NCBI RefSeq assembly: GCF_009914755.1 | Contig: NC_060942.1 | Direction: 5' to 3' (one strand) | Length of the DNA stretch: 64,000 nt | Source of the DNA: the human T2T-CHM13v2.0 reference genome, Homo sapiens | Part shown: in pieces, positions 1 through 64,000 of the stretch | How positions within the stretch are numbered: position 1 is the stretch's first letter | Layout of the letters: every line of letters starts with the position of its first letter | Program-made: the position numbers and the translations under genes | Notes under the pieces: model-generated | The model's input: only the letters and a program-made list of their open reading frames with translations | What the model was told of the DNA's origin: nothing | The model's database searches: none

Positions 1-338
1 AGAACAAAACCTGTCTTTTGCAGCAACATGGATGGTACTAGAGGCCATTAACCTAAGCAAGTTAATGCAGGAACAGAAAACCAAATACTGCATGTTCTCA
101 CTTATAAGTGGGAGCTAAACACTGAGTACACATAGACACAAAGTTGGGAACCATAGACACAGGCCTACTTGAGGGTGGAGGGTGAGAGGAGGGTAAGAGT
201 CTAAAAACTACCTATCGGGTACTGTGATCATTGCCTGGATGATGAAATAGCCTGTACACAAAACCTCCATGACACACACCCATGTAACAAACCTGCACAT
301 GTAACCCCTGAACCTAAAATGAAAGTTGGAAAGAAAAA
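1..338 (+). mobile_element. L1 3' end fragment (L1PA15/16- or L1PB-like)
   Basis: L1 3'UTR motifs CATGTTCTCACTTATAAGTGGGAGCTAAAC and CATGTAACAAACCTGCACATG, ending in an A-rich tail; cut by window start. Confidence 0.9.
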
Positions 339-559
339 TATATATATTTGTATAACAGTTCAAAGTGAATTTTTCTTTTGACAAATTACAATTCAAGGGA
401 CTAAAAATTTGGTGAGTTGGCCTTTGCCAAAAGTTTGGGGATATTTGTTTTCTGCAAATTGACTTGCAATCCTAAAACTATCCAAGAAAATCAAAGAATA
501 ATACTCATTCCTAATTGAGTATTTCCTTTATATCTGGTACTTCATAAGTATCATCTCAC

Positions 560-710
560 TGAATTCTGACAGTAATCAAAAGAGTTTTCTAACAGGTAAG
601 GAAACTGAAGAGTGAAATAATTAAGTAACTTGTCTAAGGTGACACTGCTTTTAAGTAGCAGAACTAGGACTTGAATCTAGCTTATTTGATTCTACAGCGG
701 GAGTGCTTAA
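560..710 (-). mobile_element. MIR fragment
   Basis: Core-like GGTAAGGAAACTGAAG...AAGTAACTTGTCTAAGGTGACAC...GGACTTGAATC. Confidence 0.6.
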
Positions 711-2442
711 TATGAAACTAAAACACAATCTGAAAGTGTTTTTAATAAAGGTGATAATTACTTTAAAAAAACACATACACATAAAATAATTTTTGATTTT
801 TTTCTTTGGAGAAAGTGAGTATACTATATACACTTTCAGAGATTTAAAGCCTTAATGAGTACTCAACTGAATCAGAGAAGATTCTAACCTGTTTCTTCAA
901 GGGTCTCTATAAAGTAAGGAAGTTGTCAGACTATGAGGTGTGGATAATCTTGCTTAACTGAAATGTGGGGCTCTAACATGAGGTGGTTTCTTTAATTTTC
1001 TAAAAAAAAATAAATGAAACAGAAATAAGTACCCTAAAACATGATTTATGCACAGCAGAATGGCTTTTATGTATAGACATATGAAGCAAGAATTGAAGTG
1101 TGTGTTATACTGTCTTGAAAGTCAACCTATAAAGACAGTAGGGGCTCCTATGTTTTCTACTGTATGAATCTAATCATATAATAATAAAACTACAGAACAC
1201 TTATTAGGATATCTGAAAGTTAGCATTCTTGAATTGGACTCTATTCTCTTTCCTAGAGCCCCTTCTAAAAATTTATGTTTATTGACATCAGAAATGTCAG
1301 CATGAAGATAGTAGGAAAAGAAGAAAAAAATAATTTAAAAGGTGTCAGGAAGCATGTTTCTGTCTTGTCATCCCTGTTGACAGTATCTGTGACTTTCAGT
1401 GCTCATCTGGACCCAACATTAGCAGAAACACTAGCAAAATCACCTTTCTAACTGAGCTTCTTCGCCCTTTTATTGAGTCTCTTTGCCCTTTTGGATGGTT
1501 TCCAACTGTAGATTGCAGTAAATTATTCAATCATTCATTTTTTCTCCCTAATATGTACTGAGTACCTCCTTTTAATAAGGAAAGTGTACCAGGCATATTT
1601 CACCTTAACATTGTACTAGATCCTGTTTTGCAAATTTGTAACAATTGAAATACACAGAACTATAACTCATGGTGACTATATTTTCATACATACTTGCCTC
1701 TGAGACCTCACTAAATCAGTTGGAACACTATCCCACAATGAATTGGGGGATTAAACTATAAGTATCTAATAACCTTATTAGCTAACAATAGCTAACCAGA
1801 TGACCTTATTAGTGGGCTAACTTCCAGAGGAAGCTAATGTATACAACAGTCCCCTAGCGAATGGCCTTTGTGAAAAGGGCATCTGTAAGGGAAATGAGAG
1901 CTTCTCCCGTACACTTGTTGGTCCTAGACACTGCCCAAGGTGATCTGTGTGTTAATGAGCAATCTCCCAACAATTTTGGGTATTCCAAGAAGATCATGTT
2001 AAAAATTCTTCATCACTTCAATTTCTCCCACTTGATGACTTGTCAAAAAGCCAAACGCTCCTTTTCAAAGACTGGAATTTTTGGAGACCTATTTGTGTTC
2101 TGTAAGTACAATATTACATTATAGGCTCCCAGTTTATATTAGTGATAATTATCCCAACATTTTAGAATATGTAATATCCAGGATTTTGCAGAATACTCTG
2201 CATATAGTTTTGGATTCCTCAGTAAATGAGAGGGGAATTTACATACAGCCATAGGAGAACAATGTTAGCAATTAAAAGGTTGGAAAGACAGGCTTTCCTG
2301 GCAAAGATAAGGGACACAAAACTACCAAGAAAAGTCTTCTTTATGTTCCCAATAATTTACACCTTTGTACCTCACACATTCAATTTCCCATGTTACTAAT
2401 ATACTTAGTTACAAGCATTTGTACTGCATTTCCAATTATTAA

Positions 2443-2747
<305 letters not shown>

Positions 2748-3756
2748 TATTATCACTTTTTTTAATGCCTGTGTGCTGGGAAACTTCCCTTAGGGATAGA
2801 CAAGGACTATCTACTCAAGCTGCTAGTAAATTTAATGCCATCTTCGAGATAGATGCACAGATTTAGGGACATGCTATGGAGAGGAGCTGCCAGACAGGGT
2901 TTCACATACCAGGGACCTGGTTTAGAATCCTCCTACAGAATGCCCAGGTCAATGAACTGGCAGCTCTAACAGTCTGCCCTTCAGAACCTCTGTAAACAGA
3001 GAGGAGAAAAGGCTACCCTTCAGTCACTGATCAAAAATAAAGTGTCATGATTTGATTTGATATTAAAACATATAAGCTAACAGCCTGGTTAGTTTTCCAT
3101 AGTTTCCAACTTCACACTATTCGTAAAACTTAGAACCAATATTCCATGTAATTGTTAATGAAGCTCTATTTTCTTCCTCTTTTTCTCTTTCTTTCCTTCA
3201 TTTTTTTTTATTATACTTTAAGTTCTAGCGTACATGTGCACAACGTGCAGGTTTGATACATAGGTATGTGCCATGTTGGTTTGCTGCACCCATCAACTCA
3301 TCATTTACATTAGGTATTTCTCCTAATGCTATCCCTCCCCCAGCCCCCCACCCCCCGACATGCCCTGGTGTGTGATGTTTCACGCCTTGTGTCCAAGTGT
3401 TCTCATTGTTCAATTCCCAGCTATGGGTGAGAATGTGCGGTGTTTGGTTTTCAGTCCTTGTGATAGTTTGTGGAGAATGATGGTTTCCAGCTTCATCCAT
3501 GTCCCTGCAGAGGACAATAACTCATCCTTTTTTATGGCTGCATAGTATTCCGTGGTGTATATGTGCCACATTTTCTTAATCCAGTCTATCATTGATGGAC
3601 ATTTGGGTTGGTTCCAAGTCTTTGCTATTGTGAATAGTGCTGCAATAAACATACATGTGCATATGTCTTTATAGTAGCATGATTTATAATCCTTTGGGTA
3701 TATACCCAGTAATGGGATTGCTGAGTCAAATGGTAATTCTAGACCTAGATCCTTGA

Positions 3757-4164
<408 letters not shown>

Positions 4165-6110
4165 TGTTTCCTGACTTTTTAATGATTGCCATTCTAACTG
4201 GTGTGAGATGGTATCTCATTGTGGTTTTGATTTGCATTTCTCTGATGGCCAGTGATGATGAGCATTTTTTCATGTGTCTGTTGGCTGCATAGATATCTTC
4301 TTTTGAGAAGTATCTGTTCATATACTTTGCCCACTTTTTGATGGGGTTGTTCGTTTTTTTCTTATAAATTTGCTTGAGTTCTTTGTAGGTTCTGGATATT
4401 AGCCCTTTGTCAGATGGGTAGATTGCAGAAATTTTCTCCTATTCTCTAGGTTGCCTGTTCACTCTGATGGTAGTTTCTTTTGCTGTGCAGAAGCTCTTTA
4501 GTTTAATTAGATACCATTTGTCCATTTTGGCTTCTATTGCCATTGCTTTTGGTGTTTTAGTCATGAAGTCCTTGCCCATGCCTATGTCCTGAATGGTATT
4601 GCCTAGGTTTTCTTCTAGGGTTTTTATGGATTTAGGTCTAACATTTAAGTCTTTAATCCATCTTGAAATAATTTTTTGTAAGGTGTAAGGAAGGGATCCA
4701 GTTTCAGCTTTCTACATATGGCAAGCCAGTTTTCCCAGTACCATTTATTAAATAGGGAATCCTTTCCCCATTTCTTGTTTTTGTCAGGTTTGTCAAAGAT
4801 CAGATGGTTGTAGATGTGTGGTGTTATTTCTGAGGCCTCTGTTCTGTTCCATTGGTCTATATATCTATTTTGGTACCAGTACCATGCTGTTTTGGTTACT
4901 GTAGTCTTGTATTATAGTTTGAAGTCAGGTAGCGTGATGCCTCCAGCTTTGTTCTTTTTGCTTAGGATTGTCTTGCAATGCAGGCTCTTTTTTGGTTCCA
5001 TATGAACTTTAATGTAGTTTTTTTCCAAATCTGTGAAGAAAGTCATTGATAGCTTGATGGGGATGGCGTTGAATCTATAAATTACTTGGGGCAGTGTGGC
5101 CATTTTCATGATATTGATTCTTCCTATTCATGAGCATGGAATGTTCTTCCATTTGTTTGTGTCCTCTTTATTTCATTGAGCAGTGGTTTGTAGTTCTCCT
5201 TGAAGAGGTCCTTCACGTCCCTTGTAAGTTGGATTCCTAGGTATTTTATTCTCTTTGTAGCACTTGTGAATGGGAGTTCACTCATGATTTGGCTCTCTGT
5301 TTGTCTGTTAATGGTGTATAGGAATGCTTGTAATTTTTGCACATTGATTTTGTATCCTGAGACTTTGCTGAAGTTGCTTATCAGCTTAAGGAGATTTTGG
5401 GCTGAGATGATGGGGTTTTCTAAATATATAATCATGTCATCTGCAAACAGGGACAATTTGACTTCCCGATTTCCTAATCGAATACCCTTTATTTCTTCCT
5501 CTTGCCTGATTGCCCTGGCCAGAATTTCCAACACTATGTTGAATAGGAGTGGTGAGAGAGGGCATCTTTGCCTTGTGCTGGTTTTCAAAGGGAATGCTTC
5601 CAGTTTTTGCCCATTCAGTATGATATTGGCTGTGGGTTTGTCATAGATAGCTCTTATTATTTTGAGATATGTTCCATCAATACTTAGTTTATTGAGAGTT
5701 TTTAGCATGAAGGGCTGTTGAATTTTGTCAAAGGCCTTTTCTGCATCTATTGAGATAATCATGTGGCTTTTGTCATTGTTCCTGTTTATATGATGGATTA
5801 TGTTTATTGATTTGCATATGTTGAACCAGCTTTGCATTCCAGGGATGAAGCCAACTTGATCATAGTGGATAAGCTTTTTGATGTGCTGCTGGATTTGGTT
5901 TGCCAGTATTTTATTGAGGATTTTCGCATTGATGTTCTTCAGGGATATTGGTCTGAAATTCTCTTTTTTTGTTGTGTCTCTGCCAGGCTTTGGTATCAGG
6001 ATGATGTTGGCTTCATAAAATGAGTCAGGGAGGATTCCCTCTTTTTCTATTGATTGGAATAGTTTCAGAGGGAATGGTACCAGCTCCCTTTGTACCTCTG
6101 GTAGAATTCA

Positions 6111-6302
<192 letters not shown>

Positions 6303-6529
6303 TTATCTGATGGTAGTTTGTATTTCTGTGGGATTGGTGGTGATATCCCCTTTATGATTTTTTGTTGCATCTATTTGATTCTTCTCTGTTTTTTTCTTTA
6401 TCAGTCTTGCTAGTGGTCTACCAATTTTGTTGATCTTTTCAAAAAACCAGCTCCTGGATTCATTGTTTTTTTTTGAAGAGTTGTTTGTGTCTCTATCTCT
6501 TTCAGTTCTGCTCTGATCTTAATTATTTA

Positions 6530-6889
<360 letters not shown>

Positions 6890-7504
6890 TTACATTTGCT
6901 GAGAAGTGCTTTACTTCCAATTAAGTGGTCAATTTTGGAATAAGTGCGGTGTGGTGCCGAGAAGAATGTATATTCTGTTGATTTGGGGTGGAGAGTTCTA
7001 TAGATGTCTATTAGGTCCGCTTGGTGCAGTCAGGTCCCTCAGCTGCAGGTCTGTTGGAGTTTGCTGGAGTTCTATTCCAGACCCTGTTTGTCTGGGTATC
7101 ACCAGTGCAGGCTGCAGAACAGCAAATATTGCAGAACAGCTGCCTGATCCTTCCTCTGGAAGCTTCATCCCAGAGGGGCAGCCACCTATATGAGGTGTCC
7201 ATCAGCCCCTACTGGGACCTACTGGGAGGTGTCTCCCAGTTAGGCTACACAGGGATCAGGGACCCACTTGAGGAGGCAGTCTCTCCATTCTCAGAGCTCA
7301 AACACTGTGCTGGGAGAACCACTGCCCTCTTCAGAGCTGTCAGACAGGGACATTTAAGTCTGCAGAAGTTGTTTGCTGTCTTTTGTTCAGCTATGCCCTG
7401 CCAACAGAGGTGAAGTCTAGAGGCAGTAGGCCTTGTTGAGCTGTGGTGGGCTCCACCCAGTTCGAGCTTCCTGGACGCTTTGTTTACCTACTCAAGCCTC
7501 AGCA

Positions 7505-7699
7505 ATGGCAGATGCCCCTTCCCCAGCCAGGCTGCCGTCTCGCAGATCGATCTCAGACTGCTGCGCTAGCAGTGAGCAAGGCTCTGTGGGTGTGGGAGCC
7601 ACTGAGCCAGGCATGGGAGAGAATCACGTTGTCTGCAGGTTGCTAAGACCTTGGGAAAAGCACAGTATTTGGGCAAGAGTCTCCCGATTTTCCAGGTAG
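7505..7699 (+). other. L1 ORF0 homologue (64 aa, antisense in the L1 5'UTR)
   Basis: MADAPSPARLPSRRSISDCCASSEQGSVGVGATEPG...RFSR resembles L1 ORF0 (MAGAPPPASLPPCSLISDCCASNQRDSVGVGPSEPG...RFSR); start context GCAATGG. Confidence 0.8.
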
Positions 7700-9379
7700 T
7701 CTGTCACGGCTTCCCTTGGCTAGGAAAGGGAAATCTCCCAACCCCTTGTGCTTCCCAGGTGATGCGACGCCTTGCCCTGCTTCAGCTCGCCCTCCATGGG
7801 CTGCACCCACTGTCAAACCAGTCCCAGTGAAATGAACCAGGTACCTCAGTTGGAAATGCAGAAATCACCCATCTTCTGTGTCAATCACACTGGGAACTGC
7901 AGACCATAGCTGTTCCTCTTCAGCCACCTTCCCTTCCTTTTTTTTTTTTCTTTTTTTAAACAAAGAGGCTGAGAGATGATTGAATAATGCTACTCAAACA
8001 TAAAAAGGTGTATGTTCTTAGTTTTTATCTTCATGTTAAGTCAGAATCAAAGTAAAAAACCATATAGTGGAGCACGCAAATTTTACGTTAAATATCTGCA
8101 AAAGGGTTATTTTCACAATGAGAGAATTAAAGTATGTGATGGAAACTAATTTTTTCCTACTTTTATTTGTGTCTTTTATAAGGGAACTATGTATACATAG
8201 TGGAAAACTCTTATTTGCTATAGACAACAGAATGAACTGGGGGAATCATAATCATAAAACACTGAGACATCTTGATCAAACTGTAACACCTTATCATATT
8301 CACAGTAGGGATGTGGAATGGGACAAAATTATTGAACACTTGATAAAGAAAACAAAATCTTATTCAAAGAAAATCTTAACTCTCATTTGTTTATTGTTGG
8401 TGTTTTATATATACAAAATAGCAACCTCTCTTTTATTCAAAATTCAGAATAAATATTAACATCAGAAAATGTAAAAAGCCTTTCTGTCAGGTGATAACAT
8501 CAAAGTGACCAAAATGTTTATGACTGAGTTCTCAAGTTTTCATTACCAAATTGTTAAAGAGATTTAGCAATTTCTTATGTATAACTATTTTATGTTGATA
8601 ATAATGTGCAGTTACATGAAACGTTAGCAATGAAAATTATAAATGATGTTTCATTTTAAATATATCAAAGAGAGATTTCAGGAACAACTTGGAGAAAAAG
8701 CAATGGTCAGAAGGAATTTATAAAGTGTTATGTTCATATAATAATAGATACAAAGCTTGGACATTTTTACTCCAATTAACCCTCATGGCAACCTAACAAA
8801 GTTCAAACTACAACCCCAAATGTATAATTCAGCACAATGTGGCTCTGCGAGTTCAGGTGACTCATCAAAGATCACACAGCTAGCTAGTGTCTAAGGCAGA
8901 ATCAACACCTCTGTCTTTTTTATTTCAAAGCCTAAGATTCTGTCTTCTTTTTACAGACAAGGTAATTGCACTCTAATTATGGTTAAGTGATTTGAACAAT
9001 TTTTATAGCACAACTAAAACCCACATTTTCTATTTCTACTATCCACACTCTATCCACTATATGTTAAGAGACAGGTTAGTTGACATTAAAAAATATTCTT
9101 TTGGGGAAGATCCCCTTCAAAATGAGGTAGTGTATTACATAAAAAGTTTAACTCACAATTTTCCAGGACGTATAAAATGTGCAAGTTAGTTTCAAGCATT
9201 GAGTAAACAATGAGTAATTAGCAAGATGAGGGGTTTGTGAACTGTGCACCACATATTTGCAGTCAGGAAACAAGAGCCACTTTGAAGGAAAAGCAATGTA
9301 TATTGTAAATTTCCTCATCATTCTCTAATCTAGCATGAAGATGAATAGAATAATCTTTTAATGAAAATTAGGTTGATGC

Positions 9380-12300
9380 TACCGTAAAGACACACTTAAG
9401 TATATAGCCTGCAGAACCTATAAGGCAACCACACAATAGAAACTAGAAAGCAACCAGCTAACAATTTCATGTTAGGATCAAAACCTCATATGTCAATATT
9501 AACTTTGAATGTAAATGATCTAAATGCTCCACTTAAAAGGCACAGAGTGAAAAGTTCGATGAAAAAACAAGACCCATCCATCCTTTGTCTTCAAGAGAGC
9601 CATCTCAAACATAATGACGCCAATAGGCTCAAAGCAAAGGGTTGTAGAAAGATCTACCATGGAAACGGAAAACAAAAAGAGCAGAGATTGCTATTCTTAT
9701 ATTAGATAAAACAGATTTTAAACCAAAAACAGTAAAAGAGGACAAAGAAGGGCACTACATAATGTTAAATGGTTCAATTCAAGAAGACTTAATTATTCTA
9801 AAAATATACACACCTAAAATTGGAGCACCCAGATACATAGAACAAGAACTTCTAGTTCTCCAAAAAGACTTGACAGCCACACAATGATAGTGGGGGACTT
9901 CAATACCCCACTAACAGCATTAGACAGGCTATTGAGGCAGAACACCAACGAAGAAATTCTGGACTTAAACTGAACATGTGACCAATTGGACCTAATAGAC
10001 ATATACAGAATATTGCCCCCAACAACCACAAAATGGACATTTTTTAAAATCTGCACATGGAACATACTCCAAGATTGACCACATGCTCAGCTGTAAAATG
10101 AGTCAATAAATTCCAAAAAATAGAAATCATACCAGTCATACTCTTGGACAACAGTGGAGTGAAAATATACATCAATACCAAGAAGATCTTTCAAAACCAC
10201 AATATCACATGGAAATTAAACAACTTGCTCTTGAATGACTTTTGAGTAAACAATGAAATCAAGGCAGAAATTTTAAAATTCCTTGAAATAAATGGAAACA
10301 GAGACACAACATATCAAAGTCTCTGGGATGCAGCAAAAGCAGTGTTAAGAGGAAAGTTTATAGTGCTAAATGCCTACCTCACAAAAAAAGACCTGAAATT
10401 AATGATCTAGTATCAAATTTCAAGGAACTAGAAAACAACAGGAACACACTAATCCCAAAGATAGCAGAAAAAAAGAAATACTAAAATTGGAGTGGACCTA
10501 ATGAAATTGAGACCCAAAAATCCACACAAAGAATCAATGAAACCAAAAGTTGGTTCTCTGAAAGGATAAGCAAGATTGGTAGATTGCTAGCTAGATTAAC
10601 AAAGAAAAACAGAGAGAAGGTCCAAATAAGCATAATCAGAAATAACAAGGGTGTCATTACAACCAATCCCACAGAAATACAAAAGATCCGTAGAGAGTAT
10701 TATTAACACCTTTATGCACACAAACTAGAAAGCCTAGAGGAAGTGGATAAATTCCTGGTCACATACAATCTCCCAAAATTGAATCAGAAAGAAACTGAAA
10801 CACTGAATAAATCAACAGACTTCCAAAGTTGAATCAGTAATAAAGATTCTACCAACGAAAAAAAAGCCTCAAGCCAGATGGATTCTCAGCCAAATTCTAC
10901 CAGATGTACAAAGAGCTGGTACCAATTCTACTGAACCTATTCCAAAAAAATCAAGGAGAAACTCTTCTCCAACTCACTCTATGAAGCCAGCATCCCTCTG
11001 ATACTGAAACCTGGCAAAGAAACAATGAAAAAAGAAAACTACAGGCCAACATCCCTGAAGAACACAGATGCAAAAATCCTCAACTAAATACTAGCAAACT
11101 GAATTCAACAGCACATCAAAAAGTTAATTTACCATGATCAAATAGGCTTCATTCCCGGGATACAAGGTTGGTTCAATATACATCAAATAAATGTGATTTA
11201 CCACATAAACAGAATTTAAAACAAAAACCATATGATCATCTCAATAGATGCAGAAATAGTTTTCAAAATTCTTGAGAAACTAGACATTGAAGGAGCATAT
11301 ATCAAAAAAATAAGAGCCATCTATGACAAACACAGCCAGCATCATACTGAATGTGCAAGAATTGGAACCATTTCCGTGGAGAACTGGAATAAGACAAAGA
11401 TGCCCATTCTCACTATGCCTATTCAACATAGTACTGGAAGCACTAGGCAGAGGAATCAGGCAAAAGAAAGGAATAAAAAACATCCAAATAGGAAAAGAAG
11501 AAATCCAACTATCTCTCTTTGTAGACAACATGATTCTATACTTAAAAAACACTAAAGACTCCACCAAAAGGCTCCTGGAACTGATAAATGACTTTACTAT
11601 GGTTTCAGGGTATAAAATCAATATAAAAGTTCTTTAGTTTGATTAGATCACATTTGTCAGTTTTGGCTTTTGTTGCAATGGCTTTTGGTGTTTTAGTCAT
11701 GAAGTCTTTGCCCATGCCTATGTCCTGAATGGTATTGCTTAGGTTTTCTTCTAGGGTTTTTATGGTTTGGGGTTTTACATTTAAGTCTTTAATCCATCTT
11801 GAGTTAATTTTTGTATAAGATGTAAGGAAGGGGTCCAGTTTCTGTTTTCTGCATATGGCTAGCCAGTTTTCCCAGCACCATTTATTAAATAGGGAATCCT
11901 TTCCCCATTTCTTGTTTTTGTCAGGTTTGTCAAAAATCAGATGACTGTAGATGTGTGGTATTATTTCTGAGGTCTTTGTTCTGTTCCACTGGTCTATATA
12001 TCTCTTTTGGTACCAGTATCATGCTGTTTTGGTTACTGTAGCCTTGTAGTATAGTTTGAAGTCAGGTAGCATTCAGGCAACCTACAGAATGGGAGAAAAT
12101 TTTTGCAATCTACCCATCTGACAAACATCTAATATCCAGAATCTACATGGAACTTAAACAAATTTACAAGGAAAAAGCAAACCCATCAAAAAGTGGGTGA
12201 AGGATATGAACAGACACTTCTCAAAAGAAGACATTTATGTGGCGAAAAAACATTAAAAAAAAAAGCTCAACATGACTGGTCATTAGAGAAATGCAAATCA

Positions 12301-14490
12301 AAACCACAATGAGATACCATCTCACGTCACTTAGAATGACAATGATTAGAAAGTCAGGAAACAACAGATGCTGGTGAGGCTGAAGAGAAATAGGAATGCT
12401 TTTACACTGTTGGTGTAAATTAATTCAATCATAGTGGAAGATGGCGTGGTGATTCCTCAAGGATCTAGAACCAGAAATTCCATTTGACCCAGCAATCCCA
12501 TTACTGGTTATATAACCAAAGGATTATAACTCATTCTATTATAAAGACACATGCACATGTATGTTTACTCCGGCACTATTTACAATAGCAAAGACTTGTA
12601 ACTAACCCAAATGCCCATCAATGATAGGCTGGATAAAGAAAATGTGGCACATATACACCATGGAATACTATGCAGCCATAAAAAAGAATGAGTTCATTTC
12701 CTTTGCAGGAACATGGATGAAGCTAGAAGCCATCATTCTCAGCAAACTAACACAGGAACAGAAAACCAAACACTGCCTGTTCTCACCCATAAGTGGGAGT
12801 ACAAAGTGGCTGTACTTCCCAAAGCAAACTGCAGATTCAACACTATTCCTATCAAACTACCAATGGCATTTTTCACAGAACTGGAAAAAAAAAAAACAAA
12901 CCTATCCTAAAACTCACTTCAATGAAAAAGGAGCCTGAATAGTGAAAGCAATCCTAAGCAAAAAGGAAAAAGCTGGAGGCATCACATTACTCAACTTTGA
13001 ACTATACTATAAGGTTATAGTAACCCAAACAAGATGGTACTGGTACAAAAACAGACACATAAAACAGAATAGAGAATCAAGAAATAAGGTTGCATGCCTA
13101 CAGCCATCTGATCTTTGACAAAGTCGACAAAAATAAGCAATAGAAAGAACTCTCTATTCAATAAATGGTGTTGGGATGGCTGGTGAGCCATATATAGAAG
13201 AATGAAACTGGATTCCTACCTGTCACCATATACAAAAATTAACTCAAGATGGATTAAAATTTAAATGTAAGACCTCGAACTACAAGAATCCTAGAAGAAA
13301 ACTGAGGAAACATCATTCTGGACATCAGCCATGGGAAATAACTTAAAAGTAAGTCCTCAAAAGTAGTTGCAACAACAACAAAAATTGACAAGTGGGACCT
13401 AATTAAACTAAAGAGCTTCTGCACAGTAAAAGAACTATCAACAGAGTAAATAGACAATCTACAGAACAGGAGACAAGTGTTTGCAAACTATGCATCCAAC
13501 AAAGGTCTAATATACAGAATTGATAAGGAACTTAAAACACTTGAACAAGCAAAAAAACAGAACAAAACAAACAAAAAACAAATAATCCCACTGAGAAATG
13601 GTCAAAAGACATGAACAGACACTTCTCAAAAGAGTACATACAAGTGGCCAAGAAACATGTGAGAAAATGTTCCACATCATCAATCACAAGAGAAATGCAA
13701 ATCAAAACCATTATGAGATATTATCTCACACCAGTCAGAATAGGTATTGGTTTACAAATTAAAAACAACAACAACAACAACAGATATTGGCAAGGCTGCA
13801 GAGAAAAGGGAATGCTTATACACTGTCGGTGGGAAGGTAAATTAGTTCAGCCACTGTGGAAAGCTAATTCCTTTAATTTCTCAAAGGACTTAAAACAGAA
13901 CTAACATTTCACCCAGCAATTCCATTACTGGCTATATACCCAAAAGAAAACAAATCCTACTAAAAAGATACATGCATGTGTATGCTCATTGCACTATTCA
14001 CAATAGCAAAGACATGGAATCAACCTAGGTGTCCATCAATGGTATTTTGGATAAATAAAATGATATATATATAATGATATATATATATATACACACACAC
14101 ATATATATACACATATGGAGTACTACAAAGGCATAAAACAGAATGAAATCATGTTCTTTACAGTAACACGAGTGCAGCTGGAAACAATTATTCTAAGCGA
14201 ATTAATGTAGGAACATAAAACTCAATACTATATGTCCTTACTTATAAGCAGGAGCTAAACAATGACTACTTATGGACATAAATAGGACAACAATTGTGAC
14301 TGGGGACTTCTAGAGTGAGGAGGGAGGATGGAGCCAATGGTTGAAAAACCAACTGTTGGGTACTATGCTCAGTATCTGGGTGATGGGATCATTTATACCT
14401 CAAACCACAGCATCATGCAATATACTCAGGAAAAGAACCTGCACATGTACTGCCTGAATCTAAAACAAAAATTGAAAAATAAAAGATAAA
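9380..14490 (+). mobile_element. Older L1 (L1PB-like): inter-ORF region, decayed ORF2 and 3'UTR
   Basis: ORF2 start MLGSKPHMSILTLNVN at 9469, RT fragments 11232-11637, 3'UTR and A-tail to about 14490; interrupted at 11627-12800. Confidence 0.92.
11627..12800 (+). mobile_element. Younger 5'-inverted (twin-primed) L1PA fragment nested in the older L1
   Basis: 11627-12072 is minus-strand ORF2; 12074-12800 is plus-strand ORF2 end/3'UTR start; no poly-A. Confidence 0.88.
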
Positions 14491-15365
14491 TAAGTGCTAG
14501 CAGTAAAGAAGGGAGTCAAGCAAGTTAAAAACACACACCTATGGAAGGAAGAATAAGAGTGGGTATGGAATAGTTAGGGAAAGGGGGGCACTGATTCTTG
14601 ACTGACTGCTAGAGGACAGTGCAAAAATTCCCCTGTGGTTTTATGTGTAAAATGGTATTCAATTTGACTTTGCTTTGTTTGCGGTAAAATATGATGCATG
14701 TGTAAATAAAAAATAAGTTAATGTACAAAAATGTAAAAATAAAGTTGAACAGAGCTCAGTCATGACTAGAATTCCTAGTGTGTATATTATATGGGCAACA
14801 AATAAATCATAATATGATAAGAAAATCAATGTAGTGGCCTCAAATATGTTTGTCACAATTTTAGATTTTTAAATAATTTCAGATAAAAAATGAACAGGAA
14901 GAACTTACAGCATGTAATTCAGACATGATGGTATAGTCCACAGTTCATCCTAATTGATTTTGGCATTTCCTATTGGTTGGGACAGAGGAGATTGTTGCAG
15001 CCAAATGTTATCAGCCAAGTCAGTTACATCTTGCTGTCTGTGAAGTACACTGCTTGCTTTAATGCTCCTTTTTAAGGAATAGTTTGTATGCTTGTCAAGA
15101 GAACTATAGGAAGCTTTGAGTCTCCAGCCACAGATAAACTCTTGTTCTGCACACCCTAATCTGTCAATTTATTAACACAGGAATCTAAATCCAAGAACAG
15201 CCAAAATATAATTGATTTTCTTTGTTGTCAAGTAATTATTTTATTTAACATGCATTATTATTTTTGAATACCATAGAGTGAAGCTAACATATGCACAGAG
15301 GTAAAAAATATATATAATTTTTTTGACTTTAAACACTTTCTTTTTACATAGTAGTTAACATCTCA

Positions 15366-15710
15366 GGCCGGGCTCGGTGACTCACGCCTGTAATCCCAGC
15401 ACTTTGGGAGGCCGAGGCGGGTGGATCACGAGGTCAGGAGATCAAGACCATACTGGCTAACACGGTGAAACCCCCTCTCTACTAAAAATACAAAAAAAAT
15501 TAGCCGGGTGCGGTGGCGGGCGCCTGTAGTCCCAGCTACTGGCGGGGGTGAGGGTGGGCGGGGGCTGAGGCCGGAGAATGGAGTGAACCCGGGAGGCGGA
15601 GCTTGCAGCGAGCCGAGATTGCGCCACTGCAGTCCGGCCTGGGTGAAAGAGCGAGACTCTGTCTCAAAAAAAATAAAAATAAAAATAAAAAATAAAAAAA
15701 TTAAAAAAAA
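15366..15710 (+). mobile_element. AluY with a G-rich insertion in the right arm
   Basis: Full dimer with A-tail; GAGATTGCGCC and CAGTCCGGCC variants; flanking ATCTCA repeat. Confidence 0.95.
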
Positions 15711-16734
15711 TCTCACGGCTATTAACTACTATAAATGACATCTCTGCTCTCAGAATTACCAAGGGTTCTCACTATCACTGCAAATACTTTAACTTACCTT
15801 TCTGAGAAACTGTATATCCTAACACGTTATTGCAAAACTATATTAGGTGTGAATATTCTTAGACTGGCGGCACAAAATGCTCTTAGTCATCATGTCAAAT
15901 CAAAATCGCTCCAAATTTCTGTATGTTAAGTGATCAGGTGTCATTGCATTCAGAAATAAGACTACACAATTGTTCCTTCATAATCACCTATTAAGTAAAT
16001 TAAAAACCACAGGAAATCACAGGTGGCTTCATGAGGAAAATTTATAAAAACTTTGCTGAAAGGCACAGATAGTGAGTTGCAACTGGGCTTCTGCATCATT
16101 CCCACTAACTGAAGAATTTTCCCAGGGTTATGTTTTGTGTTTGGGTGTACACATGGGGCCATGAGTTGAGGTCAGTGTTTTCCAAAGTTTGGTACCCAAA
16201 ATGATGTTAACTATACTGATGATCAAGTTTTATTTGAAGAGATATGCATTCATTTTAAAAGTTAATAAAACAATATAATTAGTATGTTAAAACTTTTGTA
16301 CTAATTTATGGATATCCTTGTTTAGGGTAAATGTAAGTAAGCATTTTTAAGTCAATTTGAGGAAAAGTATTAGTAATTTATAGAACAGATTGATGGCCAT
16401 GGCAAAATTTATGAAGGTGTTGTGATGATTAAGGCTTGAGAAACAAGGGCTGTGATTTTCCCTATTTGGGGATTCATTCTACTTTGGTCTAGTGGCGCAA
16501 ACTATTGAAGATGGACCATCCTCGACTATAAAAAGGGTCTAAAATTATACTGCCATATTTACCCCATCCTAAATGATAAATTTTTCTATGCACATGTAGC
16601 ATTCTTCATTGGGGAAATATAGAATCTTATTCAGTTAACAATGTGTAACAACTTCTTAGATAACGATATTATCACCTCAAAATTTGATATTAAGCTTTGC
16701 ACAGATAAGTTTATTCACACATTAATCTTTGGAT

Positions 16735-16895
16735 GAGATTGGGTTCCTTTGGGACATACTTGGGTATCACCCTGAACTTCTCCCTCACAGGCAGGTTCTC
16801 AACTACAGTATTCATTCCTGTGATTATCTGTCTAATATCTGTCTCTCCAACAGGACTCAAAGCTACATTGAGGGCAGGGATTGTGTCTACTTTAG
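16735..16895 (+). mobile_element. L2 3' fragment
   Basis: AAGCTACATTGAGGGCAGGGATTGTGTCT resembles the L2 3' end. Confidence 0.6.
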
Positions 16896-17204
16896 CCAAA
16901 GCTGGGATTCAACACTTTTTTTTTTCTGTATTGAATTTTAAAGTACTGTTTGTGACTAACTTAATGTAAGAAGGTAATATATTGCAATTATCAGCTTGCA
17001 TAATGGGCCATTTGTTTGTCATTGACAAAGAGACTCATTAGTCTTGAAAATGTGATAGTAGCCAAATGTATTCTTGTTGTTGCCCAAGTCTTCAACTAAG
17101 TGTGTTTGTAGACAGTGGAAAAAAGCAGGGAAAAATGGCCACTTAAATGACAAATAGAATTTTGGAATTCCTTGGCTTCAACAGACCTTAGAGACACCTT
17201 CTCT

Positions 17205-17330
17205 AACCTTTTCCTTTTATTGTTAAAATGAGTAAACTGAGGCATAGAACGGGTAGGTGGTTGATTCAAGATGACATAACAAGATAGTAGAATCAGAATC
17301 AACACCTACATTGTCTCAGGATGATTCCAT
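17205..17330 (-). mobile_element. MIR fragment
   Basis: AAATGAGTAAACTGAGGCATAGA...TTCAAGATGACA core-like. Confidence 0.55.
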
Positions 17331-20300
17331 GCTGTGTACTTTCCTTGCTGCTGCCCCCAGTCCTGACTCCCCTTGTTAATGAGGAAGTACTGTACCTGGT
17401 CAGTCTCTGCTAACTTCTGCCTCAGTGGACAGGCAGTGCCTCTGGTTTAGCCTCATCCCTGGCCTCAAGGTGTGGAAGCACAAGGTTAATGGCTCAGTCA
17501 AGGTCCCCCTCCACAAACTCCTAAGACTCAATCAAGGTGAATGAAAATCTACTCTAAGAAAAAACAATGGTATCTGGCAATCCAGGTTGCAAATAACCAG
17601 CATGGTGCTAAGATGGTGACCGCAAGAGTATGCGATCAAATGAGGGGCTTTTAAGGGGAGTTTACCAAAACCAGGTTATCCTCTGATATCATTTACAATC
17701 AATAAGGATTATTGAAAGAGACTGGATTCCTTCCATGGGAGTATATAGATGCCTTTGGCGAGTTAAGCCAAGTGGCCTTTTGTGGCATAGATCTCTTTAA
17801 ATCATCAACTGCTGGTCATTAGCAGAGTCCAAGGCAAGTAATTAATTGTAATAACCAACCACACAATTGGAATTAATGCTTTTCTTGCTCTCACATAGCT
17901 GTTTATAAATACTATAGTAAAGAGTACAGAGAAGCAAGAGGTTCATTACCCTGAAGTCCCTGAATATTATGAGATTTCTAGGATTTACAGGTAATTTACT
18001 AATCAATACTACCTGATGCAAGGGGGTGAGAATTCAACTTATTTTAATAAACTCTAAATGCATACTATGTTAAATGTGCATTAAATATATAATATGATAT
18101 TTAAAATCTTCTATCATACTTTTAAAAAAGCCATTACCTGCTATCTTACCACTATTCCTGCCACCAAAACCACCACACATCGAGCACCTACTAAGAACTA
18201 GGCACTGCACTGGGTGCCCAAGGAAAAGTCTTCATATGTCATTTAAGTAAATTCTACATCCTTCCAAGCTTATCTTATAAATTGCAACAGATGGACTGAA
18301 TATATTCAAATACATAGTCAGGGCATTGTTGTGATTTTTCACAGTGTCTGAACAAGGAGTTGTGTGTCTGACTGATTGGCAGATGCAAAATTTTCTGTGC
18401 TGTGCTAACTTCATTGGTAAAGGTTCTTTGCCTGCTTTGCATGGGTAGAAATTTTTTTCAGAAGTTGTTACTTTTGTTTTCTGTGACTGGTGATAAATCA
18501 CCCTTAATGAAGACCCTTTCCTTAGACTATTATGAAAGTCAGATTTTGCTCAGGCAAGAGATGCTGCTGGGAGACAAGTCAGCATATAAGAGTGATTCTT
18601 GCAACATGCCAATAAGATAGTCCCAAAACTATTCTGGTTAGTAATTCTGATGGTGCATCTCTACACCATAAGCAGCACCTTTGGCTAAGCTGTTGATTTT
18701 GACTGTTTATTTCAACTTCGAAAAATGATTGATGGTGCTGTTGAGATATGCACTTTCCATAAACTTTCAAATCAAATTTCATAGACTAAGATGAAGCCAG
18801 GGTGCAGTGTAATCATATTAGGACAAACAATTATAGCCCACAGATTATTTAGAATATGGCATCTTTTCTTCTTTTTCATGCTTTCGTTTTGAATACTTGA
18901 AAAAAAATGAAATTTGTTTAGCATTTGGATCTGAGGAAGCAGGATGCCTCTTTAGTGCCTGGCTCATAGACGGCACTAAAGACATAGTTGTTAAATGAAT
19001 AAAAGATGCAAATACTAGTCACTTTAAGCATAGGAACTGTTCGCCTTCCAGTAATTTATGGAAATGAAGTTTTATTAGCATCTATTTTTTCAGGTTTTCT
19101 CCTCTTCTCTTTTCCCCTTCCTTTGTCCTTTCTTCTTTTTCTTTCTTTGTTAGTGACATTTGAAAAGAAGACAGCATGTGAGGCATTAGTAAAATAGATA
19201 AATTTTTTAAAAAATAATTTATTACTATAAAAAAAGATACATGGCCTTTCACTTTTCTTTACTCATCAAAGTTTGCATAATAAAGACAGAATTTACTAAT
19301 TTTGAATTTGTTCAAATCTTTTTCCTCTTCCTGTCTTAAAGCCACTCTACTTGCCTTAAAGAAAAGAAAGCAATAAAGAAAATCTCTCTTTGATCAATTT
19401 CTTCTCCTTGACTTCTCCCTAAGAAGACTTCTGTCTTTGTCAGACCAATCTGAGGACTCATTGTGATTTAGAACCTGGAGAGTCTCATAATAAAGAACAG
19501 AGAGAAAGGAGGATGATCTGCAGAAAAGTTATGCATGTTTACTGAGAGAAAGTTTTGTAGGTTTGGTGTATGAGAAATTCTGAAGCAGCCCCAAAGTAGA
19601 GGAGAAGAGAAGAGAAGTTAAGAAGAAAAGGAAAGAAACTTTTGAGAAATATCCCTATGTGCAATGAATTACACCTCTTTCAAGTCCTGCAAGGGACCCA
19701 ATTGAATATGGAAGTTCTCTTTTAATTTCTTTGGCTATTGCTTTTACTATTATGTTATGCAAAATCTGATGCATGTGTGATTGTGATTACACATGCAGTT
19801 ATGAAAACTTTTAAAAGTTTATTTGGACCAGAAATGTGCTTTGGCACTCAACCCCTCACACAGGCAATAATCTGTTTTTTTAAAATTTAAGGTGATAGTC
19901 TAAATGGACGATAAAGTTAGAATGAGATTTTAAGGTAATAAGGATGAAGTATCCTTCAAATGTAGGAAGTTGGAAAAACATGTATCAATTAATACAAGTT
20001 ATCAAATACATTTCGCAAATTTTTAGGATTCCGACTCACTGTGTAAACTTTCTACTTCTGGAAAGGCAGGCTATTTTACTCACGAAACTAAAAAATTTAA
20101 ATGTGTAGAGGAAGAATGTAACTTATATAGTTAGAAACTTAAATTTCTTAAAGATTTAGCAATTTATAACCTTAAGGATTTATCAATATATAAACAGCCA
20201 GGAAACTCAGTCAGACATTATTCTTAGTAATGGTTGCCATCATCATCCAGACCATTAATTGAATTATAGATTTTTTCAACTGCTTTTATTTGCCTCTGAG

Positions 20301-20523
20301 GAAATAAAGACAGTCCCATGCTGTGTGGGACTAATTCTAAGAGTAAAATTAGTTGAGCCTCAACTTTGAACAACATTATTGACTAAGGATCATTCTTCTT
20401 AGTTTCCCGTCTTAATGATTAGCTCCATTTGAAAAGTAGCTCTCTAATTTTGTTAATGCCATTATTGGAGTTGGATAAATTCGCCTACTAGCCCAACCAA
20501 TTTGTTCCTATTTTGTTGTAATT

Positions 20524-20537
20524 GTTGTCTTAGCAAC
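20524..20537. promoter_or_regulatory. Candidate RFX X-box
   Basis: GTTGTCTTAGCAAC is close to the X-box palindrome GTTGCCATGGCAAC, in apparently non-repeat DNA. Confidence 0.4.
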
Positions 20538-23459
20538 AGCTTCTTATTCTCTCAGACTTTGCACATGACCTTTGGAAAACACATTTATAACTTGTGTACT
20601 AAAGCTTTCCCCCTTCTAGATTATTTTGAATGCATGATAATTTATTCCCAACTATGTTGAAATAAGAATTTATTTAGTATTTATAGTTTGTTTTCTGGCT
20701 AATGGTAAAAAATTTAGGAGTAAAGCCTAAATTAAAGCATTGCTTATTTGTATAACACATCCTTTTACTTTGCAATGCCTGTCAAAAAGCAGAAATCATA
20801 TAATTTTCTTTCTTAATTTTGATAAATTTCACAATGAACAATTTACCAGTCTATCGCAGTTGGCAAGTTAATCTACCTGCTTACTACCCTATTTCCATAA
20901 AATAACCTTTTTATTTACCTAGATCTTTTTCATCAATAAAAAGGAAAATAATCCTAGCACTTTGGTTCCACTTAAATATCTCACTAGGTTATATATGTGT
21001 ACATGTGGGTGGGTGGGCACTGGAAGACAATGCTGGACAATCTGTGACCGACATAGCTTAAATGTGGCATCAAAGGATGGAGTGGGTTTCCACAGATGGG
21101 AAAGGCCATTGGGAAGAAAAAAGGTGAAGTGTGAAAAATGGCCAGAGAAGGTGAGGGCCCTGGGGGAATGGAGTATATGATTATGTGGAAGAATAGTGAA
21201 GTGGTCTTGAAAGGTAAATAGTGACTATACGTCAAATTGTTATTAAATACTCACCTATAGACTTAGAATTCTATGACTATTTTATAAGCAATGAAGAGTT
21301 ACTGAAGTTTCCGCCAGTGGTATCATGGGGACTTATTTTAGGAAAATAACTTTCTCAGCAGTATCAAAAGTGGACTAGGAAAGAACAGAGCTGATGAGGG
21401 TTCCCTGGCTTTGGTCGCCTGTTCAGTTCATTGTATAGTGTGACTGCTTGGGTATCATCTTGTTCCCTGCTTTTTACATAAAAACAGCAAAGACTTGTAT
21501 TGAGAATTTTCTAAGCTCTCATTGTTTATGGGTCAATTCTGTCAGTTAAATGCTCTCTGGAATTATACAGATGCTGAAATACTATTGCTGACATGCAGGC
21601 TTAGGTAATACACTGCAGCTAGAATAAAAGCCCTGAAAACTTTTGTCTTCCTAGTGTGCTTCCTATCCAAGCATCTGTTAACAGCTCTGGAGTGCACATG
21701 GTCTTTAGCCGACACTTCTCATGGCACTGATGAAGAGGAAAGATGGCTACCACATCATCCTACAGGACATTCCACAGAGATAGCCACAACTTTTCTGAGT
21801 CATTTCAGGGAAAACTTATGAGGACTTGATAAATACCTATCTCCAGAACTTTAATCTAATGGAATGTGTTTCCTTCTAAATGTGTTGTGTTTGGAGGATA
21901 AGAGTCTTGGTGAAGGGCAACTGTGGACAACAATGAAGCGGATCTTGCAGATTCCCCATCATGTGCATTTCTGCTTTGTGTTCTAGTTACACTCAATCTC
22001 ACGTCCACGTTATTACTCAGGGCTTGTTTCTCTTGGTTCCCAGTCTACTTGTCCAGTTTCTCAGAAATGAGTCTTCCATTTATCCTAAGCAGTTCTCTTT
22101 GAAACTTCCTAATGTCAACAATCTACCCACCTAGACACCTAACTATTGCCTGTTCCCAGAGTTCTCTGTTGACCTATTCTACTTGTTTGCTGGGACACCC
22201 ACTAATTATTCCTTATTAGGCCTGCATGACTCTTGTAATCATGGTTCACCTGCCTGTGTAGCTCTCCCCTCACAGCTGTGGCTGGATCTATTTCCAAATA
22301 CATGTCTCTGCTGAGGTGTTGTGTTGTGTCTCAAAATTCCCTGGTTTGACTTTTTAAAAAATCATCAGTCAAGCCAGTATTCTTTAGGACTTTTTATATA
22401 AAATGATGTCAACACGTACATTATTGTATAGCAATAAGCAAATGAGATTTTTCTAGTGTGGGCAAGTATTTAAATGGTATGTCACTAACATATTAAATTA
22501 TTTTTCACTTTGATAGAGCTTTACCTGATAAAAACAGGTAATTTCTTTAAAAGACGGGATTTAGATTGCACATTTACACATACTGAAAGATAGATTAGGG
22601 GCAGGAAGAATGAAAAGAAAAAAATGCATCCAATTAGAAATATGAAATTTTCTGTCCCAAAGAATTCTTTTCTCTTCAAGACCATCCTATTTCACTTTTT
22701 ACAAAGAAACATCTCAATATTTGTGGACAAGTTGAAAGGGAAGGAAGGAATCATGGAGATGTAAGAAAAATGATCACTTCTTATCCTACCAATCAGAAGT
22801 CATTATGATTAATTAAACTGCAAACATAACATAATATAAAGATACACTTAGTCTTTCATATTGGGACACAAAAATTATTCTTTGTTTTTTGTTTTTTAAT
22901 TCTGGTCCTTAACAGGACAGAGGGTGGAGTGAACTGAAACTTTATTTTTCCTAGAAATTTTAAACTAAAATATCTTTTAAAATTTGCTTCAAAGTTTATA
23001 ATAACTGTTATTCTACTTCTCTATACTACAGTCCTTACTACGCAGAACTGCACTGTCACACATTGATGGACACACCAAAATATCACGTGACAACTCTCAA
23101 GGCAGTAAGGGATAATTGTATGCTGAGGAGGTCAGAAGTCTTGAGTTGTAACCAAAATTAGATGCCTGTTGTGTTTCTAACAAATCCCACTACACAGCAA
23201 GACTTATGTAGAAAATAAGCAAAGCACAGGAAAGCAGATGATACTGCAATATCAAGAATTCATGCCCACACCTGGGATGGCCTCCAGCCACCTGGGAGCT
23301 GGCGCATAAGTTAAGTTCTTAATTAAGACACCAGCACCTTTTTTTTTTCTCCCTGCAAACCCATAGGACACAAGCTGTTGGTTCTTGGGATTTATTGTCT
23401 CTATTTTACCCTGAAAAGTGGTATTTTTCTATGGTATGAAAAAGCTTGGGTTATTTTAA

Positions 23460-23825
23460 ATTGTGCTGAGAAGTCGCTCATTTTCGCTTTGGATTTATGC
23501 GGCAAAATACTAAGTGATATAGCTGCTGTCTTGAGCGTAGAGAGGAAAGGGCATGCAGCCACAGTTGAAGACTACGCAAAGCGTTTGACTGATCCAACTG
23601 AGATCTGTGTTTATGTCATTGTTCAGTCCCAATGTAGCTGCGACAGCTTGTTTATTTCAAGGGAGAGCAGGGCCATGCGCGCACTGACTGCTCTAGTGCC
23701 AGATCTAATTGGTGCTGACGCCAGCTGCTTGACTCCCATCACGATCTATCTGAATCCGTTCATCACTGCTGCTTCATTTGTCTGACAGGGGCTCCTGGTG
23801 AATTATAAAATTGGTTCCGACAACT
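23460..23825. promoter_or_regulatory. CpG-retaining unique segment, candidate enhancer / conserved non-coding element
   Basis: About 13 CpGs in about 360 bp of non-repeat DNA, with FOX, SOX, homeobox, E-box and MEIS-like motifs. Confidence 0.5.
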
Positions 23826-24411
23826 TTTTTTTTTTAACCTCAAGGCTGTGCCCCAGTTACCTAGGTGAGTTTGACAGTCTGATGTTTCTCTTCATAATCA
23901 GGGATGGTTCAAGGCAGTCAGACCCTGAGTCCTTGGCACCGTGGAGAGAAGTTAGGCCTCTATGTCTTATCCATTAGCAGGAGGGGAAGCTCTCGGATGA
24001 GCACAGAAATGGGAAAGTCCAATTTCCTTTATTTAGGTATAAGCAGAGTTGAGTCATTTATTACCAGGGTGGTCTGGGAAGGCAGATGGAGAAAGACAGA
24101 GCTTTTGTCTCAGGGTTTCAACACATTAAAATAAATCCTACTATAAAAGTGTAAAGATTCAATGTAGAGTTCCTCACCAGAGTGTTTTTAGCCCAGTCTT
24201 TTTTTTTTTTTGGATTATTCCTGCCACTTGAAAAAAGGTTTGTTTTGCCAATTTGCTACTTCTTTAGCCTGGTTGTTTTCTTACCACTTAGGGGTCTAAA
24301 TATTTCCTCCTGTTTGACACTGTCTAGTATTTCCTCGTTTGCATGTGATGATTTTTTTTTTCTATTTACCTCTTTCTGTTCCTTTTATAGTTTTCGGATT
24401 CCCTGACATTT

Positions 24412-24850
24412 CTGTATTAATCAGGGTACTTTATAAAAACCAGAAGTATCTAACTCAAACTGGCTAAAACAATGAAGATATTTACTTTCTCTGAAAGTGC
24501 AGGCCCCAGGCTAGTTACTCTCTGGGCCACCTGTCATCATGTAACCAAATTACTTCCAGTTCCCTGCTCTGGCAATCTCAGGCTGGAGTAATGGTAGGGC
24601 TTACTTTACAAAGATTATAGGATGGTCCAGCAAGGCCTCAGTTGTTTCTAGGTTGCACATATAGAAACACACTACCTAGAGGGAAAAGAGTGGGGAACTG
24701 GGAGGGAACACTGTTCATTCTCAAATGAGGTATGACATGTCTCCCAGCAGACATCCCCTCATGCTTCAGAGGCCAAATTCAGATCACATGCCAATTTCTT
24801 CATCTGTGGACAGCTAGAGCATTGCTGACCTAGGACATTGTTGAGCTAGG
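24412..24850. mobile_element. Old MaLR LTR (MLT1J/K/L-like)
   Basis: TGTATTAATCAGGG...AACTCAAACTGGCTAAAACAA terminus and GGCCAAATTCAGATCACATGCC internal motif. Confidence 0.55.
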
Positions 24851-24867
24851 GCATTGTGACCTAAGGC

Positions 24868-25050
24868 TAGTGGTTCTGAAAGTGTGGTTTTGGACCAGAA
24901 GCATCAGTATCACCTGGGAACTTGCTAGAAATGCAACTTCTCAGGCTGAGCCCCAAACCTACATTTTCAGAAACTCTGGAGATAGGAACCAGCAATCTGT
25001 GCTTTAACCCTCCAGTGATTTTGATTCAAGTTCAGTTTTGACTTCCACTG
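24868..25050. mobile_element. MER5A (hAT-Charlie MITE)
   Basis: AGTGGTTCT...GCATCAGTATCACCTGGGAACTTGCTAGAAATGCA...CCACTG termini. Confidence 0.85.
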
Positions 25051-26335
25051 ATCGTCCTGGATAGAATGGCTTTAAAGTCTATCAGTGTGGCTTCTCCACC
25101 ATCTCTTGTGAGAAGAAATGAGTTGCTGAAGTCATAGAGAGGTCTACAAAGAACAGGGCTCCCTGATGCTGCGGGGCTGATGACCATGAGAGAACAAACC
25201 TTATTTGTAGGTAACTTCTTTGATGTGAATGAACCCAGGAGAAACAGCACATGGGACTATTATCTGCTGGATCTTCCATTATCATCAGAAACCACCCTAT
25301 GTCCTGCTTTCTAAGACACCATAAATTATAAGAAACACCAGCAATTTAATCACCACTTTTCAGATAATTAGTGCATACATTGACCTTACAGGGTTTTGGA
25401 AATGCAAAAATGTGAAAGATTTAGAAATTATAAGAAAATTGAATTATATTTTATCCTTCTGTGGTAGAAATGAGAGTTGAGTCTTGAAGCTTTAGAGTCT
25501 AGGCCAGTCAGGGCAGAACTACACTGCTCAGGAGGGACAGGCATGGGGGAGCACTTCCTTGCTTCCAGGAAAGTATTTTGAGTAGCAAGAAAATGACACA
25601 AAGCCCCTTACACACATAAGAATTCAAGAGTGCCACACAAACTTAAAACAGTTCAAGATCACCCACTGAAGTAAACTGAATTGCTGTCTGTGATGATTAA
25701 GTTTATGTGTCAACTTGACCAGGCCATGGGATGCCCACATAGCTGGTTAAACATTATTTCTGAAAGCATCTGTCAGAATGGTTCTGCAACAGATTAGCAC
25801 TTGTATTGGCAGACGACACATCACCCTCCCCAAGGTGAGTGGGCATCACCTAATTCAGTGAGGGCCTGAATAGCACAAAAAGGTGAGAAAGGTTGACTTT
25901 GCTCTTAGGCATTGCTCTTCTGCCCTTGACTCGTGGCTCTGAGGTCTTCAGACTTGGACTGGAATCTACACCATTGGCTTTCCAGCTCTCAGACCTTCAA
26001 ATTATACCATCAGCTTTCCTGGGTCTCCAGCTTACAGATGGCAGATCATGGGTCTTCTCACTCCATAACTGTTGTGAGCTGATACCTTAAAATAAATTTC
26101 TTTCTAAAAATATACATATAGATATATATTTTTATATATTTACATATGCGTATAAATATATTAATAATGTATATATTATATTAATAAAACATATAACTAT
26201 ATTTATATTTATACTTATATATACCTACATGTATATATATATGGTATTGGCTCATGTTATTATGAAGGCTGAGAAGCCCCATGATCTACCATCTGCAAGC
26301 TGGAAACCCAGGATGTGTATGTGTGTGTGTATAAC

Positions 26336-26631
26336 AGAAGTGTTTCAGATTTTAAATTTTTTTGGATTGTGGAATATCTGCATATACATAATTAAATATC
26401 TTAGGGATGGGACCGCAGTCTAAACACAGACTTTATTTATGTTTTATATACACCTTATAAACACACCTTGAGGGTAATTTTATACAATATTTTAAATAAC
26501 TTTGTGCATAAGGCAAAATTTATGTTAAGTACTTATGTGTGGAATTTTCCACTTGTGGTGTCATGTCAGTATTTAAGAAGTTTTTGACTTTGAATAATTT
26601 TGGATTTCAGGATTTTAGATTAGGGATATTC

Positions 26632-26634
<3 letters not shown>
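26336..26634. mobile_element. Tigger4/MER46-type DNA transposon
   Basis: AGAAGTGTTTCAGATTTT...GGAATTTTCCACTTGTGGTGTCATGTCAG...GATTAGGGATATTCAAC. Confidence 0.75.

Positions 26635-26672
<38 letters not shown>
26635..26672. repeat. (GT)19 microsatellite
   Basis: Direct reading. Confidence 0.97.
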
Positions 26673-26674
<2 letters not shown>

Positions 26675-26963
26675 GATACATATATATTATATATATATAA
26701 TCTATTGATTCTGTTTTCTTGGAAAACTTTAATAAACTTCCTGACACAAAACTCTAAGTCTTGAAATAAAACCACCTATATTTTGTTAGTCATGCAGTCA
26801 AGAAGCAAAAAAAATAAAAATAAAAATGCTTAGAGTACATCACATATAAATGATTAATTTTCAAAATGGCAACGCATTTCCCATAAGTAGTCCATACATC
26901 CCTAAGAATATGACTTATCTTCTTTCTGGCAATTTGCTGCCTATATCTTTTTAAAAATCAATT

Positions 26964-27324
<361 letters not shown>

Positions 27325-27521
27325 TCAGTAACAAAAGTAGTTTAAATAATTCATTTTAGTCAAATATCTTCTAGTCATTTTCTTTACTCAGCTGGTATCC
27401 CACTTAACTCAAATGTTATATTTGTTTTTATTTCTCAGTATGTGTTTTTCTACTTTAAAAGGAAAAATAAAAAACTATTAATATGCCTCATTTAATAATT
27501 GTTAAAACCTATTTAGCAACC

Positions 27522-27864
27522 TGACATGGTCTGAATGTTTGTGTCCCCCTAATAGTCATATGTTGAAATCCTAACCCCAAGGCCTTGGGAGGTAATTAGG
27601 TCAGGAGGGTGGTGCCCTTGGGAATGGGATTAGTGCCCTTTTAAACAGACCCCAGAGAGCTCACTTGCTCCTTAAACCATGTAAAGACACAGCAAGAAGG
27701 TGCCATCTCTGAGCTAGAAAACAGCTCCTCACCCAGACACTGAATCTATTGGCACCTTGATCTTAGACTTCCCAGTTTCTAGAATGATGAGACATAAATT
27801 TCTGTTGTTTACAAGCTCCCCAGTTTACGGTATTTTGTTGTAGAAGTCCAAATGGACTAAGACA
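27522..27864 (+). mobile_element. MLT1A-like MaLR solo LTR
   Basis: TG...GGACTAAGACA termini; 5-bp TSD (C/T)AACC. Confidence 0.88.
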
Positions 27865-28922
27865 TAACCGTTGCTGGTCACATAAACCAACTTGAGGTAC
27901 TTAAATTCAAATTTAGTTTAATATAGCTAATGAGCTATATCAAATGGTGAATTTGTAAAAATTTTAGCATTTTGCAAATAGAAAAACAAGTCTTAATTAG
28001 ATTATACACAGCTCTGCATGAAAATTTAAATGTTAGGGGTGAACATAATGCAAACACTTACTTTATTTGTTAATGTTGTTAATCTAAGTAATACTGCTCT
28101 TGGACCTAGATAAAGCTGATGTAAATACAGCAGAGGATATAAAGAGACAAACTGACATAATGCAAACTTGCTTAGTGGACTGAAGTTTGAAAATGAGTGA
28201 ATTTTTGTGTTATAATGTTATATGTTATGCACTAGGTGATGTTTTATGTTTGAGGATTATGACCCAATTATAACGACGGAATCTTTATAAGTGAAAAAGA
28301 GTTGAAGTAACATCTAAGTATATAGTCTTCTATCCCAAAACAGAACTGTACTTTATATAGACGAGATGGTTGTCTGTCCTATTTTTAAATTCCTCTGAGG
28401 ATTCTATGAACTTCCTCAATACATTTTAGTGTTTAATTACACCCAGCTAAGATGTTTTTCCTTATATTTAATCAAGTTTTTTCAGAGTCTACTTTTTCAA
28501 AACTAACAGCTATACTGAGGTATAATTTGCACACCATACAATTCATCCACTAAAAGTATACAAATTCAGTGGTTTGGGGAATTATGCACAGAGTTGTACA
28601 ACCATCACCACTATTTTATTTCAAAACACTTATCAATTGTCCCCAAAAGGAACTCTATAGATATTAGCAGTCAACCCTCAGCCTGTGGCAACCACTAATC
28701 TACTTTCTGTCTCTATGGGTTTGCCTATTCTGGGCATTAATATATATGAAATTATACATGTGACCTTTTATGTCTGGCTTCTTTCACTAAGCATGATGTT
28801 CTTAAGGTTCATCAATGTTGTAGCATCTATCAGTACTTTTTTATGGCTGAATATCATTCCCACTGTATAGAATACCACATTCCACATTTTATGCAGAATA
28901 CCACATTTGGATACGTGGGTAC

Positions 28923-29294
28923 TGATGTGATTTGGCTGTGTCCCCACCCAAAATCTCATCTTGAACTGTAATCCCCATAATCCCCACGTGTCAAGGATGG
29001 AACCAGATGGAGGTAATTGAATCATGGGGGCATATTTCCCCATGCTGTTCTCATGATAGTGAGTCTTACGAGATCAGAAGTTTTGTAAGTGCCTGGCATT
29101 CCCCCTGCTTGCACTCACTCTGTCCTGCTGTGCTGTGAAGAATGTGCTTGCTTCTCCTTTACCTCCCACCATGATTGTAAGTTTCTTGAGGCCTCCCTAG
29201 TAATGTGGAACTGTGAGTCAATTAAACCTCTTTCCTTTATAAATTACCCAGTCTTGGGTGTTTCTTCATAGCAGTGTGAGAACAGACTAATACA
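28923..29294 (+). mobile_element. THE1D-like solo LTR
   Basis: TGATGTGATTTGGCTGTGTCCCCACCCAAAATCTC...ATTAAACCTCTTTCC...GACTAATACA. Confidence 0.92.
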
Positions 29295-29581
29295 GATATA
29301 TTTATCAACTGAGAATATTTGAATTGTTTGAACTTTATGGATATTATAAATAATATATGATATAAACACATAAACATTCATGTACAAATTTTTCTGTGGG
29401 CATATATTTTCAACTCTCTTGGGAATAGACCTAAGAATGGAATAGCTGGTTCATATAATAACTCTATGTTTAACCTTTGGAAGAACCATCAGACTTTTCC
29501 AAAGTGGCTGAACCATCTTACAATTCTCCAAGTAATATATAAAATTCCAATTTCTCCACATTTTTGGCATACTTGTTATCT

Positions 29582-29868
29582 TGTTTGTTTTTTTAAATCT
29601 CACTCTGTTGTCCAGGCTGGAGTGCAGTGACACAAACATGGCTCACTGCAGCCTCAACCTCTTGAGCTCAAGCAATCCTCCTGCCTCAGCCTGCTGTGTA
29701 GCTGGTACCACATGTGCATGCCACCGACTTGGCTTTTTAATATTTTTTTGTAGAGATGGGGTCTCATTTTGTTACCTAGGCTGGTCTTGAACTCCTGGGC
29801 TCAAGCAATCCTCCCACCTTGGACTCCCAAAGTGATGAGATTACAGGTGTGAGCCACCATGTCCAGCC
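29582..29868 (-). mobile_element. AluJ
   Basis: J diagnostics GCTCACTGCAGCCTC and GGGCTCAAGCAATCC. Confidence 0.9.
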
Positions 29869-31290
29869 CTGTCTTTTTTATTTTAGCCATTCCTAGGAGT
29901 GTAAAGTGATATTTCATCATGGTTTAGATTTGCATTTCCCTGATGACTAACAATGCTGAACACCTTTTATGTGCTTATTGGACATTCATACGTCTTCTTT
30001 GGAGAAATGTCTATTCAGATCCTTTTCCTGTTTTTTAATTGAGTTGTTTCTCATTATTGAGTTGTAAGTGTTCCTTGTATATTCTAGTTACAAGTGGCTT
30101 ATCAAGTATATAATTTGCAAATATTTTTCCCATCCTTTGGGTTGTCTTTTCACTTTCTTTATAGTGACCTTTGAAACACAAAGTTTTTTAATGTTGAAAT
30201 CTAATTTACCTTATTTTTCTTTTGTTGCTTGTGATTTTGGTGTCAGAGTTAAGGAACCCATTGTCATGAAGATTTATGATTATGTTTTCTCCTAAGAGTT
30301 TTATAGTTTAGGCTCTTACATTTAGGTCTTTGATTAATTTTGAGGTTTTTATCTATGTGAGGTAAGGGTCAAATTTATTGTTTTGCATATGAATATCCAT
30401 TTACGCCAGTATTATTTGTTAAAAATACTATTCTTTCTCCATTAAACTGTCTTGCCAACCCTGTTGAAAATCAATTGACCATAAATATGAGGGTTGATTT
30501 CTGAGCTCTCAATTCCAATCCATTGATGAACCACACTGTCTTAATTACTATGGCTTTATGGTAAGTTTTAAAATTGAAAGTGTGATTCTTCCAACTTTGT
30601 TCATGTTTTTCAGGATTGTTTTAGTTATTCTGAGTCTCTTGAATTTCTGTATGAATTTTTGACTCAGCTTATCAATTTTGGCAAAAAAGGCAGCTGGGAT
30701 TTTAACAGCAAGTATGTTGAATTTATAGATAAATTTGGAGAGTTATTGCCATTTTAACAATGTTTAGTCTTCCAATCCTTGATCATTAGATATCTTTCCA
30801 TTTATTGAGGTTTTATTTAATTTATTTGGATAATGTTTTATAGCTTGAGTGTAAGTTTTGCAATTGTTTTGTTAAATGTATCCTTAATTTTGTATTTTAT
30901 TCTTTGTAATGCTACTATAAATGAAATTATTTTCTTAATTCCACTTCAAATTGTTCATTACTAGTATATAGAAATGCAAATCATTTTTATAAGTGATTGT
31001 ATCCTGCCACCTCATTGAAGTCATTTGTTAATTCTAATTTTTTTTTTGGTGGATTATTTAGGATTTTTCAAGAGATAGTTTCTCCTTTCCAATCTACATA
31101 CTGGACTTTACTTTTTAACTATACGTTTCATATGAAATTTTGATGATTCTTCCCTAAAATGACTGAAAAATAGAAATAATAATGAAGCAATATATAAGAA
31201 GATGTATGTTATATTTAAATTACTTGGATATTTATGATAGAAAAAAATATATCTACCCTATGTCAGGCCTTGTGCTAAGTGACTCCTACA

Positions 31291-32480
31291 TTTTTTAAAT
31301 TAATAAACTAAATTTTTTAGAGTAGTTTTAGGTTCAAAGAAAAACTGAGCTGAAGATAGAGAATTTCCATATACCCCCTGCCCCACACAAGCTCAACCTC
31401 CCCCATTTTCAACATCCCTCATTACAGTGGAACACTGGTTACACATGAACATACTAAAGTGGACTCATAGTTTACATTGAGATTCACTTTTGGTATTGCA
31501 CATTCTATAGGGTTAATAAATGTATAACAACATATATCTATCATTATAGTATCTTACATAGTAGTTTCAGTGCCCTAAAAATCCTCCATGCTCTGCTGAC
31601 TTATCCTTCCCTCTCCCCTAACCCTGGCAACCACTGATGTTTTTACTGTCTCCATGGTCTTGCCTTTTCCAGAATGTCATATTGTTGGAATCATACAGTA
31701 TGTAGCCTTTTCAGATTGGGTTCTTTCATTTACTAATATGCATTTTTAAGTTTTCTTCATGTCTTTTCATGGCATGACACCTCATTTCTTTTTAGTGCCA
31801 AGTAATATTACATTGTGTAGAAGTACCACAGTTAACTTGTCCATTCACTTACTAAAGGACATCTTATTTGCTTGCAAGTTTTGATAATTATGAATAAAGC
31901 TGCTATAAATATTTGTGTGTATGTTTTGCATAGATACAAGTTTTCAGTTCATTTGGATAAATACCAAGGAGCATGATTGCTGTATCACATAAAAAAAGTA
32001 TGTTTAGTTTTGAAAGAAAGTGCCAAACTGCCTGAGTGACTGTACCATTTTGTATTCCCACCAATAACGAATGAGACAGCTACAATTGTTCTACATCTTT
32101 GCCAGCATTTGTGGTGTCAGTGTTTGGGATTTTGGCCATTCAGTGGGTATGCAGTGGTATTTTACTGTTTTAATTTGCAATTCCCTAATGACATACAATG
32201 TTGAGCATCTTTCATATGCTTACTTGCCATCTGCTTATCTTCTTTGGTGAGGTGTCTATTCAGGTCTTTTGCCCATTTATTTTTAAATGGAGTTGTTCAT
32301 TTTCTTATTGTTGAGCTTCAGGAGTTCTTTGTATATTTTGGATAACAGTCTTATATTAGATGTCCTTGAGAGATATTTTCTTCCAGTCTGTGGCTGGTCT
32401 TCTCAATCTCATGACATTGTCTTATGCAGAACAGTTTTTAATTTTAATGAAGTCCAGCTTATCAATTACTTCTCCCTACA
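31291..32480 (-). mobile_element. L1MC1/2-like 3' portion
   Basis: TTTTAGAGTAGTTTTAGGTTCAAAGAAAAACTGAGC terminus and CCCTGGCAACCACTGAT motif. Confidence 0.8.
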
Positions 32481-33864
32481 TTATGTAGTAAGTTTATAAG
32501 CATCTTCAAAATAAGTATTAGTAATTCATTTTACACATGAGAAAACAGAGAGTTCAACATCAGGGATTTAGATATCCATCAATCGAGGAGAGATCTGAAA
32601 CCAGGTTGTTTGGCTGAAAAGCCAGATTTAAGGTACTCAACAAAATGCTTTAGAAAGAGATTTTTAATAAATGAAAAATAATACCAATGACCCTAAGGTC
32701 TGCATTTGGCTCTGGAGAAGGCATCCCATGGTGCCCCTATGGCCCCTGAGGCCATGCTCACCTATGCTGCCTTGAAACATCATCATGCTCCTGGATTGCC
32801 CAGGTGGCTTCCTTCACTTAGCCACTGGTGAGGTCAGTTCTTCCCAAGTAGTCCCACAGTCTTGCCAGAATGGCCACTATTCCTCTAACTTTTCCTTTTC
32901 CATCACCCACCGTATGCAAATCAAAATCTCTGCCTAAATAATTATATGGTTTTCAAAAATAATGAAATCATTAATTATTTCTATTTAACCATTAATAAAA
33001 TTGATTAACAGTTACATTTTGTAGGCATTTATGTTGGCACGTATTCATTTTGATTTAGCAATTTCCTTTTTCTTTTCTTTTTTTGGAACCAAAACCTATG
33101 TTTTTCAGCACCCAAACATTTTCACAAGTCTTTGAAAAGATCATAGGCTCTGGGCAAGGGGTTGATTAGAGTTGCCACTGGAAAAAAATTATCCAACCAC
33201 ATTTCATCTCCCCTTTGGCCCAGCATTTTTAAATGATTAACCCACCAAACCAAGTACATTTGCCTTCTCGGTTTAATTAATAATGTGTTCTTATAACCTC
33301 ACAGAATCGATATGCCTAGAAACAAATGCAAAGGGCTTTTGTTTTCTACATCACTCAGCCACATTATAGAAAAAGGTGTAACATTCATTGGGCTTTTAGA
33401 AGTTCTGAACTTAGCTTAATAGTTCTCAGATCTGAGTACCTGGGATATTGGGACCCCAGTTTGTGGATTACTAGCTAGGTAATATTAAAAGTCTTTTTCA
33501 GTTGTAACATTTTGTGAAAAAGAAACCACAAAATACTCCCATGAATATTATCTCTGTTTCACTGTAATTAGCTCTTATTTCTCTAGCCTGATTACTTGCC
33601 CCTCTCCAGTGAGTCTCTAGCTATTTTCACAGCTTAAGCCTCTGTTTGTTTATGTCTATACTTAGGTTGCAGGTGATAATTGCCTACTTATCAGTTTTTT
33701 TGTTTTGGGTTTTTTTTTTTTTTTCTACTTGCTCTCTAAGCCTTTTCTAAGTTTCTCCTAGACTTTCTTTCACACCTTTTTCTTTTGAGTGGTTCAAATT
33801 CCATTTAGAGTGATGTTTCCTTAAGCACTTATTCTAGGTATTGATGTTTTCTTAAAAGAGTCTT

Positions 33865-34150
33865 TTCATTCACTCAACAGAGAATGAACCAATGTTAAGT
33901 AAGGGTCAGGCACAGTAAAGCATGCTGAGAATACAACAGTAAAATATGGTCACTCAGTTACAGTTTAGTGTGGGAGATCAATACTAGACTGACTATAAGT
34001 CACACAAGTAAATTAATGATTGCAAAGTATGATAAATGTTATGAAGGAAAGGTACAAGGTGCTGTGAGAGAGAATATCCAGGGAACCTAATGGAGATGGG
34101 TAGAGGGGGAAAGGCCCCATCAAGAGAAACAGCATTTAGAATGATCCCAA
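33865..34150 (-). mobile_element. L2 3' fragment
   Basis: TTCATTCACTCAACA tail and purine-rich L2 body. Confidence 0.55.
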
Positions 34151-34699
34151 GGTTTTATTTTAAGTTTTACATTTTACACTAGTACAAGTATTAGTTAACC
34201 AATGATGAAACCGTGCATTTTTCAATATTGCTGGCAAGGAAACAGTTGGATATATTTCAATTGCCTACATTACGAGTAAATTTTTGATACAGGTAAAGAA
34301 AGTAGTGGGTGAAGGAGAGATCCAAGTACGTTACCACTTATCCTCTTCTCAGAATACTCTTTCCTGATGACCCAGTAGCAGAGTTTCCTCATAAGGTTAC
34401 CACCAGTAATAACAGATGTTATTTTTCTCCCCTTGCCTTTTACTATTGTTTATTTTATGACTAAAACCCTTGGACCCTCTGCCATTCTGCTTCCTTCTTG
34501 TTCTTAAGGTTGGTGGTTCTTGAGCCTAATTACTCATCAGAATAACTTTGGCCATCTTAGAAACTGTAGGATTCCCCAACCAATTCCAGAACTCATGAAC
34601 TGAAATGTCCCAGGGAAAGACCTCAGTAATCCACGTTAAAAAAAAAATGCTTCTCGTGTGATTATGATCTGAAGGAGAGCTAGGAACCCTTGTCTCACT

Positions 34700-34810
34700 C
34701 CTAGTTATGTGCCTTTGGGCAAATTATTTATTTTCTCTGTGACTCAGTTTCCTCAATTATAAAATAGGAATCTTAATGGTACCTATCTCACAGAGTTGTT
34801 GTCAGTATAA
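34700..34810 (+). mobile_element. MIR fragment
   Basis: GGGCAAATTATTT...CTCAGTTTCCTCAATTATAAAATAGG...TACCTATCTCACAG. Confidence 0.75.
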
Positions 34811-34869
34811 AAAGATGTAGACAATTCAGAGTTCATGTAACATATTTGGATGGGAAACTCAGCCACTGA

Positions 34870-35041
34870 AGGAAATGCCAGTTCTAAAGGCCTTAGGAAC
34901 TCAGGGTTTTCCCAAAAACAGGAAGGTTCTCATGGAGTCATCTCTGGTTCTGATTTCTGAGGTCATTTTGTGAGCTCCTTTAAGAGATGAGCAATTCTAC
35001 CACCACAGAGTTAAATGTGGTTTCATGGATATCAGCTACAG
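34870..35041 (-). repeat. Unique 3' flank of AluJ; donor of the inverted duplication at 58783-58950
   Basis: Reverse complement of 34918-35041 aligns without gaps to 58783-58906 (114/124 identical by manual count); gapped similarity continues to CTGGCATTTCC. Confidence 0.95.
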
Positions 35042-35359
35042 TTTTTTTGTTGTTTTTGTTTTCATTTATTTATTTGAGATGAGGTCTCACTCTGTCACCC
35101 AGGCTGAAGTGCAGTGGCACAATCACGGCTCACTGAAGCCTTGACCTTCCTGGGCTCAAGTGATTCTCCCGCCTCAGGCTCTCCAGCAGCTGGGACTACA
35201 GGCACCACACTTGGCTAATTTTAAAATTTATTTTATTTTTTGTTGAGACAGGGTCTCACTATGTTGCCCAGGTTGCTCTCAAACTCCTGGGCTTAAGTGA
35301 TCCTCTTGCCTCATCCTTCAAAAGTGTTGGGATTCCAGGCATGAGTCACCATGCCTGGC
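35042..35359 (-). mobile_element. AluJ (donor element)
   Basis: Full dimer; TSD ATCAGCTAC(A/T)G at 35031-35041 / 35360-35370. Confidence 0.93.
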
Positions 35360-35439
35360 ATCAGCTACTGTCATAAAACCTGCCTACATGCCTGTTTTGG
35401 TGTACCACATGCCTATTTTGGAGTACTGCCCCTACTCCC

Positions 35440-35995
35440 CCTCCCTGTTGATTGGCAGGAGGCTGTCAGTTCTCAAATCATACTTTCCTAGCCACAGGTG
35501 AAGAAGGTCTATAACTCAGGTTGGCCAATCAGAATATTTATTTCTGTGGGTATGGCAGCTGGTACATAGGTTAGCAGAAGACCTCAGTAGGATGAATCAG
35601 AATCCAATTTTGGTAAATAATTGGGGAAACAGGGAAGAAAGGGAGTCCTTTTTGAAACTGCTATCAATAAAGATGATAAAAGGCAGGAACTTCCCAGTGG
35701 GTATCTTTGATGTCAAACGCAGGAATCTGCTGAGGATTGAGGATGACACCATATGGAGGAAAGTAGAGTCAAGAGAAGAAGCCATGGATGGAGAGAGCCC
35801 TGGTGAAAACATTGTTGGCCCTCTGGATCTAGCTATTCTGAAATCACTCTGGACTTTCCAGGGGCGATACTGAGAACGTCTCTCATCAAATGAATACATC
35901 TAGGTTTCTATGCATCTATCTATTAATGTATTTATTAGTTTAACTTACTTGGAGATGAATTTCTGCCACTTAAAACCCAGAGTTCTGTACAGTAC
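35440..35995. mobile_element. Old MaLR LTR (MLT1K/L-like)
   Basis: GGCCAATCAGAAT motif and TTTCTGCCACTTAAAACCCAGAGTTCTG terminus. Confidence 0.5.
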
Positions 35996-37180
35996 ATTTG
36001 GATATACTTGTCTTTTTTATGATAAATTGGTGGTCAATGTGGCTTATTCTGGGGTGTTGTGTTTGAAGCTCGTGAGAGGCTGAGGCTGAGGCTGTCTCTC
36101 TCTAACAACCCAGAGGAGTAAAAGCAGGAGTATGGATAAGAGATGGAGGCAGGATCATAACTGCTTTAGCAATCTTTGTATTATAATTACGGAAGAACAA
36201 ACGCACCAGTGTATTTAAAATGAATGAATTACAGACATTTCTCATAGAAAGTTTAAAAATTGATTTACTATCTGAACTGCTCAGAAATTTTGCTACTGCC
36301 CAGATATAATTCTGGATTTGTGTGGGTCTGTTCTTTCCACTAAATGAAACAACCTTAATAAAAATGCTGTTCTTACAACTTCAATAAGAGCTTTTGTCTT
36401 ACATTAAAGCTTTATAATATTGCATTCTATTGTGAGTAGACCTCTATTCAGAGTTACATTGAATACAAATCGGAATAGGGTTACAAGCAACATTAAAAGT
36501 TAATGAAAAATCAGCCTTGTACATGTAGAACAACAACAAAAAAAGTTGAAGGAAAGAAAGTACATAATTACGCTAGTTTCAGTTAAGACTTAGGTAATAG
36601 TTCCACATTTGAAATCTAGATCATTCTCTCCCCCTCCATCCCATGTAATTATCCATTCAACTTACTAATGAACATTTGTCATACAGAACTAGCAAGAACT
36701 CCAAAATGAAGAGGTGGAGCTGAAAGAGTGAAGGAGAAAAAGGCAAATTTGATGCATGTGGAAGCAAAAGAGTATAGGAAAACATCAGTTTTTATTGAAC
36801 GATCTGTTACTAAAAATGTGCAGGAGTGCCAAGGTTTATTTTGGTTATCATATGAAGAAACACATATGAACCTAATACATCTCCAGTTTGACTACTCAAA
36901 AGAAAAAAAATAGGGTAAAAGGAAAGCATTTTAAGTGAGTGAAAGGACCAGCACTGCAGAGCTGGAAGGAAACTTGAACAACTCCTATTATAACTTCCTC
37001 ATGGTTTAGGTGAGGAGACGCATCTGTGTGGACTGAGGGCCTTGGCTAAGACAATGCAGCTACTAAATGGGTGTTCTTGTGGTGCCAATTAATGACTTAT
37101 TTCCCTCTCTGAAATATATATCAATGAGGAAATAACATACAGATCAAGCACAGTTCTTATATTAGACACATTTCTCAGAA

Positions 37181-37463
37181 CTCCCAATGTGGGGATTCTA
37201 TCAGTGCTGAGTATGTCTATTCCAATGATGCATGCAGAAACAGGGAAAATGACCACAGCATGGATATGGGGACCATTGGATCCACTATGAGATGGAGCTA
37301 AGCTGAAACTCCATTGATCACCTGACCTCCATACACCCATACTCTGACAGTTATGTTTTGGCTCTCCCAAAAGTAGTGCCAATTCAGAGCTGGTGCCCTG
37401 TAATACCCCCCAAATCTGATTATCTTCTTTTTCCCAACACACCATCACCCTGGTAAAAGGCCA
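37181..37463 (-). mobile_element. ERVL internal fragment (protease region)
   Basis: Translation WEKEDNQIWGVLQGTSSELALLLGEPKHNC...HAVVIFPVSACIIGIDILS matches ERVL WGKGNNQTFRGLLDTGSELTLIPGDPK...HPVVISPVPECIIGIDILS. Confidence 0.85.
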
Positions 37464-40364
37464 TTGTGTTCAATAATATCCTAGAGAGACTTTTGAAATT
37501 ATGTAGGGTTTTTAAAAATAGAGACTTGCATTTATAGATAAAAAATAGTTTATAATACCATAAAGATAGACCATCATGCTGTGGGTTTAAATTCTACAGG
37601 AGCAGAAAAAAAAGAGAAGTCTGGGGAGGGCTAATAGGCAATGGGGAAAAATGTCAAAAATCAGAGAAGATTTACTTATTTCTCCAAGACACCTTATTAG
37701 TTCTTAGAATTGCTGGTGAGCAGTTTGCTGCAAAGCAGGAATAAATATTGTGGCAACAGAAGAGAGTATTTCTTATGTGCTGACATCAAGAACATGGTCT
37801 GCTAGGATCTGAGGAGGCCAGAGAGAGACTGGCAACAAGGCTACTCTTTGCAAACCACCACCACCACAGCAAACCTGGGACCTCCATCTTATACTGGGCC
37901 AAGCAGAGAAAATACTATCCTGTCACATTTTCACAGACCCACCTCTCTCAGGAATTCTTTCTCCTCTCTGCAGTCCTTGGCCATCAGTGACTTTCATGAA
38001 TATTTGGAGAGTACAAATGCGGACAGACGTATGCCCTTATGAAGTTATATGAGCTGTACAAAGGAGCTGACAGAAAGGAAAGGCAACACAATTCTTTGAA
38101 GTTAATACAGTGATTCATGCTGTAGTGCTACCCGCTGCACACACACAAATGTAACAACCCAAAGGGTCCCCAAAGTCAAAACTGAATAAATGAATATTTA
38201 AGAAATCCAGATGCTAAAAATACACCTGAGATCTCATTTTCTTCTTAATCAGAAATTGCTTCAGGGAAGAAGGCTCTTTATCTTCTGGAATCCAACATGA
38301 GCCAAGTTAACTTGGCATCCTGGCAGAAATCAAGGATAACCTGATTCTTGCCAGTTGTAAACAGAGAGCATGAAATTTAAATTTCAGAGATACAGAGGGA
38401 AAAAGCTGCCTACCTGTTGCTGTGAATGAACAAAGACTTATGCTATTTAAATATCAATGGGTAGTGCCAGAGTAAAATTTGAATACGTTTGGATGATTTC
38501 AAATGCATACCTGCTTTTACAAGCTCAATCTAGTTGAGGCAAAAACACTTCAAAAGGACCAGAAACAGAATTAAAACCCATTACATTTTCCCATTACCAC
38601 TAGTTTTCCATTTAAGCACACCACCATTTTTCCATCAATTCTTGATTGCTCATAACTCTTCAAACCTCTTCCAAAACTACAGCATCCTGCTTTTTGGATA
38701 TGGAGTTTCAGGTTGCAGTTATAACTTTTCCCTTAGCTTTAGTTTATTGGACACACCTTTGATTCAAAGCAAACCAGGAGTCTCTACCTAATTTTCTGCC
38801 ACTGGTTCAGTGAATAGAGTTCTGATTTCTGTTGATTATTGAATTGCTTCTGGGATGGGTCTAAAATGCAGGCACTGACCCTTAATGTCAATCACAAAAT
38901 TCTGAGTCCAAAATTCTGAAGCAATTTCATTGTTTACAGTATATTTCTGGCAGAGTGATAATAAGCAGCCTGATCACTTTATGGATTTGTCTCTCTCCCG
39001 AGCAAACTTAAAAGAAGGCTTAGTAAAACCTACATTGGTTTATTGAGTGTATGAAAGCTGGCTGCTACTCGGTTTATTCCTGTTACTAGACATTCTTTGG
39101 CTTTATACATCTGAAAAGAATTTTCAAATTGAGGATTTTTTCTTTGTGCTACTAAATATGTCTTTCTTAGCTAATTATTATGTGATGGGTCATATAGAAA
39201 GCAATGAGAACATATTATGATGAAATCATTCCAATTTTTAAGTATATTTCATATGATAAGAAATGTAAAACTGTGAGAGCCCTAATTTATACAAACTAGC
39301 TATTCACATTAAATTAGTTATAAAAGTAATTTGAAAGCTGTTCATAAGACCATGAAATATGTAAGTATTTATGTCTATTGTTTTTCATTTGCAAACAAGT
39401 ATTAATTGAGACTTTGCCCATATGGTACGTAATAAACATTCTGGAATTCTACATTTATCATTCTGATGTTTTTCTTAAGAGTACTTTTAGGCATTTTCTA
39501 CCAGTACTGGGCTCAGAACACAGCCCCAGCACGGGAAGCTGGGGAGTTTCCTTCTGTATTGGTTTCTCTCTAAATAAATTTGAACCATTTTTCATATTAA
39601 CTTTTCCCCTTCTCAATTTTTTTAAGAATTAATGAGAAAAATTCTTCATCAAGATTCTTGCTAAAGAGATTCATACTAAATATGTAGCCAGCAGCCACCC
39701 ACATATCAGTTAAATGTCAATGGGAAAGAAGAAAATGGCATCTGTACAGGATATATTTTGTTCTTTCTCTGAGACGGAGCCAAACAAATGGGAAGCTTCC
39801 TGAGAAGATAGCCGTCAATGTCACTAATGTTATCTCTGCCTCCATATTCTTTTTTGTTGGCTTTTAAAAATCACAAGTACTTTAGACAACAACTTTCTAC
39901 TGTGGGTCACATAGACAGGCTACCCAAGTGAGTTTCAATATTCTCCAAAACAAAGGAAGTGTAAAAGGGTAACATGGAGAAAATAAGAGAAATAAGGAGT
40001 CTGGGTAACAGAATGAAAGTTTGATAACTAATCTGAATAGTAAATTGTATTTATTACAGAAAAAAACAAAATTATATTACACAAAAATTTAGCTACCTTT
40101 TCAGTAAAATACCGCATGATAAAGAAGTTTTGCAGAAGCATGTTGCTCTGACAGAGTACAATCATGCACTTTTCGCTCTATGAAATCAGATGATGGATTC
40201 TCACAGACATTCTGATAAAAAACATCATTTTCATGGTTACGGAAGTTTGGAGGTTGCTACATGTGCCTCTGACTAAGAGAGAAGGCATACACCTGTATTT
40301 AGCTTCCAAGATTTCTAACTTGATATTTTCAAATTGAGTTAACAAAATCCTACCAGTTGTGGCC

Positions 40365-42090
40365 AAGGAACACATATGTTAGGCACAGGGGATGCAATGG
40401 TACAATGTTCCCCCAGTGCCGCCATCACAGATCTCATGGTCTAGTGGGTTGAGTGTGATAAGGATGATATTAAACAACACTTTAAATCTACCCTCGTGAG
40501 GGCTTCAACTGGGAAGAATAGAGAGCACAAGGGAGAGGCAACTTAAGCATCTGAGTAACAGGAACTGTTTGAGAGGCACCTGCAGAGGCCTAGGGTTGAG
40601 AGATCTGATGGTCAGTTGAGAAACTGAAAATTTAGGACAGCTGGAGGTTTAGGGCAATGTGAGCAATGTGGCCAGAAATGAGCCTAAAGAGTTAGGCAGA
40701 GGCCACATCATGAAGGGTTTTGATAGCCTGAGTATGGAGTTGAGGTTTGTCCTGAGAGCCACTGGGGAGACATGAAGAGCTTCAAGCAGGAGGATAATCA
40801 GGCTTCAAGCAGGACAATGAGGCTCAGTGAGGACAATGGGATGGTGACAGGGCAAGGTCACGGGATGGGGAGGAAGGCTGCTTTAGGGGCTGCTGCAGCA
40901 ACCTCAGAAAAGGATAATTGTGACATAGACTGAGGCAGTAGTAATGGGATAGAGAGAAGTAGACACACTTGGGAGTAGCTACAAAGATCTTTCTGGATAA
41001 CATGTAGGTGCAGGCAGAGAGGAAGGAAGAGGAAACTGGAGGCATCATACATGACAACAGTCTTAGGTGGAGCCATTGCACCACTACTGAATCGGAGTAT
41101 TCTGGAGGAAGTATAGACTTTGGAGAGAAATTATGACTTTAGCTCAATTACTGAGTTTAAGGGGTCTGGAGACATTCAAGTATAGATGCCCAGGGAACAA
41201 ATGGCACTACAGAGACTTGCAAGGGATCAAATTTCTGTGTATGGGATCACACAGGGAATCCAAGTAGAGTGAGATGAAAGAGAATAAGGGTAGAACTCTG
41301 AAGAACATCAATATCTAAGGGATGAGAAAAGGAAATAAAGTAGTCTGAAGAGCAAACTGAGAGTGCAGCCAGACAGCAGTAAGAAAACTGGGAAGGCCTG
41401 TCTTCATGGACGTCAAGGGAAAGTGGCATGAAGTGGACATCGCCAGTATCTAATGCTGCACAGAACTCAAAAGAGGAGGACTGAAAAGGACTTATTGGAT
41501 TTAATGGTGGGAAGGTGGTTGCGGAGAAAAGGACCAGTGGTTGATAGGGGCAGACTCCAGTAAGAAAGGTGAGGGTGAGGATGGTCATACAGTGGAGATA
41601 GTTATGACACAAAATTATTCAAAGAAGTTAAAGAGGAGGGAAGAAATAAATTGGGGGGAATAGGGAAAATATGGTTGAAAGAATTAGATATTTGAGTTGT
41701 GCTTTATTTTTAGACAGAAGAGATTGAACTGTGTATAATTACAGAAACGACAAAGCAATACAGAAAGAGACGATGATACAGAAGAGAATACATAGACGAT
41801 GGGCAAGACCACTGAGGAGGCAGAAGCCCTTGGGAGCCAGATGTGAGTAGAAGAATAAGGAGGAGGAGGAGGAAGTAGCTGAGAGGGGAGCCAGGCATGA
41901 AGGTGGAAATAAGTGAGTCTATGTCTTGGTAGCAGGAAGCTCTGGGAGTTTTCTTTGATACTAGCCATCTCTTTTCTGTGACGACAGAGGAGAGGTGATC
42001 TGCAGTGACATGGGGAGGAGACGTGTTTGGAGTGTCAAGGAGAAAGTAACATAAAAGCTGCCTCTCTAGAAAACAGGAGGGAAAAAGCTC
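40365..42090 (-). mobile_element. Long L2 fragment
   Basis: Purine-rich antisense L2 body (GGCAGAGGCCACATCATGAAGGG...GACATTCAAGTATAGATG). Confidence 0.7.
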
Positions 42091-42320
42091 AGTAGAGAAC
42101 TTAGGATTGCCAAGCAACATTAAGGACTCATCAATTTATCCTGGTACCAATCCATCTTGTGTAATTTTCTGTCACAATCTACAGTTGCCATATATGAAAA
42201 CAGACACCCTGGCTGATCTTGGGGATGAAACCATGAAATATAGTATTTTGTGATACATTGGTTATGAGGCTTCTTCATGACCCGAGCAAAACACACCCAC
42301 AAAAAGATTCCAAAATCATT

Positions 42321-42623
42321 TTTATTTTATTTATTTATTTTTTGAGATGGAGTCTTGCTCTGTCGCCCAGGCTGGACTGCAGTGGCGCGATCTTGGCTCA
42401 CTGCAACCTCCGCCTCCCAGGTTCAAGCAATGCTCCTGCCTCAGCCTCCTGAGTAACAGGGACTACAGGCAAGTGCCATGACGCCCGGCTAATTTTTGTA
42501 TTTTTAGTAGAGACGGGGTTTCACCATATTGGCCAGGCTGGTCTCGAACTCCTGACCCCATGATCCACCCGCCTCGGCCTCCCAAAGTGCTGGGATTATA
42601 GGCGTGAGCCACCGTGCCCGGCC
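42321..42623 (-). mobile_element. AluS (Sg/Sc-like)
   Basis: Full dimer; TSD C(A/C)AAATCATT. Confidence 0.95.
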
Positions 42624-43417
42624 CCAAATCATTAAGTGAATCCAGGAACAGTAAATTTTTTCTCAAACACTCTGAACCTAGCAAAACGGAGAAGATTGGC
42701 CAGTCCATATATCTACTTAACTAGTAGCAAGATACTACTCCATTAATGTGATAATCATTGGTTAAATGATTTTTGGGTTATACATTAAATTCCTATGTGA
42801 CTGTGTAGTATGATTAGTGACCCAAAAGTTGTTTAATTCTTGGAAACTGGCAAAATGAAGTATCTAGAATTGCAATGCTCACAAATGGACCTAGAAGGTA
42901 GTGACTACACCAAAGATCTGATACATTGTGAATCATGGATAAACCGTTGGCTGCTCTGTCTTTTTGGAATCACTCCTCCATTTCTTTCCATTGAATTCCT
43001 TTTTGGGGTCTCCTATGTTCTAGGCCCTGTGGTCCTAACCCTCATGGGGCTTTCAGTAGGGAAGGAGGCAGGCACAATGGCAAATGTTTAAAACCCAGGC
43101 AGAATCATGCAGTAAGAAATGAAGCTAAAAGGTTGAGAAATAGTAGAGGAAAGTGAATTAATTTTGTCTGTTGGATTAGCACACACACACAAAATGTACT
43201 TTCAAGTTTCTGTATAAAACACGATAAAACTTTTAGCATTCTGTGACTTAGGGAAAAATAACAGACAGAACACTTAATGAAAACTAAGTTTCTTCTTTCA
43301 TTTAAAAATGATCCTTATTTTATTTTCAAGTTTTATACTTCTTTGGTCTGTGATGAATTAGAGAAACTGTGCAACTTGCCACCAAACCTCTTAATTGCCT
43401 TAATTGCTTGGTTTATT

Positions 43418-43746
43418 TTTATTTTTTATTTTTTTTATTTTTATTTTTATTTTTAGATAGTGTTGCTCTGTCACCCAGGCTGGCGTGCAGTGCAGTGCAG
43501 TGCAGTGGCATGATCACAGCTCACTGCAACTGCCACCTCCTGAGTTCAAGCAATTCTCCTGCCCCAGTCACCCATGTAGATGGGATTACAGATGTGCATC
43601 ATCATGCCCAGATAATGTTTGTATTTTTAGTAGAGATGGAGTTTCACCATGTTGCCCAGGCTGGTCTCGAACTCCTGACCTCAAATGTTCCATCAGCCTC
43701 GGCCTCCCAAAGTGCTGGGATTACAGATGTGAGCCACTGCATGACC
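43418..43746 (-). mobile_element. Alu (S/J) with internal (GTGCA)4 expansion
   Basis: Full dimer; TSD CTTGGTTTATT (43407-43417 / 43747-43757). Confidence 0.93.
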
Positions 43747-44689
43747 CTTGGTTTATTCTTGAAAAGAATACCTCAGTTTGAAAATAAAACCTCAGTGAAT
43801 TGTTCCAAAGACATTGGTTCTGTACTTCTGAACTTTCTCTTGAAGTCTGGGGCTGGTACAGTAGTAAGTTCTCAGCAGACAGATTTTCAGCTGGAGAACA
43901 GAAACCATATTCTTGCTCCTCGTGGTGCATCTAGTTGCTAAACTTCCTAATTCTAGGTTTTGGAAAAGCTATGTTCAAACCAGTTTGGGAAATAAGCCAA
44001 TAATTCCAAAGGATCTTGAGCCCTCTTGGATCTCAAGAAGGCAGGAAAGAAGAAGGCAAAGGTGGAGGAGGGGAAGGGAAAAAATCAGCATGGAAAAACA
44101 ATTAGCAGGAATTCTGTTTTAGTTCCAGTTTTGTTACCTACTGGCTATGCAAATTTAAGCTTTTCGGGAGGAGGCTGGGACTAGATGGTGCTTTGACATT
44201 TAAAGGAGTTTATTTCTATTAGGAAAATTACGTAGTTTGGACTAGGTAGTATTACATTACTGAATCAATACTTGCTAACAGGACTTAACTTGCTGACTGC
44301 CATGAATTATTTAGTGAGTGAGGTCTTTACACTCATACTCAAAGTCCACACTAATGACCTAGTAATTATTTTAATCGATTTTCAATGAACTGTGAAATAC
44401 TCTGTTGGCATACCAATAAAGTAAGAAACACTGAGAGCAGATTCTGTGTCTTATATTTATATCTTTCCGCTATAATTCTGAATAGCAATCAGTGTATCCA
44501 AAAAAATAGTTCTGTGTATGTTTTATTAGAATTATCATTGAACACTTCTACTGTTTTAAGAAACCCTAATTTGGATTCATGTGAGCCGAGGAATAGATAC
44601 GATATGGAAGCATAGAATTTTGAAGCTGACAGGATTTTGGAGAATACGCAATTCAGCCCCTTATAGCAGCTTTCAAACATATAAACAAA

Positions 44690-45050
44690 GAGATTATACA
44701 ATGATATTCTTAGCAGAATTATGTGTGAGAGTCAAAAGTTAGAAACAACTTTAATGTGCATCAGTTGGAGAATGTATATATAAATTACAGCTTATTCATA
44801 TAATGAAATATTAGTTAGCAGTTAGGTAAATGACTGAGAGCTATATATATCAATGCAAATAAATCTCAAAAACCTACTGTTGAAAGAAAAAGCAAGTTGC
44901 CAAAGGGTATATACAGATAGATACCTTTCACATAAGGCTACAAATATGAAAATGGAATACATGCATGTGTTAAAAATTATAGAGACATACAGGAATGTGG
45001 TAATAAACATCAAATTTAGGATGGGGTTACCTCAGGAAGGCAAGAAAGAA
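44690..45050 (+). mobile_element. L1ME-like 3' fragment
   Basis: TAGAAACAACTTTAATGTGCATCAG...AAATCTCAAAAAC...GAAAAAGCAAGTTGC. Confidence 0.65.
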
Positions 45051-45229
45051 GGTACGAAAATGAGAGAAGAAAAGAAACCATCATGTACAGAGACTTCCAA
45101 TTTGTTCAAAGACACAAAGCAGGTTAGAAGTGAGTATCCTAGAGAATACTTTTCACTACAAACTACTAACTGGAGCATTAACTACTAATCCATTTTGGAG
45201 AGCTTCTGAGACTTATTTGTTAATATCTC

Positions 45230-46225
<996 letters not shown>

Positions 46226-46554
46226 TCTCCTTTAGACACAAAATGATAGTCACATAAAATTTAACATTGTAAGAGACTTTAAAAGGTTATCTTCTATAAT
46301 TCCTCATTCAGGTTTTGACTTTTCTTCACAACATGTCAGCTAAATGATGATCCACTGTTTTATTCAAACAAAATACTGTATTGCAAAAGGAAAAATAAAC
46401 TGCAGATAACACATTTCTGACCTCAACGAAGACATTTCAGGATATCCCTGGAGAAAATCTGCACCCCACCCCAAACCAAGCAATTTAACTTCTGAAAAAT
46501 CGAGTTAAACACCAGCTTCACTTGTCTTCCTTAGCTTAGGTGCTTAGTTTTGGG

Positions 46555-46660
46555 GTGAATTCACTCATACAGCAAAGACTTACTGAGCATCTACTATGTG
46601 CCAGGCACCATGCTCAGTCGTAGGGCACAGGAGTGAACAAGGCAATACCTTGGGGTTTGT
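46555..46660 (-). mobile_element. L2 3' end
   Basis: TTACTGAGCATCTACTATGTGCCAGGCAC. Confidence 0.75.
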
Positions 46661-47599
46661 GGTGTAAAATGAATTAAAAACAGTGAAGAAGGATTGCTCT
46701 GCGCCATCCTCTGCTTTACCCTCTACTCTAAGAGGTAAATAGAGAAAATGGGGTCCATTATGAGGCCCCTCTGAAATTCAGTAAGCCTTCTCTGAGACAG
46801 ATGAGTGCTCACCGTGGGTAGGAAAGAAGATTAAGAAAGAGTAGGAATAGTGTTAGGTCTGGGAGTAAATGGATCAAGGGACCCCAACATTTGCTGGGGC
46901 TCCCTTTATATAACTCTGCTCCTTTCTTCCTGTCTGCTTTTCTTCTTTCTCTTGCTCTAAGCCTAGAATCTTCAGCTGCTCTGGTCCACCTGGTAGAAAA
47001 CAGCTGAACAAGCTTCTGACCTTTGCATCAGACAGTCCAGGTACTCAGCCTATATTCCAAGTCTCAAAAGCCAGAATGCCCAGAAAGGGAATCACTGGCC
47101 AGGCTTGGATTAGCCTCCCATCCCCTGGACGATAAATTTACTGTGCTCATCATGTGTGGTACACTAGGAATAACAGGTCTAGCATTGGCCAGGTACCTGC
47201 CAACAGAACTAATGAAGGGTTACATTGTAATATGGCAGTTCCTGGTACCACTTCGTAGATAGCAAGTGCATCATTGTTTATATGTGCTCAAAACATGTTG
47301 GGAGAACAAACACATTCAATATATTACTAGATGTTAAACATCTATGTTGATGGGATCGACTTTGTTGCAAAGCTTGGCTGCTGCATGTTATTCAGGTTCA
47401 GAAGACTTTAAGCAATTTGACATCCATGACTCCTTCACTTCTGGGGTATCGGGCAAAAGCAGGGGACAGCACGTAAGAATACAAGAGACTCAAAAAGCTA
47501 GGGCAGAGAGTTAAGACAGAGCCCACAGAGTTGAGTTGTAATTGGCTGAGTGAATAGGGTTGCTGGGGTACATGGCAAGGTGAGGACTGAAATGTGCAT

Positions 47600-47900
47600 C
47601 TGGAAGCAGGGGCAGCTGTGGGACACTGGTGACCAAAATACAAGTTTCCTGCCCTCAGGAAGCCTCCATTTTACTGGGAGATGCAGAGCATATGTAAGCA
47701 AACAAAAGGAATTATTACAAATTGAGATCAGTGCCATGAAGTAAATTTTAAAAAACAATGAAACAGCTGCAGAGAGAGAAAACTTCCACTTTACATAGGA
47801 TGTTTGGGGAAGGTGATATTGAAGCTGTACCCTGAAGGATTCAGAAAAGTCAGCCATGGAAATGGCCAAGGAAACGTGCTCCAGGAAGAGGGAACAGCCG
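47600..47900 (-). mobile_element. L2 fragment
   Basis: CCTGCCCTCAGGAAGCCTCCATTTTACTGGGAGA...CCAGGAAGAGGGAACAGC. Confidence 0.6.
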
Positions 47901-48959
47901 TGACATGGGAATAATCACATAATGGGAAGACGAGGTGTGGCGCTGTCCAGAAGTGGGCAGCAGGAGCATGTGCTCATTTGATTAAAAAAATTGTTTGCCA
48001 CACTTACAGATATAGGAGAAAGTAATTCAAATCAGTGACTTTTTAAAGAAAAGCAATTTTATTTCCCTGAGTATATGATTGACAGTAAACATAAAGTCCT
48101 TCTATGTAAAAAATGGCTTTGTTCTAGTTCAGGTATACAGAGATAACCTGAAAGAAAATACAATTTCAAAACAGCAACATCGCAATCAGGATGAACGGCC
48201 TGGTTTTTGAAGGAAAAGAACAGACTCTCTCATCAGAGAGGCTCAGGGGAAAAGAATTATATCAGTCCAGTCTAGAAACAAAACTTTATATGCCAAAAAT
48301 ATGCTTCAATGTAGAGAGAGAAAGTGTACTTAGTTTGAAAAAAAAGCAAGATGAAGTCTCCTTAGAAACACCAGATGCACAGACCAGAATCAATTATCTG
48401 AGAAAAAGCAATAAGGTGGCTTTACTTTGCCTGAAATCAGAAGCTTGCAGCTACTACTTTTCATTTTCATACAAAGTGGGAGGGTTGAAATACAACCAGG
48501 ACTACTGATGTTTATGTGCTTAAACAAAACAAAACAAAACAAAAACTAGTACAAGTCACCATCTATTCTGGCCAACTTGCCACTGCTAGTAGCATGTAGG
48601 ATTTGAATAGAACCTCGACCTACCAAAAGGTCATATCACTGACCAAAAAAAGAGTATTTTCAGGCAAAATAAGTTCAGGACCAGGGTCCTACAGAGCATG
48701 GATTGGTGACAATGAGTTTTTAAAAGGTGGGGTTATATTTATATAATTCTCTTATAGGCACATTGCTATGTGCCTTAGCATTGCTAAGCCTTAGCAATGA
48801 TAATTCATAGCTAAATTATTGACCTTAGATGTTAATGCTGAATCCTAAATTCAGACATTGTACTTATTTGACATAAATCAGAAAAAAACTGGTAAAAGTC
48901 AGGAAAAAAAATCTAACTAGAAGTATACAAGAAAAATGTAAAAAGTTTCTGAGTTCTGG

Positions 48960-49250
48960 GGAGATAGTCAGAAAACAAAAAATTTCAGTTAGACAGAGAC
49001 AATTACATCAAGACATCTATGGTACACTATGCTGGCTATAGTTAATAACAATATATTATACTGTATATTTTCAAATTGCTAAGAGAGGAGATTTTAAGTG
49101 TTTTTTACCACAAAAAAATTAGTATGTGAGAGTATGCATATGTTAAGTGGCTTGATTTGACTGTTCTGCAAGGTGTACATGTATTAAGACATCATGTTGT
49201 GTACCATAAGTGTATACAATTTTTCCTTGTCAATTAAAAAAATTTAAAAA
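48960..49250 (+). mobile_element. L1MA 3' end
   Basis: CTATAGTTAATAACAATATATT...AAATTGCTAAGAGAG...TGTCAATTAAAAAA. Confidence 0.85.
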
Positions 49251-49645
49251 TAACACAAAACAAGGGACAAAAAAGTGCTTTAAAAGGAAGGGAAGCAGTA
49301 GTGAACCGTTTCATATTGGGAACAAATACTTGTTTGGGAAGAGTATATTTTTCTGTCTGATTCCTTGGCTGGGTCAGCTGATCCATACTGCAGTAATATT
49401 TTCTGGGTTTAGAAATAATTTCACTTTGTTGGTCTCACTTTATTGTTCAACTTTTTATAACTTGAAGCCTGTCTTGGTGAAAATGGAGACCTCAGACATA
49501 ATGTTATTTACAGTCTTTCTCCTCTTCTGTCAGCTTAATAAGAGTATTACAGTGACCACTCTTTCTTCTTCTAGTGCATGCCTTGTAGATGAGTGAGAGG
49601 TAAGAGGAAGTGCCAATAAATCAGCCAAAGTCAGTACCTCTGGGT

Positions 49646-50208
49646 CAGTGGTTCATAACCTTGACTGAATATTAAAATCACCTGGGGAGATTTTAAAAAT
49701 CCCCGTATCGGGGCCGCACTCCCAGCCTGGCAAATTAGCATCTCTGGGGAGGAGGCCAGGAACCAAAATCAACATGTCAGGGTGTGGACCAAGGCACGTG
49801 TTCCTTAAAACGTCTGGTCTTTCTCAAGCAGCTGGTGAGAACCACTGATCTAACTGCTTTTCTCACTTCACCATGTGCAGCAACCACCTGAGAGTTTTAT
49901 TAAAATGCAGATTCCCATGCAGCAGACCTGTGTGGGTGCTGAGGGTCTGCAATTCTAACAAGTCTCACGTGACGCTGTTGCTTCTGCTGCTTTCCACATT
50001 TTGGGTACAGAGACTCTGGATCAGGGGTTCTCAAAATATAATCCCTGGATCTGCAGCATCAGGGTCCACAGAAATCTTGTTGGAAATGCAAATTCTTGGG
50101 CCTCATCCCAGATCTAGTAAATCAGTAACTCTGGGGGTGGAACCCAACAGTCTGTTTTAACCAAACCTTAAGGGGATGCTGATGTACATTGAAGTTTGAG
50201 AACAACTA
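49646..50208. mobile_element. Three adjacent MER5A/B-type MITEs
   Basis: CAGTGGTTC...GAGAACCACTG (49646-49848), a middle copy (about 49855-50015), CAGGGGTTCTCAAA...TTTGAGAACAACT (50022-50208). Confidence 0.8.
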
Positions 50209-50554
50209 TTGGATTGGATAATATTTTTGAGTTTACTTGAGTGTTAGGCTTTTGAGGGGCAAGAAAGGGAGATACCATAGTTTATCCAGAGCAATGGAGA
50301 AGGCTTACTTGTGGAAATGAGATCAGGCTTCACAGGAACCCAGGAAAGGTTGCACAACCAGGAAACACGTGATGACCTACTGTGGCACAGCGAGGCATCC
50401 CAGGAATGTGGTGTGGTCTGGAAGCACGGAGTGTCATTCTGCACCTGGAGTGACTGCCCAGGCTGCCCACTGCCTGGCCAGTGCACTGTGTCTTTCTCTA
50501 GTGCCTTCTCTTAGCATGACTCTACAATGCTCACCATCTCTGCACACTGCAGGG

Positions 50555-50745
50555 TGGCTTAGTTGGAGTCCTAGAATGAGGCGGCTTGAATCAGACTTCT
50601 GGTTTCTTATTTGCTTAGCCTCAGTTTTCTTGTCTTGAAAAATGGGAATACTAATGGTACCTATCTCAGACTTGTTGTGGGATTAAATGAGATAGTGGGT
50701 GTGATGTGTTTAGAGCATTGCCTGGGACCCAATAACTGCTAAACT
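50555..50745 (+). mobile_element. MIR
   Basis: GCCTCAGTTTTCTTGTCTTGAAAAATGGGAATACTAATGGTACCTATCTCA...GATTAAATGAGATA. Confidence 0.8.
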
Positions 50746-51354
50746 ATAACGCTTCCATTCTTGTCTACAAAAAGCTTTTTTAATACAGTTTTTAAAGAAG
50801 TTTCTGAGTTTTAAGTAAACATGTAAAATTGTTATAAATAAATAGCTAAAAAAGTATTGGTCCTAGATAGAAATGCTTAGAAGTTATTTGGACAGATTGT
50901 TGTAATGTAGGCTACATTGAGGAAATGGTTTCAGTTTGGAATGGCTCAAACTAAACTTGACTCTGGAAAATCTCAGGAAAATATATAATGTAAACTATTA
51001 GATGCAATCTGTATTGATTTTTACTGCTTTGTATGTTTTAAAATATGTGCATATAACTCTTCATTACTTGATAGAAAATGTTGTTACATATGAGTATTTC
51101 TAACACAAGTTATGAGCTCTCTGTCCATACAGAGTTCATAAAATAGGAAAGGATACAGACAATTAATAAGTCAACAAATAATTAAGGAGTCAATTGCTGA
51201 TTGTGATAATTTTTCTGAAGAAAATGAATAAGAAGGAGAGATTGATTTATACATATAATGAATATATAATTTATTATTTATTAATTATATTGACTCATAA
51301 TTGATTATATTGATTTATATGCATAATTATATAATCTGTATATATTGATTTATT

Positions 51355-51360
<6 letters not shown>

Positions 51361-51408
<48 letters not shown>

Positions 51409-51424
51409 GAGAGAGAGAGAGAGA
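51361..51424. repeat. Compound microsatellite (TG)22 TATA (GA)8, preceded by an AT-rich tract
   Basis: Direct reading. Confidence 0.95.
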
Positions 51425-52679
51425 AAGAGGCACTGATTGACTGTGGGGGTGATCAAAGAAGGTGACATATGAGCCAAGCCCTGACAGGTGAGAGGACAGA
51501 AGGGATCCCAGGCTCCTGAAACTGAGCACATCCAGTCAGCAAAGGGCTTGGTTTAGCAGAGGAAGAGAGGCAGCTCCAGAAGCATGGTGAGTGAATGGAG
51601 AATGAGGCTGAGGAGGCAGGCAGTGGCTACAGCTCACACAGCTGTGGGCTCTGGGGAGAAGGTTTTGTTAAAGGAAATGAAATATGATTGAAAAATTTTA
51701 AACATGGGAGTGATATAATCCAATTTGTATTTTTAAAAAACGGGTGGATTCAAGAGGATCTTTGAATTCTTATCTAAAGCTGAGATGGTGACTCTGTCGT
51801 TAGAGGGTCTCAAAGCTGTCTTACGGCACATACGAAACAGTTATACACCATGACTTTTGGTATGAGTTCCATATAGCAGTAAGATTCTAACTAGACAAAT
51901 AGTGCCACTTATAAACTTAAACAGTAGCTGGGGGAAAAAATAAACAACAAGCCATTCTTGTGATTTATCCTAACCAGCCCTCATCACTGCTGCATCATAC
52001 GCATAGCTCCCTGCTCTCCTCTGGTCCTCTGGGTCCTCTGCACGCTTTCACCTGCCCAGCCTCCACTCCCCTCCTTCTAGCACTTCTATCTGGTCAGCAA
52101 TTCTATCCCTGACAACTGACTGTGCTGCTTCTCCTGCCTGCAACTCATTAGTTTGTCCCATAATGGAGGGCCTGTCTCTTTTCTGTCACAAAGGACTCCT
52201 CCTTTTGTCCCAATGGCTTGGCCTGGACTCAGGACCATTTTCTCCCTTACAATTCATTTGACTGCACTCTCCTTGAGAAAAAGGATTATATCTGGCTCAC
52301 TATTACATGCCTGTATTCACCATGGTGCTCAGCACATCCAATTGTTAAGTCTTCAAGAAATACTGCTGGATGAGTGATTCCTCTGCCCATGGAGGCAGCT
52401 TGTATGGACACGAGATACCCCTGGACAATGACCTCTCTCTATGCACTCAATCCTATCCTTCTCCTGCCAGCTTCTACATTAGGAACCAGAATGGCTCTGT
52501 GCCAATTAGCTTCTCCCAACTAATTTAACCAAAGTTGGATCTAAGCCTTCATTTTTTTTTTAAACCTTACTCAGTCAAGGCACAAGCTTGGGCACAATTG
52601 AATTTTCCTGAATTGTGGCTGAGTTTTAATTGTGGCAACTCAGAAAAAGCAAGTTTTCAGATGTTCTGCGTCATTTCCA

Positions 52680-52930
52680 GGATAATAATAACAGCTCACG
52701 TTCATTGTGCATTACTGTTTGCCAGGCACCATGCTGAGTGCTTTGCAAGCATTGTCTCCTTTAATCTTCACTGCAACCCTCTGTGAAAAATATGACTATC
52801 CTCATTTTACAGATAAGGAAACTGAGGCTTAGAGAGGCAAAGAAATTTGCCCAGGGTTACAAAGCTAACAAACAGGAGATCTGAGATTTTTCAAGATCCT
52901 TCTGAATGAAAAACTTGTACCTGTAACAAC
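52680..52930 (-). mobile_element. MIR
   Basis: CTCATTTTACAGATAAGGAAACTGAGGCTTAGAGAG...TTGCCCAGGGTTACA. Confidence 0.88.
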
Positions 52931-53532
52931 TACGAAAAAAAAAACTAAAATAAAATTTGTGATAACATATCAACATACTGCAAATTAGCACTAGGAAATG
53001 GATAAATTAATGGATAGTGATATTGAAAAAGTAGATGGTATTATGGAACTCTATTGCATAATTGGATAGATTTTAATTTCTCTGTCATACAGCTTCTCTT
53101 TACTTCCAAAAAAATCTGTTTTCATAATCCTTTACCAGTATATCAGAGCATATTTCAGATTTTTTGGATTCTAAAGTATTTTATTTTAATACGAAAAACC
53201 CAAGAAAACCAGGGAGGCTTAGAAAATAGTCCATATCTTAGATTTGAAAAGCCTCAAATAAAAGACACGAAGAAAACCTAAGAATTCTCATATATAACTG
53301 AAATATATGTGTGATCAAAGCCATTTAGATTTTAAAACCAGCATTACTTATAGAAAGTCTCAGGAACCAAACCAGCTCATCTTTCAAAGTTTCTTTGAGT
53401 GACAGTTCTAAAGTGTCCAAAAGACAGATTTTCCATTTTTTTAAACTTAACATCAAAGCACATATTCATATATTTATTTATTTAAAAAGAGATTGCCTTT
53501 AAAAATGCCTAATGCTCCTGATGTTATTTGAA

Positions 53533-53565
<33 letters not shown>

Positions 53566-54224
53566 AAAAATAAATGTCTGCCTACCTAGAAAACTGCAGA
53601 ATTTCAACTCACAGCACTAACCTAGTATAAGGCAGAACTTCAGATGGAAGTCTTCTTAAAGAATATTACAGTTTTTCGTCAGAGAAATAGTTATCTACAG
53701 GACTCTTGACTTTTACATTTATGCTTTTTGTCATGAGTAGTTTATGAAATATTACATAATTCATTTAAAATATATCAAGAATCAGGGAAAGCACTTCTAT
53801 CAAAATTACAAATAAAATTTAAGAGAATAAATGGTAAGTGTTTTACCAGTCTTAACCAAGGAAAATAATTTTCCAACACTTGGGAAAATTATGAACTCAA
53901 GTTAAGATTTAATCTTGTAGAAGAAGTTACACATCTGTATGTCATTTAATTTACCAATTTCAGTGATTTTAAAACATCTGTACTGATACTACTGCATTTA
54001 TAATTATATGCCTACATAATCCAGTGTTTTGGTTAGGAGACTCTTTCAGGGATTCCGACAATTAGGAAAACCTAGGTATGGGTTACACTTCAAAAACCTG
54101 TAGCTTTATAGCTACAGGTTAAGTCATTTAAACTTTCTGAGTCTCCCTTGCTTCATCTGTGCTATAGAGAAATAATAATATTCACCTTTTTCCTTCATGG
54201 AAGTGATACATTGAGCAGAGGCGT

Positions 54225-54440
54225 GGACCTCGTAGCAGTACAACCTGGGTTCAAATCCAGGCTTTCCCCTCTGCAACAAGGCCATGCAAAGCCTTGGATA
54301 CGCCCCTTATCCCTCTGGAGTCTCATTTTCCTCATCTGTAAATTTAGAATAATACTCACCTAGTAAGATATGAGGATTACAGAAAATTTATGTAAACATT
54401 TGGCACTTATTAAGCTCTCCATAAATGGTAGCTATTAATG
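54225..54440 (+). mobile_element. MIR
   Basis: CCTGGGTTCAAATCC...TTTCCTCATCTGTAAA. Confidence 0.8.
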
Positions 54441-55028
54441 CTTATGGACACATTTGGTAAACTACATTTTATATGTATGGTATTATTAACCTGTTTCCTT
54501 AGATATATAATTTCTTAGTGACAGACTAAACACATTTCTGCAAAAAAGTAGTCTATACATATGAATATATTTTCCCTTAAGTATTAAAATCTTGCTGTGA
54601 TAGTCTTTTTGTGAAATTTGTTATGAGACCATGATATGAGCAAAACTCAAAATAATGAGATCTTTTTCTTTCTTCTTCCTTTGCTGTATTTCAGTCTATA
54701 GTCTTCAGTGAATTTTCAATCCATTCATTCATTCATTCATTCATTCAACAAAAACTTACTGAAGGCTTACTATGTTACAGGATCTATGCTAAGGGTTATA
54801 TTTCAGGAGGAATTAGCCTATATATTTTACTACAGGTGGTTTCATTAAATATGATGTTATTATGATAAATTATTTCAGTAGTATAGAAAAGTTAGCATAA
54901 TAGTTTATGTAAACTGTAAAGGGAATTAAGAATATATTTTGACAATATGTTACATATTCTTTAGAAAATCATTATATGCAACCTCTTTTCACAAAGTTAC
55001 TATATAAATTAAATACATCAAAAGTGTT

Positions 55029-55666
<638 letters not shown>

Positions 55667-56077
55667 GTAGGAGGATAAACCAAAGAAAGGAATTTAAAAA
55701 TGGAAACAATTTTAAAAATAATCATAGTTGTAACTCAGTATTAAATTGTCTTTTGGAGAAGATTCTTAAGGGTTTTATATCTAGAATAACTTAAAAAAAA
55801 AAAAAAAAAAGAAAATGGGCCACAACTGGAGACAATCAAAAAATCATTCTTCTGCTTTTACTTTATTATCCTTAACAGTCATAAGCCATAGTCTATTTCT
55901 ACCAATGGAAACCATCAGAACTTCACAAGATCTGTATGTATACATTTCTATGATATTCTAAGTTTTTTACTTTAATAATACTATATCATTATAAATATAA
56001 TCATTTTTAACAGTAAGTGAGTGCCTCCAATGGGCAGCAATTGCAAATTGAAAGACAAAAGTACAAGATGAGCACAG

Positions 56078-56300
56078 CAGGGATCAGTAAACTATTGCCT
56101 GTGGACCAAATCTGGCCCACCAGCTGTTTTTGTAAATAAAGTTTTATTGGAACACAGCCTGTTCCATTTGTTTACATGTAATCTATGGCTGCTTCTTGAT
56201 ATATTAGCAGAATTGAGTAGTTGTGGTAGAGATGGTATGGCCTGCAAAGAGTAAAACATTTATGATCTAGTCCTTTATAGAAAAGATTTGCCAACCCCTC
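56078..56300. mobile_element. MER58A (hAT-Charlie)
   Basis: CAGGGATCAGTAAACT...GTAAATAAAGTTTTATTGGAACACAGCC...TTGCCAACCCCT. Confidence 0.9.
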
Positions 56301-56738
56301 CTTTATAATAAAGGTATTAAATGATATTTATACCAATTTTGAGTATCAATATAAATTAAGACAGAATTAAAGGAGAGGCTGCTGTACATTCAGGGCCTTT
56401 TAGGCTTATGCCTGATGCTCCATGGACAGATAAGAAGTAGGATAAATGCTATACTTTTGGAGACAAATTCTCTACAAGCAGTTCTTGCTGGACTGTGGGA
56501 GCACTGCTATTCCCCCACTGAGATAACAAAAATTTCCATTGTTAAGCCACCAAACAAATGCCTACCAGAGTTGTATAATTTTCCTTCCTTTTAGGAGCTG
56601 GGAATTTTATCTTATGACTCATTTTTTGTTGTTGAAAATATTGTGATTCTCAATATATTAATAAGCATCACAACTAATTTAATTTAAAAATAGCTATTAT
56701 TGTTACAATTAAAATAGAAGAAAAAGCACATGTGTTAC

Positions 56739-56859
56739 CTGTATGTTGTTCTTCAATCCAGACTTGCAAATACATGAAGAGGAGTAGCCCAGCTACTCCA
56801 AATATCAGCACAGAGAGGAAGACTTGTTTGGGGTTCATGACCATTTCAGATGGCTGCAT
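56739..56859 (-). CDS. CHST9: Carbohydrate sulfotransferase 9 (GalNAc-4-O-sulfotransferase 2), first coding exon, codons 1-40 plus 1 nt
   Basis: [40 protein letters not shown](G) recognised as the CHST9 N-terminus with a type II TM anchor; donor ACAG|GTAACA at 56739/56738 (phase 1). Confidence 0.95.
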
Positions 56860-56890
56860 TTCTCCTTATTTCAGAATCTGAAGACCACAT
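56846..56890 (-). other. Overlapping out-of-frame uORF2 ([14 protein letters not shown])
   Basis: ATG 31 nt upstream of the main ATG; TGA at 56848-56846 inside the CDS. Confidence 0.7.
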
Positions 56891-56955
56891 GATTTGTTTT
56901 CCCGTAAAACTTCAGTCTTTTCTTGTTCTCTAAGAGCCCAATTCCATAAAGTAAC
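56860..56955 (-). other. CHST9: 5'UTR portion of the CHST9 start-codon exon
   Basis: Acceptor TTTCTTTTTAAAATTCTAG|GTTAC at 56956/56955; 96 nt before the ATG. Confidence 0.85.
56930..56947 (-). other. uORF1 (MELGS*)
   Basis: ATG GAA TTG GGC TCT TAG in the 5'UTR exon. Confidence 0.7.
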
Positions 56956-57788
56956 CTAGAATTTTAAAAAGAAATCTACATTGTACATTTCTGCTAATAT
57001 TAATTCTCAAATACGGCATAAATATTCACTATCTCAACAAGGCTGAAGACTTAATGTGCACACTAATGCTCTGAAGACAGAAAAGACTGTAGTAGGTGTT
57101 CCTAGAATGGCAATTTTCTATTGCATACTTTTATCTTATCTAAGGAATGTATTATCCTACAGTTAATAAGTAACATCCTAACATTTAGTTAGGCAAAGTC
57201 TGGCCAGACTTAAGTCCTCCTGTATTGTAAAGTGTAAAGTAAGGTTTGGGATACCTTAAAATAATTGCAAGTAGGAAGAATAACAGAATGGGTTGTTAAA
57301 GGACGGGTTTTGAAAAACATGCTTGTAGAATGTAAGGAAAAATCACCTCCTGTCTTAAGAATATATAAAGTTCAAAAATTGAAGGTGTAATATCATTTTT
57401 CTCTCATATAAAGTAACAGATTTCTCCAATTTAAAGAGCACATTTAAAATCCTTCAGAGGCATAAAAAGATAAATAATAAAAGGTCAGGGTTCAAGGACC
57501 CCTCCCACAATAACATGAAATTACTGAAATCTACCTCAGATTACAGAAATCTACCTCAGTAATAAAGAGCTATTTTATTTTTTTAAAAATACTGAACAGA
57601 TTTTCTTTTAGAACAATCTCGTTTAATATAACCTTAACCTTTTATTTTTTTTAAAAAAATTGCATCCTTTTTTGAGAATCTGATGAAAATGTGAGCCCTC
57701 TCTTTAGAAAAGATTTACAAAATCTTACATAAAATGCCAAAGTGTTCATGTACCTTCACTGAAACCCACATTAAGAATCCCTGTTCCC

Positions 57789-58046
57789 CAGTGAGAACAC
57801 GTGGATGCAGGGAGGGGAACATCACACACCAGGGCCTCTTGGGGGATGGGGGGCAAGGGGAGGGAGAGCATTAGGACAAATACCTAATGTATGCGGAGCT
57901 TAAATCCTAGATGACGGGTTGATAGGTGCAGCAAACCACCATGGCACATGTATACCTATGTAACAAACCTGCACGTTCTGCACGTGTATCCCAGAACTTA
58001 AAGTAAAATAAAATAAAAATAAAAATAGAAAAAACAAACAAACAAA
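57789..58046 (+). mobile_element. 5'-truncated L1PA (approx. L1PA8) 3'UTR
   Basis: Perfect 16-bp TSD AAGAATCCCTGTTCCC (57773-57788 / 58047-58062) and A-tail. Confidence 0.95.
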
Positions 58047-58094
58047 AAGAATCCCTGTTCCCAATGAACTGCCACACAAGTATGCAGTAAGCCG

Positions 58095-58215
58095 TGTGGT
58101 GAGCTCACCTAGTTAGCAGCCCGGCTAATGGGGCCAAGGTCACGGCTTTGTATCTAACGCTGGCCAGAAACCCTGGCTCAGTTCCTTGGCCACAGAACAC
58201 AACCCCTCTGGGTGA
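58095..58215 (+). mobile_element. tRNA-derived SINE (MamSINE1-like)
   Basis: TGGTGAGCTCA...GTTAG...CTAATGGGGCCAAGGTCACGG resembles a tRNA-Ile head, followed by GCTCAGTTCCTTGGCCACAGA. Confidence 0.6.
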
Positions 58216-58446
58216 GCCGAATAAATGTTTCTTAAATGTGAAGATATCATGCACATTGCTGCATCAAAAAGTTATCTCTTCTATTCCATTGCCTCAAAAT
58301 ATTTGAGGAGAGTCTTTGATGGAAAATATTGATTTTGCCTAAGAGGTGTTTTATGGGGTGCCAGTTAAAAGTTAAAAACTGCTGTGGGAAATTGCTTGTC
58401 TGGTTAAAGGATAATATTTAGGTATTCTTGGCAAAACCAATTTTCA

Positions 58447-59052
58447 GGGCTGGCGAGGTGGCTCATGCCTGTAATCCTAACACTTTGGAAGGCTGAGGCT
58501 GGAGGACTGCTTGACCTCAAGAGTTCAAGACCAACCTGAGCAGCATGGTGAAACCCTGTCTCTACAAAAAATAAAATAGATTTTAAAATTAGCCCAGCGT
58601 GGTGCCATGGGCCTCTAGTCCCAGATACTGGAAAGCCTGAGGTAGGAGGATCACTTGAGCCCAGAATGGTGGAGGCTGCAGTGAGCCATGATCAGGCCAC
58701 TGCGCTTCAGCCTAGGCAACAGAGCGAGACTCTGTCTCAAATAAATAGATAAATAAATAAATAAAAAACAAAAACAAAAAAACTGTAGCTGATATCCATG
58801 ATACCACATTTAACTTTGTGGTGATAGAATTCCTCATCTCTTAAAGGAGCTCAAAAAATGACCTCAGAAATCAGAACAAGAGATGACTCAATGGGAGCCC
58901 TCCTGTCAACCCTGCGTTTCTACAGTCCTTAAGGCTGGCTGGCATTTCCCTTGAGCCTGAAAGGTTGTGGCTGCAGTGAGCTGTGACTGTGCCAATGTAC
59001 TCCACCCTGGGCAACACAGCAAGATCGTGTCTCAAAAAAAAATACAAAATAA
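58447..59052 (+). mobile_element. Composite AluJ: full Alu + copied unique flank (58783-58950) + 3' part of a second Alu right arm and tail
   Basis: Whole unit bounded by TSD AAAACCA(A/G)TT(T/C)TCA (58433-58446 / 59053-59066). Confidence 0.92.
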
Positions 59053-59219
59053 AAAACCAGTTCTCAAACAAATGAGCTTCAAAGATAATGTAAGAATTCA
59101 GAATTAGAAGTGAATGTATTAAGTAATTAGAATGATTTCTTGATTAGAAAAAAAAACCCACCAAATAGTTAAAAGTTCTTATGCAAAATGAGAAAAATAT
59201 CATGTCATGAATACTTCTT

Positions 59220-59537
<318 letters not shown>

Positions 59538-61111
59538 TAGTTATTCTTCTTTATATTTTAACTCTGACCTGGAAGGGGCCAGGGTAAGAGCTGTTTGTCA
59601 GCGCTACCTAAGATGCTTTCTCAAATCCAGTTCTCTGAGTTCTCTGAGGAAGGGGCAACTGTTTAACATTTCACTAGTGCTTTTGAGGATTTCAGACATT
59701 TCCTTGATTCAGGTAGTAAAGAAAGTTTTTAAATAAGTAGAAGAGCCGAGAGTATTATCATACTGCTTATTTGATGGGTGATACTTTGCTCTTATATTGA
59801 ATCTAAACTAAAATATTATGGGCTTCCAAACATATGTAACAAAGAACAGTTCCCGAGGGAGACTTGCAATTTGAGGTGTTCCAAATTGAATCCCTCAAGG
59901 GAAGCTATGAAATGAAGCCAGCTTTCTCTTCTCTTGATGCTGCCATTAAACAATGAACAGACATAATTCCTGGGTACATAAGAAGATTCAGAAAGGAGGA
60001 AACCAGTTAAACAAAATCTAGTACTAACAAAGAAATAGTTGTTTACAAGAAGAAAGAGACTTTTACAATCTGTCTACATAATTAAAACTTATCTCAGAAG
60101 AGAAAAGGCTAGAAGAAAACTCATAAATCCAAGCAGAGCCACGAACCTGTGGGAACGGTGGGAGTAAGAGCCAAAAGGAGTACTCCTCGGGGGTTTGCAG
60201 AGGAAAATTATTACCTACGATGCTGGAAAAAGATTAAGAATTTGCCCTTCCTTTCTTCAGGAGATGTTACTATCCTCTGACATATCCTCCTGGGTGAGAA
60301 AGCAGTAGAAAACCCATAATTGTTATTATGGCAGATGTGAGTAGGATTGAGTGATTAAAGCCACAAGGCAGAAAGGCAATCTGGTGTAAAATGGAGAGAT
60401 ATGTTTGATTTTCTCCCATCTCAGTCCATTAACCCAACGTTGGCGTTAGGAAATGGCTCTCATTAAACAAAGGTGAGGTGGTAGGAGCAGCAGGATTGCT
60501 TTAAGCAAACCTGAAGGTCAGCTGTGATGGGAAAACACACCTATTTGGAGATCATATATCTATCTCCAAGCCTGCGGAAAAAGTGCAGACTACTGGAGAT
60601 TTAAATTACTTGGAATAATGCTGCTTTATGTACGAGCATTATACATTTCTACAGCCAAAGGCTTCCTGTATTTTGTACAACTCCTTCTTCTCCCTTCCCA
60701 TAAACAGAATATCTTGAGCCTAAAAGGTACTTAAAAACTTGTTGCATTGAACTGAATTTGGAGCTCCAATAACAAAATACAGGTAATTGATACTTTTTAT
60801 AGTTGTATTTGTAAATCCTTAGTCCTAACCTCCAAATGAAGAAACATGGAGAAATACTAAAAGATAGGGTCGATGTTTCTTTGTTAAAAATATTTTCATT
60901 TGCATATCTTTTTATTTATCTCTAACAATTATGAAAAGAAATATAATTATTTCATTCTGTCATCTCTTTTCCAAAAGTTTAAAAATTATTTTTTTAAATA
61001 ATTGTGGCTACAAACGGAAGTATTTTGGGACTTAAGTATAGCAATAAATTACTTGCTGAAGACAATTCACATAAATTAAATTATGAGTTTCCCAGTTTAG
61101 CAGACATTTAT

Positions 61112-61414
<303 letters not shown>

Positions 61415-61910
61415 CAGACATTTATGATTTTAAGGAAGGAGTGGTGGGGTTTTGGGGAATGTCGGTTTGGACCAAATGATGCAGGCAGTTTAGCAGAAAA
61501 GAAACCAGGAGTCGGGGGCTTGCTGTTCCCAGATGAGTGTTGGTAGCCCACTCTTTCTCCCCTCCGGTAGCAGCTACACCATCCTCTATCTCCTTCCCAC
61601 TCTCTGAGTAAACCGAGACCAGCAGGGATGAACTCCCTCCGTTTACTACTAACCCTTACATGTTTACCTTCATTGGTCCACACCCACACATCTTTGCCTC
61701 TGTCTCTGAAAAACAGGAGTCCTCACTTTTGCCTCTATCTTTTCCAGGTTCTGGTGAAACGCAACTCCATCAACACCTCCCCAGTCCGATCTTATCCTCT
61801 ACGTCTTTTCTCAGTGACACCTTCCTCTGTAAACCCCTACAGTGATCACCTAATATGTGTGTGTTTATCTGGACACTATTCTGTTCTATTGATTCAATAC
61901 TATACTATTT

Positions 61911-63622
<1,712 letters not shown>

Positions 63623-64000
63623 AAGTTGTCTGTACAAACTATTTTCAGCTTTTTTTTTTTTTTCTTTTTACATTGTATTTTTCTGAAACTCTTACTAAAT
63701 GTTGAGGCCTTTCAATATACCTCACAAGGTTTTCAACTGCTCTGCCATTTATTTTAAAACATTCCTTTTTTCTTAAGCTGTAATCTGGGTAAATTCTTCT
63801 GAGCCATTTTGCAACTTAGCAATTTCTCTGTCTTTATCTATATCTTAGTGTTTATTTTGCCTGTTGTGTTTTCCTAATGCCGTATTTTTCATTTCTAATA
63901 TTCTGTTCCTACTTATTTCATATTCACTTGTTCAAGTTTCATTTTTCTTTGCTTTTCAAGTTATATATCCTTTAATTGAAAATCATCCTTTATCTCTTTG

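What the first reader, a model, noticed from the sequence alone, without database searches (positions are those of the whole stretch)
58433..59066. An Alu plus ~170 bp of its unique flank copied in inverted orientation ~23 kb away into a TSD-bounded chimeric Alu
Seen: 58783-58906 is the ungapped reverse complement of non-repeat DNA 34918-35041 (10 mismatches in 124, manual count), with gapped similarity continuing to 58950/34870. The Alu in front (58447-58782) shares private variants with the AluJ at 35042-35359: linker ACAAAAAATAAAATA..TTTTAAAATTAGCC, AACACTTT.GAAGG, CAACCTG, CTGGA.AGCCTGAGG, CTTCAGCCT and the AAAT/AAAC tail. The 35-kb Alu has both TSDs (ATCAGCTAC.G) while the copy carries only the 3' one, so the 35-kb element is the donor. 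After the copied flank the sequence switches at a CTT microhomology (about 58950) into the last ~90 nt and tail of a different Alu, and a 14-bp TSD (12/14 match) bounds the whole unit. Inference: either homology-initiated ectopic conversion (SDSA from an inverted Alu, running past its tail and returning by microhomology), or an RT template switch from one Alu RNA onto a local read-through Alu transcript (chimeric 3' transduction). The copy extends past, and lacks, the donor T5 run at 34914-34918, which argues against a simple Pol III transduction.
Basis: partly seen in the sequence, partly recalled or inferred. Interest (0 to 1): 0.85.

Follow-up and report, generated by a model that had tools for sequence, protein, structure and literature searches.

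The report
Alu plus flank copied into Alu
An old Alu repeat and about 167 bases of the unique DNA behind it were copied, tens of millions of years ago, into a second Alu insertion 23 kb away in the same CHST9 gene; it is a clean fossil of a known type of copying error, not a new kind of element.

Summary
Window 58457-58949 (+) aligns with 35350-34871 (-) at 80% over 501 columns. The match runs without a break from an AluJ through its A-rich tail into 167 bp of non-repeat flank.

That flank has exactly 2 places in the 3.1-Gb assembly. A 28-nt linker variant of the Alu also has exactly 2 places, the same two Alus. The two Alus are sisters among 59 AluJ (support 0.92-0.94). The 35-kb locus is the donor.

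The copy is a 606-bp unit inside one TSD: full AluJ, tail, donor flank, then the last ~85 nt and tail of another AluJ.

The mechanism cannot be settled without primate orthologues.
- **DNA-level copying (about 0.55):** repair or replication starts by Alu homology, runs into the donor flank and rejoins a pre-existing Alu. I favour it because donor and copy lie 23 kb apart in cis.
- **L1 reverse-transcriptase template jump or RNA ligation (about 0.3):** the copied flank ends inside TTTCCTT, a published weak Pol III terminator.

Either way it is a new member of a known kind, of moderate interest.

The parts
58433..58446 (+). 5' target-site duplication of the composite (AAAACCAATTTTCA). It starts with AAAA, so the bottom strand reads TTTT/G, close to the L1 endonuclease preference.
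   Evidence: 12 of 14 match to 59053-59066; 2 of 2000 shuffles reach this
58447..58738 (+). Full-length AluJ body, copied from (or converted by) the donor AluJ at 35359-35076. It begins at Alu position 1, directly after the TSD.
   Evidence: clusters as AluJ; 9 shared derived non-CpG states (4 of 1710 AluJ pairs have as many); sister to the donor with support 0.92-0.94; linker variant unique in the genome
58739..58782 (+). Internal degenerate A-rich tail, copied from the donor tail. Both share the AAAT repeats and the AAAAC...AAAAAAA pattern.
58783..58949 (+). 167-bp copy of the donor's unique 3' flank. It begins with the donor's 3' TSD (CTGTAGCTGAT, 58783-58793).
   Evidence: 17 mismatches in 163 aligned pairs plus 3 indels; only 2 places in the genome
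58945..58952 (+). Junction zone from flank into the second Alu (TCCCTT). It can be read as donor TTTCC(+C)TT or as Alu TC(G>C)CTT, giving 0-5 nt of imperfect microhomology.
58950..59033 (+). 3' fragment of a different AluJ (about consensus columns 199-283). It fits AluJ better than AluS (local score 92 against 80).
   Evidence: non-CpG divergence from the AluJ consensus 10 of 66
59034..59052 (+). Terminal A-rich tail of the composite
59053..59066 (+). 3' target-site duplication of the composite (AAAACCAGTTCTCA)
35360..35370 (-). Donor 5' TSD (CAGTAGCTGAT). It is absent from the copy.
35042..35359 (-). Donor AluJ: body 35359-35076, tail 35075-35042. It lies in the sense orientation of the CHST9 transcript. 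It has a later 7-bp deletion near 35197-35200 relative to the copy.
34871..35041 (-). Donor unique 3' flank that was copied. It includes the donor 3' TSD (35041-35031) and a T5 at 34918-34914 that lies in an 8-bp indel absent from the copy.
34869..34875 (-). TTTCCTT at the exact end of the copied tract. It matches a published non-canonical Pol III terminator motif. It is one of only 3 T-rich terminator-like clusters in 262 nt of donor flank.
   Evidence: PMC3141230 passages

Best explanation
**What it is (shown).** 58433-59066 is one L1-type insertion unit, 606 bp between 14-bp TSDs. Its interior is a mosaic, in this order:
- a full AluJ with its degenerate tail;
- 167 bp of unique DNA;
- the last ~85 nt and A-tail of a different AluJ.

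The AluJ, its tail and the unique DNA were all copied from the AluJ locus at 34871-35359. That locus lies on the opposite strand, 23 kb away, in the same CHST9 gene.

**How it arose (inferred, my preferred reading).**
1. An ordinary full-length AluJ already sat at 58.4 kb with these TSDs.
2. A break or stalled fork inside it was repaired using the nearby inverted AluJ as a DNA template, with entry by Alu-Alu homology.
3. Synthesis ran through the donor Alu and its tail and about 167 bp past the end of homology.
4. The new strand then let go and was joined back to the recipient Alu near consensus position ~197 by end joining with little or no microhomology.

This is long-tract conversion finished by end joining (BIR-EJ, or coupled homologous and non-homologous repair). 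Two replicative template switches (FoSTeS/MMBIR) would give the same product. The result replaced recipient positions from about 34 or earlier up to 196 with donor sequence and added the donor tail and flank.

The event is old, with flank divergence of 10.4%. It happened soon after the donor Alu itself had inserted.
For: **Copy, uniqueness and direction**
- One continuous alignment crosses Alu, tail and flank.
- The flank is found in 2 of 2 places genome-wide, and the linker variant in 2 of 2 places.
- The two Alus are sisters among 59 AluJ.
- Shared derived non-CpG states number 9, against a null mean of 2.3; 4 of 1710 AluJ pairs reach 9.
- The donor has both of its TSDs and the copy carries only the 3' one.

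**One event**
- Non-CpG divergence between copy and donor is 33 of 229 in the Alu and 17 of 163 in the flank, which are not different (Fisher p 0.28).

**For the DNA-level route**
1. Donor and copy are 23 kb apart in cis. A diffusible RNA inserted at random would land within +/-25 kb of its source with a chance of about 1.6e-5 (my arithmetic on 3.1 Gb). Ectopic repair is expected to favour near neighbours. The introduction of PMC8230782 (passages read) reports Alu-Alu conversion acting within about 10 kb, falling with distance.
2. The mechanism is shown experimentally in human cells: homology-initiated synthesis that aborts and is ligated to the second end. It occurred in 29 of 30 clones in one reporter, with more than 60% of junctions showing 1-5 bp of microhomology (PMC8047440, passages read).
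3. A read-through Pol III RNA would have had to pass the T4 in the shared linker (58581-58584 / 35226-35223). If the donor T5 is ancestral, it would have had to pass that too.
4. The terminal AluJ fragment looks at least as old as a typical AluJ. Its non-CpG divergence is 10 of 66, against 19 of 229 copy-specific changes in the transferred Alu. This is only a trend (Fisher p 0.105).
5. The copy starts GGG..., whereas the donor Alu starts one G short (T/GCC...). That fits a 5' end belonging to another Alu. This point is weak.
Against: - No orthologue shows the postulated plain AluJ at 58.4 kb. That step is inferred.
- No mosaic boundary is seen inside the Alu. Shared derived states run from column 34 to 252. 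Copy-only changes are even across it: 14 of 162 on the left and 5 of 67 on the right. The DNA model therefore needs one of two things: co-conversion of at least 160 nt on the invading side, or entry with 34 nt or less of homology.
- The copied tract ends inside TTTCCTT, a published weak Pol III terminator. It is one of only 3 terminator-like clusters in 262 nt of donor flank. I estimate the chance of that coincidence at roughly 3-10%. It is what an RNA 3' end would predict.
- The Alu starting exactly at position 1 next to the TSD is also what a full-length Pol III transcript predicts.
- The junction microhomology is imperfect, with an extra C.
- 23 kb is beyond the roughly 10-kb range quoted for Alu conversion.
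- The proximity argument is weakened by ascertainment.
Confidence: 0.55

Rival explanations
1. **L1-mediated chimeric retrocopy.** The donor AluJ was transcribed by Pol III from its own position 1, through its tail into the flank, and the RNA ended at the weak terminator TTTCCTT. During target-primed reverse transcription of another AluJ RNA at 58.4 kb, the L1 reverse transcriptase left that RNA near Alu position ~197. It then continued on the 3' end of the read-through RNA. Alternatively, the two RNAs were ligated beforehand. It copied that RNA to its 5' end. One TSD, one terminal A-tail and an internal second A-tail follow directly.
For: - The TSD is 12 of 14, there is a terminal A-tail, and the TSD starts with AAAA.
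- The 5' partner is full length, in sense orientation, and starts at Alu position 1 next to the TSD.
- Donor-type variants run evenly along the whole Alu, with no mosaic boundary.
- The transferred flank ends inside TTTCCTT, a terminator shown experimentally downstream of TRNAV18 (PMC3141230 passages). It is one of 3 T-rich clusters in 262 nt.
- The copy's version of the flank has no T4 run at all.
- CpG sites show 5 same-decay, 5 different-decay and 4 half-intact cases. The event therefore came soon after the donor's insertion, when the donor's B box CpG was still intact and AluJ RNAs were plausibly active.
- The two A stretches and the carried source 3' TSD are the textbook marks of a 3' transduction (PMC4859970 passages).
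Against: - There is no reason for donor and insertion to be 23 kb apart; the chance is about 1.6e-5 unless nascent local RNA is preferred.
- The RNA must read through the T4 in the linker shared by both copies, and through the donor T5 if that is ancestral, yet stop at a weaker signal.
- The 3' partner fragment is more diverged than expected if it was a fresh copy at the time of the event (10 of 66 against 19 of 229, p 0.105).
- The copy has a 5' G that the donor lacks.
- I found no described Alu-trailer-Alu chimera in the searches.
Confidence: 0.3
2. **RNA-templated break repair using the host gene's own transcript.** The CHST9 pre-mRNA contains the donor Alu and flank in the sense orientation. 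A break in a pre-existing Alu at 58.4 kb was bridged by reverse transcription of that nascent RNA. Priming was by microhomology in the flank, and capture at the other end was by Alu homology.
For: - The polarity fits. The donor Alu and flank are on the - strand, the strand of CHST9 (hub annotation).
- It explains the proximity in cis.
- It needs no Pol III read-through of T4 or T5 runs.
Against: - Nothing in the sequence separates it from DNA-templated repair.
- I read no paper on RNA-templated repair of this length in mammalian germ lines.
- It needs a pre-existing recipient Alu, just as the DNA model does.
Confidence: 0.05
3. **Not a single transfer.** This covers three variants:
- two independent Alu insertions at the same point of a duplicated or repeated flank;
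- a plain inverted segmental duplication with an unrelated truncated Alu next to it;
- the 58-kb unit as the source and the 35-kb locus as the copy.
For: - The raw non-CpG distance between the two Alus (14.4%) is only modestly below the AluJ pair mean of 18.9%. 116 of 1710 pairs are as close or closer.
- Each Alu has one unrelated AluJ that is marginally closer by raw distance.
Against: - The flank is unique apart from the two copies.
- The alignment is continuous across body, tail and flank.
- The linker variant is unique in the genome, and the two Alus are sisters.
- Homology stops exactly at the Alu 5' end on one side.
- The TSD pair encloses the whole composite, not just the truncated Alu.
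- Only the 35-kb Alu has its own TSD pair.
Confidence: 0.03

Closest known systems
Homology-initiated repair finished by end joining (BIR-EJ / long-tract gene conversion with end joining; 'coupled homologous and non-homologous repair', that name recalled)
   Same: Entry is by homology on one side only. Synthesis runs past the end of homology into donor flank. The strand is released and joined to the second end with 0-5 bp of microhomology, giving a net templated insertion (PMC8047440 passages).
   Different: Here it is seen as a fixed fossil tens of millions of years old. It lies between two dispersed ~300-bp repeats that were already diverged, 23 kb apart and inverted, rather than in a reporter with identical homology. 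The existence of a recipient Alu is inferred, not shown.
Alu-Alu non-allelic gene conversion (full and partial, giving hybrid Alus)
   Same: Donor-type variants are written into an Alu that keeps its own TSDs. It favours neighbours (PMC8230782: 98 cases, 69 of them partial; the range of about 10 kb is cited in its introduction).
   Different: Described conversions stay inside the Alu. Here the tract leaves the Alu, adds a second tail plus 167 bp of unique flank, and duplicates the Alu 3' end. That study excluded AluJ elements.
L1-mediated chimeric retrocopies (U6/L1, Alu/L1 and other small RNA/L1 chimeras)
   Same: One TSD pair and a terminal A-tail. The 5' partner is a full-length Pol III transcript in sense orientation, and the 3' partner is a 5'-truncated retroelement (bioRxiv 10.1101/2025.02.02.635956; PMC4476161, seen in a search listing only).
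   Different: The 3' partner is an Alu rather than L1. The 5' partner carries 167 nt of unique 3' trailer. The donor lies in cis, 23 kb away.
3' transduction by L1 and SVA
   Same: Two A-rich stretches, and the source's 3' TSD carried inside the insert (PMC4859970 passages).
   Different: Alu is a Pol III transcript with no poly(A) signal. The transduced piece here ends in a second Alu fragment rather than in a tail added after a downstream signal. Table 1 of that review lists one possible Alu case: MSH2, an 85-nt AluJ plus 99 nt of 3' sequence, noted as 'may be transduction or recombination'.
Alu cDNA recombining with a nearby genomic Alu during insertion
   Same: It yields chimeric Alus by joining an RT product to genomic Alu DNA near the insertion site (PMC3415434, supporting-figure legend).
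   Different: Those events make no direct repeats and take the 5' region, not the 3' flank, of the genomic Alu. Here a TSD is present and the 3' flank is captured.

Membership tests
L1-mediated chimeric retrocopy | A single TSD pair encloses both partners | tested here: met
   12 of 14 match, 58433-58446 against 59053-59066; 2 of 2000 shuffles reach this
L1-mediated chimeric retrocopy | Terminal A-tail and an L1 endonuclease-like target (TTTT/A) | tested here: met
   The tail is at 59034-59052. The TSD begins AAAA after GGC, so the bottom strand reads TTTT/G: the Ts match and the A does not
L1-mediated chimeric retrocopy | The 5' partner is a complete small RNA in sense orientation, ending at that RNA's natural 3' end | tested here: inconclusive
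   It starts at Alu position 1. The trailer ends inside TTTCCTT, a published weak terminator. However, a T4 in the linker, and possibly a T5, lie upstream.
L1-mediated chimeric retrocopy | Both partners arrive in one step (orthologues show an empty site or the full composite only) | not testable with these tools
   No primate genomes are held here
Alu-Alu gene conversion / BIR-EJ templated insertion | A recipient Alu was present at the site before the event | not testable with these tools
   Needs orthologues. The indirect hints are weak: terminal fragment divergence 10 of 66 against 19 of 229 (p 0.105), and the extra 5' G.
Alu-Alu gene conversion / BIR-EJ templated insertion | A tract of donor-specific variants in the recipient | tested here: met
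   9 shared derived non-CpG states (4 of 1710 pairs reach this); linker variant found in 2 of 2 places in the genome
Alu-Alu gene conversion / BIR-EJ templated insertion | A boundary inside the repeat between recipient-type and donor-type sequence | tested here: not met
   No boundary was detectable. Shared states span columns 34-252. Mismatch falls from 17% (columns 1-128) to 10.4% (columns 197-282 and flank), but the difference is not significant (p 0.12). Only columns 1-33 could be recipient.
Alu-Alu gene conversion / BIR-EJ templated insertion | Donor nearby in cis | tested here: met
   23.4-23.7 kb apart, inverted, same chromosome
Alu-Alu gene conversion / BIR-EJ templated insertion | Exit junction with short microhomology | tested here: inconclusive
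   TCCCTT can be read from either partner, but only with one extra or changed base
Classical 3' transduction | The transduced flank is followed directly by a new poly(A) tail | tested here: not met
   The flank is followed by ~85 nt of a second AluJ before the tail

The most novel reading that the evidence does not exclude
The composite is an Alu 3' transduction made by an RNA jump. A nascent Pol III read-through transcript of the donor AluJ, ended at the weak terminator TTTCCTT and still held near its gene, was picked up as second template by an L1 reverse transcriptase working 23 kb away on another Alu RNA. That would mean target-primed reverse transcription samples RNAs from its three-dimensional chromatin neighbourhood. 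Alu trailers could then be moved locally, a route for short-range sequence duplication that has not been catalogued.
Probability: 0.22. Interest if true: 0.6.

Novelty: new member of a known kind. Interest (0 to 1): 0.33.

Why it matters
The locus is a well-preserved natural example. The donor, the product, both TSD pairs and both junctions can all still be read, which is unusual for an event this old.

It shows that an Alu can carry unique neighbouring DNA to a second site. In repeat annotation the result looks like "Alu, unique DNA, Alu fragment", so events like this would go unnoticed.

If many such composites exist, the distribution of donor-to-copy distances would separate two processes that are otherwise hard to tell apart in old DNA: local DNA-templated repair between Alus, and RT template jumps. 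It would also give a rate for Alu conversions that overshoot the repeat.

For this locus alone there is no sign of function. It lies in a CHST9 intron, about 1.5 kb from the exon at 56739-56955 (hub annotation).

Tried and rejected
- **Local survey for analogues.**
  - I masked Alus in the window and in 200 kb of chr19, then self-blasted the rest. I looked at 3 chr19 candidates next to Alus.
  - One had a continuous non-Alu-plus-Alu alignment, but its non-Alu part is a multi-copy repeat (at least 40 scored matches, 392 candidates). The other two were not contiguous with an Alu.
  - So I confirmed no analogue in that 200 kb, which holds 194 near-full-length Alus. Other repeat families were not masked, so this survey is weak.
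- **Larger survey.** I dropped the survey.
- **Timing tests.** I hoped these would separate the models, but none is significant:
  - Alu against flank divergence, p 0.28;
  - left against right gradient, p 0.12;
  - terminal fragment against copy-specific divergence, p 0.105.
- **CpG states.** 5 sites show the same decay, 5 different decay and 4 are half intact (11 further sites were unclassifiable). This says the event came early after the donor's insertion, which fits both models.
- **Ancestral state of the 8-bp indel holding the donor T5.** It cannot be polarised without an outgroup.
- **Models rejected.** Independent insertions, a plain segmental duplication, the reverse direction of transfer, and Alu cDNA recombining with a genomic Alu (the PMC3415434 type). 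The last would capture the 5' flank, not the 3' flank, and leave no TSD.
- **Literature.** The searches found no description of an Alu + own trailer + partial Alu composite. Supplementary tables of the L1-chimera preprint were not opened and could list Alu-Alu cases.

Full report
**Observation.**

I read both regions and blasted 58300-59200 against the whole window. The outstanding hit is 58457-58949 (+) against 35350-34871 (-): 80.0% over 501 columns, E 4e-129. Every other hit is an ordinary Alu-Alu match of 69-76% that stops within the Alu. The repeat finder independently reports arms 34918-35061 / 58763-58906, 144 nt, 91% complementary.

A gapped alignment runs without interruption from Alu position ~11 through the body, the degenerate A-rich tail and 167 bp of non-Alu DNA. 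It ends at copy 58949 / donor 34871.

- 10 mismatches in the ungapped 124.
- Composite TSD 12 of 14; 2 of 2000 shuffles do as well.
- Donor TSD 10 of 11.

**Is the flank unique, and are the Alus really kin?**

The assembly holding the window (3.1 Gb, 24 contigs) can be searched. The flank 34860-35041 has exactly two places, donor and copy. Two controls show the same search does see old dispersed repeats:
- The next 181 bp outward (34690-34870) give at least 40 scored matches from 173 candidates. By recall this looks like a MIR.
- An unrelated chr19 segment gave at least 40 matches from 392 candidates.

A 28-nt pattern covering the odd linker shared by the two Alus has exactly two places in the genome, these two Alus, and none for the reversed control.

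For statistics I collected 206 near-full-length Alus: 12 from the window and 194 from 200 kb of chr19. I aligned them and split them by non-CpG diagnostic columns into 59 AluJ-type and 147 AluS/Y-type. Both Alus are AluJ.

At 229 non-CpG columns the results are:
- They differ at 33 (14.4%). The mean over AluJ pairs is 18.9%, and 116 of 1710 pairs are as close.
- They share 9 derived states. The null mean is 2.3, and 4 of 1710 pairs reach 9.
- Several of those states are not rare, occurring in 5 to 11 of 57 other AluJ. Four are rare (1-2 of 57).

In FastTree trees of the 59 AluJ the two are sisters, with support 0.92 on all columns and 0.94 on non-CpG columns. These trees exclude the shared linker insertion columns. 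By raw distance, each has one unrelated AluJ marginally closer.

**Anatomy.**

The composite, in order:
- 5' TSD, 58433-58446.
- AluJ body, 58447-58738, starting at Alu position 1.
- Internal tail, 58739-58782.
- Copy of the donor flank, 58783-58949. It opens with the donor's own 3' TSD, CTGTAGCTGAT.
- A junction zone around 58945-58952.
- The last ~85 nt of a different AluJ, 58950-59033. Its local score is 92 against the AluJ consensus and 80 against AluS.
- Terminal tail, 59034-59052.
- 3' TSD, 59053-59066.

The donor locus:
- It has its own TSD pair around the Alu alone (35370-35360 and 35041-35031), which fixes the direction of transfer.
- Since the event, the donor has lost 7 bp in the right arm.
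- Donor and copy differ by an 8-bp indel that holds the donor's T5.

**Timing.**

Flank divergence is 17 of 163 aligned pairs (10.4%; Jukes-Cantor 0.112). With neutral rates of about 1-2.2e-9 per site per year (recalled, not from a call), this puts the event very roughly 25-55 million years ago.

Alu non-CpG divergence (33 of 229) is not different from the flank (p 0.28). One transfer of the whole segment is therefore sufficient.

Among classifiable CpG sites, 5 decayed the same way in both copies, 5 decayed differently and 4 are still intact in one copy. Parallel decay after the split would give as many 'same' as 'different' cases. Few CpGs had therefore decayed before the event, which means it followed the donor's insertion fairly closely.

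**Mechanism.**

Two families of explanation give exactly this product.

*(A) DNA-level.* A normal AluJ already lay at 58.4 kb. Repair of a break, or a stalled fork, in it used the inverted AluJ 23 kb away as template. Synthesis overshot the Alu into 167 bp of donor flank. The strand was then joined back to the recipient Alu at about position 197.

*(B) RNA-level.* A Pol III read-through transcript of the donor served as second template for L1 reverse transcriptase that had begun on another AluJ RNA. Alternatively the two RNAs were ligated first.

Evidence for A:
- The cis distance of 23 kb. For a diffusible RNA the chance of landing within +/-25 kb of its source is about 1.6e-5.
- Alu conversion is reported to act among neighbours within about 10 kb (introduction of PMC8230782).
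- Homology-initiated synthesis that aborts and is end-joined is the main outcome in a human reporter. It occurred in 29 of 30 clones, with more than 60% of junctions showing 1-5 bp of microhomology (PMC8047440).
- A T4 inside the linker of both Alus, and perhaps the donor T5, stand in the way of Pol III.
- The terminal fragment is somewhat more diverged than the transferred part's copy-specific changes (10 of 66 against 19 of 229, p 0.105).
- The copy has a 5' G that the donor lacks.

Evidence for B:
- The Alu is donor-like along its whole length, with no detectable mosaic boundary. Shared states span columns 34-252. Copy-only changes are 14 of 162 on the left and 5 of 67 on the right. The mismatch gradient from 17% to 10.4% has p 0.12.
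- The unit starts at Alu position 1.
- The transferred flank ends inside TTTCCTT. This is the very motif shown to terminate Pol III downstream of TRNAV18 (PMC3141230). It is one of only three T-rich terminator-like clusters in 262 nt of donor flank.
- Pol III read-through of canonical signals is documented in that same paper.
- 113 Alu/LINE-1 chimeras of like build are catalogued (bioRxiv 10.1101/2025.02.02.635956).

I put A at about 0.55 and B at about 0.30. The remainder includes a repair event templated by the CHST9 pre-mRNA, whose polarity fits, at about 0.05.

**Known relatives and novelty.**

Each candidate process is established: Alu-Alu conversion, BIR-EJ, L1 chimeras and 3' transduction. 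A review table lists one disease insertion of an AluJ fragment with 99 nt of 3' sequence, noted as 'may be transduction or recombination' (PMC4859970).

My searches found no description of the specific build seen here: a whole Alu, its own trailer and part of a second Alu inside one TSD, with the donor still legible nearby. I did not open supplementary tables.

I file it as a new member of a known kind. It has moderate interest as a case study and as a template for a genome-wide census.

**What remains open.**

Whether a recipient Alu existed before the event, the ancestral state of the T5 indel, and whether such composites form a class. 

Noticed in passing
window 34697-34832: Just beyond the copied flank lies a multi-copy ancient dispersed repeat (at least 40 genome matches at 73-88%, 173 candidates). 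By recall its core looks like a MIR. The copied tract stops about 40 bp short of it. A 42-nt piece (34761-34802) also matches 50639-50678 at 86%.
   Followed up: partly
window 34906-34921 and 58904-58908: An 8-bp indel separates donor (TGTTTTTGGGAAAACCC) and copy (TGTCAACCC). It contains the donor's only T5 within the copied tract, so its ancestral state bears on the Pol III read-through model. It cannot be polarised here.
   Followed up: partly
window 35197-35200 vs 58606-58616: The donor Alu lacks 7 bp of the right-arm start that the copy retains. The donor therefore suffered a deletion after the transfer.
   Followed up: no
window 58447-58782 and 29573-29868: These two ~300-bp AluJ elements are absent from the hub's list of the longest soft-masked stretches, whose shortest entry is 196 bp. 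They may be unmasked, or masked only in pieces, in NCBI's file. Old AluJ copies like these can escape masking.
   Followed up: no
window 42320-42624 vs 55126-55624: Inverted Alu pairs 12.5-12.9 kb apart reach 85-92% complementarity over 132-186 nt (pairs I1, I2, I6). 55034-55629 holds two Alus in tandem. They are probably young members of the same subfamily. They were not examined for conversion.
   Followed up: no
window 3163-7404, 11609-14280, 29886-30443, 57789-58034, 61976-63623: After Alu masking, these blocks match one another at 65-93% (for example 4165-4570 against 62971-63375 at 93%, and 4491-4933 against 11627-12070 at 91%). They are presumably fragments of one LINE or LTR family. 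One fragment (57789-58034) lies only 400 bp upstream of the composite.
   Followed up: no
L012:5195-5668 (chr19 sample): A 145-bp non-Alu segment followed by an Alu aligns continuously with a second such pair 74 kb away (72% over 486 columns). The 145-bp part is itself a high-copy repeat (392 candidates), so it is not a flank-capture event. It may be a free Alu-like monomer or another SINE.
   Followed up: partly
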